A stretch of DNA of 64,000 nucleotides from Promethearchaeota archaeon (GCA_019894975.1 JAGXNO010000001.1:1-64000); one strand, 5' to 3'; shown: positions 1 through 64,000, counted from the first letter of the stretch. The notes: generated by a model from the letters alone, not told the origin. Numbers and translations are program-made.

Positions 1-127
1 ATATTAATACTTTACTTAGAATTTTAAAAAAAATGGAATTTTAATCAAGCTTCTCTTTGATATAATATAATTAATACCAGATTCTTGATTTAACTTAAGA
101 CCAGAAATATATAATGCTGAATTCGAA

Positions 128-886
128 ATGAAGGAAAAACCAATTGAAGAATCTCAAGAATTAAATGAAATATTTTTGACAAAAGAACTCACTAAACAAG
201 ATGTATTAATTTACTGTAAAGATCTTGTTAAAAATTATGAAATTGGGGACTTCATAGTAAAAGCCGTAGATAAGATATCACTAGAAATAAAATACGGTGA
301 ATTTACTGTCATTGTAGGTCCAAGTGGGGCGGGAAAAACTACTTTGCTCAATTTATTCGGTGGATTAGATTCTCCTAATTCAGGAACAGTTTACAACCAA
401 GGAGTTATAATTTCTGATATGGATCAAGAGTCTCTTACTTTATTTCGATTAATTAATTCGGGATTTATATTCCAGAATTATAATCTAATCAGCACTCTTA
501 CAGCTGAAGAAAATATTATGTTTCCTATGAATCTTGCTGGAATGAAATTTGAAGAACAGAGAGAACGTGCTGTAAAACTGTTAAAAAAAATGAGATTGGA
601 TGAAAGAAGAGAGCACTTACCATTCCAATTATCTGCTGGTGAACAACAGAGAGTTGCTATCGCTAGAGCTTTGGCAAATAACCCTCCCGTGATTTTAGCT
701 GATGAACCGACTGCTAACCTTGACAAAAAGACAAGCCAATTTATTAAGGAACTTTTTCAAGATTTAAAATCTGGTGAGAGAACTATAATTATCGCTACTC
801 ACGATGATGATCTAATAGCCTTAGCTGACAAGATAATCTCATTTGATGAGGGAAAAGTAATAGAAGTAAAAGTACAATCAACTTAA
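128..886 (+). CDS. ABC transporter ATP-binding protein (LolD/MacB-like)
   Basis: Walker A GPSGAGKTT, signature LSAGEQQRV, Walker B ILADEPT, H-loop ATHD. Confidence 0.93.
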   Translation: MKEKPIEESQELNEIFLTKELTKQDVLIYCKDLVKNYEIGDFIVKAVDKISLEIKYGEFTVIVGPSGAGKTTLLNLFGGLDSPNSGTVYNQGVIISDMDQESLTLFRLINSGFIFQNYNLISTLTAEENIMFPMNLAGMKFEEQRERAVKLLKKMRLDERREHLPFQLSAGEQQRVAIARALANNPPVILADEPTANLDKKTSQFIKELFQDLKSGERTIIIATHDDDLIALADKIISFDEGKVIEVKVQST

Positions 887-908
887 AAAATAATATCTTA
901 AATCTAAT

Positions 909-2822
909 ATGTCATCATTCGATTTTGCTCTAAAAGATTTTTATCGTAAGAAGAATCAAACAATTCCCTATTTAGTTATTATTATTTTAGTTATTGCTAT
1001 TACAGAATTCTTATTTTATTTTACATCCTCTTTAGGTTTAAATATATTTGTTCAATCTAATTTCTCAAACGAATTATACTTTTCAGGAAGTATTAGTAAG
1101 GTGTATAAACAATTCATTTCAATTGTACAGATTTTAATGATGATTTTAGCTATTTCCATCGTAATCGTAATTTCAACGACTCATATCATAAATAGAAAAA
1201 AGGATATTGGAATAATGAAAGCTTTAGGTACATTACCCCGTAGACTTTACAGTTTTTATCTTATCGAGGTTTATATTATTTTTTTCATTGGCTTCTTCCT
1301 TGGTTTAATAAGTGGATTGCTCTCCTTTGCAATTTTTAGTTTAATATTCAATATTTTTTACTTCAACATAACATTTCAAATAGATGTTATATTTTCTTCA
1401 ATTTTATTTACCTCCTGTTTTTTTGGAATATTTTTTATATCAGGATATTCTTTAAGGAGAATCGGAAGAGAAAATGTCGTAAAAAGCTTTTCAAAAGATA
1501 TCCCTCATAATTATGATGCTTCAAAAAATATTCAATTCATCCCAAAATGGCTTTCTTCGTTAGGAATCAACATTAAACAATCTATAATTAATACATTAAG
1601 AAGAAAAAGTGAATTTAAAAGATATCTTATTGTATTCTCTTTAATTTGTTTGATAATTTTCACTTTAGGATTAGGAACGGTCGTTTTAAGAACCTCATCA
1701 GAAGAATGGATTCATAAGTCTCAAGGAGAAAATATCATTATAATTGGTCATGAAGATGTGATTCAAAATTATTCAATGATGTTTGAAATGTTTTCAGATC
1801 CAAGAATTTTTATTAACGAGACTGATATTAATTTTACAAATTCAAAATACCTGTTCAATAGCAATAATGTGAGTAATATTAAGGCAATTTTTAGTGATAT
1901 CGAAAAGGTTGATGAGAGATTAATAAATTTCTGTGATATTGAAGAAATGAGTAAAACTGTTATTATTAATGGGGATTATGTAACTTATGGAAAGCACAGG
2001 ACTGGTAATTTTCCGATTATCGGAGTAAATTTCAGCAACCTAATTCAAAATTTCGAGATTGAAGGTAACTATTCTACACTTGATTTTGAAATGATTGTGG
2101 GGGATGGTTTAGCCTATAATTATTTTGATAAAGCTCTAATACAAAATCTTAAAATTAATAATGTAGGTAATGAACCTCATCAATTTGAGATAACTGGAGT
2201 AATAATTGATAGTTTTTATAGTGGATATGCAGGATATGTTGATTTAGAATCTTTTCAGGAAAAACATTTATTAAATAATAATACAATTAATATCATTCTC
2301 TTAAAACTGAAAAAGGGGGCTTATAATAATCTTAAAACTGATTTAGAAACCTATATTAAATCCAATTTAGGAAATAATTTTACTCATATGAAACTAGACG
2401 GAGTATTCAAGCAGAATATGAATTTTCTATTAAATTTATCATTATATCCAACGTTTTTAATAATTATTATGGCAATTCTTGGAATTTTATCTCTTTATAA
2501 TTATCAAAAAAGTGGAATAATGGAAAAGGCCAGAGATTTTTTAATTATGAAAGCATTGGGGGCTAGAAATAAAGCAATAAAAAGAATTCTATTCTTGGAA
2601 TCAATTTTTATTCTCATTCCTTCACTTCTAATAAGTTTAGGAATAGGAATGATTCTAAATTCTACCATTATTTTTGGACGAGTATATTTACCACCGTTAT
2701 TTGTCCCTCTTACAGTTTTTATTGTTTTAGTGGCTACTTTTATTTTCTTTAATTATTTAAGCTTAATTCCTATTATGAAGAAAGTTAATAAGTTTTCAAT
2801 TAAGGATTTTGAAATTTACTAA
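909..2822 (+). CDS. FtsX/MacB-type ABC permease
   Basis: Two FtsX-like TM blocks with RKKDIGIMKALG / ARDFLIMKALGA motifs around an extracytoplasmic domain; directly follows the ATPase. Confidence 0.88.
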   Translation: MSSFDFALKDFYRKKNQTIPYLVIIILVIAITEFLFYFTSSLGLNIFVQSNFSNELYFSGSISKVYKQFISIVQILMMILAISIVIVISTTHIINRKKDIGIMKALGTLPRRLYSFYLIEVYIIFFIGFFLGLISGLLSFAIFSLIFNIFYFNITFQIDVIFSSILFTSCFFGIFFISGYSLRRIGRENVVKSFSKDIPHNYDASKNIQFIPKWLSSLGINIKQSIINTLRRKSEFKRYLIVFSLICLIIFTLGLGTVVLRTSSEEWIHKSQGENIIIIGHEDVIQNYSMMFEMFSDPRIFINETDINFTNSKYLFNSNNVSNIKAIFSDIEKVDERLINFCDIEEMSKTVIINGDYVTYGKHRTGNFPIIGVNFSNLIQNFEIEGNYSTLDFEMIVGDGLAYNYFDKALIQNLKINNVGNEPHQFEITGVIIDSFYSGYAGYVDLESFQEKHLLNNNTINIILLKLKKGAYNNLKTDLETYIKSNLGNNFTHMKLDGVFKQNMNFLLNLSLYPTFLIIIMAILGILSLYNYQKSGIMEKARDFLIMKALGARNKAIKRILFLESIFILIPSLLISLGIGMILNSTIIFGRVYLPPLFVPLTVFIVLVATFIFFNYLSLIPIMKKVNKFSIKDFEIY

Positions 2823-2934
2823 GGATTTTATCTTTTACGAAATTAAATAAATTTTATAATAAATGATGAGTTAAATTTTAAAATCTGTAATTTTATTAAT
2901 AAAATAATTCCTAAGAAATAGGTGAGGCTTCGAT

Positions 2935-4278
2935 ATGTCAGATGAAACATTAGAAGATAAAATAAGAGAATTAGAGTTAGAGTTGGAGAAAAAAGAACTT
3001 GAACTTATAGAAAAAGATATTGATTTGCTACAGGAATATATAAAAATGAAATTTCCCACAGATAAGGATACAGATGCATTAAACCTTCTTAATAATAAAT
3101 ACCTTGACAAAATCGAGCAACAACAAGATGTAATAATGACTTTAGAAGCTCTTAAAGAATTAGAGCAAGGAGCTACAAAAAAAAGTAAAAAAATTCAAGC
3201 AGCAGAATCGAGGTTCGCTTATGAGCTTAAAGAGAAAGAAAAATATATTAGAGATCTAAAAAACAGCATGGGTATGTTAAGAAAAGACTACACCCAAACC
3301 CAACAAGAATTTGAAAAATTGAAGAATTCGCTTGAAGAAACTTCCGTTATAAGAGTAGAAGATCTTAGAAAAAAAACCCCCCTAAATGCATTAGTAGCAG
3401 ATTTACAAGATAAAGTAAACAAACAGAAGTCTCAACTTAAAGAAACAACTGAAATCAATCAAAAATTGAAAGATAAAGATGAGATTATCGAAGCTTATAA
3501 GTCAGAAATTAATGATTTAAATCAAAAAATACAAGATTTTAGCTCCGCTTCCCAAAATGAGGGTAGTGATTCAATAACGAAAAATTTAATAGAAGATCTT
3601 CAAAAAGAACTAAACAAATCTAAAAGAGTAGTAATCGATTTAAAACAAAAGCTTTCAAAATATGATAAAAAAAGTAAAAAAGTTGAGAAGAAGGAGGATT
3701 CTGTAGAGATTAAAGAGTTAAAGCAAGAAATTGATATATTGAAAAATGAAATAGCGTCTTTAACAAATGGGAATTTAGTGCCAAACCTAGATCAGAGTGA
3801 TTCTGTGCCTTCCGGAATGATTAAAACATTACAGGATGATTTGCAGAATAAATTAAATAAATCCAAGTTGGAAGTAAAATCACTTCAAGAACAAATTATT
3901 CAGTTTAAGTCTGGAAAATCATCTGAAGTGGGTGACTCACAAAATGGAACTGAAGGAAAATTAAAAATGCAAAGAGAAATGGCAATCTTCTTGCAAAAAC
4001 AACTTGAAAGTAAAGATGGAGAAATCGAAACAATAAAGAATGAAGCAGTACAGATTAAGAAAAGATATAGACAATTAGAAAACCAGTTTCAGACAAAAGA
4101 TCGAAAAATTAGTGACTTGCAAAAGCAAATAGAAGTCTCTCCTGTCCGACCCTCCACTCAAATTCAAGAGGATCCTCAATTGGCATTAAGATTAAGGGAA
4201 CTTAAGAGTTTTATTGAAGACTTAAAAAAAGAAAATATAGAACAGAGATTGGAAATCAATCAATTACGCAAAAATTAA
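2935..4278 (+). CDS. Long coiled-coil protein, function unknown
   Basis: 447 aa, E/K/Q/L-rich heptad pattern throughout, no TM or enzymatic motif; SD GGTGAGG upstream. Confidence 0.7.
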   Translation: MSDETLEDKIRELELELEKKELELIEKDIDLLQEYIKMKFPTDKDTDALNLLNNKYLDKIEQQQDVIMTLEALKELEQGATKKSKKIQAAESRFAYELKEKEKYIRDLKNSMGMLRKDYTQTQQEFEKLKNSLEETSVIRVEDLRKKTPLNALVADLQDKVNKQKSQLKETTEINQKLKDKDEIIEAYKSEINDLNQKIQDFSSASQNEGSDSITKNLIEDLQKELNKSKRVVIDLKQKLSKYDKKSKKVEKKEDSVEIKELKQEIDILKNEIASLTNGNLVPNLDQSDSVPSGMIKTLQDDLQNKLNKSKLEVKSLQEQIIQFKSGKSSEVGDSQNGTEGKLKMQREMAIFLQKQLESKDGEIETIKNEAVQIKKRYRQLENQFQTKDRKISDLQKQIEVSPVRPSTQIQEDPQLALRLRELKSFIEDLKKENIEQRLEINQLRKN

Positions 4279-4362
4279 GAAATATAGATGATATCCGTGT
4301 TAGCATTATTATATCACTAATTTTTAAGGTTATTTTAAATATTTTACAGTGTTAAACTTATT

Positions 4363-5349
4363 ATGGAACTCACATTACATGTGTTAGGAAGTTCCGCAGC
4401 TACTCCTACAAGAGAAAGGAATTTATCTTCAATTGCAATGAGGTACAGAAATAAAATCCTCTTATTTGATTGCGGAGAAGACTTCCAACGTAGATTTGTT
4501 GAGGCTGGCTTGAAATTCAACAAACCTCTTATAATATTAATATCTCATTTTCATGGAGATCATATTATTGGATTACCAGGATTTCTATTTCGTTTAAGTT
4601 TAAATGATAGAAAAGCCCCCATAACGATCGTTGGTCCTAAAAACCTTTTTCTTTATTTATACCTTCACAAAAAAATTCTCGGTTTAAAAGCTAATTATCC
4701 CATTAAAATTATTGAAATTGATCACATAAGTAAGAAGTTAATTGAATTTAGTGGATTAGATTCAGAAGTGCCCAAGAATCAATCCAAAATTCAAGAGAAT
4801 ATAATTTATAGTTCCAAATATTTTTTAATAAAATATACATTGGTCGATCATTCAGTAATAACGTATGCCTATGCATTTATTGAAAATCCCCGTTTTGGAA
4901 AATTTGAACCTGAAAAGGCGAAGGCATTAGGGATTCCCGAAAGCCATCTTTGGAAGAAATTACAAGAAGGTGAAATCATAGAGCATCAAGGAAAGAAGAT
5001 AGATCCAGTAAAAGAAGAAATAGTTGGTCCAAAAAGACCTGGAAGAAAAGTAACTTATTCTGGAGATTTATGTCCAAGTAAATCTTTAATAGAGTTAGGA
5101 AAAGATTCAGATATTATAATTCATGAAGCAACTTTTGCTAAAAACTTAAAGGATATTGCCCAGGAAAAAAAACACTCAACTTCTGTAGACGCGGCTAATG
5201 ATGCAAAAAACATGAATGCCAAGCAACTAATTCTGACTCATATTTCCTCAAGATATCAAGAAGATGCTTCAATACTACTTGAAGAAGCAAAACAAATCTT
5301 TCCTAATACAATTCTCGCGAAAGATCTATTACGAATTACGTTAAATTAA
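4363..5349 (+). CDS. rnz: Ribonuclease Z (tRNase Z)
   Basis: LGSSAATP, DCGE, HFHGDH metallo-beta-lactamase motif, exosite (GKF...GIP...GP), HEAT, HST, LTHISSRY. Confidence 0.95.
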   Translation: MELTLHVLGSSAATPTRERNLSSIAMRYRNKILLFDCGEDFQRRFVEAGLKFNKPLIILISHFHGDHIIGLPGFLFRLSLNDRKAPITIVGPKNLFLYLYLHKKILGLKANYPIKIIEIDHISKKLIEFSGLDSEVPKNQSKIQENIIYSSKYFLIKYTLVDHSVITYAYAFIENPRFGKFEPEKAKALGIPESHLWKKLQEGEIIEHQGKKIDPVKEEIVGPKRPGRKVTYSGDLCPSKSLIELGKDSDIIIHEATFAKNLKDIAQEKKHSTSVDAANDAKNMNAKQLILTHISSRYQEDASILLEEAKQIFPNTILAKDLLRITLN

Positions 5350-5517
5350 CAGTTATAAAGAGAAATTTTTGATAAGATTCTAGATTTATAGTGTCTATTA
5401 TGAATTGTTCAATAAATTATTGAAAATCATAACATATTTACAGCATCATTCATTTACTATTATAGTTCTCAAAGAACTGATAAAAAAATTTAATTTAAGC
5501 AAAAATTGGTTTTAAAA

Positions 5518-5760
5518 TTGACTGAAGGTACAGTTAAATGGTTTAATAACCGTAAAGGTTATGGATTTATAGCAACTGAAGACGGAGAAGATGTATTCGT
5601 TCATCACAGTGCCATTGTTAAGGAGGGTGATGAATTTGCTACACTACATGAAAACGATAAAGTAGAATTTGAAATCACTCAAGGTGATAAAGGTCCTGCT
5701 GCGAGTAAAGTAGTTGTAACTGAAGCCGCTCCTGCCGAAGTTCGAGATTATCGATATTAG
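5518..5760 (+). CDS. cspA: Cold-shock domain protein
   Basis: [15 protein letters not shown] (RNP1), DVFVHHSAI (RNP2), KGPAA; likely TTG start at 5518 (ORF track starts at 5506). Confidence 0.93.
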
Positions 5761-5888
5761 GCTTCATTTTGCACCAAATCAATAAAATATAATAATATTT
5801 AATAAGTAGTAGGTAGTAATTAGTAAGACCTTGTTCTGCGATTGTTATCGAATCTTATCTTTTTTTCTTTCTTTAAGAAAAAATATTT

Positions 5889-6281
5889 TTAGAAGAGGGG
5901 GATGTTATCAATATTTAAAATTTCAGGAATTCTTCTATTTCGTTCTAAATATGAAACTTCATGTCGTAAATATCTCCAAGATATTTCGCATTTCTCTGGT
6001 TTACCCTCAACTGGTGTTTCAAACTCCCAAGGATTAATTACAACTAGGTCACCTTTTCTTATCCACACTCTTTTCTTTATTTTACCTCGGATTCTCCCTA
6101 TACGGAGTTTCCCATCTTCACAAAAAACGCCCATCCGTTCTTGACCGTATATCTCAACAACCCGTGCAAACATTTCTCCATTCCTTCTGTAAGGCATCTT
6201 TACCCTCGATACTACTGGAGTTGGAGAGGGTGTGTAACTTCTCCTTCCTTTTTTTTGCTGTTTTTTTTTCATCTTAGGCAT
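5889..6281 (-). CDS. eif1a: Translation initiation factor aIF-1A
   Basis: CEDGKLRIGRIRGKIKKRVWIRKGDLVVINPWE, WRY motif. Confidence 0.95.
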   Translation of the reverse strand: MPKMKKKQQKKGRRSYTPSPTPVVSRVKMPYRRNGEMFARVVEIYGQERMGVFCEDGKLRIGRIRGKIKKRVWIRKGDLVVINPWEFETPVEGKPEKCEISWRYLRHEVSYLERNRRIPEILNIDNIPLF

Positions 6282-6583
6282 TTCTATTCTCCTCTTTAGT
6301 TCTTCTTGCGAGCTTATTATGAATCCTATTTACTGTAAATGTAAAGAGTAATACTTTTAATTTGAAGTTAAAATCGGAATATGTTTCGCATAAAACTTAT
6401 GTCGTGCGATTTGAAAATTTAAAACTAAGCAAAATTCAAAACATATCTTTATAAACTAATAAGATAATATTACCTTTTTAGGTTTTGCCAAATCGTTTGA
6501 TTTACTCAAAATTGAACTTAACTAAATTATTTATTAGTAATTATTAAAAAAGAGAAAATAAAGAAAATATATTTATTTAAGCC

Positions 6584-6793
6584 CTAAGCCCCACCAGCTA
6601 TATGTGGAAGTACAATTACTTCGTCTGTTGGTCCTATTTTAGTTTCTGGAGTTGCATTTTTACTGTTAACAAGTATACCAAAATATTTTCCTTCCAAGTT
6701 CAACTCGCTTAGCAAGTCAGCTACAGTCATAGCTCGATCTGGGGTGAAAGTCTCATAAAGACCTGTATCTAAAAGTTCTTGAGTTTGTTTCAT
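6584..6793 (-). CDS. ThiS/MoaD/SAMP family ubiquitin-like protein
   Basis: TVADLLSEL, ILVN, DEVIVLPHIAGG-A beta-grasp C-terminus. Confidence 0.85.
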   Translation of the reverse strand: MKQTQELLDTGLYETFTPDRAMTVADLLSELNLEGKYFGILVNSKNATPETKIGPTDEVIVLPHIAGGA

Positions 6794-7000
6794 TAGTTTG
6801 TTTCATCTAAAATTTTAATTAAATATATTATAATCTTGATCCTATTTAATATTAATTCCTTAGTCAAATACGTCTCAATTAATCTTAAACATACGAATTC
6901 TGAAGATAAATTTTCACTTATAGAGTCAAAATCACCAAATTTTTTATTTTTTATTTAATTTCTTTACATAGTTGTTATTTGTATTTGAGGAGATCATAAG

Positions 7001-8653
7001 ATTATTGAAGAAGAAGAATTCATTGATTATGCTGAATTTTTAGATAAAATAAGAGCATCTGAGTCTAAAATTAAAACCATTTCTGATCCAATAGAGCGTA
7101 CGAGATCAATAAAAGAGCTAATATCCGCATCAATTGATTTTTCCAATGATATTGCTCAATCCGGAGAATTTTTTGAAGCAGGAGAATTACTTTACTCTGT
7201 TGCCGTGATAATTGAAGATTTGGATTTTTCAGAAGCACTTGATTTATATAATCATATCATAGACTTTTATAGAAAGCAAATTGTTGATTATAAGTTGCAA
7301 GCGAAATTGCATGAAGTTGCTGAACTTTATCTAAGAATTGCTGAGATCTTTCTAGAGAAATTTGAAGATACTCTTTCAGAAAAGAAAAATATCTTAAATA
7401 GTATTAAATTTTTAAAACAAGAGAGCACTCTCTTAAAAGAATTTGATGAAACAAGGAAACTTGCCCAAAATTACCAAAATGTTGCAGAATTATATTGGAA
7501 AACTTCTGATTTTAAAAATGCTATTAAATTTTATGAAAAAGTAATCAAAATTTCGAAAACTCATCTTTTTTATGACATGTTATCTTTTTCGTACCAGCAA
7601 ATGGCTACTTGCTATGAGGAAATTGATGATTATAATAAGGCTCAAGAATCATTATTAGAAGGAATTGATTTTTTCTCAAATTTAGCAACTAGTTTTGAAG
7701 AAAAGAATGAGAGTTTAACCTTAGCTCAAATATATCAAATATTGAAAAATCTATATAAAATAATAGCTGAAGAGGAACAATATATAAATTTTTCTAAGAG
7801 AGAAGCAGGAGCTTATATTGATCTAGCAGAAAAACTTGAGAAAATCCCTGAAAACTATTATAAAATCGCAAGGTATTATCGTGGGGCTGGATTATGTTAC
7901 CAAGAGATTAAAAATAATTTAATTGAATGTGCTTCATGTTTTCTATTAGCTGGAAATTTTTCAGAAAAAATTGAAGACTTTAACCAAGCTGCAATGAATT
8001 TTTTTGATAGTGCTAACGTATTTAAGGAACTTGATAATTTGGAAATGGCTTATAAACATTTTATAAAGGCTGGAGATAGTTTTTGGAAAGTTGGGAGTAT
8101 TAATGAATCAACCGAAAGTTATTTAAACGCATATGATATTGCTATAGAAGGCCATTTGGAGTTTAATAGATTTGGAATCTTTAATCAAATCGTTAGAGGT
8201 TTAAATAAAATCGCTGAAGAAGGGTTAAAAAACAAAAAATTTTTCACTGCGGCAACTCTTATTTTGGAGAGTATAAAATTCTATGAACAACTAGATACAG
8301 CAAAAGACTTTTTGTTACACGAAATGGTCAATAACGTTTATCGATACTACTATCGAGCAGCAAATATGAAAGAGGTAGGATATTCCCATATTGTACTCAG
8401 CTATGTATTAGCATCTATTTCATGTATATTAAATGGCAAGTTAGATAAAGCCTGGAAGATTATCTCTGAAATTGAATATTCCGGTCCAACTATTACAAAA
8501 TATAAAGAAATTATAAAAATAATGATTGAAAAGGTATCTAAAGGTAAACAAGTTGAGATCAATGATTTCCCCTTTCCTTTAAGAAGGATAATTGAGAGTT
8601 CCGAAGAAATCATGTTTCTTTTAAAATTATTCAAAGGATTTATAATAAATTGA
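7001..8653 (+). CDS. TPR-repeat / alpha-SNAP-like helical protein
   Basis: Repeated A-x-x-Y/F-x-x-A-A/G helices (e.g. QAAMNFFDSANVFKELDNLEMAYKHFIKAGD). Frame is open upstream of GTG 7205 to TGA 6986; ATT at 7001/7004 follows GAGGAG. Confidence 0.65.
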   Translation: MIEEEEFIDYAEFLDKIRASESKIKTISDPIERTRSIKELISASIDFSNDIAQSGEFFEAGELLYSVAVIIEDLDFSEALDLYNHIIDFYRKQIVDYKLQAKLHEVAELYLRIAEIFLEKFEDTLSEKKNILNSIKFLKQESTLLKEFDETRKLAQNYQNVAELYWKTSDFKNAIKFYEKVIKISKTHLFYDMLSFSYQQMATCYEEIDDYNKAQESLLEGIDFFSNLATSFEEKNESLTLAQIYQILKNLYKIIAEEEQYINFSKREAGAYIDLAEKLEKIPENYYKIARYYRGAGLCYQEIKNNLIECASCFLLAGNFSEKIEDFNQAAMNFFDSANVFKELDNLEMAYKHFIKAGDSFWKVGSINESTESYLNAYDIAIEGHLEFNRFGIFNQIVRGLNKIAEEGLKNKKFFTAATLILESIKFYEQLDTAKDFLLHEMVNNVYRYYYRAANMKEVGYSHIVLSYVLASISCILNGKLDKAWKIISEIEYSGPTITKYKEIIKIMIEKVSKGKQVEINDFPFPLRRIIESSEEIMFLLKLFKGFIIN

Positions 8654-8807
8654 ATAAACTTTTTTGTATTAAGGTATCTGGATGACGATCTTTGGGAATC
8701 CGTTATTAACAACTTATATGATCTAATTCTCGAAAAAATAGAAATAAAATATTTTTTCTTTTATTTTTTCTTTTTATCAATTACTAAAAAATGATAAAGA
8801 ATATTCC

Positions 8808-9491
8808 ATGATTAAAGAAGAAAAAATCGTTATCAGTTTCGATTTAGATTATACTTTGATAAACAATAAGAAAGGAATTGTTAATTCATTCAATTATGCT
8901 TTGAGAAAATTTAATCTCCCTGAAGTTAATAAAAAGATAATCCACAAAATGATCGGAACTCCATTAAATGAAATGTTCACCAGATTTACAGATATAGAGC
9001 CTTCGGAACTATCCCGTACATTTCGAGAATATTATACAGCTAAAGGAATTTATCAATCCAAATTACTTTCAGGGTCTAAATCTGTCCTAAAAGAGTTGAA
9101 AGTCCACGGTTTTACTTTAGGAGTAATAACCTCAAAGAAGCAAAATATTGCCAGAAAAATTACAGAATATTTAGAAATTGAAAGTTTCTTTGACTTTATT
9201 TTAGGGGAATCTGACTCCATTAAGAGTAAATTAGACCCTTACCTAACAAATTTTTTAAGAGAAACATACCCTGAAAATAAGTTTATAATTATTGGCGATC
9301 ATCCTAAAGATGCCATGCTCGCTAAGAATCTAAATAGTCTATTTATTGGAGTATTAACTGGTTTTCACAGTACACATCAGTTAGAACAGGCGAGAAATCA
9401 AAAAGATCAAACAATAATTGTAAAGGAGATTAAGAAAATATCTGCTGAGCTGATTAAAACCTTTCTACAAAATTCAAATCCAGAAAATTAG
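8808..9491 (+). CDS. HAD-family phosphatase (Gph-like)
   Basis: FDLDYTL motif I, VITSK, IIGDHPKD. Confidence 0.88.
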   Translation: MIKEEKIVISFDLDYTLINNKKGIVNSFNYALRKFNLPEVNKKIIHKMIGTPLNEMFTRFTDIEPSELSRTFREYYTAKGIYQSKLLSGSKSVLKELKVHGFTLGVITSKKQNIARKITEYLEIESFFDFILGESDSIKSKLDPYLTNFLRETYPENKFIIIGDHPKDAMLAKNLNSLFIGVLTGFHSTHQLEQARNQKDQTIIVKEIKKISAELIKTFLQNSNPEN

Positions 9492-9529
9492 CTAAAATTA
9501 AAAAAAGATAAAAAAAAGAATGAAAATCT

Positions 9530-10984
9530 CTATTTCTCCCAGGATTCATATTCTTTCATAAATTCCTTTGGTTTCCACTGAGTATCCATAAATTTAGGAA
9601 TACCTGAACTATCACGAGGGCCGACTACAACAAATGCATCAGCTTCATCTTCTAATGCTCCACTTAATCGAGCAGCCATTCCAGGAAGAACAAGAACACG
9701 ATGACTTACTTTTTCAAATGCCTTAAATTCTTTTACAGCTTCAGCTATTCCACCAGCATTAAACTGACCACCCGCTACCGCGCTTTCAATCCCTATACCT
9801 TCGGTATCCACTACTAAAAGCCAACAATTCATATTTGCTCCTTGCAAATCCTGTTCAACAGGTATTTTTGTCATCCTATAATTGCTTGTAACAAAAATTG
9901 GTGACATTTCATCGGGTTCTCCAATTTTATATATACCTGCATCTACTGCCGGATAAATTCTTGGATCAGAAAAAACACTCTGACGTAATGTCATGAGAGC
10001 CAAAATCGCCCAGATTTCATCCTTTTTTTGACCCGTGTGTAATACTATTAAATTCGTGTCGATCGATTCCATTATTGCACCCATTATTATTTCTTGAAAT
10101 TGGTGTTCCCAAAGCTCTTTATCTTTTCCAATTTTTACTTGATTCCAATACGCGGAAGGAACTCCCATTACTGGCCATCCTGCATTGACATCTTCTTTAT
10201 CAATAGCAGAAGTTCTTAATTGTATAATCTTATCATATGTTTCTGAGAGATTTCCAGGACCAAAAAATGTACCTGCATCAAGAATTAGTTCTTGAACACC
10301 CAATTTCTGTAAAGTTGCACTTAAAGACATTAATTCATCTAAATCATTCGAATAAATCGCAACTGGTAAATTATTTTGTACCGCAAACTTACCAATTTGC
10401 TCCCATGAATCTTTTGTAGCAGCATATAACAATGGTTTTTTGTCTTTAATTGCTTCTGCAGCATGAACCAATATCTCTACATTAAAAGTACATAACATAA
10501 TTGGAAGATTTGAGAGACTTGCTATTTTACTTGCAGCTAATTTAAATTGCTCTTTGTCTCCAGACACATTTCTCAAAGCAATCCCATCTAAAGTAAGTAC
10601 ATCACCAATCCGTTCTATTTTAAGATCTGTAAGATATTTAATAGTTTCTTCTAAATCTCCATCATCATCAGCAATTTCTATAAAAATCCCTGTTTGATTA
10701 TAGAAAGTTAATTGATGACGGTAGAGAATTTCCTCACCACCAACCGTTACAGCACGTTCTCCAGCACCAATAGTTACAGGCTTTTGAGGGGGGGTTATGA
10801 GCTTTATTAATTTATCTCGATTCTTTGCTTGCTTAGGTCTTTTCATTAAATGTGGGCAATCTTTAACAATAACCTTTCTTTCGAGAATATCCGTCGCGAA
10901 AGCCATACATGTATCATATCCACACTCTTTACAATTACTCTTATCCAAGAGTGCATAAATTTCTAGAGGACTTGGTCTTGCCAT
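9530..10984 (-). CDS. cdhE: Corrinoid iron-sulfur protein large subunit (ACDS gamma)
   Basis: N-terminal NCKECGYDTCMAFA...CP Fe-S motif, VTSNY, DTEGIGIESAVAGG, PGMAARLSG, VVVGPRDSSGIP. Confidence 0.95.
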   Translation of the reverse strand: MARPSPLEIYALLDKSNCKECGYDTCMAFATDILERKVIVKDCPHLMKRPKQAKNRDKLIKLITPPQKPVTIGAGERAVTVGGEEILYRHQLTFYNQTGIFIEIADDDGDLEETIKYLTDLKIERIGDVLTLDGIALRNVSGDKEQFKLAASKIASLSNLPIMLCTFNVEILVHAAEAIKDKKPLLYAATKDSWEQIGKFAVQNNLPVAIYSNDLDELMSLSATLQKLGVQELILDAGTFFGPGNLSETYDKIIQLRTSAIDKEDVNAGWPVMGVPSAYWNQVKIGKDKELWEHQFQEIIMGAIMESIDTNLIVLHTGQKKDEIWAILALMTLRQSVFSDPRIYPAVDAGIYKIGEPDEMSPIFVTSNYRMTKIPVEQDLQGANMNCWLLVVDTEGIGIESAVAGGQFNAGGIAEAVKEFKAFEKVSHRVLVLPGMAARLSGALEDEADAFVVVGPRDSSGIPKFMDTQWKPKEFMKEYESWEK

Positions 10985-11209
10985 TTCTTTTTCTCCAAAT
11001 TCGTTATTCTATTTATTTCTCTTAAGAATATTTCAATGATTAGACTAATTGTAAATTCAATTAAAATGTTATTAAAGAGCTTACTATTATTCCTTGAGGG
11101 GCTAAAATACGTCTTAAAATTTAACTACTTAAGTTGAATTTAATCTAAAAAAGTAACCTAAAACTATTGAGATAAATAGAAAATTAGAACGATTATTATT
11201 TTTTCAATC

Positions 11210-11749
11210 TCAGTAATACTCAGTCTTCGCTACAAGGAGCGCAAAGAAGCCAAAGAAAATTATATTGATCACACAGCTAATAATAAGCGAAATCAAGATT
11301 ACTTCAAATCCTACCCATCCATAAGTTGCGGTTAATTCTGTTTCAAACGCAGGGCTTAAAAAAACACCTATTACCACAGTAGCCGTACTAATAACTGCAG
11401 CTAACAACCATCCCGCAAAACCTTGAAATTTGCTTTCGGCAAACTTACCAGCAAGAATTGCCGCTATTAATGGTGCCGCTATGAAGCCAAGTCCCATTAC
11501 CAAGAAATCCATGATCTCGTTGAAAAGAGGTTCAACAATAACCCAATTCAAATTGATGTATGGAGCGCTAACAATCGAACCGAATAGATAATAAATAATC
11601 ATTAACGGAGCGTACTCAGGAGAATCGGGATCAAATCTATTAAATAATTCATCAAATCCTGGTCCTAATGCTAAGTAAAGAATTGAAAAAATAAAATTTA
11701 AACCAATGAAAGCAACTAAACTTAATGAAAAGGTTTTACCAAATCCCAT
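11210..11749 (-). CDS. Hypothetical multi-pass membrane protein
   Basis: About 5 hydrophobic segments, no recognised motif. Confidence 0.6.
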   Translation of the reverse strand: MGFGKTFSLSLVAFIGLNFIFSILYLALGPGFDELFNRFDPDSPEYAPLMIIYYLFGSIVSAPYINLNWVIVEPLFNEIMDFLVMGLGFIAAPLIAAILAGKFAESKFQGFAGWLLAAVISTATVVIGVFLSPAFETELTATYGWVGFEVILISLIISCVINIIFFGFFALLVAKTEYY

Positions 11750-12095
11750 TTTTTACAGACACTCTTTTCTGTTAACTTATTTTGATTAAGAATGTAATTT
11801 AATATGATAATGATGTAATTTACTTTTAAATTTTAGTGTGGAGTAAAATATAAATTAAAATATTTCAAATTAGGTAAACAGGATTTTACTAATTCAAAGA
11901 TTTACTTATATCCTATAAAAATTTGCAATTTAATATCTTTATGGATAAATTAAATAAACAAATAAAGTTAAATATTGGCTTAATTCACTCAAAGATTGGA
12001 TCTTGTGTTTCTTCAATACATTATACAAGAAAAAAGTTTCAAATTACATCTCCAAAATTTAAATATTTATCTTCTCTTATAATATTGATAAAAGC

Positions 12096-13124
12096 ATGAA
12101 AAGAAATCGTAACAAATTTGGTCCTGGGAAGCTTAAACATGAATATTTAGCTCATCTGCTTTCAGATTTAGAAATTCAAGATAAAAGAGTAATTTTAGGT
12201 CCAAAAATTGGAGAAGATGCTGCTGTTATCAATATGCCTGGGAATAATTATTTAATCGCAAAAACCGACCCTATTACTTTTGTTTCAGACCAAATTGGTT
12301 ACTATGTCGTAAACATTAATGTTAATGATGTAGTTTGTACTGGTGCTATGCCTAAATGGTTTCAAGCAACCATTTTGTTGCCCCAAAAATATACTACGTA
12401 TAATTTAATTGAGAAAATTTTTAAAGACATCAATAATACGTGCAAATCTATGGGAATTACTGTAATAGGAGGACACACAGAAATTACACCTCAACTTGAA
12501 AGACCAATAGTAGTTGGGACCTTACTAGGAGAAGTTGCAAAAGAAAAACTTGTTTTAACTTCAGGTGCAGAACCAGGAGATGCATTAATTCTCACTAAAG
12601 GTATTTTTATTGAGGGAACGTCAATTATTGGACGTGAAAAAGAAAGTGAACTAAAAAATAAAGGATTTAAACCTGCATTTATTGAGAAATGCAAGAATTA
12701 TCTTTATGAACCAGGAATAAGTGTATATAAAGAAGCAACATTAGCTAATAAGAGGTTTGAAATTAAGGCCTTTCATGATATAACTGAAGGAGGACTCGCT
12801 ACAGGACTTGCTGAAATGGCAATAGCGTCAAATACAGGAATCTTAGTTGAAAGATCAAAGATTAAAATTCTTCCTGAAGCTCAAAAATTAAGTAAATTCT
12901 ATGAATTGGAGCCATTGGGTACAATTTCATCAGGCTCATTGTTAATTGCCATAAAAGATAGCTCATACCAGGATTTGATTGATTTATTGAGAATTAATAA
13001 TATTAATGCTGAAAAAATTGGCAACTTCGTTGAAAAGAGGAAAGGATTAAGGATTAGGGAAAAGGATGGAAAAGAATATCCATTATTTTTCTCTGAAACT
13101 GATGAGATTACAAAAATTTTTTAA
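12096..13124 (+). CDS. AIR synthase-related protein (HypE/ThiL/SelD superfamily)
   Basis: GEDAAV, KTDPIT, NVNDV, GGHTE, HDITEGGL, ISSGSLL. Confidence 0.85.
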   Translation: MKRNRNKFGPGKLKHEYLAHLLSDLEIQDKRVILGPKIGEDAAVINMPGNNYLIAKTDPITFVSDQIGYYVVNINVNDVVCTGAMPKWFQATILLPQKYTTYNLIEKIFKDINNTCKSMGITVIGGHTEITPQLERPIVVGTLLGEVAKEKLVLTSGAEPGDALILTKGIFIEGTSIIGREKESELKNKGFKPAFIEKCKNYLYEPGISVYKEATLANKRFEIKAFHDITEGGLATGLAEMAIASNTGILVERSKIKILPEAQKLSKFYELEPLGTISSGSLLIAIKDSSYQDLIDLLRINNINAEKIGNFVEKRKGLRIREKDGKEYPLFFSETDEITKIF

Positions 13125-13276
13125 ATTAGAGTAAAATGACCATATTTAAATAAAATTTTCTCAATTTGACTAATATTTTTATTTTCATATTTTTATTTTA
13201 TTAATACCTAGTTTTTTTTTTCTAGGGTTGAATAGTATCGAATATATACTAAGATAGAATATTTGAATGATTTAAC

Positions 13277-15199
13277 TTGGCAAGTAAAGAACTAAATGAA
13301 ATCTTGATTTTCATAAAAGAAAAAATTAAAGGGAAGGAGTTTAAATTAGAATTTGAAACAAAATTATTTTTTGAAATCTTAGAAAGACATAAAAAAGAAT
13401 ATGATGACTTACAAGATAAAATACTAGTAAAGTGGGAAGATTTTAGTAAAAAGAATCAAAACAGAAAAATTAAAAAAACTTTTACCACCTTTTTCTATGA
13501 GAATTTTCATAATTTTTTTAGTTATTTTCTCCAGTTTTTCTTTGGATTTAACGACACCTCTTTAAAATTGAAAAATAAAGAAAAAATCTCTGATAAAATA
13601 TTATTTTTAGAATATAATTATTTACTATCCCTTGAAGAATTGAATTATTTTGAAAAAACTTCAAAAGAGTTTGATGGTGGGCTTTTTAATGGGTTTACAT
13701 TTCCCACGGGTTATTTCTACTTTATTATAAGAATCTTTGGGATAATAATTAGAAGAAATGTTCAAGAGAACGTTTTTATTTTACTAGATAGTGTTAAAGT
13801 AGAAAAAGGAAATAATCATGAAACTCTAAAATTCATGATAATTATTAAAGATAGTAAGGATGAAATCTTCCAAAGATATTACAATATGGTTTTATATTAC
13901 TTTTTAAGACGATTTAATGGTATCCCCGAAAAATATTTTGAAGAGTTATTAGAAGGAAGAGAAAAATTATACCAGATCGCTTTAGAAGAATATCCGTATG
14001 CTAAGGAGAAATTGGTTGATTTACTTTATTACTTTTATAAAAAATGCATTTTATTAGAGAGCTTTTTACCGCTTTTAGATTTCTTTAATTTCGTTGGTTC
14101 TAGGGTAGAGGATTCTATCTTTTCTAAAACAGATATTATTAAAAAAGGATTTTTAGCCAATTTGGATGACTATAGTGATACTAAAAAAAATTCATTGATT
14201 AAATTATTTGAGTATCTTGATAAAAAATCAACATTATACTCAACATTTCAGGCGAATAATCTTCCCTCCCCTAAATCTCAATTAAATTTATTTTTCCTAT
14301 ACATGAAATACTATTTTGGAAGTGGATTAGAAGCTTTAGAAGTAGGAGATTTATTATTTCTGCCAGAGAAGTTTAAATCCTGTTTAAATAACTATAATAA
14401 AAATGATGAAGACGTAATAAGTGCAAATTCTATCAATACTATTGATGAATTTCTTAATTATTTCTCCACATTATCTAATATCGAAAATACAGATTTATTC
14501 TTTCACAGATTGTTTAATAAAAATATATCAGAGCTAAACTTCGGTTTTTTTAAAACATTTTTAAAAAGTTTCAATTCAGATTTTTCCCTTAAACTGCAAG
14601 CTGAAAACTCTCTTCTCTCTGAAAGTGCAGAAAATATTCCTTTCTCATTTGATAAAATAGTTGATCATATGTGTAGGATTCTCTATGTATTAATTGATAA
14701 GATATTCCTTAGATCTAATCCAGGTGAGGCTTCCTCAAACTTTATTGATCCAAGGAGTCGATATATTGGGAAAAATATTGCTCTACGAGTATTAGAATTA
14801 TTTGTATTTCAGGACATAAATTATTCAGATGATGTATGGCCTGATTATATAATTAGTCTCAATAAACAAAATCTTAAGAGAGAAATGAAAAATTATGATT
14901 TACTAATTTCAGAAGAAAATTTTTACTCTGATGAGGAATTAATTCAAATTATGATTACTTATAATATCCAATCATTTTCAGATCAACCGTATTTTGAAGA
15001 ATGGTTAATTAATGAAATTATTATGCCATTAAATAAGTTCTTCTTACATATCAAAAAGAGTGTAAGATCTTTAAATGAGATTGAAGTATATGAAAAGTTA
15101 AGCGAATATTTTATTTCAGATAATAAAGATGACCAAGTTATAAAAGATTTTAAGTTTGTATGTCAAAAGATTGCCCCATTTTGGAAAAAATTCGAATAA
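13277..15199 (+). CDS. Hypothetical protein (640 aa)
   Basis: Long ORF, F/Y-rich, probably helical, no recognised motif. Confidence 0.6.
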   Translation: MASKELNEILIFIKEKIKGKEFKLEFETKLFFEILERHKKEYDDLQDKILVKWEDFSKKNQNRKIKKTFTTFFYENFHNFFSYFLQFFFGFNDTSLKLKNKEKISDKILFLEYNYLLSLEELNYFEKTSKEFDGGLFNGFTFPTGYFYFIIRIFGIIIRRNVQENVFILLDSVKVEKGNNHETLKFMIIIKDSKDEIFQRYYNMVLYYFLRRFNGIPEKYFEELLEGREKLYQIALEEYPYAKEKLVDLLYYFYKKCILLESFLPLLDFFNFVGSRVEDSIFSKTDIIKKGFLANLDDYSDTKKNSLIKLFEYLDKKSTLYSTFQANNLPSPKSQLNLFFLYMKYYFGSGLEALEVGDLLFLPEKFKSCLNNYNKNDEDVISANSINTIDEFLNYFSTLSNIENTDLFFHRLFNKNISELNFGFFKTFLKSFNSDFSLKLQAENSLLSESAENIPFSFDKIVDHMCRILYVLIDKIFLRSNPGEASSNFIDPRSRYIGKNIALRVLELFVFQDINYSDDVWPDYIISLNKQNLKREMKNYDLLISEENFYSDEELIQIMITYNIQSFSDQPYFEEWLINEIIMPLNKFFLHIKKSVRSLNEIEVYEKLSEYFISDNKDDQVIKDFKFVCQKIAPFWKKFE

Positions 15200-15201
15200 A
15201 T

Positions 15202-15708
15202 TCAGTAGATTTTAAAAATATCTAGAAATCTTTCGAAACTCTCTTCAATATTAATAAGAGGTATGTTATAAGGTATATCTTCAACCTTTTCTTTCGCACA
15301 AATTGCACCAGAAATTATTTTTACGTTCTTTGCTACTTGTGTTTTTATTTCCTCTATGTTATTTACACAAAGGACCGTAGGATTATTTAAATCCCTAAAT
15401 CCTTCAGTAAATACTATATCAATTTTGTAGGGTCCTTGTTCAAGCCATTTAATAAGTTTTTCGAATCCAATCTCTTCTGCTTTTAAGAATATTGCCATCT
15501 CATTATTTATATTTTGAATTATGGAATAATTAGCTCCAGATTTTGTGAATATATGAGAATCCTTACCTTTTTCATCAACTTGATGATGTTTAACATTTTT
15601 AATCACCGTAACATTGCACTTCAACTGACGTTTGAATAATTCAATCGCTTTCATGATAAAATATGTTTTTCCCGAACCAGAAAATCCTATAACGTCAATA
15701 ATCCTCAT
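15202..15708 (-). CDS. mobB: Molybdopterin-guanine dinucleotide biosynthesis protein B
   Basis: GFSGSGKT, VIK..HHQVDEKGKDS, DIVFTEGF. Confidence 0.9.
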   Translation of the reverse strand: MRIIDVIGFSGSGKTYFIMKAIELFKRQLKCNVTVIKNVKHHQVDEKGKDSHIFTKSGANYSIIQNINNEMAIFLKAEEIGFEKLIKWLEQGPYKIDIVFTEGFRDLNNPTVLCVNNIEEIKTQVAKNVKIISGAICAKEKVEDIPYNIPLINIEESFERFLDIFKIY

Positions 15709-15835
15709 TTTACTTTCTCGTTTTAATTCAAACTAGTACTAAGAATCAAGTATTTTCATTCTATGCAATATGAAAAAACATTTAATATTTTACTATTTAA
15801 TATATATTTAATTAAGATTTTTATGAATTAACTGA

Positions 15836-17833
15836 ATGCTGATGTCTGATAAAAAAGAATACTTAGTATTTGATGCTAATTTCTTCATTTGCATGCTCCA
15901 AATCAGAGCTCGTAATATTTTAGGAAATTTGGAAAAAGCAGCAAAAGAATTGGGTTATGAATACTATATCTCTGATGTCGTATTTGATGAAATAAAAGCA
16001 CCCCACACCTATAAAGATAAGTTAAAAGAAATCTTAAACGTGGTAAAAGTATTACCTATTGAAATTGATGATATAAAAAATGATCTTATTCGGTATAATA
16101 TAAGATTTCCCGCACAGGATCCTGATCTTTCCTTGGTTTATATCGCAAAAAATTTAATAGATGATAAAGGATCTGCGCCTATTCACTTAGTAACAGATGA
16201 TTTTAAGCTTGTAAAAAATACCAGCTTGCTCTACAAAGGAAAATTAAATATTTTATCTTTATCAAGTTTTCTTCTAAAGACACAGAGAACAACCAGTAAT
16301 TCTCAAATGAGAAAATATTTCAAGGATATTTGGAAAAGAAGTCTAAATTATACATTATCTTACATGATTGAACGCTCGAAAACTTATCCTGCTGAACAAA
16401 AGATTACTTGGCTAATTGAAAAAGCAATTACTGTTACGGAAGACTCGATCTTAACTCAAGATGTTGAATTAGAGAACCCAGATGTTGGTATGAGGTTTGA
16501 AATTGGCGCTTCTAGATATTTAGAAGAGATCAATATTGCGGATAAATATATTAATAACCAAAATCTCCCTAAGAGTGAAGAGGAGAAAGTTTTGGGCATT
16601 ATCAAATTTCTTGAGAATTTAAAAATTTCTCGAGAATATATGAACAGAGCAAGAGATGCAATCGTAAAAAGTGAATCAAAAGAAGCAGTAAAACACTTGA
16701 AGAAGGGAAATAAGTTTTTAATATCACTACTACAAGTTGCCTCCGGACAGTTAGAAAAGACTAAAGATTATAAGGTCATTGAGCAACTTATTTGTTCAGA
16801 GATAAGTAAAATGGAGTTTTTACGAGCATATCTATTAGTATCACTAGGCAGAATTAATTCTGCAATCAGCTCACTTGATAGAGCTGCTTTATTTTCAACA
16901 ATTATCCATAACCATAAAACGTGTTTAACTCTAAATTATGTTAAAGCTTTAATCTACCTTTTTCACGGATTATATAAAAATGCTATAATGCAATACAACT
17001 TTACCGAGGAATTAGCAGAAATATATGAAGATGATCGATTAAAATTAAAAAGTTTAATAGGAAAAGCTATTGCTCTCTACATGCAAGGCGAAGATAAAGA
17101 TACCGCAATGATAATTATGGAGGAAATTTCAACTATGAATCTAGACGAAAACCATCTTGATGCTATTATAGTATTTAGTGAACTAGGTGACTATTTCTTA
17201 GCTTTAGGGCATTCCCAAATTGCCGCAAATTTGTATAATCAAGCTTTAGAAATCTCTATTGATTATAAGTTGACATTAAAAAGTGAGATTCTAATTGAAA
17301 AACTTAAGAGATCCTATATCGCTACAGTTTTAAGTGGATATTCCGCAGAAGATATGGTCGATAAGTTAGATGTTTTGTTAGATAAAGCATATTCAATTAA
17401 AGACGTAGAAAAATATAATGAACAGATAAAGAAAATCTCCAGTTTTAATCTTTTATTCTACACACCGTTTCCCTATATCACTGGAAAAAAAAGAATTATT
17501 CCTTTCTCAAAATTGCCTAAGGAGTTAAAAGAGGATCACCTTGAGGTTGTCCACTTTAAAAAGGATTCTACTGACAAGGAGAAAATTCTTTTTATCGTTT
17601 CTCATTATGAATTAGGACTATTAGGGGTAAGGCTAAAGACAAGTCAAAAGGTTACCGGGATAGCAGAAAATTATACACTCAAAATTAAGCCTACTGCGAA
17701 AGTTAAAATATATGAACCTGATGAGGATTTAAAAAATGATTATTTAATCCGTGCTATTGTTGAAATAACTCAAAAAAATCAAGTTAAGATAAATTTTACA
17801 CTTCCATCTTTCTTTAAGCAGTTGAATTTGTAA
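15836..17833 (+). CDS. PIN-domain + TPR-repeat protein
   Basis: N-terminal PIN motifs (LVFDANFF, VFDEI, DPDLSLV, LVTDDFKL) followed by TPR-like helices. Confidence 0.7.
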   Translation: MLMSDKKEYLVFDANFFICMLQIRARNILGNLEKAAKELGYEYYISDVVFDEIKAPHTYKDKLKEILNVVKVLPIEIDDIKNDLIRYNIRFPAQDPDLSLVYIAKNLIDDKGSAPIHLVTDDFKLVKNTSLLYKGKLNILSLSSFLLKTQRTTSNSQMRKYFKDIWKRSLNYTLSYMIERSKTYPAEQKITWLIEKAITVTEDSILTQDVELENPDVGMRFEIGASRYLEEINIADKYINNQNLPKSEEEKVLGIIKFLENLKISREYMNRARDAIVKSESKEAVKHLKKGNKFLISLLQVASGQLEKTKDYKVIEQLICSEISKMEFLRAYLLVSLGRINSAISSLDRAALFSTIIHNHKTCLTLNYVKALIYLFHGLYKNAIMQYNFTEELAEIYEDDRLKLKSLIGKAIALYMQGEDKDTAMIIMEEISTMNLDENHLDAIIVFSELGDYFLALGHSQIAANLYNQALEISIDYKLTLKSEILIEKLKRSYIATVLSGYSAEDMVDKLDVLLDKAYSIKDVEKYNEQIKKISSFNLLFYTPFPYITGKKRIIPFSKLPKELKEDHLEVVHFKKDSTDKEKILFIVSHYELGLLGVRLKTSQKVTGIAENYTLKIKPTAKVKIYEPDEDLKNDYLIRAIVEITQKNQVKINFTLPSFFKQLNL

Positions 17834-17862
17834 TAGAGAGTTAGGTTATGGGGAAAATATAT

Positions 17863-18135
17863 TTAAGTTTTCCTTTCTGCTTTATCTCGTTGCGAAACTT
17901 GATGGCTGTGAACAGCACACGAAATACAATAATACTTAGTAGCAGAAGAGCCCATTATTATTGTCCCTGCCTTTTTCAGTTCAGTATACATCCTACTATC
18001 AACTAAATTTGTTCTTCTTGTAACTGCTTTAGCTTTACTACGAGCAACAAGTCGTCCACATTTGTAGCATTGAACCTTCTTGTTTTGGCCCTGACTTGAA
18101 CCGGTCTTTCCCCCGCTTTTTCTTTTTTTAGGAAT
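17863..18135 (-). CDS. rps26e: 30S ribosomal protein eS26 (absent from ORF track; ATT start)
   Basis: Hand translation: (M)PKKRKSGGKTGSSQGQNKKVQCYKCGRLVARSKAK...YYCISCAVHSHQVSQR, i.e. CxxC...CxxCA zinc motif; in-frame TAG at 18147-18145. Confidence 0.92.
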   Translation of the reverse strand: MPKKRKSGGKTGSSQGQNKKVQCYKCGRLVARSKAKAVTRRTNLVDSRMYTELKKAGTIIMGSSATKYYCISCAVHSHQVSQRDKAERKT

Positions 18136-18274
18136 AAAAATCAGCTAGTTTTTATTTTAATTTGGTAATTATATTGTTTCTATTGAAATTAAATTGGATA
18201 AAACTTAAAAAATTTATCCTTAGTCATTATAAATTTCGAAAATAAATCGGTAAGAAATACTTTTATGAACTTGG

Positions 18275-18994
18275 TTAAACATCAATATCATTTTGATTTA
18301 AATTTTTTAAAATCTTAAAAGTATGATGTAATCTTTGAAGAATCGTATAGATAAGCATAAAAGCAAAAATGATTATACTTATAAGAAATATTGGTGAAAC
18401 TGATACCCTTGTGATAAAAGGGATATAAATTGTTATGGGTTCACCGAATGAAAGGGCTGATACAAAATAAAATATTAATTCTCCAATTATAGCAAAAATT
18501 ATGAACAGTATTCGTTCCGCGCGCTCCATAAATCCAACCCCTTCCATACTAATCCCTTCATTTTCCGCTCTAGAACGTATATACGAAATCATAATGACTA
18601 AAAATAATATTATATACCCAAATATATAACTTATCAAACCTCCATAAATTAAACCTAAAATAAATATAGCATCAGACAATCTGTCTAAATTTGAATCCAA
18701 AAATGCTCCAGATCGTGTTTCATTGCCTGTCCTTCTTGCCACTTCTCCGTCAAATAAATCCATAGCACCTGCTATGCTTAAGAGAGCAGGAATAATCCAT
18801 GAAAACCATAATGAAAAATATAATCCATATAAGGCTAGTAATAATGAAGCAACTAATGTAACTGACAATCCTATAAAAGAAATTTTATTGGGTGTAATAT
18901 TATGCTTAATTAAAAATTTAACTGGGAGATCTATAAATCTATTTGAAAATTCTCTCTGTCGAGTTCTTTTATCAGTATCTTCTATCTCTTTCAA
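18275..18994 (-). CDS. CDP-alcohol phosphatidyltransferase (archaetidylinositol-phosphate synthase-like)
   Basis: ITPNKIS, DLFDGEVAR...GAFLDSNLDRLSD, SYIRSRAE, ERAER. Confidence 0.92.
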   Translation of the reverse strand: MKEIEDTDKRTRQREFSNRFIDLPVKFLIKHNITPNKISFIGLSVTLVASLLLALYGLYFSLWFSWIIPALLSIAGAMDLFDGEVARRTGNETRSGAFLDSNLDRLSDAIFILGLIYGGLISYIFGYIILFLVIMISYIRSRAENEGISMEGVGFMERAERILFIIFAIIGELIFYFVSALSFGEPITIYIPFITRVSVSPIFLISIIIFAFMLIYTILQRLHHTFKILKNLNQNDIDV

Positions 18995-19056
18995 TTTCTA
19001 TAAAAACCTAAAATTTAGATTAATATTTTCTAAATTTCTTTCGAATAAAAAATTTA

Positions 19057-19653
19057 TTAAAATGCCATTAAATGTAATTTCAATAATCGAATTACTGAAG
19101 AAGCTAAATAAGATTGGTTTCCAATACTTATAGTTGGTATGTTTAATGCTAATAATGCCTTTGAATCAAGGAAATCATCTTCCTGGCTACCAATTATAAA
19201 TACAACATTATCCTTCTCTTTTATATCAACGCTATGTTCAAAAAAATTCTTACCATCCTCTTTCAGAATGAATTGACTATAATTCAATTTCTGGAATTTT
19301 TTTATTAAATCTATTATACTCATCCTTGAATGTTGAATGGATCGGAGCGGATTATTGAGTAGTTCCTCCTTTTTTTTTTTTTTAAGAAGTAAATCAACCA
19401 AGCAGTCAGAAAATCTTAATTCATTTTTTGGAAAAGTGTCATAATCAAATGCTTGTGGGTCGAAAACCAATGTTCCGTAATTGTCCAAAAACACCCAGAT
19501 ATTAACTCTTAGGTCAAAATAATCTTTATCTAATAAAGCTGCTAAGATGCAACGTGAAATTACGTCAAGTCTACCAGAAGATCCAGGAATATCTTTGATT
19601 GTATAATTATTAAGACTAACTGTTGTTGATTTAATGAGAAATGTTAAAATCAT
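19057..19653 (-). CDS. trmY: tRNA pseudouridine-54 N1-methyltransferase (SPOUT)
   Basis: DIPGSSGRLDVISRC, P-NE, LKEDG, ISIG..SYLAS. Confidence 0.82.
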   Translation of the reverse strand: MILTFLIKSTTVSLNNYTIKDIPGSSGRLDVISRCILAALLDKDYFDLRVNIWVFLDNYGTLVFDPQAFDYDTFPKNELRFSDCLVDLLLKKKKKEELLNNPLRSIQHSRMSIIDLIKKFQKLNYSQFILKEDGKNFFEHSVDIKEKDNVVFIIGSQEDDFLDSKALLALNIPTISIGNQSYLASSVIRLLKLHLMAF

Positions 19654-19715
19654 TGAATAATGACTATAGTCAATTTTATTATATTATCAAGAAGTTTTAT
19701 TATTTTTAATAATTT

Positions 19716-20744
19716 TCATGTTTCTTTTGTTTTTTTCATTGAATCAAGAGGATTTAATGTATGAAGAATAACCTTTTTTTTATGACGGATGATAGTATAG
19801 AATATAGAAACCATTACAAGAACAGTTATAACAATACCTAAGATTGCGACGCCGTAATCGCTTGTAATCCAGTTTAATAATGGTACCCATGGAGATGTTA
19901 AGTTATCTAACCAAGATTCTCCATTCTGATCAATTAAAACTCGTTCTAAACCATCTGGAGCACCAGATAATATTCCAATAGTGAAACCTACTGCTATCAT
20001 CACTATTAAAGTCACGATTACTGTTAAAATTGAAGTTATTGGTCTTTTATACTTGGAAATATTTATTTTTACAACTTTATTCATCATAATCGATTCTGTC
20101 ATAACTAAATCTGGCTTAACTCTACATATATAGAAAATTATTAATGCAGAGATAATGGCTTCGCCAAAACCAATCAATAAGTGCCAGTAAACCATTGCAG
20201 GGATTGCAATTTCAAATGGTACTGCTCCAGAGATACTTAATTCAATACCACATATAAAAGCAGCTAAGATTATTGAAATATATGCTCCAATCGCAGTTCC
20301 AATGGTTAATTTCAATTCTTTTCGGATTGAAGTTTTATTTAGAATTTTTACTATAAACATAACAATGTAGAATCCAAAAATACCACCAATTATCCCCATA
20401 TTGAATGTATTCGCTCCTAAGGCAAGAATACCTCCATCTCCAAATAAACTTTGGACAACTAAAACTAAGAAGAGAATTATAACTGAAGCCCAGGGACCTA
20501 AAATTACAGCAATTAAAGTACCTCCAATTAAATGACCAGAAGTACCCCCCGGAACAGGATAATTTACAAACTGAAAAGCAAATATTACTGCTGCTAATAC
20601 TCCTATGTAGGGAACAATTTTTTCAGAATCTTCTTTTTCAAATATTTTCCCTATTTTATTATACCCAAAAATCATAACTATTATAACGATGACCCAAAGG
20701 ACTATAATAGTTGCAGGATTTAATAATCCATCCGGTAAATGCAT
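19716..20744 (-). CDS. cbiM: Ni/Co ECF transporter S component, CbiM/NikM fused to PDGLE (NikN) domain
   Basis: N-terminal MHLPDG, GTSGHLIG, GDGGILALGAN, PDGLE. Confidence 0.93.
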   Translation of the reverse strand: MHLPDGLLNPATIIVLWVIVIIVMIFGYNKIGKIFEKEDSEKIVPYIGVLAAVIFAFQFVNYPVPGGTSGHLIGGTLIAVILGPWASVIILFLVLVVQSLFGDGGILALGANTFNMGIIGGIFGFYIVMFIVKILNKTSIRKELKLTIGTAIGAYISIILAAFICGIELSISGAVPFEIAIPAMVYWHLLIGFGEAIISALIIFYICRVKPDLVMTESIMMNKVVKINISKYKRPITSILTVIVTLIVMIAVGFTIGILSGAPDGLERVLIDQNGESWLDNLTSPWVPLLNWITSDYGVAILGIVITVLVMVSIFYTIIRHKKKVILHTLNPLDSMKKTKET

Positions 20745-20877
20745 TTTTATTTCATAAAAGATAATTTTTTTTGGAGTGATAAATTAGAATGTTACTAAAT
20801 CATAAAAAAGTATGAAAAATTAAAAATATTACTATTTTTCAAAAAAATATGAAAATAATGGATGAGTTGATTACAAT

Positions 20878-21681
20878 TTGAAAACAACCTTACCTTTTAG
20901 GCTTGAAAACGAAAGAATGTATCTAAGAAAAATTCATCCTTTAACTCGATTGATTTTACCATTTATTTGTGTAATACCTTTTGTTCTATTAAATGATATT
21001 TACCTAGTATTTTCTATTTTATTAGTCGTCTTTGTCACTGCTTTAATTTTAAGGTTAAAAATATTAGATATCTTTTCACGATTAAAATTGGTAATTCCAA
21101 TTGTATTTTTACTCACAATCTTCATTCCTTTATACGTGGGAGATATCGTTCTTTATCAATTCAATATAGGAATTAGGATTACCGTATTTAAGGAAGGATT
21201 CATCCTTGCTTCTTTGATATTTTTCAGAGTTTTTGGTGCTTTGTTTGTGTTTATGTCTTTTTTCTCCACCTTAACTTATTCTGAATTTATAGACGCTTTA
21301 ACAAAGTTAAGAATACCTTCCATTTTTGTAGGCTCTTTAATAATTATGTTACATTATATACCTATCTTAGCAAAATCAAATGCTAAAATACTGGAAGCAC
21401 AGGAAATGCGTGGTAAAAATATCTCTACTTACTATCAAAAATTGAAAATTCATGCTTTTATCATGGGAAAGAGCATTGTAACAAATATGGAGAGAAGTGA
21501 AAAATTATATGAAAGTTTAAAAATGCGAGGTTTTTCAGGGAAAATAACATTTACACAGAAGAAATTTAGCTTAATCGATATAGGATTTTTTACTTTTTTC
21601 ATTGTATTACTGGTTTTTATGATTTTTATTTTAGATTTACAATCAATATATCAAGGTGTGATTACATTATTTTTGCCCTAG
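20878..21681 (+). CDS. cbiQ: ECF transporter T component CbiQ/NikQ
   Basis: IHPLTRL, AQEMRG and SLKMRGF X-Arg-X motifs. Confidence 0.88.
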   Translation: MKTTLPFRLENERMYLRKIHPLTRLILPFICVIPFVLLNDIYLVFSILLVVFVTALILRLKILDIFSRLKLVIPIVFLLTIFIPLYVGDIVLYQFNIGIRITVFKEGFILASLIFFRVFGALFVFMSFFSTLTYSEFIDALTKLRIPSIFVGSLIIMLHYIPILAKSNAKILEAQEMRGKNISTYYQKLKIHAFIMGKSIVTNMERSEKLYESLKMRGFSGKITFTQKKFSLIDIGFFTFFIVLLVFMIFILDLQSIYQGVITLFLP

Positions 21682-22418
21682 AAGTTGAAGATTTAAATTT
21701 TGGTTATAAAGAAGGATTTAAAATTGATAATCTTTCTTTTAAAATAGAAGAAAACTCAATCTATGCCTTAACAGGTAATAATGGTTCAGGTAAGACCACA
21801 TTATTAAGATTGTTGGTAGGATTACTAAAACCAAAATCTGGTTCAATTAAGATTTTTGATAGAACTCTCACAAGAGGTAAACAAGACTTATGGGAGATGA
21901 GACAATCAATTGGTTTTTTATTTCAAAATCCAGATGATCAACTTTTTGCTCCAACAATTGAAGAAGATATTAGCTTTGGAGCAAGGAACATGAAACTTGA
22001 AGAGGATAAAGTAAAGGAAAGGGTGAACTGGGCTTTAAAAGCAGTTGATTTGGAGAGTTTTAGAAATTATTCACCCTTTAACCTTTCATGGGGCCAAAAG
22101 AAGAGAGCCGCTCTTGCGGGGGTTTTAGTAATGAAACCAAAATTACTAATTTTAGATGAACCCTTTGCAAACCTTGATTTTACTTCAATTTATAATCACT
22201 TAAAGATTATTGAGAAATTAAGAAAAGATAACAATATTACAACATTGTTCACTACACATAATCTATTCTTCGTTGAAAACTGGGCAGAAAAAGTTATGGT
22301 GTTAAATGAAGGAAAGATCGTTTTTAAAGGGAATCCTCTCGAAGGTTTAAAAAATTCGAGTATAAGGCAAATCTTAGGTTCCTATGAAGATATTCTCTCA
22401 TTACTGAAAAAAGAATAA
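21666..22418 (+). CDS. cbiO: ECF transporter ATPase CbiO/NikO (probable ATT start)
   Basis: Walker A GNNGSGKTT lies upstream of the ORF-track start (21810); FQNPDDQLF, LSWGQKKR, LDEP; AGGTGTGA precedes ATT 21666/21669. Confidence 0.88.
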   Translation: MIFALEVEDLNFGYKEGFKIDNLSFKIEENSIYALTGNNGSGKTTLLRLLVGLLKPKSGSIKIFDRTLTRGKQDLWEMRQSIGFLFQNPDDQLFAPTIEEDISFGARNMKLEEDKVKERVNWALKAVDLESFRNYSPFNLSWGQKKRAALAGVLVMKPKLLILDEPFANLDFTSIYNHLKIIEKLRKDNNITTLFTTHNLFFVENWAEKVMVLNEGKIVFKGNPLEGLKNSSIRQILGSYEDILSLLKKE

Positions 22419-22434
22419 TAAAAGGAGAAAAATT

Positions 22435-22750
22435 GGAAAAATGGCATAGATTTCGCCTAAAGACACTAACACTATATTTTCATTTTAGGGTATTACCTTT
22501 AAAATCCAATATGTTCTCTCGTGTTAGGCATTTATCTCTATGCGCGAATGGGACCATAATCATGTCTCCTGCGTACTGACTCAAGCCTCATCGCCATGGT
22601 ATCCACCGTTGCTAGGCAAAGAGCCCATTTGTACAGGATTATAACTGATTAATTAACTCCGAATTTACGCGTCATTTTGCACTGCATATTCATTTTTTAG
22701 TCATATGAGTCCTCGAAAACGCAATTTGTTCCGTCATTGTTCTCCCATTA
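22435..22750 (-). ncRNA. Putative structured non-coding RNA of unknown family (~310 nt)
   Basis: No ORF; GC higher than neighbouring intergenic DNA; several nested helices; TATA-like TTTTTAAT upstream and T-rich tract downstream on the minus strand. Confidence 0.55.
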
Positions 22751-22784
22751 TTATAGAATAAAGGCATGATTAAAAATATTGTCA

Positions 22785-23282
22785 TTACGAAGAGAACGGG
22801 AATGGCTCTTTTTTATTTATCCCCTTAATTTTATCTTCAATTCTAGAAATTAAACTTGTCAAACATTCAAAGAGTATTTTTTTTATCTGTTCAAATGTAA
22901 CATCGATTTCTATGTCATTATCATTACGAAAATCATCATCTTTATAAAATGCTTTAAACACATTTCTAGTCTTAAGAATTTTATAAGAACTATCTACTAT
23001 AAACGCATACATACTTTCACTTTCGTATTCTTTATTTATAATTAGCGAGAGCATAGCATCCTCTTTTTTCCCCCTTGCCCATTCAGATGGAATTTCGAAA
23101 TGGAAATTTATAATTTTCTTTTTCTTTGTAATTAGAATTATTTCAAAAAAAGTCTCATCAATTTCTAAATCGAAAAACTTTTTCAATTTAGTTATGAGAT
23201 CTTCCTCTAACTTCTCATCAGGATAAGATAATAATACACTTGGGCCTAATACTTGGTTAAAATAAGTTAAAACTAAGTGGAT
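22785..23282 (-). CDS. Longin/uDENN-like domain protein (probable ATC start)
   Basis: Upstream in-frame extension IHLVLTYFNQVLGPSVLLSYP fits the F-x3-4-GP-x5-P longin/uDENN N-terminal pattern; AGGTGA SD containing an in-frame TGA lies 6 nt before the ATC. Confidence 0.55.
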   Translation of the reverse strand: MHLVLTYFNQVLGPSVLLSYPDEKLEEDLITKLKKFFDLEIDETFFEIILITKKKKIINFHFEIPSEWARGKKEDAMLSLIINKEYESESMYAFIVDSSYKILKTRNVFKAFYKDDDFRNDNDIEIDVTFEQIKKILFECLTSLISRIEDKIKGINKKEPFPFSS

Positions 23283-23315
23283 TACGTCTCACCTTTAATT
23301 TCTTACATTATTGGA

Positions 23316-23792
23316 TTATAATAATCCTACACTATCGGATCTAAACAATTCTCTAATTTCTTTGCTTATTTCACCTTGATCATCTTGTAAATAGCGATTT
23401 AGAATGACTGTAATTTTTGGAACCCACTTTTTCATTACCGCAATTATAAATCCTATTTGAACTTTCTTATCAGTACTTATACATAATACTCCTTTACCAA
23501 CTTTCATGGAAAATATCATCCCTTCAAAATACTCCGTAATTTGTAGAGATATATTTCCATATCCTAAGATATGTCCTTGTTCCTCCCCGGCAATAAAGAC
23601 CGCACCCCCAATCGCACCAATCTTCTCAACTGAAATGCTTTCATTTTCAGAAAAAGTAAATTTTGATTGACTCATAATAGTTATTCCCGTATCGTCAGTT
23701 ATTATAGCGTACTTTAATCCGGGAGTACTATTTATAATAGTATTTAGAATTTTCTTCAATTTAATCTCATCTTCAGAATAACTCAAGCGCAA
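23316..23792 (-). CDS. Roadblock/LC7 domain protein
   Basis: GLKYAIITDDTGITIMS, IGAIGGAVF, final strand-helix VQIGFI. Confidence 0.8.
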   Translation of the reverse strand: MRLSYSEDEIKLKKILNTIINSTPGLKYAIITDDTGITIMSQSKFTFSENESISVEKIGAIGGAVFIAGEEQGHILGYGNISLQITEYFEGMIFSMKVGKGVLCISTDKKVQIGFIIAVMKKWVPKITVILNRYLQDDQGEISKEIRELFRSDSVGLL

Positions 23793-23995
23793 GTCAACCT
23801 ACAATCTAATATATCTGTAATCAACAGTCGTTTTTAATTTATAAAAATAGTTATTTAAACTTAACTTTATATTTTTAGCTCACATCTACTTTAGTATTAG
23901 AAGAAATTAATATTATAAAAATTTAAGTAAACTGTTTGTTTTTCTACGGCTCGTAATAAAAAACACTCTTTCTTAGTATTCTTTATTATTGTATT

Positions 23996-24331
23996 TTAGA
24001 AAAGGTCCTGTGATTTAATTAAACTCTTCAATGGTTTTAATCGACTTTTATAATCTTTTGATTTCTCAAGTAAAATTAAGAGCCTATAGTTTTTTGACTT
24101 GTCTAAATCCTTTTTAATTTTAACTAGCTGAGAATCTTCAATAAAATCTCTATTTTTGGTAATAGCAGATAATGCTAAAGTATTTTCAAGAATCCATAAT
24201 TTTTTAGAAATTTTTGACGCTACTGGGAACCCATGAGAATCTGTAATGATCCCAGCAACGAAATTTGGAAAATTTTTTTCAATCCGATATAAAAAATAAT
24301 TCACTTCATTTTGGTTTAGTATATCTCCCAA
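23996..24331 (-). CDS. Roadblock/LC7-like protein
   Basis: FVAGIITDSHGFPVAS motif. Confidence 0.6.
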   Translation of the reverse strand: MGDILNQNEVNYFLYRIEKNFPNFVAGIITDSHGFPVASKISKKLWILENTLALSAITKNRDFIEDSQLVKIKKDLDKSKNYRLLILLEKSKDYKSRLKPLKSLIKSQDLF

Positions 24332-24555
24332 TTCGAAAACACCTAATCTTCTAGTAATATCAAACCGATAGGATAGAAATAATAAAATTAAGTCATTAAA
24401 TGTTATATTATGAAGATGATATGTTAGTGAGTAATGATAATATCCTCTTTAGTGCTATATGTTTAGATCCTAACTGAAATTTTTCAGTTCTAAAAACATC
24501 GGAATTGAAAAATTCTTTCAGAAAAAGTAATAATCCTTATTCTCAGTAATTTTGT

Positions 24556-25524
24556 TTATTTTTGATTCCGTTTTAAGGAGATACCTAAGTTTAGATTCTC
24601 TACAAGTTCACTAAAGCGATTTCGAACTGTAACTTCTGTAACACAACTGACTCGCGCTATGCTTCTCTGCGTTCTACGTTCATTCGTTAGGATGCTTGAA
24701 GCATAAATTGCGGCAGCGCATACACCTGTAGGGCCCCTTCCTGAAGTTAAACCTCGTCTCTCTGCCATTCTTATAATGCCTTTAGCCGTTTTTTGGCATT
24801 TTGTTGTTAGATCCAACTCTGAAATAAATCTGGTTAGAAAATCAATAGGTTTAGTTGGATTTAGGTTTAATACTAATTCATTTGAGATAAATCTGAAAGA
24901 TCTACTGATTTCCTTTTTGTCTACACGAGCAACTTCAGCTATCTCACTTAACGTACGTGGAACTTTAAACATTCTGCATGCAGCATATAAACTAGCTGCA
25001 GCTACCCCTTCTATACTCCTCCCACGAATAAGATGAGCTTCAACAGCATCACGGTAAATTTTTGCAGCACACTCCCTCAAATTTTTTTGAAGGTCTAGGT
25101 TAGAGGCCATTCTATCAAGTTCACTTAATGCAAAAATAAGATTTCTCTCTGTTGCATCAGAAACTCTGATACGACTTTGCCACTTCCGAAGACGATATAT
25201 TTGACCCCGTAATTTAGCAGGTATTTCTTTACCAAAGATATCTCGATTTTTCCAATCTATCATTGTACTAAGACCTTTATCGTGTATCATGTATGTCATG
25301 GGAGCTCCAGTCCTAGTTCTCTTCATTTTTTGATCGGCATCAAAAGCCCGCCATTCTGGGCCATGATCAATATGGTTTTCAGAATGTACTAAGCCACATT
25401 CTTCACAAACTAATAAACCTCGGTTTTCATCAAAAGAAATTGTATTTCCACATTCTGCGCATAGATTAGTATGTATGCTTAAAATTTCATCGGATTCGTG
25501 TTTTAAATCTCTCCAATTTGAAAT
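24556..25524 (-). CDS. tfb: Transcription initiation factor IIB (probable ATT start)
   Basis: Zn ribbon CAECG...VCEECG and [10 protein letters not shown] lie upstream of the ORF-track ATG (25326), in frame; cyclin repeats [18 protein letters not shown]; GGAAGGTG-TAA-TTT-ATT at the start. Confidence 0.95.
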
Positions 25525-25579
25525 AAATTACACCTTCCTTTATTAAATTTATATTTATTATTAAGAGACAGATAAAAAA

Positions 25580-25831
25580 CTAGGGTAGTTTGGTATAGAC
25601 CTTTAAATTGGGATCAAACTGTTGATCAGGCAAGTCTTTGATTGAAATAAATGGCAAGTCAACTGGACCGAAGATATCCTTCACATAACCAATTTTCTCA
25701 TATTTTTCATTATAAACAGGCTGTCTAAATACTTTTTCAAGATTCTTATTCCACTGTTTTGCTCTAAAAATTTGATGTTTTTTAGATTTTCCAATATAGA
25801 ATAGATTTAATTTAACCCAGTCTTTTTTCAA
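25580..25831 (-). CDS. gar1: H/ACA RNP protein Gar1/Naf1
   Basis: VYN...KIGYVKDIFGPVDLPFISIK; typical gar1-tfb linkage. Confidence 0.85.
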   Translation of the reverse strand: MKKDWVKLNLFYIGKSKKHQIFRAKQWNKNLEKVFRQPVYNEKYEKIGYVKDIFGPVDLPFISIKDLPDQQFDPNLKVYTKLP

Positions 25832-26068
25832 GAGATTCCCTTACTTGGGGGTTTAAAATTAAAATAAAAGATGGTGGGTAACATTTAAACATAATGGTTT
25901 TTCATACAAAAATGGCAATTAATACCTTACTATATTAAACACCGTTTTCAATTCAAATATTCCTCGAATTAGAGTGAATTTTTTCGAATTTTATTTAAGC
26001 TTTCATTAATAAATTAAGAGATAATTGTTTAGAAACTTCTTAAAGGGATAGTGGAATATTTATAAAAT

Positions 26069-27169
26069 TTAGTGAAAGAGTTTTTCAAATTGATATTGTC
26101 TTTTACATCCACATTCATATTCAGGTTCATCGAGAACATTTAAATCTTGAGAAAGAACAAATTCTCTAAGTTTGTTTAATGACGATTTCTCACATTCTCT
26201 TTTTAAACAGTTATGGATACCTCTTTTTGTTGAAGCACCGGAAGGATCTGACAATATACGTGTATGTTTTAATTTATCTTTATCTAATGATTTTTTCAAG
26301 ACTTTAAAGAGGGAATAATACCAAGGAGGTCTGTACCTATTTTGCATATATAGACTTTCAACTAGAGTGCCTTTTTGAATATTTACGGGATTTATAGATA
26401 TTGTATTAACACCCAAGTCTATTAAATTATTGATCGAACTAATGCAATCATCAATCGCTCCTTGTTCATTAAGAAAGGGTGGTTTCAATAATAAATACGT
26501 TTTTACACCAATATTATTTTCTTTGCAAATATTCAAAACAGTCTTAAAATCATTAAATAACATACCTTTATTGATGTAATGATTCCTAATATAATCATTC
26601 ACAGTTTCAACTCCAATTGCTATTTCTATATGTTTATTTTTTAAATTGTCTTTCAATTCCGTTAATCTATCAGAAGTTATATATTCTATTCGACTTTCTA
26701 TCACAACTTCCTTTATCTTGTCTAATTCTTCAATTTTTTCATATATATGTAGTCTGGCTTCATCAGATATTTCATTTTCATCAAAAAAACTCCCAGAATT
26801 GAAAACTTTTAAGCTAAAATTATCTTCATCACTGTTGATTTCTTTAATTTTACTGTTAAATGCATAATCAAACTGTTTTATAATATTTCCTGAGTTAACA
26901 TTTTCAATATTCGCATCTTGGATATATCCACACATTGTACAACCCCCAGATTCTCCTAAAGACCAACTACAACCTTTGGTTCTTAAAATAATTGTGAATT
27001 CTTGTCCTATTTCATTCAACAACCTGTCTTTTTTTAACCAAAAACTTATCGGTTGTTCTAATGCTTGTGGTCTCAAATTACTTCTCTTATTTAAAGCCCT
27101 TTGCCTTAAATGTTTAATTTTTTCCAATAAAAATAAATCACTCTCAACTTTTTTCATAGATCTCAACAA
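26069..27169 (-). CDS. raSEA: Archaeosine biosynthesis radical SAM enzyme RaSEA
   Basis: ILRTKGCSW...GCTMCGY, SGSFFD, ESR, YLLLKPPFL, YRPPW, RGIHNC; adjacent to arcS. Confidence 0.88.
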   Translation of the reverse strand: MLRSMKKVESDLFLLEKIKHLRQRALNKRSNLRPQALEQPISFWLKKDRLLNEIGQEFTIILRTKGCSWSLGESGGCTMCGYIQDANIENVNSGNIIKQFDYAFNSKIKEINSDEDNFSLKVFNSGSFFDENEISDEARLHIYEKIEELDKIKEVVIESRIEYITSDRLTELKDNLKNKHIEIAIGVETVNDYIRNHYINKGMLFNDFKTVLNICKENNIGVKTYLLLKPPFLNEQGAIDDCISSINNLIDLGVNTISINPVNIQKGTLVESLYMQNRYRPPWYYSLFKVLKKSLDKDKLKHTRILSDPSGASTKRGIHNCLKRECEKSSLNKLREFVLSQDLNVLDEPEYECGCKRQYQFEKLFH

Positions 27170-29222
27170 CCTTTCCCGTTTTTGAATTCTTTAAGTAATT
27201 TGCCCCAACAACAAGCTTTCCTACCCCTATAATATTATTTCTTAATTTATCAATAACAGCAACATAATTTCCTGGAATTAGATCTAAACTATAATCTATA
27301 ACTCCTATTCGAAACAGATTATTTCCCCGAATAGTTTCTCCATCAAAAATAATCATATTTGAATCTAATGAAAATGGTTTTTGAGTTATACTCTTCATTC
27401 CATTAATTGTTATGCTTACTTGACCCGTTGAAGCGTTAAATGTACCAATATTTTGTTTTGTGTTCATATCTTTGAAATTTATTCTATTATTAGCTTTATT
27501 TTTTTTCAATACTAAATCATTTTTTATTATTTTGTTTCCAGAGCCAATACCAAATTGATAATCCAATATTTTTATGAATTTTCGAATCCAAGTTTTTGAT
27601 AAATAATTACCCTTTGCCATCTCTTTTTTAGGGTTATAATCGTTTATATGTTCTTGTATAATCTCTTCAAGAACTTGAAGAGATTCATTTGAAGTAGGAT
27701 TTTCTTTCACAACAGAAAAAAATAATTCATGTTCCAGATTTTGGTTAATTTTTTTCACTATTTCAAGAGATTCTCCTTCAAGATGGCAAATGATAGGGAT
27801 CGATTTATCATATTTATTTAAAAGAGATAAAAGCATTTCTGAGGTAATTTTTTTTTCCTCCTCATCCCAATTCCCAGTGACAGAGATGTCATATGAATTA
27901 ACTGGATAAATATCTTCCAATTGTCTAGGAATTGCTCCAAGAGGAGAAGTAATAATAATTTCTTGAAAATTGGGAAATTCTGGAAATTTCCTTATTGATT
28001 TGGAAAATTTTTTGTGTGATTTGGAACTAGAATAAGGTTTTTTCGCAGAACAGGGGAGTAGGATGATTAAATTAGTCCATGCTTCTGGTTCAAAATTTGT
28101 TATAGTTCTCTTCCTAAATTCTTTAAAATCAGGTCTATGATATGAGGACTGGCCTAAACATATAATTTTTTTATCCTTTTGAGTGATCGGAGTTTCATAT
28201 CTTACTAGTTTAAAGTATTCTTTATCTAATATTTTCAATGTTGAGATTATATTAATATCATCTAAAGATGATTTTTCAACAAATGCACGATAATCCTCGT
28301 ATCGAAGATATTGCTTAATTTTCCTCATATAATTATTAGCTGAAATTAAATTATGCAAGCATAGTAGGTCTGTCTTCTCTTGAGAATACTTTACTTCAAA
28401 CAAATTTTTTAAGTCTCCTTTACAAGCAACACAAGAACAAGGTAAATATTTAACTTTATAAATTGGGAGTAAATATTCTATTGTATCATAGAAATCTTCC
28501 GCTGACAAAAAGAGTAGAAATGTCGTATCAATTAAGTCCACTCCTAAGTAAACTAGAATCGGATAGAATTTAGGTAAAATCTTACCTGAAGCCATTATAA
28601 TAAGGTTATTATCTAACCTATTTTTTATCGTAATAATTGTGCTAATATTATTCCTAAAATTGCCAAAATTATCGAAAATTCCAAGGAGATTTAAAATTTT
28701 GATGTTTTCATTTGCTTTTATCACTGGTAAATATAATTCTAATAATTCAGAATAATCGAAAAGTCTTATTGACAATCCAAAGTTGATTTTAGGATGGTGT
28801 TCTAATATTCTCTCAACATTTTTGAGGTATATTTCTATTTCTCTTTCTGCAAAATCTCTGCCAATAGTAGTTGTGGGGATGTTGAAGGGAATGATTGATA
28901 AAACATTGTCGTCTGAAAAAATTTCTAAATTGTTCTCTAATATACTTTCAAATTTATCTAATGTTCCCGGATGTGTAAAAATAAATCCAGTGTCCTTAAA
29001 TTTTTCTCGTAGAAATCCGATTTTCAAGAAAATCTCTTTAGAAATTATAAAAAGATTATGATCTTCAAATTCCTGTAAAAAAGTAAAGTTCATCAGCACA
29101 CTCTTTATCGGAATAGCCACGTTTGGGGTTCTAATAAAGAGTTTTTTATCTTTAGAGAAATTCACCCGTCCTATTCTTGAAAAACCAATTCTGTTTTCTA
29201 ATAATTCAAAAAAATTGCTCAT
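27144..29222 (-). CDS. arcS: Archaeosine synthase alpha subunit (ArcS/TgtA2) with PUA domain
   Basis: TGT-like N-terminus with CSCVAC...HN, LLPCSAKKPYSSSKSH, TSPLGAIPRQLE, YDISVTGNW, C-terminal PUA. Confidence 0.88.
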   Translation of the reverse strand: MSNFFELLENRIGFSRIGRVNFSKDKKLFIRTPNVAIPIKSVLMNFTFLQEFEDHNLFIISKEIFLKIGFLREKFKDTGFIFTHPGTLDKFESILENNLEIFSDDNVLSIIPFNIPTTTIGRDFAEREIEIYLKNVERILEHHPKINFGLSIRLFDYSELLELYLPVIKANENIKILNLLGIFDNFGNFRNNISTIITIKNRLDNNLIIMASGKILPKFYPILVYLGVDLIDTTFLLFLSAEDFYDTIEYLLPIYKVKYLPCSCVACKGDLKNLFEVKYSQEKTDLLCLHNLISANNYMRKIKQYLRYEDYRAFVEKSSLDDINIISTLKILDKEYFKLVRYETPITQKDKKIICLGQSSYHRPDFKEFRKRTITNFEPEAWTNLIILLPCSAKKPYSSSKSHKKFSKSIRKFPEFPNFQEIIITSPLGAIPRQLEDIYPVNSYDISVTGNWDEEEKKITSEMLLSLLNKYDKSIPIICHLEGESLEIVKKINQNLEHELFFSVVKENPTSNESLQVLEEIIQEHINDYNPKKEMAKGNYLSKTWIRKFIKILDYQFGIGSGNKIIKNDLVLKKNKANNRINFKDMNTKQNIGTFNASTGQVSITINGMKSITQKPFSLDSNMIIFDGETIRGNNLFRIGVIDYSLDLIPGNYVAVIDKLRNNIIGVGKLVVGANYLKNSKTGKVVEIYEKS

Positions 29223-29329
29223 TCTAATCGATAAATTAAATATTATTCACTTTAAGTTATCTTATTACCCAAAACTATTAAGAATTTAGTAAAAATTTAG
29301 GAAATAAAATTAAAAGAATTACGGTGATA

Positions 29330-30349
29330 TTAAGAAAAATACTCTTGATTTAATACATTTGTTGGGGAAAATGACTTGGAAATTATAAAATTTGTATGGG
29401 ATATTAATTCATCTAACACAAAATTTGTATAAGTATCTTCTATATTTTCTGAATTATATAGATCTCTAATAAAAGTTGCATAATCTTCAATATCCTTTAC
29501 TCGAACTATGGCAAATAATCCATATTGTTCACCTATTCGAAATAAGTCAGTAATGTTTCGATATATATCCAATTTAATCGCAAGATCATTGTATTTTGAT
29601 GGATCTTTTGGCTTAATTCGAAGAAGATATTTTCCTTTGAAACCTATTTTCTTAGGATTAAAGTTTATTGTATAGTTTAAAATTACACCTTGTTCCTCGA
29701 GTTTTTTAATTCTGTTATGAATTGTTGATTGTGAAATTTCTATTTTAAGTTGTTCTTTAAAGATTTTACTTATCTCATATGTAGATATTGGTTTGGCTCC
29801 TTGACCATCTCGTAATATACTCAAAATTTTATAATCTACATCGTCTATATCAAAAGAAACTGCTGAGTCTTTCATACTAATCCCATTTGTTTTAAACACC
29901 TTAATTGTTTCAATAATTTGATATTTTTTAAAATGTGATTTAGCCATTATTTTATCAATTGTATTTAGTATCTGATAATATTCTTCGGGGGATTTAAAGA
30001 TAAATAAGGCAAATAGAGAAAAATCTCCAATTATCCCATCCAACATTCTAATCTGGGGGATTTCAAGCAATTCCTTGACCAAATCAGGCTCTTTTGGGTT
30101 GGTTTTAATTTCAAGCATCACATATTTCAAATTATTTGGACGAATATTGGGATTAATGTTTATTGTAAAGTTTGTAATTATTTTTTGATCTCTCATACCA
30201 TCAAGTTTGTTTTGATAAGTTTGTCTAGAAAGTCCAATATCACGTGAATTTCTGGAAACAATAAATTTGGTTTTTCCGCTCATATTTTTTATGAAGCGTT
30301 GAGATTCTACTTGTTCATTAATATGTTTCATAGTATTACAATTTTGCAA
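29330..30349 (-). CDS. Lrp/AsnC family regulator with two tandem HTH-RAM units
   Basis: IDDVDYKILSIL...STIHNRIKKLEEQGVI; similar N-terminal repeat (LSRQTYQNKL...II); divergent from ahcY. Confidence 0.85.
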   Translation of the reverse strand: MQNCNTMKHINEQVESQRFIKNMSGKTKFIVSRNSRDIGLSRQTYQNKLDGMRDQKIITNFTININPNIRPNNLKYVMLEIKTNPKEPDLVKELLEIPQIRMLDGIIGDFSLFALFIFKSPEEYYQILNTIDKIMAKSHFKKYQIIETIKVFKTNGISMKDSAVSFDIDDVDYKILSILRDGQGAKPISTYEISKIFKEQLKIEISQSTIHNRIKKLEEQGVILNYTINFNPKKIGFKGKYLLRIKPKDPSKYNDLAIKLDIYRNITDLFRIGEQYGLFAIVRVKDIEDYATFIRDLYNSENIEDTYTNFVLDELISHTNFIISKSFSPTNVLNQEYFS

Positions 30350-30468
30350 ATTTCTTAATTATTACTAATTAAATGTTAGATAAAATTTATATATATTTGC
30401 ATTTGACCAAAAATAGTTTTATAAATTAATTAAACTTATTATTCTTATAAAATAAAAAGTGAAATTAA

Positions 30469-31737
30469 TTGACAAATTATAAAGTAGCAGATGAAAGCTT
30501 AGCAGAGAAAGGAAAAGAAGCATTATATATTGCAGAAAATAAAATGCCTGTAACTGCTAAAGTCATTCGTGAAAGGTTTGCTAAAGAAAAACCGCTTAAA
30601 GGTATAACAATTGCTGGTTGTCTTCATGTAACTAAAGAAACTGCTAACCTTGCTCGAACCTTAAAGGCGGGAGGTGCTGATGTTTGGTTATGTGGAAGCA
30701 ATCCACTCTCAACTCAAGATGATGTAGCCGCAGCTTTAGTAAAAGAAGATATAAATATATTTGCCTGGCATGGAAACACTGATGAGGAATTTTATTGGTG
30801 TATCAGAGAATGCCTAAAAGCAAAACCGAATATCTTAATAGATGATGGTGCAGATATGATTATAACAGCACATAAAGAATTTCCAGAATTGATAAAAGAA
30901 GGTATCATCATTGGTTGTCAAGAGGAAACTACAACAGGCGTAAAACGATTTAAAGCAATGGATGCTGCTGGAGATCTAAAAGTACCGCTCTTTCCTGTGA
31001 ATGATGCAAGATGTAAAAATCAATTCGACAATGAACTAGGAACGGGTCAAGGAATTGTTGCTGCAATTTATGGGATGCATGTATTATTTGCAGGTAAAAA
31101 TGTTGTTATTGCTGGTTATGGTCATTGTTCATCAGGGATGGCACTTCGAGCGAGAGGTTTAGGTGCGAATGTAACCGTTACTGAAGTTGATCCAATAAAA
31201 GCTTTACAAGCAAAATTTGCTGGTTTTAATGTGATGCCTATTGAAGTGACATTACCATATGCAGATATTATTTTAACCGCTACCGGATGTAAACATGTAA
31301 TTCAACCTACAAAGGAAATATTCGATAAATTGAAGGATGGAATTATACTCGGTAATCTTGGACATTTTGATATAGAAATTCCAACCAAGGAGTTGTATGA
31401 ATACGCTAAAGAAATTAAACCAGTTCGGTCAAACGTAGAAGAACTACTAATGCCTAATGGTAAAAAAGTCTATTTACTTGCTAAGGGCCGTTTAGCTAAC
31501 TTGGTACTCTCTGAAGGACACCCTGCTGAAGTAATGGATATGTCTTTTGGTTTACAATCCCTAATGTCTGAATATATCGTTAAGAATAGAGATAAACTTA
31601 AACCTGGGATGGTTGATGTCCCCGTCGAGATTGATGACAGAGTAGGTTTCCTAAAACTTCAATCCATGGGCATTGAGATTGATATTTTAACTAAAGAGCA
31701 ATATGACTATATCCATGGGTATGCTGAGGGCACATAA
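30469..31737 (+). CDS. ahcY: S-adenosylhomocysteine hydrolase
   Basis: GCLHVTKETA, SNPLSTQD, EETTTGV, GHFDIEI, GRLANL, GHPAEVMDMSF. Confidence 0.96.
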   Translation: MTNYKVADESLAEKGKEALYIAENKMPVTAKVIRERFAKEKPLKGITIAGCLHVTKETANLARTLKAGGADVWLCGSNPLSTQDDVAAALVKEDINIFAWHGNTDEEFYWCIRECLKAKPNILIDDGADMIITAHKEFPELIKEGIIIGCQEETTTGVKRFKAMDAAGDLKVPLFPVNDARCKNQFDNELGTGQGIVAAIYGMHVLFAGKNVVIAGYGHCSSGMALRARGLGANVTVTEVDPIKALQAKFAGFNVMPIEVTLPYADIILTATGCKHVIQPTKEIFDKLKDGIILGNLGHFDIEIPTKELYEYAKEIKPVRSNVEELLMPNGKKVYLLAKGRLANLVLSEGHPAEVMDMSFGLQSLMSEYIVKNRDKLKPGMVDVPVEIDDRVGFLKLQSMGIEIDILTKEQYDYIHGYAEGT

Positions 31738-32017
31738 AACATGAAATTTAGTCTCAATTTAAAAAAGTTGAGTAAAATAATGTTCTAATTATTATTTTTA
31801 TTTTTTTAATTTCCTAAATATTAATACTACCTACTGAACATAAAATCCGTATACCCGAGATGCTTCTGCACCATGGGTCTCAGTAAGTGTGTAGCGTACA
31901 AGATTTTGAGGTATTTAAAACATGTAATTATATTAGAATTGTGGGGGGCAATTAAACTATTAATCCTCAATAATTCTGTCCTAAGACTCATGTTTCTAAT
32001 AAAATTTTCTGTACTTT

Positions 32018-33052
32018 TTAACCTTTGGGATTCAAAATATCATCAGGATTGATTATTTCTCCATAAACTTCATGAGCTAATTTTTTAAGTCCATTTAAAC
32101 CAAAAGGTTCATTTTCTAGCCTATTTGACTCCCATATCTTTAAATTACTAAATTCGTTTCTTATTTCTTCAATATAATTAAGTTGAATTGATCGAGTATT
32201 AGTACAAAATTGACACTTTTTTGACTGAGGTGTTATCATATTAATATGAACTCCTTCAAGTGTAATGTACTTCTTAGTTAAGTCTCGAGCTCTTTTAATT
32301 TCTTCAAAACTAGGTTTTTCTGCTATAGTAACAAGTCTTAAAGACCCTATTGTGTGAATTAAGTCAGTAATTCTCTCTCCTCTTCTTTCAAGCTCTTCTA
32401 GCATTTGAAAAATCTCCTTTCCTAATTCTTTTCGTTTCTCATAGTCATCAAATGGTCTAATTAATTTCCGAAATAATTTAGAAAATTCTCTTACTGCTTC
32501 TTTAATAGAATTATAAAAATTCAAAGAATATTTCAATATAACTTTAACTTGGTCCTCAGGAATTTCAAATAAAGCAATCATATTCCCAGTTGGAGGAAAA
32601 TCAGCGATAATAATATCAAATTGTATTGATTGTTTATTTTCAGCATCCAAAATTTCTTGAAAAAACATTGCATTCTTAAGAGCAAGAGGGATTGAATCTG
32701 CGGTAAATGTTGTATCCATAAACGTTTCTAATTGTGGGATCAAACCGACAATTGGCATTTCCTTCATTAAGGCTTTCATTTTTGTTATTAGATTATTTGT
32801 ATATTTCTTGGCGTTTATATTTGGATCAGGTTCGATGGCCCAAATGTTTTCTGATAAAAGTGTTATTTTATTTCCAATTTCAGTATTAAATAAATCGGTA
32901 AGGTTATGTGCCATATCAAACGATATTAGTAAAATTTTTTTATCTGGAAGAAGATCTGCTAACTTCACAGCAGTAGCGGCACTAATAGAGCTTTTACCAA
33001 CACCACCCTTTCCACCCAATACGATAATTTTCTCCATTTGGAATTTTCTCAT
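32018..33052 (-). CDS. ArsA/GET3 family ATPase
   Basis: Deviant Walker A GGKGGVGKSS, SFDMAHNL, DFPPTG, C-terminal CQFC. Confidence 0.88.
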   Translation of the reverse strand: MRKFQMEKIIVLGGKGGVGKSSISAATAVKLADLLPDKKILLISFDMAHNLTDLFNTEIGNKITLLSENIWAIEPDPNINAKKYTNNLITKMKALMKEMPIVGLIPQLETFMDTTFTADSIPLALKNAMFFQEILDAENKQSIQFDIIIADFPPTGNMIALFEIPEDQVKVILKYSLNFYNSIKEAVREFSKLFRKLIRPFDDYEKRKELGKEIFQMLEELERRGERITDLIHTIGSLRLVTIAEKPSFEEIKRARDLTKKYITLEGVHINMITPQSKKCQFCTNTRSIQLNYIEEIRNEFSNLKIWESNRLENEPFGLNGLKKLAHEVYGEIINPDDILNPKG

Positions 33053-33299
33053 TCATTTTTCAAATTATATATCAAAAATAAATATGGCATAAAAAACTAA
33101 TCAATATATCTGAAAATTAGCAAAAAAATAAATTCTTTAATTAATTTAATTAATAATAATCATCACAATAAGATGATTTCAAGTTTAAAATCACAAATAA
33201 AATTAAAGCATAAAAATCAAAATTATTCAAGTTCTTATTTAATTCGTATAACAACAAATAAAATTTGAGTATATATTAAAAATTTAGTTTATTTATAGA

Positions 33300-34527
33300 A
33301 TGGATGTGATAAAGATTACAGATCAGAATGAGTTTACTACAAAATATATTATTGAAGTTAAATTTTCAATTAAAGGAGTTGTTGAAAAAAGCGATATAGT
33401 CGGCGCCATTTTCGGTCAAAGATAAAAGTCAATAGCCATATCGGCAAATCGGCTAAACTGAAGGTCTTCTTTTAGATTTAGATTTAAGAGATCTACAAAA
33501 ATCTGGACGAATTGGACGGATAGAAGTAGATAATATTTCTAAAGAGGGTGTCTCAGAAGGAAATATTAAAATTCCATCCTCATTAACTAGAAAGGAGACC
33601 GCACTCTTGGCGGCGACAGTCGAAACAGTCTCTCGCGTTGGCCCGTGCGAGGCTGAAATTACCCTAATTGAAATTAGAGATGTTCGTGAAACCAAACGTA
33701 AGAAAATTATTGAAAGAGCTGCCCAACTTCTAAAGCAATGGGACCAAAAGTCTTTAGAACAAAGTGAAATTGAAGAGAAGATGGATAAAGATATTAAACT
33801 CGGAGAAATAATATCTTGGGGTCCTGATAAACTCCCTGCAGGTCCAGATGTGGAAAAAAATCCAGATCTCATTATCGTAGAAGGAAGAGCCGACGTTTTA
33901 AATTTATTACGAATAGGTATTAAAAATACAATTGCAGTTCAAGGAACTCAAGTACCTAAATCAGTAATAAGTTTAGGAAAAAAGAAGAAGACAGTAACAT
34001 GTTTTCTTGATGGGGATCGAGGAGGTACTATTATTTTAAATGAATTATTGCAATTGTTAAAAATTGACTTTGTTGCTAGAGCTCCTGACGGGCATGAGGT
34101 TGAAGAGCTAACGAGAAAACAAATGATTAAAGCACTGCAAAACAAAAGATCCGCGAAAGATTTAAGAGATATGACGTCTGGATCTACGGAAGGAAAAAAA
34201 TATAATACTAAGGAAGAAACACTTCAAAAGTACCTCAAGAAAGTAAAAATAAAAGATGAAGCAATAATTGTGGAAGCAATTAATACTATTGAAACAGGGC
34301 ACAGTATTGGGTTTAACAAGAGCCTTAATAAGTTATTTGATTTTCCCGTTGGGGGTATTTTTGAAAAAATTAGAGATTTTAAAGATACTCAATATTTAAT
34401 TATCGATGGAGTTTTAACAAAAAGACTTTTATCACTGTCTATAAACATGAAAATCAAGTTTATTGCATGCAAAAATAAGGAAGATGAATTAACAATTCCA
34501 GAGCATTTAGTTGTCTTTTATTTTTAA
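33300..34527 (+). CDS. dnaG: Archaeal DnaG (exosome-associated, TOPRIM); exon 1 33300-33419, exon 2 33457-34527, 396 aa after splicing
   Basis: Exon 1 [26 protein letters not shown] joins exon 2 [24 protein letters not shown]; [25 protein letters not shown]. Confidence 0.9.
33420..33456 (+). other. Putative BHB-type mRNA intron in dnaG (37 nt)
   Basis: Insertion AGATAAAAGTCAATAGCCATATCGGCAAATCGGCTAA; central helix GGTC/GGCT, AA|A at both junctions, inner helix GAT/ATC; removal restores the frame and the conserved GQ-TEG. Confidence 0.78.
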
Positions 34528-34542
34528 TTAAAATATTAAATC

Positions 34543-34782
34543 TTATACAATTGGTAATGCTACAGAGAAGATTAGTTGTATAACAAATGATAAAGCACCT
34601 AAAACTAAGATACCTATTCCACAAATTTTAAAAACCAAAAAGTAATCTTTTCTATTAGGTTTATTCGCAATTTTTAGAATCCGTTTTGAATTTTGAAAGA
34701 AAAGCGACAGTCTTTCAAACAAACCAGGTTTCTTTTTCTTATCTAGTTTTGAATACTTATCATACTTTGGGTAATTTGACAC
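34543..34782 (-). CDS. secE: Protein translocase SecE/Sec61 gamma
   Basis: RILKIANKP.RKDY...KICGIGILVLGALSFVI. Confidence 0.92.
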   Translation of the reverse strand: MSNYPKYDKYSKLDKKKKPGLFERLSLFFQNSKRILKIANKPNRKDYFLVFKICGIGILVLGALSFVIQLIFSVALPIV

Positions 34783-34838
34783 AATAAAATAAATTAAAAA
34801 AGCTTTTTTAAGTTATCTGGTTAAATCAAATACAAATT

Positions 34839-35738
34839 TTAATCGAGGTCAAGAATACTTGAAATAAAAAGGTCTTTATTAAAAGGTTTTAAATCGTTAT
34901 AACCTTGACCTGTTCCTACAAACAGGATTGGTTTTTTAGTTTCGAATGAAATTGATAAAGCCGCACCACCTTTCGAGTCCGCGTCAAATTTTGTTAAGAT
35001 ATTTGCATCAATTCCTACATGACGATCGAATTCTCTAGCTTGATACAAAATATCGTTACCCGCAAGACTATCCCCTATAAAAACAACCAGATCTGGTTGT
35101 ACCACACGAACCATTTTCTGCATTTCCATCATTAAGTTTCGGTTTGTGGTTTGTCTTCCAGAGGTGTCTATTAAAACTACCTCGATTTTTTTTGCTTTAG
35201 CATGCTCAATTGCATCATAAGCAACTGAAGAAGGATCAGATTTGTACCCATGTTTTATAACAGTGATACCTACATTGTCCATATGTTTAGATAGTTGTTC
35301 AATAGCTCCAGCTCGGAATGTATCTGAAGCAGCTGCAACACAATTTATATTATTTTTTTTTAAGAGATGAGCTACCTTAGCAATTGTAGTAGTTTTTCCC
35401 GTTCCGTTAATTCCAAGAAAAACAAGTATGTAAGGTTGTCCTGAGGAGATTTTTATTTTTATTTCATTCATTAAGTCAATTTCCTTTTCAGGGGTTAAAA
35501 TACTTATAATAATATCTTTTAATGTATCAAATAAGATTTTTTTAGTTGATTTTAAACGAGTAATTTGTTGCCCCTCAAACGACTCAATAAGGTTTTTACA
35601 GATTTCATCTGCAGTGTCTATAGCAACGTCATTACTAATAAGGAGTATTCTTAAATCATTAATAGCATCCTCTATCTTATTTTCTGTTAATGTTTTTTTA
35701 ACAAAAGTAGAAAACACATTTTTTAGTTTCTTCGCCAT
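34839..35738 (-). CDS. ftsY: SRP receptor FtsY
   Basis: GINGTGKTTT, DTFRAGAIEQL, DTSGR, TKFDADSKGG, GTGQGYNDL. Confidence 0.96.
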   Translation of the reverse strand: MAKKLKNVFSTFVKKTLTENKIEDAINDLRILLISNDVAIDTADEICKNLIESFEGQQITRLKSTKKILFDTLKDIIISILTPEKEIDLMNEIKIKISSGQPYILVFLGINGTGKTTTIAKVAHLLKKNNINCVAAASDTFRAGAIEQLSKHMDNVGITVIKHGYKSDPSSVAYDAIEHAKAKKIEVVLIDTSGRQTTNRNLMMEMQKMVRVVQPDLVVFIGDSLAGNDILYQAREFDRHVGIDANILTKFDADSKGGAALSISFETKKPILFVGTGQGYNDLKPFNKDLFISSILDLD

Positions 35739-35792
35739 TTATATCCCCCATGAAAATCAGCATATCCTAAAGGAAATTTACACAATAAAGGG

Positions 35793-36209
35793 TTATTTTG
35801 GAAGGTAAGATCTTTGAATAAGTTGAGATGTTTTCTGCAAATTAAGATCAATGTTTTGCAATTGAGTTGCTATAAATTGGATTTCCTTATCATGTTGTTC
35901 AATTCTTTTATCAAGAATTTCAATTGCACCATCCAAGTCTTTTTCAATTATAACGTCTTGAGTGATTGCAAGTAACACTTTCTCAGGATCATTAATAGAG
36001 GCCTTAATATTTGCCATTCCCCCTATAGGTATTAATATCTCATCGTTTACTTTAACTCCTTCTTTAATATTCTCAATAGTTATTTTTGTATTCACAATAT
36101 TTGATCGAGATACATTTAGAATTTCAAATTGACCTTGGTACATATCCCGTTGTTCCTTCAACATTCTAAAAATTTGTAGTTGTTCTTGATAATCCTGAGA
36201 GGGTTCCAA
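35793..36209 (-). CDS. pfdA: Prefoldin alpha subunit
   Basis: EILIPIGG beta-hairpin between coiled coils; conserved rplX-pfdA-ftsY context. Confidence 0.9.
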   Translation of the reverse strand: MEPSQDYQEQLQIFRMLKEQRDMYQGQFEILNVSRSNIVNTKITIENIKEGVKVNDEILIPIGGMANIKASINDPEKVLLAITQDVIIEKDLDGAIEILDKRIEQHDKEIQFIATQLQNIDLNLQKTSQLIQRSYLPK

Positions 36210-36238
36210 ATTTTATCAAATCCGTTTGATTTTTTTAG

Positions 36239-36466
36239 TTATCCCGATAATTCTCTTATTAGGTAATCTTGAGATTCTTCTAAAGCTATTTCTTTTACTT
36301 CTTGAATGTTAATTTGACGCCTAAAAATTCCAATAGAGGTAATTTGGCTTAAAGCTTTTTCAAGAGCATCTTCCTCCTTCAACGCACGGACTTCTTTACG
36401 AAACAAATATTTCTTATGCTTCTTGCTGTAATTGCCAATTATTCTATATATTTTAATCTCTGACAT
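36239..36466 (-). CDS. rplX: 50S ribosomal protein LX (eL20/L18a)
   Basis: KIYRIIG, FRKEVRALKEEDALEK, RRQINIQEV. Confidence 0.9.
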   Translation of the reverse strand: MSEIKIYRIIGNYSKKHKKYLFRKEVRALKEEDALEKALSQITSIGIFRRQINIQEVKEIALEESQDYLIRELSG

Positions 36467-36558
36467 TGTTATTTAGATCCATTGAATCAAAGCTATTAAG
36501 AAAGGATAATATTTTAGAAAATATTAAATTTTGCTTTTTAGTAATACCTGATATTTCT

Positions 36559-37239
36559 CTACAATTGTAAAATTGATGTGATTCTCATGAGTTCTGGGCC
36601 AGTGCAATCGACTCCAAAAATTCCACTCTTATCATTTACAATTGCACCTGAACCCAAATATGGTACACCACGGTTAACCGTTGAAACATCAACCTCATCA
36701 ACTTTCAAAATTGAAGTAATGAATTCTATCTCATCATCGTTTGAGAGAGGATGTACTAGACAGCCATTATTGTTTGTTAATGAAATTGAACCTGGAAGAT
36801 AGTTATTAGCAAATTCATAAATAACAGTCTCAACGTTTAATGTGGTTTCAATTTCCTTTTTATACTCTTTCAGAAATGAACTGATAATAGCACCCTTATC
36901 ATTACAAAGAATCAAGTTTCCAAATGCATTATCTATAGATTTTAGAATACATATTTGAGGAGAATTATTTTCTTCTTTTAAGTGATCTTTTAGCTCTTCT
37001 AATTCATCGTCCTTAATGATATGAGGAACAATTATGCCATACTTATTAGATGCCGAATAGATACCTAATAAATCAGAATTATTAATTGTTAGGGGATAAA
37101 AAGGTTCCGCAAATGTATTTCTAAACTTCTTAAGTATTGGTTTAATTAATGTTGGGGGATAAAGGACGTAAGAATTATTCGCTGTAAGATATACTCCAAT
37201 TAAACTACGTCCGAAAACTTGAGATCTTAAAATTGTCAT
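36559..37239 (-). CDS. eif6: Translation initiation factor aIF-6
   Basis: IGVY, GNLILCNDKGA, NNNGCLVHP, STVNRG, TGPELMRI. Confidence 0.95.
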   Translation of the reverse strand: MTILRSQVFGRSLIGVYLTANNSYVLYPPTLIKPILKKFRNTFAEPFYPLTINNSDLLGIYSASNKYGIIVPHIIKDDELEELKDHLKEENNSPQICILKSIDNAFGNLILCNDKGAIISSFLKEYKKEIETTLNVETVIYEFANNYLPGSISLTNNNGCLVHPLSNDDEIEFITSILKVDEVDVSTVNRGVPYLGSGAIVNDKSGIFGVDCTGPELMRITSILQL

Positions 37240-37321
37240 TCTTAAATTGATAAAATTTTACTTTTTCTATTACTTTTTTATAAAAAAAGAATATGCTTTT
37301 TTGACTCATCCATTAAAGATA

Positions 37322-37774
37322 TTATGCTAGATATACAACGCATAGTCCGTCTATATTTTTTGTGACTCTTACTTTTAATTTCCTTGGAGGTTTTTGAATT
37401 CCACGTGCCCAAATCCTCTCATTTACCTCTTGAGAAATTATCAAAGACTCAGGTTTAAAATGGCGGGTCATAAAATCTCTTAAAAACCGTATTGATTTTT
37501 TAGCCCATTTATTTCTTGGACCTATTCTCGCTTTGGCTAGAGGAACAACATAAATTCTTTCATCAATAATTTCTTCTTCTTTAGGGATTTCTTCTTCCTC
37601 AAATTCCTCTAAAGCCTCCTCTTCAAAAATTTCACTAATTTCTTCTTCTTCTGTAATTTCATCTAGACTGAATTCTTTGATCTCTTCAATTTCATCTTCT
37701 GCAATTTCTTCTTTCGAGTCGATTAACTCATCTTCTAACTCATCTAAACTAATTTCCTTTTCCTTTTTTGCCAT
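37322..37774 (-). CDS. rpl31e: 50S ribosomal protein eL31 with acidic N-terminal extension
   Basis: ERIYVVPL, VNERIWARGIQKPPRKLKVR. Confidence 0.94.
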   Translation of the reverse strand: MAKKEKEISLDELEDELIDSKEEIAEDEIEEIKEFSLDEITEEEEISEIFEEEALEEFEEEEIPKEEEIIDERIYVVPLAKARIGPRNKWAKKSIRFLRDFMTRHFKPESLIISQEVNERIWARGIQKPPRKLKVRVTKNIDGLCVVYLA

Positions 37775-37809
37775 AATTTTTCAGATCAATTATCCATTAA
37801 AATCTATTT

Positions 37810-37971
37810 TTAATCTCTCTTTAGCCTGGTATTTCTCCATGTTCTCCGTGAATAGGGACTACTTCTAACTTTTCCCCCTGTTCTCTGAATTACCCAATTG
37901 GGAACTGAACTATTCTGCTTCAGTTTCTTTGCTCTACGCACTTTCGATGGTAAATCTTTATTACGAGCCAT
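37810..37971 (-). CDS. rpl39e: 50S ribosomal protein eL39 (below ORF-track cutoff)
   Basis: Hand translation MARNKDLPSKVRRAKKLKQNSSVPNWVIQRTGGKVRSSPYSRRTWRNTRLKRD. Confidence 0.93.
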   Translation of the reverse strand: MARNKDLPSKVRRAKKLKQNSSVPNWVIQRTGGKVRSSPYSRRTWRNTRLKRD

Positions 37972-37992
37972 TTTAGATTCCTTATTTTATAA

Positions 37993-38346
37993 TTATTTTT
38001 TAATATTAAACTCTTTCTTTTTGTCAAACGTTGATATCTGCTCTAAGAGCTTTTTAAATGCTTTATCTGGTAGAGGTGTTGCTCCTCTTAACTTGCCACT
38101 TTGAAATAATTGAATTAATTGTAATTCTATTTGTTCCGCAAATTGTGGTTTAACAATTCGGATATTTTCTAATCGTTGTCTTCCTTCAACACTTAAGATC
38201 TTTCTCATTACTATATATTTTTTTTCTTCAAATTCTTGTTGTTGAGCTTGTGCCATTTGTTGGTGTGCTGCTTGTTGTCTTAACTCTTCCAACTTTCTCC
38301 TTCGGATATTTTCCAACTCGTCGTCGTCGCTCAATCTGAACACCAA
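37993..38346 (-). CDS. PDCD5-like DNA-binding protein
   Basis: ELENIRRRKLEEL, ILSVEGRQRLENIRIVKP, QLIQL. Confidence 0.92.
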   Translation of the reverse strand: MVFRLSDDDELENIRRRKLEELRQQAAHQQMAQAQQQEFEEKKYIVMRKILSVEGRQRLENIRIVKPQFAEQIELQLIQLFQSGKLRGATPLPDKAFKKLLEQISTFDKKKEFNIKK

Positions 38347-38367
38347 AAATTATGATTATTAGTATAT

Positions 38368-38793
38368 TTATTCTTTACTTCTTATAATCCCATATGACGT
38401 TCTTTCCAATAAACTAGTTCCTTCAGATGACAGAACTCTTCCTTTTTTATCTTTTACTTCAATTAATTTTGCATTTTCAAGTTGCTGTAATGCTACTCTT
38501 ATTATTTTTCCACTTCCTCGAGCAGAATGATGCAATCCTTTTCCTTTTCTATTTTTTCCACCATAAAATTTTCGAAGTTTGTTGACACCTATAGGACCAT
38601 ATTTATTCACTTTTCTAAGCAATGAAGCGCTTCTGATATACCAGAAGTTTTCTGAATCGACTGGGGCTAATTCTTTAAAAAATGCAGTTTTCCAAAATTC
38701 TGAACCTTTAGGTGGTGAAATTTCGGGATATTCCTTTAACTTTTCTGCAATGATTTCAATAAGTTTTTCTGGTGAAACAACATATATAGACAT
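38368..38793 (-). CDS. rps19e: 30S ribosomal protein eS19
   Basis: KELAP, WYIRSASLLRK, GPIGV, YGG, GSGKIIRVALQQLE. Confidence 0.95.
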   Translation of the reverse strand: MSIYVVSPEKLIEIIAEKLKEYPEISPPKGSEFWKTAFFKELAPVDSENFWYIRSASLLRKVNKYGPIGVNKLRKFYGGKNRKGKGLHHSARGSGKIIRVALQQLENAKLIEVKDKKGRVLSSEGTSLLERTSYGIIRSKE

Positions 38794-38868
38794 GATCTTT
38801 AATTCAATATTTCTTTATAATATTTAATACGTTTTTAAAGCTAGAATAAATTAAAAATTTTTGTATTC

Positions 38869-39153
38869 TTGAATTCTAAGACAATGGATTATCAGAAAGA
38901 ATTTAAAAAAACTTTACTATCAAAACCACATTGTACATTGGGCAAGCAGGGAATAACTGAAGAGTTTATCCTGCATGTTATTAAACTACTGAAAAGATAT
39001 AAAATAATTAAGATAAAGGCATTAAAAACAATCGCTTCTAAATCAAATATCGATAGTATTGCAGATGAAATTTCAAAATTAACAAGTTCTTACTTGTTGG
39101 ATGTAAGAGGTAAGATTTTCATTCTTTCATTAAAACCCATTAAGGAAAATTAA
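38869..39153 (+). CDS. YhbY/CRM RNA-binding protein
   Basis: LGKQGIT, IIKIK, VRGKIFIL. Confidence 0.85.
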   Translation: MNSKTMDYQKEFKKTLLSKPHCTLGKQGITEEFILHVIKLLKRYKIIKIKALKTIASKSNIDSIADEISKLTSSYLLDVRGKIFILSLKPIKEN

Positions 39154-39178
39154 TCAAACGACTGCTTAACTAATTTAT

Positions 39179-39517
39179 ATGACTAGGAAAAATAGAAATT
39201 ATAAGCCTATAATAAAAAAAATTGCATATAGTAGGATAAACTATTTGCTTCAAAGAGCTCATGAAATATTTCCTCTTAATAAACCATTAGCAAATAGATA
39301 TACGTATTTAGCTAGCCGTTATTCTCAAAGAGCAAAAATTAAAATTCCTTATACCTGGAAAAAACGTTTATGTAAAAAATGTAAAAGATTTTTATATCCT
39401 GGATTGAATTATAGAGTCAGGTTACATTCTCATAGAGGAAAAGGTTCCCATGTGTCTCTAACATGCTTCGAATGCAATAAAACAACCAGGTATTATATCA
39501 AAACTATAGGTGATTAG
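39179..39517 (+). CDS. rnp4: RNase P protein Rpp21
   Basis: IA..RI..L, LANRY, KRLCKKC...PG...RVRL...TCFEC. Confidence 0.92.
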   Translation: MTRKNRNYKPIIKKIAYSRINYLLQRAHEIFPLNKPLANRYTYLASRYSQRAKIKIPYTWKKRLCKKCKRFLYPGLNYRVRLHSHRGKGSHVSLTCFECNKTTRYYIKTIGD

Positions 39518-39556
39518 AAAGATCATTGAAAATTAAACTATTAATTTAAATTAACT

Positions 39557-40231
39557 ATGCCTTTAATCATATTTTTAGTGGAATGTGGTATTGAATTAAT
39601 ACCCAAAGAAATTAGAAGCCATTCTGCTGTAAGAAAAAATCTTTCAGCGCAAATATACTCATCACAACTATTAGATAACGCTCTGCACCATAGTGCTATG
39701 GTAAATTTAAAAAATTCTGAAAAGAGAGGACGACCCGACATCGCTCATTTAAGTTTACTAAATGCTTTAGGATCACCTTTGAATAAAAATGGAAATCTCC
39801 GATTATTTTTACATACCATAAAAAACAAAATTTATGAATTCAATCCAGATATAAGAATATCCAGAAATTACAACCGCTTTAAAGGATTAATGGCAAAACT
39901 TTTGATTGATAACGATATCAACGTAAATGGTACAAAGTTGATTTCATTATTCAATGGAACTATTCAAGATCTTCTAAGCACTTTTAAAGATCCTAAAATC
40001 CTTCAATTTTCAAAGAAAGGTAAATTAATACAAAATTATAACGAATTATTTCTTGGAGACATATCTAAAAATAATATAGCAATTATTGGTGGATTTCAGA
40101 AGAGTACCTTCTCAGATGAATTTTTAGATTTATCTAAAAACTTAATTTCTATATCTAATTATTCATTGGACGCTTGGGTGGTCGTAGGTAAGGTTATCAA
40201 TTTTTATGAATTATCTCATAATATAATCTAA
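39557..40231 (+). CDS. nep1: rRNA small-subunit pseudouridine methyltransferase Nep1
   Basis: KRGRPDIAH, SPLN, RNYNRFKGLM, IGGF. Confidence 0.93.
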   Translation: MPLIIFLVECGIELIPKEIRSHSAVRKNLSAQIYSSQLLDNALHHSAMVNLKNSEKRGRPDIAHLSLLNALGSPLNKNGNLRLFLHTIKNKIYEFNPDIRISRNYNRFKGLMAKLLIDNDINVNGTKLISLFNGTIQDLLSTFKDPKILQFSKKGKLIQNYNELFLGDISKNNIAIIGGFQKSTFSDEFLDLSKNLISISNYSLDAWVVVGKVINFYELSHNII

Positions 40232-40305
40232 ATACGCTAAAAAGAGAAAAGTTAAAAGAAATTAACCACTCAATTTAATACTAATTTCATTCAAAAATGT
40301 ATCAA

Positions 40306-40377
40306 GCGCTCGTTGTGTAGCGGTTATCATCCAGGACTTCCAATTCTGGGACCCGGGTTCAATTCCCGGCGAGCGCA
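40306..40377 (+). tRNA. tRNA-Gly(TCC)
   Basis: Acceptor GCGCTCG/CGAGCGC, anticodon arm CAGGA-CTTCCAA-TTCTG, T-loop TTCAATT. Confidence 0.95.
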
Positions 40378-40633
40378 CACTTTAAATTTAATATTGTTTT
40401 AGGATTTATAACTTTCTTGGTAATTTTTATTTTTTAAAATCCAAAAAATTATATTTACAAACTTGTATGTTATATATGAAAAAACGTCAGCTAAATTTTT
40501 TTTTTTCATTTCCATATTAGATCACTTTTTTATTTATCTGGCGTTTTTTCCTTTTCTATAGAGGACTATGATGCTTCCAATAATCTTATATTATTAATTT
40601 TATTATGAAAATACAGAACTATTACTCGCAATC

Positions 40634-41770
40634 ATGGTTAATTATAGATATAAAGAATTTAAATCTGTTATAAACAAATTGAAATATCCTGATTCTTGGT
40701 TTTGGTCTCGGTACACTTTAAATTCTTATTCGGGATGTGCTCACGCATGCATTTATTGTGATGCTCGGAGTGATCGATATTATCTAGAAGATTTTGAAAA
40801 TGAAGTTATAATTAAGCAAGATTTTGATAAAAAATTGGACTTAAGACTAAAACGAGCTCGAACACTGTTACCAGATGTCATTGCTGCAGGAGGAATCAAC
40901 GATTCTTATCAACCGGTTGAAAAAGAGGTTGAACAAACAAGAAAAGTGCTACAAGTTATCGCAAAACATAAATTTCCCCTTAACATAGCAACAAAATCAA
41001 AACTCATTACTCGGGATATTGATATTCTCAATAATATTGCTGAAGACTCATGGTGTACAATCGGGTTTTCAATAAGTACAATAAATGAAGAACTTGCGAA
41101 TTTTTTAGAACCTTACTCTTCCCCTCCTTCTGAAAGATTTAACGCTTTAAAAATGATTAAAAAAGGAGCGTCGAATATTCAAGTAGGTACATATTTTATG
41201 CCAATTATCCCGTTTCTAGCTGATGACGATTATAATATGGGAGATGTGATAAAACAATCAAAGAACGCTGGTGCTGATTTTATTTTGTTTTCTCCCGGTT
41301 TAACATTGCGCGATTCTCAAGCTGCATATTTTATAAAAAAGCTAAGAAATAGTAAATATAAACAGACTGTTAAACCTTTACTCGAACTATATAAAGGTCA
41401 AATTTATCCTCCTGGTCATTATGTAAGAAACCTTCATTTAAAATTATTGAAGTTATGTGAAAAGTATAATCTGGCTGTTAGAGTAAAAAGGTGGATTCCT
41501 TCTGATTACCGCAAATGGAATTATAAGATCTCAGAACTTTTGCTAAATAAAGAATACATGAACTCCTTAAGAACAGGTAAATCAAATAAAAAGCTGATGT
41601 GGGCTGGCTTAAATTTAAATAATTTGGAAGAATCAATAGTAGATGTCTATAATAGAGGAGATTTGCATATGGTAAAAAACTTTAATTCCAAAATAATTGA
41701 ATTTATAGCACCTTATTTAGAAAAAAGTAAGGAATTAAAACAAAAACAGGGGTTAGAAAAATTTCTCTGA
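40634..41770 (+). CDS. Radical SAM protein, SplB/Rv2578c-like (probable DNA repair)
   Basis: YSGCAHACIYC, DSYQPVE, TKS, LEP, MPIIPFL; next to alkD. Confidence 0.82.
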   Translation: MVNYRYKEFKSVINKLKYPDSWFWSRYTLNSYSGCAHACIYCDARSDRYYLEDFENEVIIKQDFDKKLDLRLKRARTLLPDVIAAGGINDSYQPVEKEVEQTRKVLQVIAKHKFPLNIATKSKLITRDIDILNNIAEDSWCTIGFSISTINEELANFLEPYSSPPSERFNALKMIKKGASNIQVGTYFMPIIPFLADDDYNMGDVIKQSKNAGADFILFSPGLTLRDSQAAYFIKKLRNSKYKQTVKPLLELYKGQIYPPGHYVRNLHLKLLKLCEKYNLAVRVKRWIPSDYRKWNYKISELLLNKEYMNSLRTGKSNKKLMWAGLNLNNLEESIVDVYNRGDLHMVKNFNSKIIEFIAPYLEKSKELKQKQGLEKFL

Positions 41771-41802
41771 TAAATGTAATAACCCATGAAATTATCGAAG
41801 AA

Positions 41803-42507
41803 TTGAAAAACACTGCTCCTAAATTAACAACCGAACAGATTGATAGACGAAATAAAATATTAAATTCCAATAATCCAAACTTTTATGGATATGGTCATAA
41901 GCTATCTGATATAGAAAGAATTACTAGAACCATACATAAGAAGTATGAGTGTAGTTATGAGGATGCACTTTCTATTTGTAAAAGTTTTGTCAGTTCCAAT
42001 ATCCATGAAGAGAAGTTTTCCGGTATTTTTTTTCTCAATCACTTTAAAAGCAATTTTAATCAAACCACTATAAATTTTTTTGAGTTCCAATTATTGAATT
42101 ACTGTGATACTTGGGCTTTTTGTGATAGCTTTTGCATCAGGATTATTGGACCATTTCTCGGGAAAAAGAATAACCAGCAATTAGCTGAAAAAACTATTGA
42201 TAAATGGTCAAATTCTGAAAATCTTTGGGTTAGAAGAGCATCTCTGGTAATTCTTCTTAAAATTGTAATGATAAAAAGAGAATTCAATGAGGAATATGTA
42301 TTTAAAATAATAGAAAAAATGCTTAAATACCCCGAAGATTATATTCAGAAAGGAGTTGGTTGGCTCTTTAAAACCTGTTCAAAATTTAATCCTGATTCAA
42401 TTTTTCTTTACTTAATGAGTAATAAGAAAAGACTCCCTCACTTAATTCTAAGGTATGCTAGCGAAAAATTGCCTGAAGAAAAAAAAGTTAAGGTTTTAAA
42501 AAAATAA
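41803..42507 (+). CDS. alkD: AlkD-like DNA alkylation repair (HEAT-repeat) protein
   Basis: DTWAFCD, WSNSENLWVRRAS, EDYIQKGVGWL, LRYASEK. Confidence 0.85.
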   Translation: MKNTAPKLTTEQIDRRNKILNSNNPNFYGYGHKLSDIERITRTIHKKYECSYEDALSICKSFVSSNIHEEKFSGIFFLNHFKSNFNQTTINFFEFQLLNYCDTWAFCDSFCIRIIGPFLGKKNNQQLAEKTIDKWSNSENLWVRRASLVILLKIVMIKREFNEEYVFKIIEKMLKYPEDYIQKGVGWLFKTCSKFNPDSIFLYLMSNKKRLPHLILRYASEKLPEEKKVKVLKK

Positions 42508-42645
42508 AGTTCTCAATGTAAAATACATTAGGATGATATCAAAAACATAGTAAATAAGAAAAAATCCTTTAGAACCCTTTCAAAAGTATTAAATACTTTT
42601 AAGTCAAATTTATAATTAATCTAAAAAATTTTAGGTTAAGATTAT

Positions 42646-45027
42646 ATGAAATCTAGTGGAAGAAAAGCAGTATTTATAGTAAGTTTAGGAATAATCTTCA
42701 TAATTTCGAATGTTTACAATTACAATTTCTTCATTGATCAGCTGAATAATGATATAAATATACAAATTCGAGATGATCTTTATTTAAAAACCGCAAATTC
42801 AGAGATCTTTATAATTTCTCCTGAAAACAAGACTTACACGGAACCAATGAGTGGATATTATCCTGGAGTATATGGATTTGAAGATGAAATTATTGGGACA
42901 ACTGGAACCGATATACAATTTGTGGATTCATGGAATGGTGCTCCTACCTCTGCTTCAATTGAATCAGAAATAGGTGGACATAAAAATGTCTTAAGAGAAG
43001 AATATTCTGGAGCGACTCATGGTGATATCTTTCATTACTTTGATACTAACCATATTTCTGGGCAATACGAATTCTGGTTTCGATGTGGAAACCCGTTAAC
43101 AGTAAGCCAATTTCTCTTTATGGAAGGAGGTTTAGCCGGGCCACATCCTCAAGTTAGAGACGGTTTTTTTAATTACTATGATGGAGCACAACATAATCTA
43201 ATTCCATGTAATCCAGATCAATGGTATCAACTAAAATTTGAATGGTATTCGAATAATACGTTTGATATGTATGTAGACAGTACTAAAATATTGGTTGGAG
43301 GAGAAAATTTAAACAATATGACACTTGGTCCTGATAGAATTAGACTTACGGTATATGCAGTTACAACCAACTATTACGATGCAGTAGGTTATTCATGGGA
43401 CCCAGCTTATTTAGTTGGAGATAATTTGAATGAAGGTTTGTTGTTTAGCTTCGAAAATAGTACCACTCTTGATTGGATGGGTTATTCTTTAGATGGTCAG
43501 ACTAATAGAACAATTTTTGGGAATACAACTATTGCATTTCCTAATAGAGGATCACATATAATTCAAGTTTTTGGTAATGACTCTCTTGGTAATATATATC
43601 ATTCACCTATTCGGTATTTTAAAATCTTTTTAAATCTTACTGGGAGTCCAATATATATAAACGGTCCTGTTGATTGGAGTAATGCTATTCTCCAACCGTG
43701 GTGTTCTGGCTCTGGCACTTGGAGTGATCCATATATCATTGAATATTTAATGATCGATGGTCAAAATACTGATAGGTGTATAGAAATTAGAAATTCTAAT
43801 GTCTTTTTTATTATTAGGCATTGCATCATCTACAACGGGGTTTTTGCAGGAATTTTTTTAATGGATACTACTAATGGACAATTGATATGTAATAATATCT
43901 CCGATTGTGGGGGATTATATGGTGGTATATACTTTTATTCAAGTTGTAATAACAACACAATCTCAGGAAATACATTAAACAATAATGATTGGAGTGGGAT
44001 ACATATAGAAAGTGATTGCTATTTTAACACTATCTCAAGAAATTCATTTTACAATAATATTCAGTACGGGATAACTCTTACGGATAATAATGACTACAAT
44101 AACGTTACTGATAATTTTTTTTATTTTAATAATGATGGAGCAATTAGAATAACACCTGCTACTTCTGAGAATAATAGAATTGAAAGAAATATCATGGTGA
44201 GTAAGGATGCAAAATATATCAATGATGCTGGCACAAATACAATTCTCATCTCAAACTATTATCTTACTGGAATTCCATCTTTATTTATAGAAATTAGTGC
44301 CCAGTCGTTCTCAACATCAGAATTTATTATTATATTTAATGTCTCTAGTCAATGTATTAGTTTAGAAGTACTATTCCAATCTGTTCAAATATGGTGGAAC
44401 GGAGCTGTAGTACCTTCAGATAACATTACTGACCTTGGAAACGGTTTATATAATGTATCGTTATATCCGATATTTGTCGAATCAGGTGAAGCTCCAATCT
44501 TATTGAACATGACAATTGTAGCAACTTATCATAGAGATACGTATTTCGAAACATATCTCGATGTAGAACCTCCAGAAGTTGTTAAATTTTTACAAATAGA
44601 GATGACTGAAAGTTCTTATTCAACTGAACACTTCAATTTGACCTTCTATATATTTGATGAGAATAATCAGAGTGTTAACTCAACTATAATTCAGATGTGG
44701 TGGAATGGGAGCCTTGTCTCTGGTGATGTTATTAATCTTGGGAATGGACTATATTTTGTATCTTTAGCACCAATAACCGTTGCTCCTGGAGAAAATCCAA
44801 TATTGCTTACCATGATTGTTTCAGTTGATGGATATGAAGATAAACCTTTTGAAACATACATTGCAGTAGATCCTGATATCTTGGATAAAGACGGTGGAAG
44901 AGCTGCTGAAGAATTTCCTTTCGTATTAACCATTATTATCGCCTCATCAATCTCAGGTGGAATAGTAGCTGCTGGTGCTCTAATGTTTTTACTGCGTAAA
45001 AGAAAACAAATAAGTGAAGTTGCATGA
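42646..45027 (+). CDS. Membrane-anchored surface protein with NosD-like beta-helix and two Ig-like repeats
   Basis: N-terminal signal/TM; GSGTWSDPYIIE plus Asn-ladder repeats; duplicated WWNG...LGNGLY.VSL module; C-terminal TM followed by RKRK. Confidence 0.75.
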   Translation: MKSSGRKAVFIVSLGIIFIISNVYNYNFFIDQLNNDINIQIRDDLYLKTANSEIFIISPENKTYTEPMSGYYPGVYGFEDEIIGTTGTDIQFVDSWNGAPTSASIESEIGGHKNVLREEYSGATHGDIFHYFDTNHISGQYEFWFRCGNPLTVSQFLFMEGGLAGPHPQVRDGFFNYYDGAQHNLIPCNPDQWYQLKFEWYSNNTFDMYVDSTKILVGGENLNNMTLGPDRIRLTVYAVTTNYYDAVGYSWDPAYLVGDNLNEGLLFSFENSTTLDWMGYSLDGQTNRTIFGNTTIAFPNRGSHIIQVFGNDSLGNIYHSPIRYFKIFLNLTGSPIYINGPVDWSNAILQPWCSGSGTWSDPYIIEYLMIDGQNTDRCIEIRNSNVFFIIRHCIIYNGVFAGIFLMDTTNGQLICNNISDCGGLYGGIYFYSSCNNNTISGNTLNNNDWSGIHIESDCYFNTISRNSFYNNIQYGITLTDNNDYNNVTDNFFYFNNDGAIRITPATSENNRIERNIMVSKDAKYINDAGTNTILISNYYLTGIPSLFIEISAQSFSTSEFIIIFNVSSQCISLEVLFQSVQIWWNGAVVPSDNITDLGNGLYNVSLYPIFVESGEAPILLNMTIVATYHRDTYFETYLDVEPPEVVKFLQIEMTESSYSTEHFNLTFYIFDENNQSVNSTIIQMWWNGSLVSGDVINLGNGLYFVSLAPITVAPGENPILLTMIVSVDGYEDKPFETYIAVDPDILDKDGGRAAEEFPFVLTIIIASSISGGIVAAGALMFLLRKRKQISEVA

Positions 45028-45088
45028 TTTAAAAATTCAAATTTAAAATTTTTGGACTCTTTTTTTTAATCACCTCTAACTTGAGGAT

Positions 45089-45394
45089 GTGGCATCAAAA
45101 TCTGAAAATCTCTGGGTTAGAAGGGCATCTATGGTAATTCTGCTTAAAATTGTAGTGATAAAGAAAGAATTCGATGAGGAATATGTATTTGAATTAGTAG
45201 AAAACATGCTTAACTACACCGAAGATTATATTCAGAAAGGAATTGGGTGGCTCCTAAAAACCTGTTCTAAATTTAATCCTGATTCAATTTTTGGTTATTT
45301 GATGAACAATAAAGAAAGACTCCCTCGCTTAATCCTCAGATATAGTAGTGAAAAACTGTCAAATGAAAAAAGAAAACAAATTTTGAAGAAATAA
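45089..45394 (+). pseudogene. 3' fragment (C-terminal ~100 aa) of a second alkD copy
   Basis: 45095-45394 is colinear with 42208-42507, ~76% aa identity by eye; lacks the N-terminal half. Confidence 0.7.
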
Positions 45395-45504
45395 AATCCT
45401 TCCATTGCTCCTGCATTACTTTCGCAATATTTTAACAAAGCTATTTAAAATCTAAAATATAAATAACTATTTAACAGAATAACTTTAGAGATGAAAAAAG
45501 TAAA

Positions 45505-46533
45505 ATGCGAGCCGCAATACTTCAAGAAATTGGAAAAGTAAGTATAATGGATGTTCCTAAACCCTCTCCCGAACGTGGAGAAGCCCTAATAAAAATTACA
45601 ACTGCAGGTGTTTGTCATACAGACTTACATGTTGTGATGGGAGAATGGATGGAATTACCAACCCCACGCCCTTTAGGGCATGAAGGAATTGGTATAGTCG
45701 AGGAATTGGGCCCTGACTCGGGATCTGATATAAAAGTAGGTGATAGAGTTATATTGGGTCTTGGTGGAACAGGGGGATACTGGTGTGGAACCTGTGAGTA
45801 TTGTCTTTCGGGAGAAGCTATGTATTGTCCTGAAAGAAGACCCATATTCGGGATATTTAGTGAATATATTTCCGTATGGGCTCAATCTTTGGTAAAAATC
45901 CCTGATGAACTAAGTGATAATGAAGTTTCTCTAGCATGTGGAGGTTTAACAGCATATAGGGCAATCAAAAAACTTGAGAGTCTCAAAATATCTCCTGGTA
46001 AAAATATTGCCATTATTGGGGCTGCTGGTGGACTTGGTCATTATGGTGTGCAGATCGCAAAAAGTTTTGGGTATAAAGTCATTGGAGTCGATAAAGGCGC
46101 TGAAAAATTAGAGATCGTCAAAAATCTCGGCGCTGATTATGCAATAGATGCGAATGAAGTTGGGAAGTTTGTTGAAAAAGAGTTAGGGGGTGTTCAAGCA
46201 AGCATAGTATTTGCAGCTAATATTTCAGCTTATAATGTTGGAATAAAATTACTCAAAGTGGGGGGAACATTAATTGGGGTAGGCCTACCACCATTCAGTG
46301 AGGGATCGATGTCATTAACCCCATTTGAAGTAATAATGAGAAATTTACACATAACCGGATCCTTAACAGGTACTATAGAAGATATGAGAGAATTAGTTCA
46401 ATTAGCAGTAGAAGGCAAGGTTAAAACTCATATCGGTAGAACCGCAAATCTCTCAGAAATTAATGATGTATTTGAGGAAATGAGTAAAGGAAAATTCGTG
46501 GGAAGAGCTATTATTAATAATCTCATGAAATAA
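45505..46533 (+). CDS. Zinc-dependent alcohol dehydrogenase (MDR family)
   Basis: GVCHTDLH, GHEGIG, CGTCEYC...C, GAAGGLG. Confidence 0.93.
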   Translation: MRAAILQEIGKVSIMDVPKPSPERGEALIKITTAGVCHTDLHVVMGEWMELPTPRPLGHEGIGIVEELGPDSGSDIKVGDRVILGLGGTGGYWCGTCEYCLSGEAMYCPERRPIFGIFSEYISVWAQSLVKIPDELSDNEVSLACGGLTAYRAIKKLESLKISPGKNIAIIGAAGGLGHYGVQIAKSFGYKVIGVDKGAEKLEIVKNLGADYAIDANEVGKFVEKELGGVQASIVFAANISAYNVGIKLLKVGGTLIGVGLPPFSEGSMSLTPFEVIMRNLHITGSLTGTIEDMRELVQLAVEGKVKTHIGRTANLSEINDVFEEMSKGKFVGRAIINNLMK

Positions 46534-46557
46534 ACTAGAAAGACACTCATAAGTCCT

Positions 46558-47238
46558 ATGAAATATCTGGCAATCATTTTTGATCTATTTGGAACCCTTG
46601 TCGATAGCTATTCCGTTCAAGGCTACAACAGATTATTAGCAGATATGGCTTCAGCTCTCGAATTACCTACTGAAGATTTTTCAAGACTTTGGCGTGATAC
46701 AACTTATGAGCGTGGGATTGGGATTTTTAAAACCACCGAAGAGAGTATAAGATATATATGTAATAAACTTAAAATTTCTGTAAGTGATGATAACATTAGG
46801 AAATGCGAACAAATCAGATTAGAAACCACACGCAAAGCTTTAACTCCTAAAAATGGTGCTGTTGATATTTTAAAAAAATTAAGAGGATTAGAATACAAAA
46901 TCGGGTTAATTACAAATTGTTCTGCCGAAGTACCTCTTATGTGGAAAAATACAGAACTTTCTCATTTCTTTGATGTTACTATATTCTCCGCTTCAGTAGG
47001 CCTGAAAAAGCCTGACTCTCAAATATATAATTTAGCATGTGAACAATTGGAAGTCGAACCAAACGAATGCCTCTACTTTGGAGATGGTGATAGCGATGAA
47101 CTATCGGGAGCTTCTCAGCTAGGCATGGACGCTGTTATGATCCGTGATCCCAATGAGACGGATCCCTATCGCTTGGTTGAGGTAAATTGGGATGGAAGGA
47201 AAATTGAAATTTTCATAGAAATATTGGATCTACTTTGA
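46558..47238 (+). CDS. HAD-family hydrolase
   Basis: FDLFGTL, ITN, KKPD..IY, FGD. Confidence 0.9.
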   Translation: MKYLAIIFDLFGTLVDSYSVQGYNRLLADMASALELPTEDFSRLWRDTTYERGIGIFKTTEESIRYICNKLKISVSDDNIRKCEQIRLETTRKALTPKNGAVDILKKLRGLEYKIGLITNCSAEVPLMWKNTELSHFFDVTIFSASVGLKKPDSQIYNLACEQLEVEPNECLYFGDGDSDELSGASQLGMDAVMIRDPNETDPYRLVEVNWDGRKIEIFIEILDLL

Positions 47239-47370
47239 TATTATTGATTTTTCAATACTTCCATTTATAGACTAAAAATATTTTTATGAGATTCTTTACT
47301 TTAATTTCTATCTTATTTATTGATAATAATTTTTTATTTATCAAAAAATGAGAGAATACATCATTACCTA

Positions 47371-47508
47371 GCCAAGGTGGCGTAGCCCGGGAAGCTACAT
47401 TGCGAATATAACGTAATGTGCACCGAACGCACTAGACTGAAGATCTAGGTATCGAGAGTTCAAAAGTAAAATCCTTTTCGGATTTTATAGAAATTCTCTC
47501 CCTTGGCA
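47371..47508 (+). tRNA. tRNA-Phe(GAA) with two non-canonical introns (~47394-47427 D-arm, 47465-47494 T-loop)
   Basis: Acceptor GCCAAGG/CCTTGGC, anticodon arm CTAGA-CTGAAGA-TCTAG, T-stem GAGAG/CTCTC; removing 34 + 30 nt gives a 74-nt cloverleaf. Confidence 0.9.
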
Positions 47509-47536
47509 TATATTTTTTGTTTTCTAAATTTTCTTT

Positions 47537-48046
47537 CTAGGATTTTCGTCTGTCATCATTTTTTATAAATTCGCTAAAAATTTCATTTTTCTCATCAATA
47601 AACTCCCAAAATTCATCATAAAGTTCCTTAAGTGATTTAGATTTTTCTTTAGGTTTGATCACTGTCTCTGATTTTGGTAGATTTTTACGATTTGGTTTAT
47701 ATTCAAGATAATTCCCTTCTAAGATTAAATTTTCAAATAATTCCTTATCATCTTTGACATAATTTGTAGGTTGATATTTTTGGTCGATCTTTGTTTTTTC
47801 AAATTCAAAATCGACTCTCTGATAACCACGAACCATATAATTCTTGTCGACAAAGGCTTGAAATTGGTGTTTACAAACCAGACCCTTTGCGATTGACATA
47901 GTAGTTAAACCTTTTGCATTAGTAATAACCGACTTAGGGAAATCCAAGGCTTTCTCAGATTTACAGACGGGGCAGATAAATTGAATCTTGGCTGAATTAT
48001 CTAAAGGAGTAATATCTGTATCCTGAGAAAGTTTAGTAACTGCCAT
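47537..48046 (-). CDS. Hypothetical zinc-finger-like protein
   Basis: CPVC...C-x-H-x-F...VDKN..VRGYQ. Confidence 0.6.
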   Translation of the reverse strand: MAVTKLSQDTDITPLDNSAKIQFICPVCKSEKALDFPKSVITNAKGLTTMSIAKGLVCKHQFQAFVDKNYMVRGYQRVDFEFEKTKIDQKYQPTNYVKDDKELFENLILEGNYLEYKPNRKNLPKSETVIKPKEKSKSLKELYDEFWEFIDEKNEIFSEFIKNDDRRKS

Positions 48047-48151
48047 AATGAATCCTCTTTATAATATTTAGAAATTAAACATAAAAACTCCTTTATAAAT
48101 CTAAAGAGACTGAAATTATATCTAAAATATCTAATTTGAACCAAAATTTAT

Positions 48152-48694
48152 TTAGGTGTTTTTAGGATCAAATTTTAGATTCATGTTAGTTTCATCCAAC
48201 TCAAAACTAATAATTAAGTTTGACACCAAATCACTTTCAATCTTGAAAGAGTGTTTCCCTTCAGTTAATATATTTAGAGATTCTGAATCAAGTTTAATCA
48301 AAACACTAATTATATCTCCGTAGGCAATAGTTCTTCCACTAAATTTACCCTTAAGGATATCCTCCACTTTAAATTCTACTCCCTTGTGAAAAATTAAAAA
48401 TCTGTCCTTAATTATTTCCAAGTTAACTGAATCTTTTGAAATATTAATTGGGGTATCATCTATGAATAACTTAGCATATTCAGAGAAATCGAAATTATTT
48501 AAATCAAAACTCTTTAGACTAAAATTCCCAATTTCTAAGTTCTCAGGAATTACGAATGGTATTAATAAATTTTTTACTTTTATTTGGATTGAATCCCCTT
48601 TTCCATCTCCAGTAGTATCTACAGTTAATACACTTTCTTTTGGGGGGAAGATCTTCTTTATTAATACTTTAAATGCAGATAAATCAAACGTTAT
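48152..48694 (-). CDS. Hypothetical protein (probable ATA start; ORF track shows only the 3' half)
   Basis: Frame open from TTG 48421 up to ATA 48694, preceded by AGGT-TGA-TGA-AAT. Confidence 0.55.
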   Translation of the reverse strand: MTFDLSAFKVLIKKIFPPKESVLTVDTTGDGKGDSIQIKVKNLLIPFVIPENLEIGNFSLKSFDLNNFDFSEYAKLFIDDTPINISKDSVNLEIIKDRFLIFHKGVEFKVEDILKGKFSGRTIAYGDIISVLIKLDSESLNILTEGKHSFKIESDLVSNLIISFELDETNMNLKFDPKNT

Positions 48695-48783
48695 ATTTCA
48701 TCAACCTATTAATCTGTATTGATAGTTTCTATTAATTAAAAATTAAAAATTTTGCGAAAAAATCAATAAAATCTTGTTTAGGA

Positions 48784-49806
48784 TTATGAAACAATTTCAG
48801 AGATTTTGACAGGACGATTCTCTTCATATGATTTTTGGGCAGCTATAGCTATGACAACATTTTGAAAACCATCATCTCCATTTGGTGAAGGTTCTCTATT
48901 ATTTTGTAAACATTCGATGAAGTATCGTAGCTCTGCTGTATATGAATCCATATATCTTTGTAAGAAAAAGTATGGGATGTTATCCTCCTTTATCTTTTCA
49001 GCAGTATATAAACGTACGGTATTTGAAGTCTCATTATCAGCAATAGCACAACCCTTAGATCCAAACACTTCAACACGCTGGTCATATCCATATACGGCTT
49101 GACGAGAATTATCAACCATACCAATAGCACCATTTTCAAATTTTAGTATTAAAACTACGGTGTCGATATCCCCTGCTTTACCTATTTCAGGATTAATGAG
49201 AACAGCACCTTTAGTATAAACTTCTTCAATTTCACTTCCTACCTGAAAACGGGCCATATCCCAATCATGAATTGTCATATCGAAAAGCATCCCTCCCGAA
49301 GTCTTAATATAATCAATTGAAGGCGGTGCTGGATCACGAGCAGTAACTTTAACAATATGAGGGATACCTACTTGGCCTGAACTAACCATCTCTCTAACTC
49401 TTTGGAAATTTCTATCAAATCGCCTATTGAATCCGATCATTAGTTTCACACCTTCCTTTTTAACAATTTCTAAGGTTTCTTTGATACGTTTCAAGTCTGT
49501 GTCAATGGGTTTTTCACAGAATATATCTTTTTTCGCTTTAGCAGCTTCTTGAATGAATTTGATATGAGTATTTGTGGGTGAGGCAATAACTACTACATTT
49601 ATTTCAGGATCGAGCATAAGTTCGTTTGGATCTTTCGTAAGACGAGGTACACCAATGTCATTAGCCCATTTTTCCAATTTATCATCTCTATTGATATCAG
49701 CAACTACTTTTAACTTTAGATTCGGTATTTTGTATATAATATTTTCAATATGTATTTTCCCTATTCTACCGGCACCCAACACACCCGCAATATATGTTTT
49801 TTCCAT
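48784..49806 (-). CDS. iolG: myo-inositol 2-dehydrogenase (Gfo/Idh/MocA family)
   Basis: GAGRIG, CEKP, GFNRRFD, SGGMLFDMTIHD, YGYDQRVEVFG. Confidence 0.92.
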   Translation of the reverse strand: MEKTYIAGVLGAGRIGKIHIENIIYKIPNLKLKVVADINRDDKLEKWANDIGVPRLTKDPNELMLDPEINVVVIASPTNTHIKFIQEAAKAKKDIFCEKPIDTDLKRIKETLEIVKKEGVKLMIGFNRRFDRNFQRVREMVSSGQVGIPHIVKVTARDPAPPSIDYIKTSGGMLFDMTIHDWDMARFQVGSEIEEVYTKGAVLINPEIGKAGDIDTVVLILKFENGAIGMVDNSRQAVYGYDQRVEVFGSKGCAIADNETSNTVRLYTAEKIKEDNIPYFFLQRYMDSYTAELRYFIECLQNNREPSPNGDDGFQNVVIAIAAQKSYEENRPVKISEIVS

Positions 49807-49975
49807 TCGATATCACTCACTATCTCTTATCATTATATTATATCATAAGATTTAATATTAAATTTGGAATATACTATTTTATGTTTTTTCTAAGATATAT
49901 TTTTATAGAAATAGAGCAAATCTTTAATCACCTTTCATTTATAAAAAATAGTTAATTAAAAACAAGATTGATTTT

Positions 49976-51388
49976 ATGAGTGATAACGAATCTCGAAATA
50001 TTTCACTAAAAAAGAAAATTGTATTTGCAGTCGGGGAAGTAGGAGACAATACAGCTATGCAAACATTTACATTTCTTATATTCACATTCTACTTTGCAAT
50101 TGTAGGCGTTCCTGTAATATTGATTGGCAGTGGTTTTATTTTATGGAGTCTATGGAATGCTATTAATGACCCTCTGATAGGATATCTTTCTGATAGAACA
50201 AAAACTAGATGGGGAAGAAGATTTCCTTGGATGGTTGCAGCTACGATACCCTTAGCTATTGTAACGATACTACTTTTTACTCCTCCTATTGATCTCAATT
50301 CTCCTTCCAGTAATTTTATCTATTTTATCGTAATCCTCATTTTATTTGACACGACCTACACAGCATTTAATTTGAATTATAATGCTGTTTTCTCTGAAAT
50401 GTACGTAACTATGGAAGAACGTAGTTCAACAGGAAGGATTAGAATAATTTTTGTAATGGTAGCTTTGATTTTCGCTTTTCTTCTTCCTACTCTTATTATA
50501 GAGAATATTTTAGGTTATGATGTTGATACATTAATACCCGATCCAAATACATTGGGTCAATACCAATTGACAGGAATAATAGCAGCTGTAATAATTCTTG
50601 TTTCCTATATCATTTTATTGAAATGGGGTGTTCATGAACCTAAACATATTTCAAAAGATGCCGAAACTGCGATGTCTTTCACTAAAACGCTTAAGAATTC
50701 CTTTAAAAATAAATCCTTTCAATGGTTTTTGATACCCGCGCTAGGAACTTGGATTGTTATAAATATTTTACCTACTTTAGCACCACTTTTTATGACAGAA
50801 GCTTTAGATATTGACGATCCATTGCTTATTGGCATTCTTCTTGCGTTAGAATTTATTATAGCCGCAGCTTCTACACCATTATGGGAAAAAATTCGAAATG
50901 CCAAAGGAGCTCGAATGACAGGATTAATAGGAATAATGACATGGATAGTTCCCATTTTGCTTTTTGCTTTCTCGGTTAATGTTCAAATGGTTTTTGTTGT
51001 GCAACTTTTCAATGGGATAGGTCTTGGTGGAGGATTGTATTTTTATGATCAATGTATCGCAGAAATAATTGATGAAGATGAGATTACGCATGGAACACGA
51101 CGATCTGGGATATATTACGCAATTTTTAATTTCTTTATCCGAATATCAATGATCATTAATTTCTTACTAATTATGATTGTTTTTAGTACAACAGATTGGT
51201 ATACTTACACACCGAAGCCAGGAATAGATACTCTATTAGGACTTCAAATTCTAATGGGTGTTTATCCTGCTATTGTTCTTATAATTTCTTGGATAGGTCT
51301 GTATTATTATCCAATAAAAGGAGAGAAACTGGCAGAAAATAGAAGAAAGCTGACGGAGTTGCATAAAAAGAAGTTGAAAGAATTATAA
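49976..51388 (+). CDS. GPH (MelB-like) MFS sugar:cation symporter
   Basis: WNAINDPLIGYLSDRTKTRWGRR, IIDEDE...RRSGIY, ~12 TMs; divergent from iolG. Confidence 0.9.
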   Translation: MSDNESRNISLKKKIVFAVGEVGDNTAMQTFTFLIFTFYFAIVGVPVILIGSGFILWSLWNAINDPLIGYLSDRTKTRWGRRFPWMVAATIPLAIVTILLFTPPIDLNSPSSNFIYFIVILILFDTTYTAFNLNYNAVFSEMYVTMEERSSTGRIRIIFVMVALIFAFLLPTLIIENILGYDVDTLIPDPNTLGQYQLTGIIAAVIILVSYIILLKWGVHEPKHISKDAETAMSFTKTLKNSFKNKSFQWFLIPALGTWIVINILPTLAPLFMTEALDIDDPLLIGILLALEFIIAAASTPLWEKIRNAKGARMTGLIGIMTWIVPILLFAFSVNVQMVFVVQLFNGIGLGGGLYFYDQCIAEIIDEDEITHGTRRSGIYYAIFNFFIRISMIINFLLIMIVFSTTDWYTYTPKPGIDTLLGLQILMGVYPAIVLIISWIGLYYYPIKGEKLAENRRKLTELHKKKLKEL

Positions 51389-51484
51389 AACTCAAACAAG
51401 TCTATATTTAAATTCCTAAACAAAACTTTTTATATTATTTTTATCTATTTATTGTTATTCTATAATTGTATAGGTCTGATTAAA

Positions 51485-52147
51485 ATGGATGAAAATTTAG
51501 AAATTGAAGATAATGATGAAGAATTAGAGGAAGCTGCAATCGAAAGTACGGGAGAAAAGGAAAAACAAAAACAAGAAATAAATTTAAAGAAAAATCAATC
51601 ATTCTACTTAAACCAATCAAAAGACTCATCAACAGATATTTCTGTATGGGGGTCATTTAAAACAAGATCAGCGGACTCTTTAGAAATTTTGGAAGATGAA
51701 TCATTTTATAGAACTCCAGTAAGCAATATCGTCGAAAATGAAAGCGAATTTTGTCTTTTTGTGGAATTACCTGGTTTAGATAAGAAACATGTTAATATTA
51801 CATTACAAGAGGGTGTCTTAGAAATAACAGGTGATAAATCTATGAAACATAAAGAGGAGAAGAAGGAGAAAGAAGAAAAGAAAGAGAAAGAAGAAAAAAA
51901 GGAGAAGAAGGAGAAAGATGAGAAAAAAGACAAGCATAAAGAGAAAAAAGATAAAATTAGGGATAAAGTAAAGGGAGATTACCTAAGACGGGAATTTAGA
52001 TCAGCAAGTTTCTATCGAAGTTTTCATTTACCTGAAGAGATAAATTTAGAAGGAATTGATGCAAGTTTTAAAAATGGGATTTTAAGATTAACAATCCCTA
52101 AAAAAACTACTGAAACTGACGATAAGAAAGTAATTGAAATAAAATAA
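51485..52147 (+). CDS. Small heat-shock protein (Hsp20) with charged insertion
   Basis: ELPGLDK, LEITG, FYRSFHLP, ASFKNGILRLTIPK, C-terminal IEI; ATG 51485 preferred over TTG 51452. Confidence 0.9.
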   Translation: MDENLEIEDNDEELEEAAIESTGEKEKQKQEINLKKNQSFYLNQSKDSSTDISVWGSFKTRSADSLEILEDESFYRTPVSNIVENESEFCLFVELPGLDKKHVNITLQEGVLEITGDKSMKHKEEKKEKEEKKEKEEKKEKKEKDEKKDKHKEKKDKIRDKVKGDYLRREFRSASFYRSFHLPEEINLEGIDASFKNGILRLTIPKKTTETDDKKVIEIK

Positions 52148-52235
52148 ACAAAAATCAGATTATTTTCTAATTTCTTATTATTATCAAATAAAATGATAAA
52201 TTAATAAAAAAAATTGAAAAATATTGGATAAACAG

Positions 52236-52718
52236 TTAAATTTTTCCACCACAATATGCACAATATTGAGCTGATTCTTTAGTAATAGGTGTACCACAAT
52301 TAGAGCAATACTTTGAAGGTTCTCCTGGAGCAGTTTCTGTTTCTTTTGGCACGATACGTTTAACTTGACCGGTTTCAGAATTAAACTTTGCTCTTAATTG
52401 TCCTGAAGCTTTTAAATCTAAGATTATTGCGCGAATATCTTTTCTAGTAATTCCTGTACCCACACTCACTTGTTCTATTGATGCTTCTGGGTTATCTTGA
52501 AATTCAGCTAATACAATGTTTCTCAACTTGCTTCTATTCGCTATTGCTAAGATTTGACCTACTAGAATCGCAACACCAATTCCCGTCGATATAAAACCCC
52601 ACCAAGACCACTCATCCCACGGAATAAATGAGGAAATTCCCCAATATAAAAAAGCTCCAGCAATAATTAATGTACATATGGAAAAAGATTCAGAATATTG
52701 ATTTTTTTCATACTTCAT
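52236..52718 (-). CDS. 2-TM protein with winged-helix-like segment and C-terminal double zinc ribbon
   Basis: Two TMs, helix-turn-helix-like middle, CSNCG...CAYCG. Confidence 0.65.
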   Translation of the reverse strand: MKYEKNQYSESFSICTLIIAGAFLYWGISSFIPWDEWSWWGFISTGIGVAILVGQILAIANRSKLRNIVLAEFQDNPEASIEQVSVGTGITRKDIRAIILDLKASGQLRAKFNSETGQVKRIVPKETETAPGEPSKYCSNCGTPITKESAQYCAYCGGKI

Positions 52719-52853
52719 TTTATACTCATCAAATTTGTGATTGAACTAGTTCAGTAAAAGAAGATATTAAAATTTATAATATTTAGCAAAAAATTTAAAT
52801 TTACTAGGTTGTCTCATTAGGGTAATGTAATTGTGTTAAATTAACCCTACAAA

Positions 52854-53270
52854 TTAATTGGTAATTATGCAACTGTTTATAATATCAAAAATTCGAGAGA
52901 AGTCGAGTTGATCTTCCACCAAAGTAATTATAATATTCCCTAAAATTTTAATTGATAGTATATAAAAGTTATCAGAATGAATAATATTAAAATCTGGACT
53001 ATGTACTCCAATCTCTGAAGTAATCTCTTCAGCTAGCTCATACAATTGCGACATGTTTAACGCTATAGAAGTCTTATTAAAATTCTGGTCAATATACGAT
53101 TTCTTAACTGCCCCATTTTCAGTACAAATCAGTACGAAGTAGAGTCCAGAATCCCCAAATTCCTTGATCAAGGAATCTAGAACTAATTCAACTTCTAGAG
53201 CAGTCATTGTGATATTAATTATTGGTTTGTTTATATATAATTTTTGGTGAATTTTATTATTTCTATTCAA
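52854..53270 (-). CDS. Roadblock-like domain protein
   Basis: GLYFVLICTENGAVKKS followed by helix and three strands. Confidence 0.55.
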   Translation of the reverse strand: MNRNNKIHQKLYINKPIINITMTALEVELVLDSLIKEFGDSGLYFVLICTENGAVKKSYIDQNFNKTSIALNMSQLYELAEEITSEIGVHSPDFNIIHSDNFYILSIKILGNIIITLVEDQLDFSRIFDIINSCIITN

Positions 53271-53361
53271 AATCTCACATTAATTATACTTAATTATGGT
53301 TAAATGATTAAAAAGCCATTTTTTTTAGTAATTTTAATTATTTAAAACTCTCAAAATCAAT

Positions 53362-53826
53362 TTAGATCTCAAAATATTGATTAATTATCCTATCAAAGCA
53401 GTGGAAAGGGCTAACTTCTCCTTTAAAATTCTTTATGTGAGAATTATAATATGTATCTATGAATTTTTCAATAACAATTTGGACGCAACTCTTAAAATTG
53501 TCAGAAATCCTATGCTTTTCAACAAAATATGCGAATATAACTTTTCCTCTAGAACAAACGTAAAGATGGTGGTTTCCAAGATTAACATCTTCAAGTTTGA
53601 TTCCTGAATCTTCACTACCAATAAGATCTTGAGAGTATATTAATATGGCTGAAATAAATCCAGCAATTTGAAAAATATTTTTTTCAATTCTTAATTGATT
53701 TTTTGCAACTTTTGAAAAATACAATAGTCCTGTCTTATCTAGAACTAGAAACCCAATTAATCCATTTGCTTTAGGAAAATTCCCTTCCAAATTAAATTCC
53801 TGGCACTTATCATCTGAATTTATCAT
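53362..53826 (-). CDS. Longin/roadblock-like domain protein
   Basis: FLVLDKTGLLYFS, IAGFISAI, FKGEVSPF..FD (longin/sigma-adaptin-like pattern). Confidence 0.55.
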   Translation of the reverse strand: MINSDDKCQEFNLEGNFPKANGLIGFLVLDKTGLLYFSKVAKNQLRIEKNIFQIAGFISAILIYSQDLIGSEDSGIKLEDVNLGNHHLYVCSRGKVIFAYFVEKHRISDNFKSCVQIVIEKFIDTYYNSHIKNFKGEVSPFHCFDRIINQYFEI

Positions 53827-53968
53827 TATTACTAAAACAAAATTTGTGCAAAAATAATCTTTTGTACTAATAATGTTATCACTTAACTAGTATATAAATC
53901 TTTTTTGATAAGAAACTGATCTTTTTGACCACAAAATCTACTTGATTAAACAAAATAGATTAAAAACC

Positions 53969-54718
53969 TTATTTTTTCTTCAAATACTTATAGATGACAT
54001 CAAAATCAGTCAAATTAAAGGGTTTTGAAATTGAACCTGTAGCACCTAAATCTAATGCTTTTTTCTCTACTTCTATACTCGGAATGGCTGTAAGGATGAA
54101 AATCGGGATATTTTTTAATTTATTATCTTCTTTAATTCTCTTTAAAATCTCATATCCATTAATATCTGGCAGTATAATGTCGAGTAAAATCAGTTTTGGT
54201 GCATATCTTTTTAATTCTTTTAAGCCTTTAAAGCCACTCAAAACACCTTTACAAACAATCTTCATTGACTCAAAATAACTCGTCAGTAAGTTAACAGTCT
54301 CTTGGTCATCTTCTATTAATAAAATATCATATTTTAGCTTTTGATTAAAATCTTCTGCTTCTAAATCAAATTCAAAATTATCTAAATGTTCTACAATTTT
54401 GTTCTCTAGTACCGAACATTGGTTTAGTACATTCTTAAGTATAGAAATTATATTACTATCTATTGTATCCCCCTGTGTTTCAACAATTAGTTGTAAATAT
54501 CCTTTGATTGATGTTAAAGGTTCTTTCAAATCATGAGATAAATTGGAAAGATCCAATCCTTTGCATTGAATAAAGAATCTTAAAGCTTCTCTAATTAATT
54601 TAGATAATGTAGAATAATTCTGATTTTTAGCGAATGTTTGCCATTCTTCTTTGATATCTTTTGATACGTATAAAGAAATTCTTTCTTTATCCTGGTTATA
54701 ATCTGGACTAATTTCCAC
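53969..54718 (-). CDS. RHH + HisKA + receiver hybrid regulator
   Basis: RISLYVS...LSKLIREAL (RHH), LSHDLKEPLTSIKG (HisKA), IEDD...LLDIILPDING...LTA...KPF (REC). Confidence 0.8.
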   Translation of the reverse strand: MEISPDYNQDKERISLYVSKDIKEEWQTFAKNQNYSTLSKLIREALRFFIQCKGLDLSNLSHDLKEPLTSIKGYLQLIVETQGDTIDSNIISILKNVLNQCSVLENKIVEHLDNFEFDLEAEDFNQKLKYDILLIEDDQETVNLLTSYFESMKIVCKGVLSGFKGLKELKRYAPKLILLDIILPDINGYEILKRIKEDNKLKNIPIFILTAIPSIEVEKKALDLGATGSISKPFNLTDFDVIYKYLKKK

Positions 54719-54919
54719 CCACCTTAAATAATTAAAAGTTAAGAAAAATTGTACTTTTTATACATATTTATACTATTTTACATATATATATATTTTTTTA
54801 CACTTAGCTTTAAATAGAAAAATAATAAGATTATATTAGTTTTACTTGAAGTCTAAAATAAAATATAAAAAATATAAAAAGAAATAAAAATAATTGTTTA
54901 ATTGCTTCTGTACTATTCT

Positions 54920-55750
54920 TTATTCATCTAATTTTAACGAATTTTTTAAATCTTCTGCTAAGGTTCCTAATTTGTGCGCAGTTGATGTTACTTCTTCCAT
55001 TGATGCTGTCTGCTGTTCTGCTGATACACTTATTCCTTCCATAGAACCGAAAGAGTTATTAATTTTACTGATAACATTACTAATTTTATCATTTGTTTCA
55101 CGAACTGCTGATTTTGATTCCTCTGCTAATTTACGAACTTCATCAGCTACAACCGCAAATCCCCTTCCTTGTTCCCCTGCTCGTCCAGCTTCAATACTTG
55201 CATTTAATGCTAGTAAGTTGGTCTGATCAGATATATTTGTAATGATTCCCATTACCTTGCTTATATCCTTAGTTGCAGACATAACTTCTTGAGTTTCAAG
55301 CGTCATGCTCTGTGTTGATGTAGCAATTTCTTCTGATGCGGCATTCACTTCACTTGCACTTGCGGCTAATTCATTTGCTATATTTGCTACATTAATACTT
55401 GCATTAGAAGCAGCAGCAATCACACTTTTCATCTCATTATTTGTTTTTTCAATTTTTTGTTCAAGGAAAGGAAGAACTGCAAAGAATAAAGCAGATACAC
55501 CTATGAATAAACCAAAACTTTCACCAAAAGCATCTGCATAATCCGAATCCCAAAGCATCCATTTATCCAGAAAATTCCCTAAAGTATATAAAGCCCCTCC
55601 AATTAAAGAAAAGACATAAATCGCATTAGTTGGAGTTCTCCTTTTATAATATACAAGTACAGCGATAACAGCACCGATCCAAAAGAAGATCATTCCCACT
55701 AAATTAAGACCTCCATCTCGAAAATCTATAGGATCAATTTGACCAAGCAT
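54920..55750 (-). CDS. Methyl-accepting chemotaxis-like protein (3 TM, short signalling domain)
   Basis: [38 protein letters not shown] hairpin tip. Confidence 0.92.
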
Positions 55751-56068
55751 TTATTTCTCCACCATCCCTCTGCTTTTATGACTTACTTTAAGTTGTTTCC
55801 CTTTCAAAATCTTACCATAATATTCATATCCGGCCGCAACGCACATGAGAACCCCAGCTACCATAGCAAAAAAATGCTCCATAAAATTAAAAGTATCAGG
55901 TGCGTAAAAAGCCTCTAGGTTTGTGGAAAGAAAAGTTATGAAAAGAGCATAATAGGCTGGAAACCATTTCATAATATCTCTTCTCTTCTTTAAAAGATAA
56001 GGAGAAAAGGCCACTGGAATGGATATAATGATTAAAACTATTAATTCGTTAATTTCTAAAACCGGCAT
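55751..56068 (-). CDS. Small 3-TM membrane protein, directly abutting the MCP gene
   Basis: Three hydrophobic helices; its TAA is immediately followed by the MCP ATG. Confidence 0.7.
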   Translation of the reverse strand: MPVLEINELIVLIIISIPVAFSPYLLKKRRDIMKWFPAYYALFITFLSTNLEAFYAPDTFNFMEHFFAMVAGVLMCVAAGYEYYGKILKGKQLKVSHKSRGMVEK

Positions 56069-56538
56069 TTATCCAAAGCTCCTTTTTTTTGTTAATAAAT
56101 TATTTCAAATTTTTTTTATGAAAATTGTATAGTACTAAAATGACGACACAATTTTATAACTAATAATTGAATTTGTATATAAACTCTATTTTTTACAAAC
56201 AAATACGCGATAATGGAAAAAAATTAGTATTATGTTATTTTTTTTATAACAACAAATGTCTAATGATAAAATAATCATCCTTATTTCATCCTTTCAATGA
56301 CCCCATTCAATGCTTCAAGATTGCTTTAATGTTTAATCTCAGAGCACAATAAAAGAAAACCAAATCCATCTAAAAAGAAAAAGATTTAAATTAACAAAAT
56401 TTCTAAATTTATGTAAAAATACAAAAAAGTGATAAAATTTTCTTCTATAGTATCAATTCTTAAGAATTCATCAACAAAACACACATAAATTTACATTTAT
56501 GAAAAAAAAAAATTACTATTATTTTATAAGAAATATAA

Positions 56539-59500
56539 ATGGTTTTTAAAATGGAAAAATCAAATCCTCAAATAAAGCAGTATAATAAAGGAGCTTTAGA
56601 TGATAAAGATGAAGTACCTCAAAAAATTAATAAATTTGAAAATTTATATCATGAATTATTCTATAATTCTTTTAGTGGAATGGCATATCATAAAATTATT
56701 TATGATTCCGACGGAAAACCAATTAACTACTTAATAAAAGCAGTGAATCCACAGTATGAATCTGTTTTATTGATTAAACGCGAGGATATAATAAATAAGA
56801 CTGCTACTAAAGCATATAATGTTGAGAAACCACCATATTTAGAGATATTTTCAAGAGTAGCAGAAACGCAAAAATCATTCTCATTTGAGACTTATTTTCA
56901 GCCGATGAATAAATATTTTCAAATTACCGTCATCTCTTCAGAAAAAGGAGAATTTATAACGGTATTTGATGATATTTCAGAAAAAAAAAAATTAATTGAA
57001 TCAGAAGAAAAATATAGGCTTATTACAGAAAATGCAAATGACTTAATTTGCATATTAAATAAGAATTATAAATTTGAATTTATTAATGAGAAAACCTACT
57101 TAAAAGTTTTAGGCTATTCAAAAACTGATTTAATTGGAAAATCCGCACTGAAATTAAATCATCCTAAAGATTTTGAAAGTTTTGTATCTTCCTTTTGGGG
57201 CAAAGATGAAATTGATGATAGAACGGTGGAATTAAGAGTAAAGCATAAAAATGGAAAATGGATATGGTTGAATATTAACATTCAAAGATTTAATAATGAA
57301 GAAAATGAGAAAAAGTTTTTATTAGTCTCCAGAGAGATTACCTTCAGAAAACTAGCGGAACAAAAGATTAAGGAATCTGAAGAAAAATATCGGCATTTAT
57401 TTGAAGATTCTCCTTTTGCAATCGCTTTATTTAATTTTGAGGGACAGATACTCGAATGTAATTCATATGTTGAACAATTATTGGGATTTAAAAAAGAAGA
57501 ACTAACAGGAAAAGATTATAAATTATTAAATCTAGTCCCAAAAGAATATAGACCTTCGGTTTTGAACGGTTTTAAAAGATTGGTTGAAGAAGATATTCCT
57601 AATCCAAAAAGAATTCAACTATATACGAAAGAGGGGAGTTTAATATGGGTTTTACTGCACACATCATTGATTAAATTACAAGAAATGAAATTTATACAGG
57701 TAATCGTTGAAAATATCACAGAAATGAAAAAGGCTGAAGATGCCTTACGGGAAAGTGAAGCAAGATTTCGTTTACTCACAGAACAAAATTTATTAGCTAT
57801 TTCTATTATTCAGGATAATAAAATTGTATATGCAAATCAAGCACTTGCTGATTTAAATGAATACTCAATACAGGAGATGCTTGATTGGAAACCAAATGAA
57901 CTTACCAAAGCAATATATCCCGAAGATATTCCTTTTGTATTGAGCCAATCAGAAAAAAAACAAAGAGGAGACACCCATGATGTTATTCCACATTATTCCT
58001 ACCGAAAAATAATGAAGGATGGAAGAATCAAATGGGTTGACCTTTACTCAAAAACAATACACTATAATGGAAAACCAGCAGATTTAGTATCCCAAATAGA
58101 TATCACTGAACAAAAGAAAATGGAAGAAAAATTAAGAGAGTCTGAAGAAAATTATCGAGAGTTAGTAAATGATGCTAATAGTATCATTTTAAGGTGGGAT
58201 ATAGAAGGAAAAATTAATTTCATCAATGAATTTGGAGAAAGCTTTTTTGGGTATTCTAAATCGGGACTTGTTGGCAAACAGGTTATAGGAACTATCGTTC
58301 CAGAAACCGAAACTACTGGGAGAGATTTAGAAAAATTAATGGAGAATATTTGCAAATCCCCTGATATATATAAAAATAATGTAAATGAAAATATAACTAA
58401 ATATGGAAGAAGAGTATGGATATCATGGACTAATAAAGCCATTAAAGATGTCGATGGGACTTTAATTGGGATTTTGTCCGTTGGAAATGATATTACAAAA
58501 CAAAGAATAGCAACATTAAGGATATCTGAATCCGAAGAGAAATTTAGAACTATAACTGAACAATCTTTTATAGGTATTGCTATTTTACAGAATTTTAAAT
58601 TTAAATATGTAAATCAACAATTCGCTGATACTCTAGGATATGAATCTAAAGAAATTTTGAAATGGAATCCTAAAGAATTTATTGAATTTATCCATCCTGA
58701 TGATCGAAAAAGGGTTATGGAAATAGCTGAAAAAAAATATTTTGGTAAAAATGAAGTGTTAGAGGATTTACAGTTTAGAATAATAAAAAAAACGGGAGAA
58801 ATAATTTGGTTAGAAATTATATCTAAAACTATCCCTTTCGAAGGGGACTTAGCAGATCTAATTGCAACATCGGATATCACTAAGAAAAAAGAAGCAGAGC
58901 AAATTATCATTGAAGAAAATAAAGCTTTATTAGAATTAAATAAAATGAGGAAAGATATTATTACACGTGTTTCTCATGAATTAAAAACACCCTTAACTTC
59001 TATATATGGTGCGTCTCAAATTCTTCTAAAACATTTCGATGGAAAAATAGGAGATGAAGCGTTAAATTTTATCGAAATTCTTCATAGAGGTGCCTTAAGA
59101 TTAAAAAAACTGGTAGAAAACTTAATAGATGCTTCAAGGATCGAATCTGGAAAGCTTGAATTAAATTTACAAAGAAACGATCTTGTGAAGATTACAGTAG
59201 AGTGTGTTGAGGAAATGAGATACATATTAGAAAGTCGAAAATTATCTGTAGAACTTACATATCCAAATGAACTTGATTTTAACGTAGATAAGCTTAGGCT
59301 TCAACAAGTCATAACTAATATTTTATCTAATGCTATTAAAAATACTCCCATGGAGGGAAAAATTTACATTAGTATTATAGATAATCATGATTTTGTTGAT
59401 ATTAAAATTAGGGATACTGGAATTGGTATAACTGAAAAAGAAAAAGAGCTTTTATTCGAGAAATTTGGAAAGATGGAAAGGTACGGAATGGATTTAGGCG

Positions 59501-59628
59501 TTGACATTGAAGGTTCTGGTCTAGGATTATTCATTTCAAAGGAAATTGTAGAATTACATGGGGGAGAGATAATTGTTGAATCTGAAGGCAGAAATAAGGG
59601 TTCAACCTTCACAATTAGGTTATTTTAA
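56539..59628 (+). CDS. Multi-PAS sensor histidine kinase
   Basis: About six PAS/PAC repeats (ESEEKYR...), SHELKTPL, NAIKN, DTGIG, GSGLGL. Confidence 0.94.
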   Translation: MVFKMEKSNPQIKQYNKGALDDKDEVPQKINKFENLYHELFYNSFSGMAYHKIIYDSDGKPINYLIKAVNPQYESVLLIKREDIINKTATKAYNVEKPPYLEIFSRVAETQKSFSFETYFQPMNKYFQITVISSEKGEFITVFDDISEKKKLIESEEKYRLITENANDLICILNKNYKFEFINEKTYLKVLGYSKTDLIGKSALKLNHPKDFESFVSSFWGKDEIDDRTVELRVKHKNGKWIWLNINIQRFNNEENEKKFLLVSREITFRKLAEQKIKESEEKYRHLFEDSPFAIALFNFEGQILECNSYVEQLLGFKKEELTGKDYKLLNLVPKEYRPSVLNGFKRLVEEDIPNPKRIQLYTKEGSLIWVLLHTSLIKLQEMKFIQVIVENITEMKKAEDALRESEARFRLLTEQNLLAISIIQDNKIVYANQALADLNEYSIQEMLDWKPNELTKAIYPEDIPFVLSQSEKKQRGDTHDVIPHYSYRKIMKDGRIKWVDLYSKTIHYNGKPADLVSQIDITEQKKMEEKLRESEENYRELVNDANSIILRWDIEGKINFINEFGESFFGYSKSGLVGKQVIGTIVPETETTGRDLEKLMENICKSPDIYKNNVNENITKYGRRVWISWTNKAIKDVDGTLIGILSVGNDITKQRIATLRISESEEKFRTITEQSFIGIAILQNFKFKYVNQQFADTLGYESKEILKWNPKEFIEFIHPDDRKRVMEIAEKKYFGKNEVLEDLQFRIIKKTGEIIWLEIISKTIPFEGDLADLIATSDITKKKEAEQIIIEENKALLELNKMRKDIITRVSHELKTPLTSIYGASQILLKHFDGKIGDEALNFIEILHRGALRLKKLVENLIDASRIESGKLELNLQRNDLVKITVECVEEMRYILESRKLSVELTYPNELDFNVDKLRLQQVITNILSNAIKNTPMEGKIYISIIDNHDFVDIKIRDTGIGITEKEKELLFEKFGKMERYGMDLGVDIEGSGLGLFISKEIVELHGGEIIVESEGRNKGSTFTIRLF

Positions 59629-59650
59629 GAAATTTGAATTCTTTAAAAAA

Positions 59651-59725
59651 TGGGCCTGGCAGGATTTGAACCTGCGACATCCCAGTCCGAAGCCGGGCAC
59701 CCTATCCAGGCTAGATTACAAGCCC
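59651..59725 (-). tRNA. tRNA-Arg(TCG)
   Basis: Reverse complement GGGCTTG...CCCGG-CTTCGGA-CTGGG...GCAGG-TTCAAAT-CCTGC-CAGGCCC-A. Confidence 0.94.
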
Positions 59726-59848
59726 TAATTTTCTTAGGTTATACATTGAAAATTCTTGATTTCAAAAAAATGTTTGCTAAAAGGCTAATTGAAATTACTT
59801 CATTTTCTGATATTAAAGAAATGAATTAGTTATAAAATGAAAATCTTC

Positions 59849-60292
59849 TTATATCTTTACCCCATTATTGATAAATTTAAGAAGCAGTCTAAATAATTTT
59901 ATGAATCTTAATCCTTGTGTTAGATTTCCATCTACTTTTATATTTCCCTTCATAAAAGCGTCGGTTCCACTCATTTCCCGTTTAAGGATTTTTATAAATA
60001 TATCTTTCTTATATTTAACTCTAAAGGAAGCTGCTCTGTTAATCCCTTTTTTATACATTATTGTGCCTTTAGACACCCTAATCCAGAAGTTAAAATTTAA
60101 ATCAGTTATTAAAATTTGGTAAATGTCATCGTAATCTATTATTTCCTCACGGATATCTTCAGTATTCTTAATAATACTAATCCCAAGCATAATGAATCGA
60201 TTTAACCCTGTAATAAATTCCTCATTATTACTTTCTAAATCGTGGATTACCGACCTAAAACCCTTTGAATCAAGCATATATACTTGTGGCAA
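59849..60292 (-). CDS. SCP2 sterol/lipid-binding domain protein
   Basis: DAFMKGNIKVDGNL motif. Confidence 0.8.
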   Translation of the reverse strand: MPQVYMLDSKGFRSVIHDLESNNEEFITGLNRFIMLGISIIKNTEDIREEIIDYDDIYQILITDLNFNFWIRVSKGTIMYKKGINRAASFRVKYKKDIFIKILKREMSGTDAFMKGNIKVDGNLTQGLRFIKLFRLLLKFINNGVKI

Positions 60293-60332
60293 AATAGCTA
60301 ATATATTATATAGTTATACCTAACTAGTACTT

Positions 60333-60416
60333 ATTATCTACATCGTCTTTTAAGCTTTTAAATGTTTCTAAAATTTTATTCTGATTATCTACATCGTCTT
60401 TTAAGCTTTTAAATGT
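60333..60416. repeat. 33-bp perfect direct repeat, two copies, 51-bp period
   Basis: ATTATCTACATCGTCTTTTAAGCTTTTAAATGT at 60333-60365 and 60384-60416. Confidence 0.85.
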
Positions 60417-60477
60417 ATAAAAATAAAATTTTTATATTCTAATGTATTTCTTTGATTATTACTAATTTTTCTCACTA

Positions 60478-60614
60478 GCCCACATAGTGTAGCCCGGTCC
60501 AGCATTTTTTTGCTGTATTCCAGCGAAAAGCTAAATCGGGACTGTCAAGCTCTCTCCACGAAGGCGGAGCACAGAGCTCCTGCGACGCGGGTTCAAATCC
60601 CGCTGTGGGCGCCA
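60478..60614 (+). tRNA. tRNA-Asp(GTC) with two introns (60506-60535 at 25/26, 60548-60576 at 37/38), encoded CCA
   Basis: Acceptor GCCCACA/TGTGGGC, G73; strict BHB at the anticodon (CTGT/ACAG, CA|A, AG|C); relaxed BHB after the D-stem. Confidence 0.92.
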
Positions 60615-60800
60615 TTCTAACTTTCTCCTATTAATTTCTTAATATAAAGTGCAATTTTGCATTTGAAAACTTTATAATGGAAAGCACTATAGACAAAAAA
60701 TTGATGAATTTCTAAAAAAGTTCCCAGAATGATCTTGAATAGTATCATTAATTAAAGTGAATAATTAAAAAAAAAAGGTAAAAAAATACGTTAATATAAT

Positions 60801-61322
60801 TTAACAGCATCCATCATTGCATCCATCATTGCTGCTATGACCATCTCCACAGCCACAACCACATGCAGAAGGCAGATCAGGCTCGCAATTAGTTTCAACA
60901 ATCTTGATGTTAAAATTCAAAACCTTTCCCGCCATTGGATGGTTTAAATCAATCACAACCTCTTCTTCTTCAACAGATTTTATCGAGGCAGGTGTTTGAC
61001 CTTGGGGGCCCATAACCATGAGCATCAGGCCAGGTGCGAGGTCAACACCCTTTGGAAATTGCGCTTTTGGAACTTTTTGAGTCATTCCTTCCTTTAAATC
61101 ACCATAAGCTTCGGAAGGCTCAAGTCTAATAGTATACTCCTCTCCAATATTTTTATCCATAACAGAGCTGTCGAAACCTTTAATAAGTTGTCCCATCCCT
61201 ACCTGGAATTTTAGGGGAGCCCCACCATTCATCTTTGTACTATCAAAAACTGTTCCATCATCAAAAGCCCCTTCGTATTCGACTTTTATCCAATCGCCTT
61301 TTTCTACTTTTTTTACAGCCAT
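60801..61322 (-). CDS. slyD: FKBP-type PPIase, SlyD-like
   Basis: YEGAFDDGTVFDS, GQLIKGF, PSEAYG, IDLNHPMAGK, Cys/His-rich tail. Confidence 0.93.
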   Translation of the reverse strand: MAVKKVEKGDWIKVEYEGAFDDGTVFDSTKMNGGAPLKFQVGMGQLIKGFDSSVMDKNIGEEYTIRLEPSEAYGDLKEGMTQKVPKAQFPKGVDLAPGLMLMVMGPQGQTPASIKSVEEEEVVIDLNHPMAGKVLNFNIKIVETNCEPDLPSACGCGCGDGHSSNDGCNDGCC

Positions 61323-61460
61323 CTTAATCAAATTTTAAATTCTTATAAAAATAGTAGAATTGATGACTTAAGAGTTGATGGATTATAATTTATGAACTTT
61401 TAACCTGGATTTTAGATTTTTTAAAATAAATTATTTATTCACACTAATTCTTTACTACCT

Positions 61461-62276
61461 ATGTCAATAGAAGGTATCAATCAAGATTTATGTTCAAAAT
61501 GCAAAATTTGCATGAAAGTATGCGACAGACGGTATTTCAGAGAGGATTCATCTGGGAATATTGTCTATGAAAATCTCACTAATAATTGTATTTTTTGTGG
61601 ACATTGTATTGCTGCTTGTCCTGAAGATGCAATAAAACGCAGTCTTAACTGGGAAGATAATGTAAAGAAATATTCAGAGCCAGTTGTTTCCTATGAAAAA
61701 ATAATGCAGTTATTAAGAATGAACCGCTCGATCAGAAATTATAAACAGAAGCAAGTTCCCAGAGAGTTAATTGAAAAAGTTTTTGATGCAATGAGGTATG
61801 CTCCCAGTGCTGGTAACGCAAGATTATGGAGATATAAAGTTCTTTCCAACCCAGAAAAGATCGCAGAATTAGGTGATGTTATCTCAAGGACAATGTGGGG
61901 ATATTGGGGTTACAGTTCATATGAGCAAGCAAAGGAATACTTTGAGTCTATGGGTAGAGATACTATTTTCAATAAAGCCCCGATAGTTATAATTCTCTAT
62001 TTAGAAAGAGAAGTTCCAAATAATACTATGTATGCTATTTGGGGTGTGGATACAGGAATTGCGATTACTTATGGTCAACTTGCCGCAGAGAGTCTTGGTC
62101 TCGGAACTTGTTGGATGAATGTTCTTTTGGGTGCTATTTCTGTGAAAAAAGAAGAAATATTAAAGATCATAGGAATTAAAGGACTTGTACTAGGAGCGAT
62201 GACATTAGGCTATCCTGAAATCAAGTACAGCAGACCTACGCCACGTGAACCATTAGATGTAGAAGGATTAAATTAA
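61461..62276 (+). CDS. Nitroreductase with N-terminal 2x[4Fe-4S] ferredoxin domain
   Basis: CSKCKICMKVC, CIFCGHCIAACP, RSIRNY, APSAGN, GLGTCW. Confidence 0.92.
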   Translation: MSIEGINQDLCSKCKICMKVCDRRYFREDSSGNIVYENLTNNCIFCGHCIAACPEDAIKRSLNWEDNVKKYSEPVVSYEKIMQLLRMNRSIRNYKQKQVPRELIEKVFDAMRYAPSAGNARLWRYKVLSNPEKIAELGDVISRTMWGYWGYSSYEQAKEYFESMGRDTIFNKAPIVIILYLEREVPNNTMYAIWGVDTGIAITYGQLAAESLGLGTCWMNVLLGAISVKKEEILKIIGIKGLVLGAMTLGYPEIKYSRPTPREPLDVEGLN

Positions 62277-62302
62277 ATTAATAAATAGATTCTATTTAGA
62301 TA

Positions 62303-62851
62303 TTAATCCTGATTTTCTACAGCTTCTTTTCCTGCTTTACGAGCTAATTTTAATAAATCGGTATTTTTCCCTACCTCACCCCGACGATTATAGCCTGGAG
62401 CAAGTATAGTTTCAACCAGTTCGATGTTTAGGTAATTAAAGACATCCTCAAGTAGACCAACTGTATGACGAGCATATCTTTCATGGCCACCTCCTAACGG
62501 GATTACAATAATCACTTTTTTTCCCTTAAATTCCTGATGTTTTGGATGATACCACCTGTCTAAGAAAGCTTTAAATTGTGCTGTTGGTCCCCACCAATAG
62601 ATCGGGGTCCCTAATATCCATACATCACTTTGCACCATCTTCTCTAGTAAACTAGGCATATCATCTTTATGCATGCAATGTCCGGTTTTATAACAGCTAT
62701 TACATGCTTGACAAGGGTTAATCTCTAATTTATTCAAAACAACTTGTTCAACTGAAGCCCCCGCTTCTTTAGCACCAGCTAATACTTCATCTACTAATAC
62801 TTCCGTGTTTCCTCCAATTCGGGGACTCCCAATAATTCCTAGAACTTGCAT
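62303..62851 (-). CDS. Iron-sulfur flavoprotein / flavodoxin family protein
   Basis: GSPRIGGNT, CQACNSC...C, DDM, GTPIYW, KAFLDR. Confidence 0.9.
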   Translation of the reverse strand: MQVLGIIGSPRIGGNTEVLVDEVLAGAKEAGASVEQVVLNKLEINPCQACNSCYKTGHCMHKDDMPSLLEKMVQSDVWILGTPIYWWGPTAQFKAFLDRWYHPKHQEFKGKKVIIVIPLGGGHERYARHTVGLLEDVFNYLNIELVETILAPGYNRRGEVGKNTDLLKLARKAGKEAVENQD

Positions 62852-62966
62852 AATTATACTATTATAATTAGATTAAAATAGTTATCGCTTAGGTAAGGAG
62901 TTAGTCTGAAGCATTTTGAAATGAAGGAAAAAATAGAAAAAAAAATATCTATTTAAAATAGATTTA

Positions 62967-63905
62967 TTATGAAATATCACGCTTTTTCAAATATAATGCC
63001 CCAACAACTAAGAAGATGACCGAAATCACAATTAGATAAATAAACGAAACTACAGGAGGATAGTAATTGGTTTTTTCAAAACTGCTAAAATCATCTGTTT
63101 TTGCAATTCCAAACATAACAAAAAAGAAGCCAAAATAATCTAAAATTTCAGGAACAAAAGATTCTCCGAACCATAAGAAAACCTGACCAAAATGATATCC
63201 AATGTCGACATTATAGAGTAAGTATTTTTCATACCAATTACTACCATAGAATAAGAGCGGTTTAAACATCATAATAACAAGAAATGAAAAAATTACTAAA
63301 GCCAGCGGGATAAGTAGGACGTTTCGTGGTCTTCTAAATATTGATGAAAAACCCATTGTAATTCCCCCAAAGAACAATGTAATAACTAAGGAATATAGAA
63401 AAAATATCCCAAAATATGCACCAATGTCATCAAATGGATTTTTTATTACAGCGAACACAGAAATAATAGATAAACTCAGAAAACTTACTACTATCCCAAA
63501 TATATAAAGAGCGATAAATTTGCTTAGTACTATTCTTGTTCGATTAATTGGTTTACTTACTAAAAATAGCAACGTTCCCGTTCTTAATTCTTCAGAAATT
63601 AAAGGTCCTGTAGCACCTATAATAATAATTGGAAACATTATAGAAAAAGTGTAATACCACGTAGTAATTCCTAATAATTGTAGTAAATGGTCATCTCCTG
63701 AAAGATTATCAGGTGGTGTAAAAGCTAAAATTAATGCAGGAACTAATACAAGGAAAAAAACAGACATAATTATTCTTTTTATAGTGCATAAATCAAATAT
63801 TAGTGTCTTTTTGATTAATACTAGAGATGGTGATGAGCTTATTCCTGGAAATGGTTTTAATTCCCTATTTTTTTGTTTTTCCATACTAGGTTCGGTAGCA
63901 TTCAT
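62967..63905 (-). CDS. ABC-2 type transporter permease
   Basis: ISEELRTGTL.FLVSKPINR..IVLSKF, 6 TMs, KKRDI end. Confidence 0.88.
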   Translation of the reverse strand: MNATEPSMEKQKNRELKPFPGISSSPSLVLIKKTLIFDLCTIKRIIMSVFFLVLVPALILAFTPPDNLSGDDHLLQLLGITTWYYTFSIMFPIIIIGATGPLISEELRTGTLLFLVSKPINRTRIVLSKFIALYIFGIVVSFLSLSIISVFAVIKNPFDDIGAYFGIFFLYSLVITLFFGGITMGFSSIFRRPRNVLLIPLALVIFSFLVIMMFKPLLFYGSNWYEKYLLYNVDIGYHFGQVFLWFGESFVPEILDYFGFFFVMFGIAKTDDFSSFEKTNYYPPVVSFIYLIVISVIFLVVGALYLKKRDIS

Positions 63906-64000
63906 TTATTATTCACATCCTCTTCCATTATTTCGATAAATATATCCTGTAATGAAGTTTCGGGCTGACGAAATTCTCGTAAAATTACGTTATTATCGAT
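63902..64000 (-). CDS. C-terminal end of probable ABC ATP-binding protein (partial, runs off the window)
   Basis: ...REFRQPETSLQDIFIEIM...*, the SL(E/Q)DIF ending typical of ABC-2 ATPases; TGA overlaps the permease ATG. Confidence 0.6.
   Translation of the reverse strand: MDNNVILREFRQPETSLQDIFIEIMEEDVNNK

Follow-up and report, generated by a model that had tools for sequence, protein, structure and literature searches.

By what route does a Promethearchaeota archaeon obtain full-length DnaG from a gene whose coding sequence is split by 37 extra nucleotides that carry stop codons in the frames of both flanking parts? The gene lies in the 64,000-nt stretch JAGXNO010000001.1:1-64000 of assembly GCA_019894975.1 (hereafter the window), which a preliminary description, made from the sequence alone, correctly ascribed to an Asgard archaeon (Promethearchaeota). 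The answer favored here, with a probability of roughly 0.9, is that the insert represents an intron of the tRNA type (bulge-helix-bulge, BHB) within the pre-mRNA of a single-copy dnaG, excised by EndA, after which RtcB joins the exons. The core of this reading, a BHB intron in an Asgard dnaG that is removed at CAA|ACU (the bar marks the cut), had been put forward in the preliminary description and is now supported by covarying inserts in related genomes, by selection on the coding sequence, by contigs from RNA libraries, and by the presence of genes for the required enzymes. These lines of evidence are set out below, together with the rival explanations that each of them bears upon.

The interrupted dnaG gene

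Beyond Gln40, the frame of exon 1 continues for a single codon (AGA) and then meets the stop TAA at 33423-25, and the frame of exon 2 contains two stops inside the insert, TAG at 33433-35 and TAA at 33454-56. The split of dnaG between a glutamine and a threonine codon, with stops in both frames, had been described before the present analysis, and every coordinate of that description holds on re-translation. When the 37 nt are taken out, the two parts join at Gln40-Thr41 and yield a DnaG of 396 aa, so that translation confirms the intact protein anticipated for removal at CAA|ACT.

The identity of the gene is established by exon 2, which alone scores 362 bits against the NCBIfam profile for archaeal DNA primase DnaG (NF003108; cut-off 300) and also matches the Pfam families Toprim_4, Toprim, and Toprim_2. 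The match to NF003108 begins at profile position 27, and the missing N-terminus therefore comes from exon 1. Searched against Pfam by itself, exon 1 returned no family, its 40 aa being too short. The coordinates of the exons, of the intron, and of the elements of the fold discussed below are collected in Table 1.

Table 1. Features of the dnaG locus, in positions of the window (h, outer helix; H, central helix; h', inner helix; the bar marks the cut).
Feature	Position	Strand	Evidence
dnaG exon 1, 40 codons (MDVIK...GAIFGQ)	33300..33419	+	translation; tblastn conservation in relatives; dN/dS
Outer helix h, 5' strand AUUUUC (exon 1)	33408..33413	+	pairs with 33460-33465; 93% of cells paired, 19 sequences
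Central 4-bp helix H, 5' strand GGUC (exon 1; Gly39 codon and first base of Gln40)	33414..33417	+	pairs with 33451-33454; 100% of cells paired
5' bulge AA|A, cut after 33419	33418..33420	+	3 nt between H and h' in 19/19; AA|N or AG|N
BHB-type intron, 37 nt	33420..33456	+	same-site inserts; skipped in X19 and X14 contigs, kept in DNA contig L104
Inner helix h', 5' strand GAU	33421..33423	+	pairs with 33448-33450; 93% of cells paired
Intron hairpin, GCC, 5-nt loop, GGC	33435..33445	+	98% of cells paired; two-sided changes at all three pairs
Inner helix h', 3' strand AUC	33448..33450	+	alignment of 19 sequences
Central helix H, 3' strand GGCU (intron)	33451..33454	+	alignment of 19 sequences
Enlarged 3' bulge AA|ACU, 5 nt rather than 3, cut after 33456	33455..33459	+	read directly in 19/19; cut 2 nt 3' of H, like the 5' cut
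dnaG exon 2, 356 codons and stop, Toprim domain	33457..34527	+	translation; Pfam; NCBIfam
Outer helix h, 3' strand GAAGGU (exon 2)	33460..33465	+	alignment of 19 sequences

Same-site inserts in related dnaG genes

The preliminary description recommended aligning dnaG from related Asgard genomes for inserts at the same site with covarying BHB pairs. A set of 40 related genomes and the GTDB species collection were searched with exon 2, and both exons were placed by tblastn. Among the 94 Asgard dnaG loci in which both exons could be placed, 73 have no interruption, and in the other 21 an insert lies exactly at the boundary of Gln40 and Thr41; the covarying pairs are examined in the next section. 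These 21 inserts comprise 18 distinct sequences of 29, 30, 32, 37, 39, or 40 nt. One of them (locus L029) belongs to a different family of the order, and the intron is thus present in at least two families. Six further intron-bearing dnaG contigs, including one with a 38-nt form, were recovered from JGI metagenomes, and three sequencing runs contain 97-100% of the sampled words of the stretch compared with them. With so many independent assemblies from different studies carrying the insert, at least six of them JGI contigs, the notion that it is an assembly or sequencing artifact, which the preliminary description had named as grounds for abandoning its own reading, is refuted.

On a quick dnaG gene tree with SH-aLRT support, the presence of the intron is scattered. 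Carriers are found on the deepest branches (L093/L094; L085/L087/L091; L090), at L022 and L057, in the clade of the window, and in the clade of L009, L012, and L015. Parsimony on this tree counts nine changes between presence and absence, at least four of which are forced by well-supported branches, and a precise loss has taken place in L002/L033, which are nested among intron-bearing relatives. This distribution is most simply read as that of an old intron at this site that has repeatedly been lost with precision, a history for which no regulatory role is needed. Repeated gain at a predisposed site, where the Phe codon UUC and the Glu codon GAA are complementary, is an alternative history that could also have given rise to it. 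A covariance model built from 19 sequences (R1) and searched against the organism's own genome returned the dnaG site only (E 3e-21; next matches at E >5); in finding no other copy, the model indicates that the intron is not a repeated, recently spreading, or recently mobile element.

A relaxed BHB motif with covarying pairs

The exons are free of insertions and deletions, and pairings were therefore tabulated by distance from the junctions and then assessed formally on an alignment of 19 sequences (A1). All pairings of the proposed BHB fold (GGUC/GGCU, GAU/AUC, and AUUUUC/GAAGGU) are present, and the enlargement of the 3' bulge had rightly been noted from the outset. In the central helix, GGNC of the exon faces GNCU at intron positions -6 to -3, and all four pairs form in 19 of 19 sequences. 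In the third of these pairs the Gly39 wobble base faces a base of the intron, and this pair is C-G in 12 sequences, A-U in 3, G-C in 2, and U-G in 2, the window itself having U-G; in alleles that lack the intron, the wobble base of Gly39 may be A, G, U, or C. The inner helix, GAU/AUC in the window, is represented by a compensatory GAC/GUC in L029. After the 3' strand of the central helix come NA|A, two further unpaired bases, and then the helix UUUUC/GAAGG, in which exon pairs with exon.

Over the whole structure, standard pairs occupy 95.7% of cells in the 19 sequences, compared with 27-54% when the partners are slid by one to three columns. None of 500 shuffles reached the observed pairing or the observed covariation, a figure that, like the Fisher figures, overstates significance because the related sequences are not independent; as judged from the aligned sequences, the pairing is more than chance. 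Synonymous sites in the exons also differ between alleles with and without the intron. Phe38 is encoded by UUC in 13 of 18 intron-bearing and in 5 of 55 intron-less alleles, Gly43 by GGY in 18 of 18 versus 26 of 55, and Thr41 by ACA in 0 of 18 versus 20 of 55. Such differences are as expected if selection acts on the exon halves of the helices, with the proviso that the relatives compared are not independent.

EndA cuts after the second nucleotide of the bulge on each side of its substrate. The mature sequence is compatible with four cut registers. Three of them break down in one or more of the aligned sequences, and Gln40-Thr41 is recovered in all 19 only if both cuts are placed 2 nt 3' of the central-helix strands. 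The 4-bp central helix between cut sites that typifies a canonical hBHBh' motif is present, whereas in place of two 3-nt bulges there is a 5' bulge of 3 nt and a 3' bulge of 5 nt in 19 of 19 sequences. What is found instead agrees with relaxed, HBh'-like forms as these have been defined (PMC5829648), namely a central helix, one well-formed bulge, an inner helix, and a second, enlarged bulge, with predicted symmetric cuts in the bulges that restore the frame. Given its 5-nt 3' bulge, the motif is relaxed and stands between hBHBh' and HBh'.

Minimum-energy folding with ViennaRNA, applied to positions 33395-33480 and to 18 homologues, never returned the BHB fold, and in constrained folds of all 18 homologues the BHB fold lay 2.5-12 kcal/mol above the minimum-energy structure, its competitors being pairings of exon with exon or of exon with intron. 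Thermodynamic prediction thus fails to find the motif and lends it no support; what supports the BHB fold is covariation. The alternative fold that the preliminary description considered incompatible with the BHB (UUCGGU/ACUGAA together with UAGCC/GGCUA) is indeed present in the sequence. A search among the homologues found no covariation specific to it, and its sixth pair is broken in most relatives, where U16 is replaced by C. The suggestions of the preliminary description that this fold could make splicing conditional, that splicing gates an RNA-decay factor, and that it bears on the origin of IRE1-type splicing find no support in the present analysis.

Contigs from RNA libraries and DNA of the same lineage

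An intron should be missing from mature RNA and present in DNA. Twenty-two public runs matched a 2-kb stretch, and the four that are labeled as RNA were compared over positions 33150-34650. In a 151-nt contig from X19, an RNA-Seq run, and in a 351-nt contig from X14, position 33417 is joined to 33455 and 37 nt are skipped; the skipped stretch, 33418-33454, is equivalent to the intron once a 3-nt ambiguity, into which the predicted cuts fall, is allowed for. The two remaining runs, X18 and X20, cover only 33512-33818, which falls short of the junction, and are silent on splicing. This evidence consists of assembled contigs rather than raw reads and derives from a strain other than the window's own; the X19 and X14 contigs share one set of letters that differ from the window, and therefore represent a sister strain, approximately 97% identical.

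Both contigs have features that affect how they are to be read. In the X19 contig, no more than 19 nt lie 5' of the joint. X14 is registered with the library source 'metatranscriptomic' and the strategy WGS and carries the flag 'probably DNA', and its contig includes 122 nt of sequence upstream of the ATG, which implies either a long leader or DNA. It is accordingly conceivable that the contigs reflect a presence/absence polymorphism only and are DNA or transcripts of a sister strain in which the intron has been precisely lost, as is known for L002/L033; the flag on X14 and the upstream intergenic sequence of its contig would then be explained directly, and the insert in the window would still be an intron by comparison with its relatives.

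Against this stands what the DNA of this lineage contains. A 9.6-kb DNA contig from an ENA metagenome (L104) retains the 37-nt insert with one change in the loop, and at least 10 variant letters link it to the contigs from the RNA libraries (33311C, 33522T, 33531A, 33535-37 GCA, 33723-24 TG, 34053G, and 34056A, and further 33255T, 33271-72 GG, and a 6-nt deletion at 33283). Among 5.8 billion proteins, those at least 88% identical to exon 2 are all truncated calls of 305-351 aa, and full-length proteins of 393-394 aa are confined to identities of 86% or below. The cluster formed at 98% identity has eight members, all of 306 aa, with its representative on L104. A search of JGI metagenome contigs for the spliced junction gave no exact match, whereas the unspliced junction, searched as a control, gave 10, consisting of 6 real intron-bearing dnaG contigs and 4 chance matches. 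No intron-less DNA of this lineage was found in L104, in the protein clusters, or in the JGI contigs. All DNA seen from the lineage thus has the intron, and molecules lacking it come solely from libraries labeled as RNA. X19 is, in addition, a small RNA-Seq run (160 Mb), in which stray DNA at a depth of about 3 on dnaG is, in our judgment, improbable.

An intron-less allele in the sister strain is for these reasons unlikely. It is the sole live rival to splicing as the origin of the shortened contigs, and it touches the strength of the RNA evidence and not the nature of the insert. With the sister-strain origin of the contigs and the uncertain library type of X14 borne in mind, the spliced junction that the preliminary description proposed to look for in RNA data is there: X19 and X14 skip exactly 37 nt, the DNA of their lineage keeps them, and the intron is in this sense absent from mature RNA and present in DNA.

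Translation across the insert and decay of the gene

Apart from splicing, the 37 nt could be crossed during translation. In phage T4 gene 60 and in the byp elements of yeast mitochondria, ribosomes bypass a segment of the mRNA; applied to dnaG, take-off would occur at the CAA of Gln40, the 37 nt would be skipped, and landing would occur before ACU. This reading gains something from a stop that every homologue has no more than two codons from the take-off site, and something from the end of exon 1 (UUCGGYCAA-A), which in the window's own clade looks similar to the intron's end (AUCGGCUAA-A). Among divergent homologues, however, the resemblance becomes complementarity (GGGC/GCCU, GGAC/GUCU), which indicates base pairing and not a repeat. 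Matching take-off and landing codons, by which bypass elements are recognized, are not found either, as the take-off codon is CAA or CAG whereas the triplet before ACN is UAA, UAU, UAG, or UUA. Bypassing predicts, moreover, that the 37 nt stay in the RNA, and the RNA-library contigs lack them. Taken together, these observations make bypassing very improbable.

Very improbable, too, is the idea that dnaG is decaying, or that its halves are made as two separate polypeptides. Gene callers do report a 41-aa ORF and a 306-aa ORF in place of the 396-aa DnaG, as such an idea would have it. The earliest ATG, GTG, or TTG in the frame of exon 2 is, however, at 33607, which leaves the 50 conserved codons that open exon 2 without a start codon. 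When the window was compared with nine relatives that carry the intron, dN/dS came to 0.03-0.08 in exon 1 and to 0.04-0.08 in exon 2, over dS values of 0.4-2.0, and these low ratios in both exons signify that both pieces still encode one selected protein. Across species and families alike, the insert also persists at a single site and with a structure that covaries. An intact second dnaG alongside decay of the interrupted copy, which the preliminary description had listed as contrary evidence, is not what the genome contains: no second dnaG was found in the assembly (95% complete), and the single copy is under strong purifying selection.

Candidate splicing enzymes and the proposed pathway

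Relaxed motifs are cut only by EndAs of the (alpha-beta)2 and epsilon2 types, and the Asgard enzyme is reported to be an (alpha-beta)2 form, with an L1 loop that allows relaxed motifs (PMC5829648). In keeping with this, the genome encodes two EndA paralogues of approximately 200 aa each, on contigs C22 (27.1-27.7 kb) and C55 (16.6-17.2 kb), both of which exceed the TIGR00324 cut-off; in alignments with fused EndAs, one corresponds to the catalytic half and the other to the structural half. RtcB is encoded on contig C90. At the level of genes, the host therefore has both an EndA of predicted broad specificity, as two paralogues, and RtcB.

For the window, we infer EndA and RtcB as the enzymes, along with the exact register of the cuts, and the following pathway may be envisaged. 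The dnaG transcript would adopt the fold of Table 1, in which the outer helix, the central helix with its 5' bulge, the inner helix, and the enlarged 3' bulge bring the two junctions together. The two-subunit EndA would cut at two points, after 33419 and after 33456, each of them two nucleotides 3' of a central-helix strand, and RtcB would ligate the exons into ...GGU CAA|ACU GAA..., with the junction GGUCAA|ACUGAAGG and the full 396-aa DnaG as the outcome. The excised intron would probably end up as a 37-nt circle. An mRNA that stayed unspliced would give a 41-aa peptide only; full-length DnaG needs splicing.

Comparison with known introns and implications

A BHB intron is known from the pre-mRNA of crenarchaeal cbf5, which encodes a pseudouridine synthase (Watanabe 2002; Yoshinari 2006; Yokobori 2009, PMC2738675). 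The cbf5 intron, like that of dnaG, is short, lies within an archaeal coding sequence, and is linked to a hetero-oligomeric EndA and to relaxed motifs; in both cases gain and loss are patchy among relatives, and gene callers annotate the gene as broken or frameshifted. The dnaG intron differs in that it occupies another gene in another phylum (Asgard/Promethearchaeota), has a 3' bulge of 5 nt, and uses for its central helix a Gly codon in which the wobble base covaries with the intron. The kind of evidence differs as well, being comparative and based on metatranscriptome contigs for dnaG and on RT-PCR or in vitro assay for cbf5.

In Haloferax volcanii, a BHB intron in the 5' UTR of HVO_1309 has been shown to yield a circular intron and to be cleaved in vitro (Schwarz 2020, PMC7714728), and cbf5 was at that time stated to be the only other mRNA example (PMC7714728, 2020). 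HVO_1309 shares with dnaG the occurrence of an EndA substrate in an mRNA, a predicted one in the case of dnaG. Unlike the dnaG intron, it interrupts no reading frame, and the alpha'2-type EndA of its host takes strict motifs only. Non-canonical tRNA introns, in turn, have been described from Asgard archaea (PMC11291895; bioRxiv 10.64898/2026.10.13.758758; PMC5829648), and mRNA introns are absent from these three reports. The tRNA introns resemble the dnaG intron in their sizes, in their relaxed motifs, in a predicted (alpha-beta)2 EndA together with RtcB, and in repeated gains and losses; they differ in that the exon half of the motif is tRNA structure in the one case and coding sequence in the other.

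In eukaryotes, the HAC1 and XBP1 mRNAs are spliced by proteins only, through cuts at stem-loops by IRE1 and ligation, for which metazoans use RtcB; the reading frame is changed and the process is regulated by stress. The endonuclease of that system, the kinase-RNase IRE1, and its substrate motif differ from those proposed for dnaG. By analogy, the likeness of dnaG splicing to the IRE1 type would be confined to the ligation step.

A search of the literature, with most subscription journals outside its reach, found no Asgard mRNA BHB introns, the work recovered being on tRNA or rRNA. In searchable print, crenarchaeal cbf5 is the single documented case of a BHB intron within an archaeal coding sequence (PMC2738675; explicitly so in PMC7714728). 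The dnaG intron is well supported and adds a new gene and a new phylum. An essential, single-copy, information-processing gene of an Asgard archaeon cannot be translated to full length without splicing. The comparative proof is unusually clean, with covariation between a synonymous position of a codon and a base of the intron, and it is joined by a first support at the RNA level. The dnaG intron also offers a defined substrate with which the specificity of Asgard EndA can be probed.

These findings suggest that, among the archaea most closely related to eukaryotes, mRNA splicing by protein enzymes is perhaps more common than the published record shows. A wider proposal, which we regard as tentative and on balance doubtful, is that the dnaG intron is an old member of a genome-wide population of Asgard mRNA introns spliced by EndA and RtcB. 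Routine splicing of mRNA, with codon choice shaped by the structure of splice sites, would then already have existed in the archaeal lineage closest to eukaryotes, and competing folds might tie the supply of DnaG, an exosome subunit, to the efficiency of splicing. Genes interrupted in this manner are mis-annotated as truncated genes or as pseudogenes.

As a separate observation, purA on contig C86 of the same genome carries an insert of about 32 nt that interrupts WG|DEGKGK, and the layout of its junctions, GGGG...CCCU AA|A, is as in dnaG.

Candidate second mRNA intron in purA

In the genome assembly from which the window derives, the purA gene (contig C86, ~62.90 kb) carries an insert of ~32 nt, at positions 1466-1498 of the contig stretch L105, that interrupts the conserved motif WGDEGKGK between WG and DEGKGK. 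The layout of this insert, GGGG...hairpin...CCCU AA/A, is the same as that of the dnaG intron, and the insert appears to be the second mRNA intron of the BHB type in this genome.

tRNA genes and RtcB

A search of all contigs of the assembly (3.9 Mb, 95% complete) with ARAGORN recovered just 16 tRNA genes, six of which contain introns. Many further tRNA genes are probably hidden from ARAGORN by multiple or non-canonical introns; tRNA genes with such introns have been published for other Asgard lineages. Besides the full-length RtcB encoded on contig C90, a second, partial match (profile positions 150-426) lies at the end of contig C48 (320-1171). This may be a paralogue or, because the assembly is rated 8.6% contaminated, possibly contamination.

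dnaG intron, upstream region and neighbourhood

Between 33411 and 33456, from the end of exon 1 through the dnaG intron, there are three copies of UCGGY, all in direct orientation, and several competing pairings are therefore possible. The three copies may have originated by duplication during intron evolution, or may represent a folding switch. The contig lacking the intron from run X14, deposited as 'metatranscriptomic' and flagged as 'probably DNA', starts 122 nt before the dnaG start codon (33178-33299 in the window), and an AT-rich, TATA-like stretch (~33136-33160) lies just upstream of that start. If the contig represents RNA, dnaG is transcribed with a long leader; were transcription to rely on a second TATA-like box (~33271-33282), the mRNA would instead be leaderless. 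The gene neighbourhood of dnaG (32018-35738) is kept in L104, a 9.6-kb ENA metagenome contig from a sister-strain lineage, in which a prefoldin gene comes next after these genes.

UCGGY copies and genes surrounding dnaG in the window; the three genes are conserved in L104
Feature	Location	Strand	Sequence
UCGGY copy 1	exon 1 end		UUCGGU
UCGGY copy 2	intron hairpin, 3' strand		AUCGGC
UCGGY copy 3	intron 3' end		AUCGGCU
ArsA/Get3-like ATPase	32018-33052	minus	
SecE-like small protein	34543-34782	minus	
SRP receptor FtsY-like GTPase	34839-35738	minus	

dnaG in relatives

Two intron-less dnaG loci of relatives, L002 and L033, are nested (SH-aLRT 94) in a clade whose six other members all carry the 37-nt intron, an apparent case of precise intron loss. 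A further locus, L075 (DATKTW010000002.1), is titled 'Candidatus Nanopelagicaceae bacterium' (Actinomycetota) and encodes an Asgard-type archaeal DnaG that is placed among Promethearchaeota sequences; this contig was probably mis-binned.
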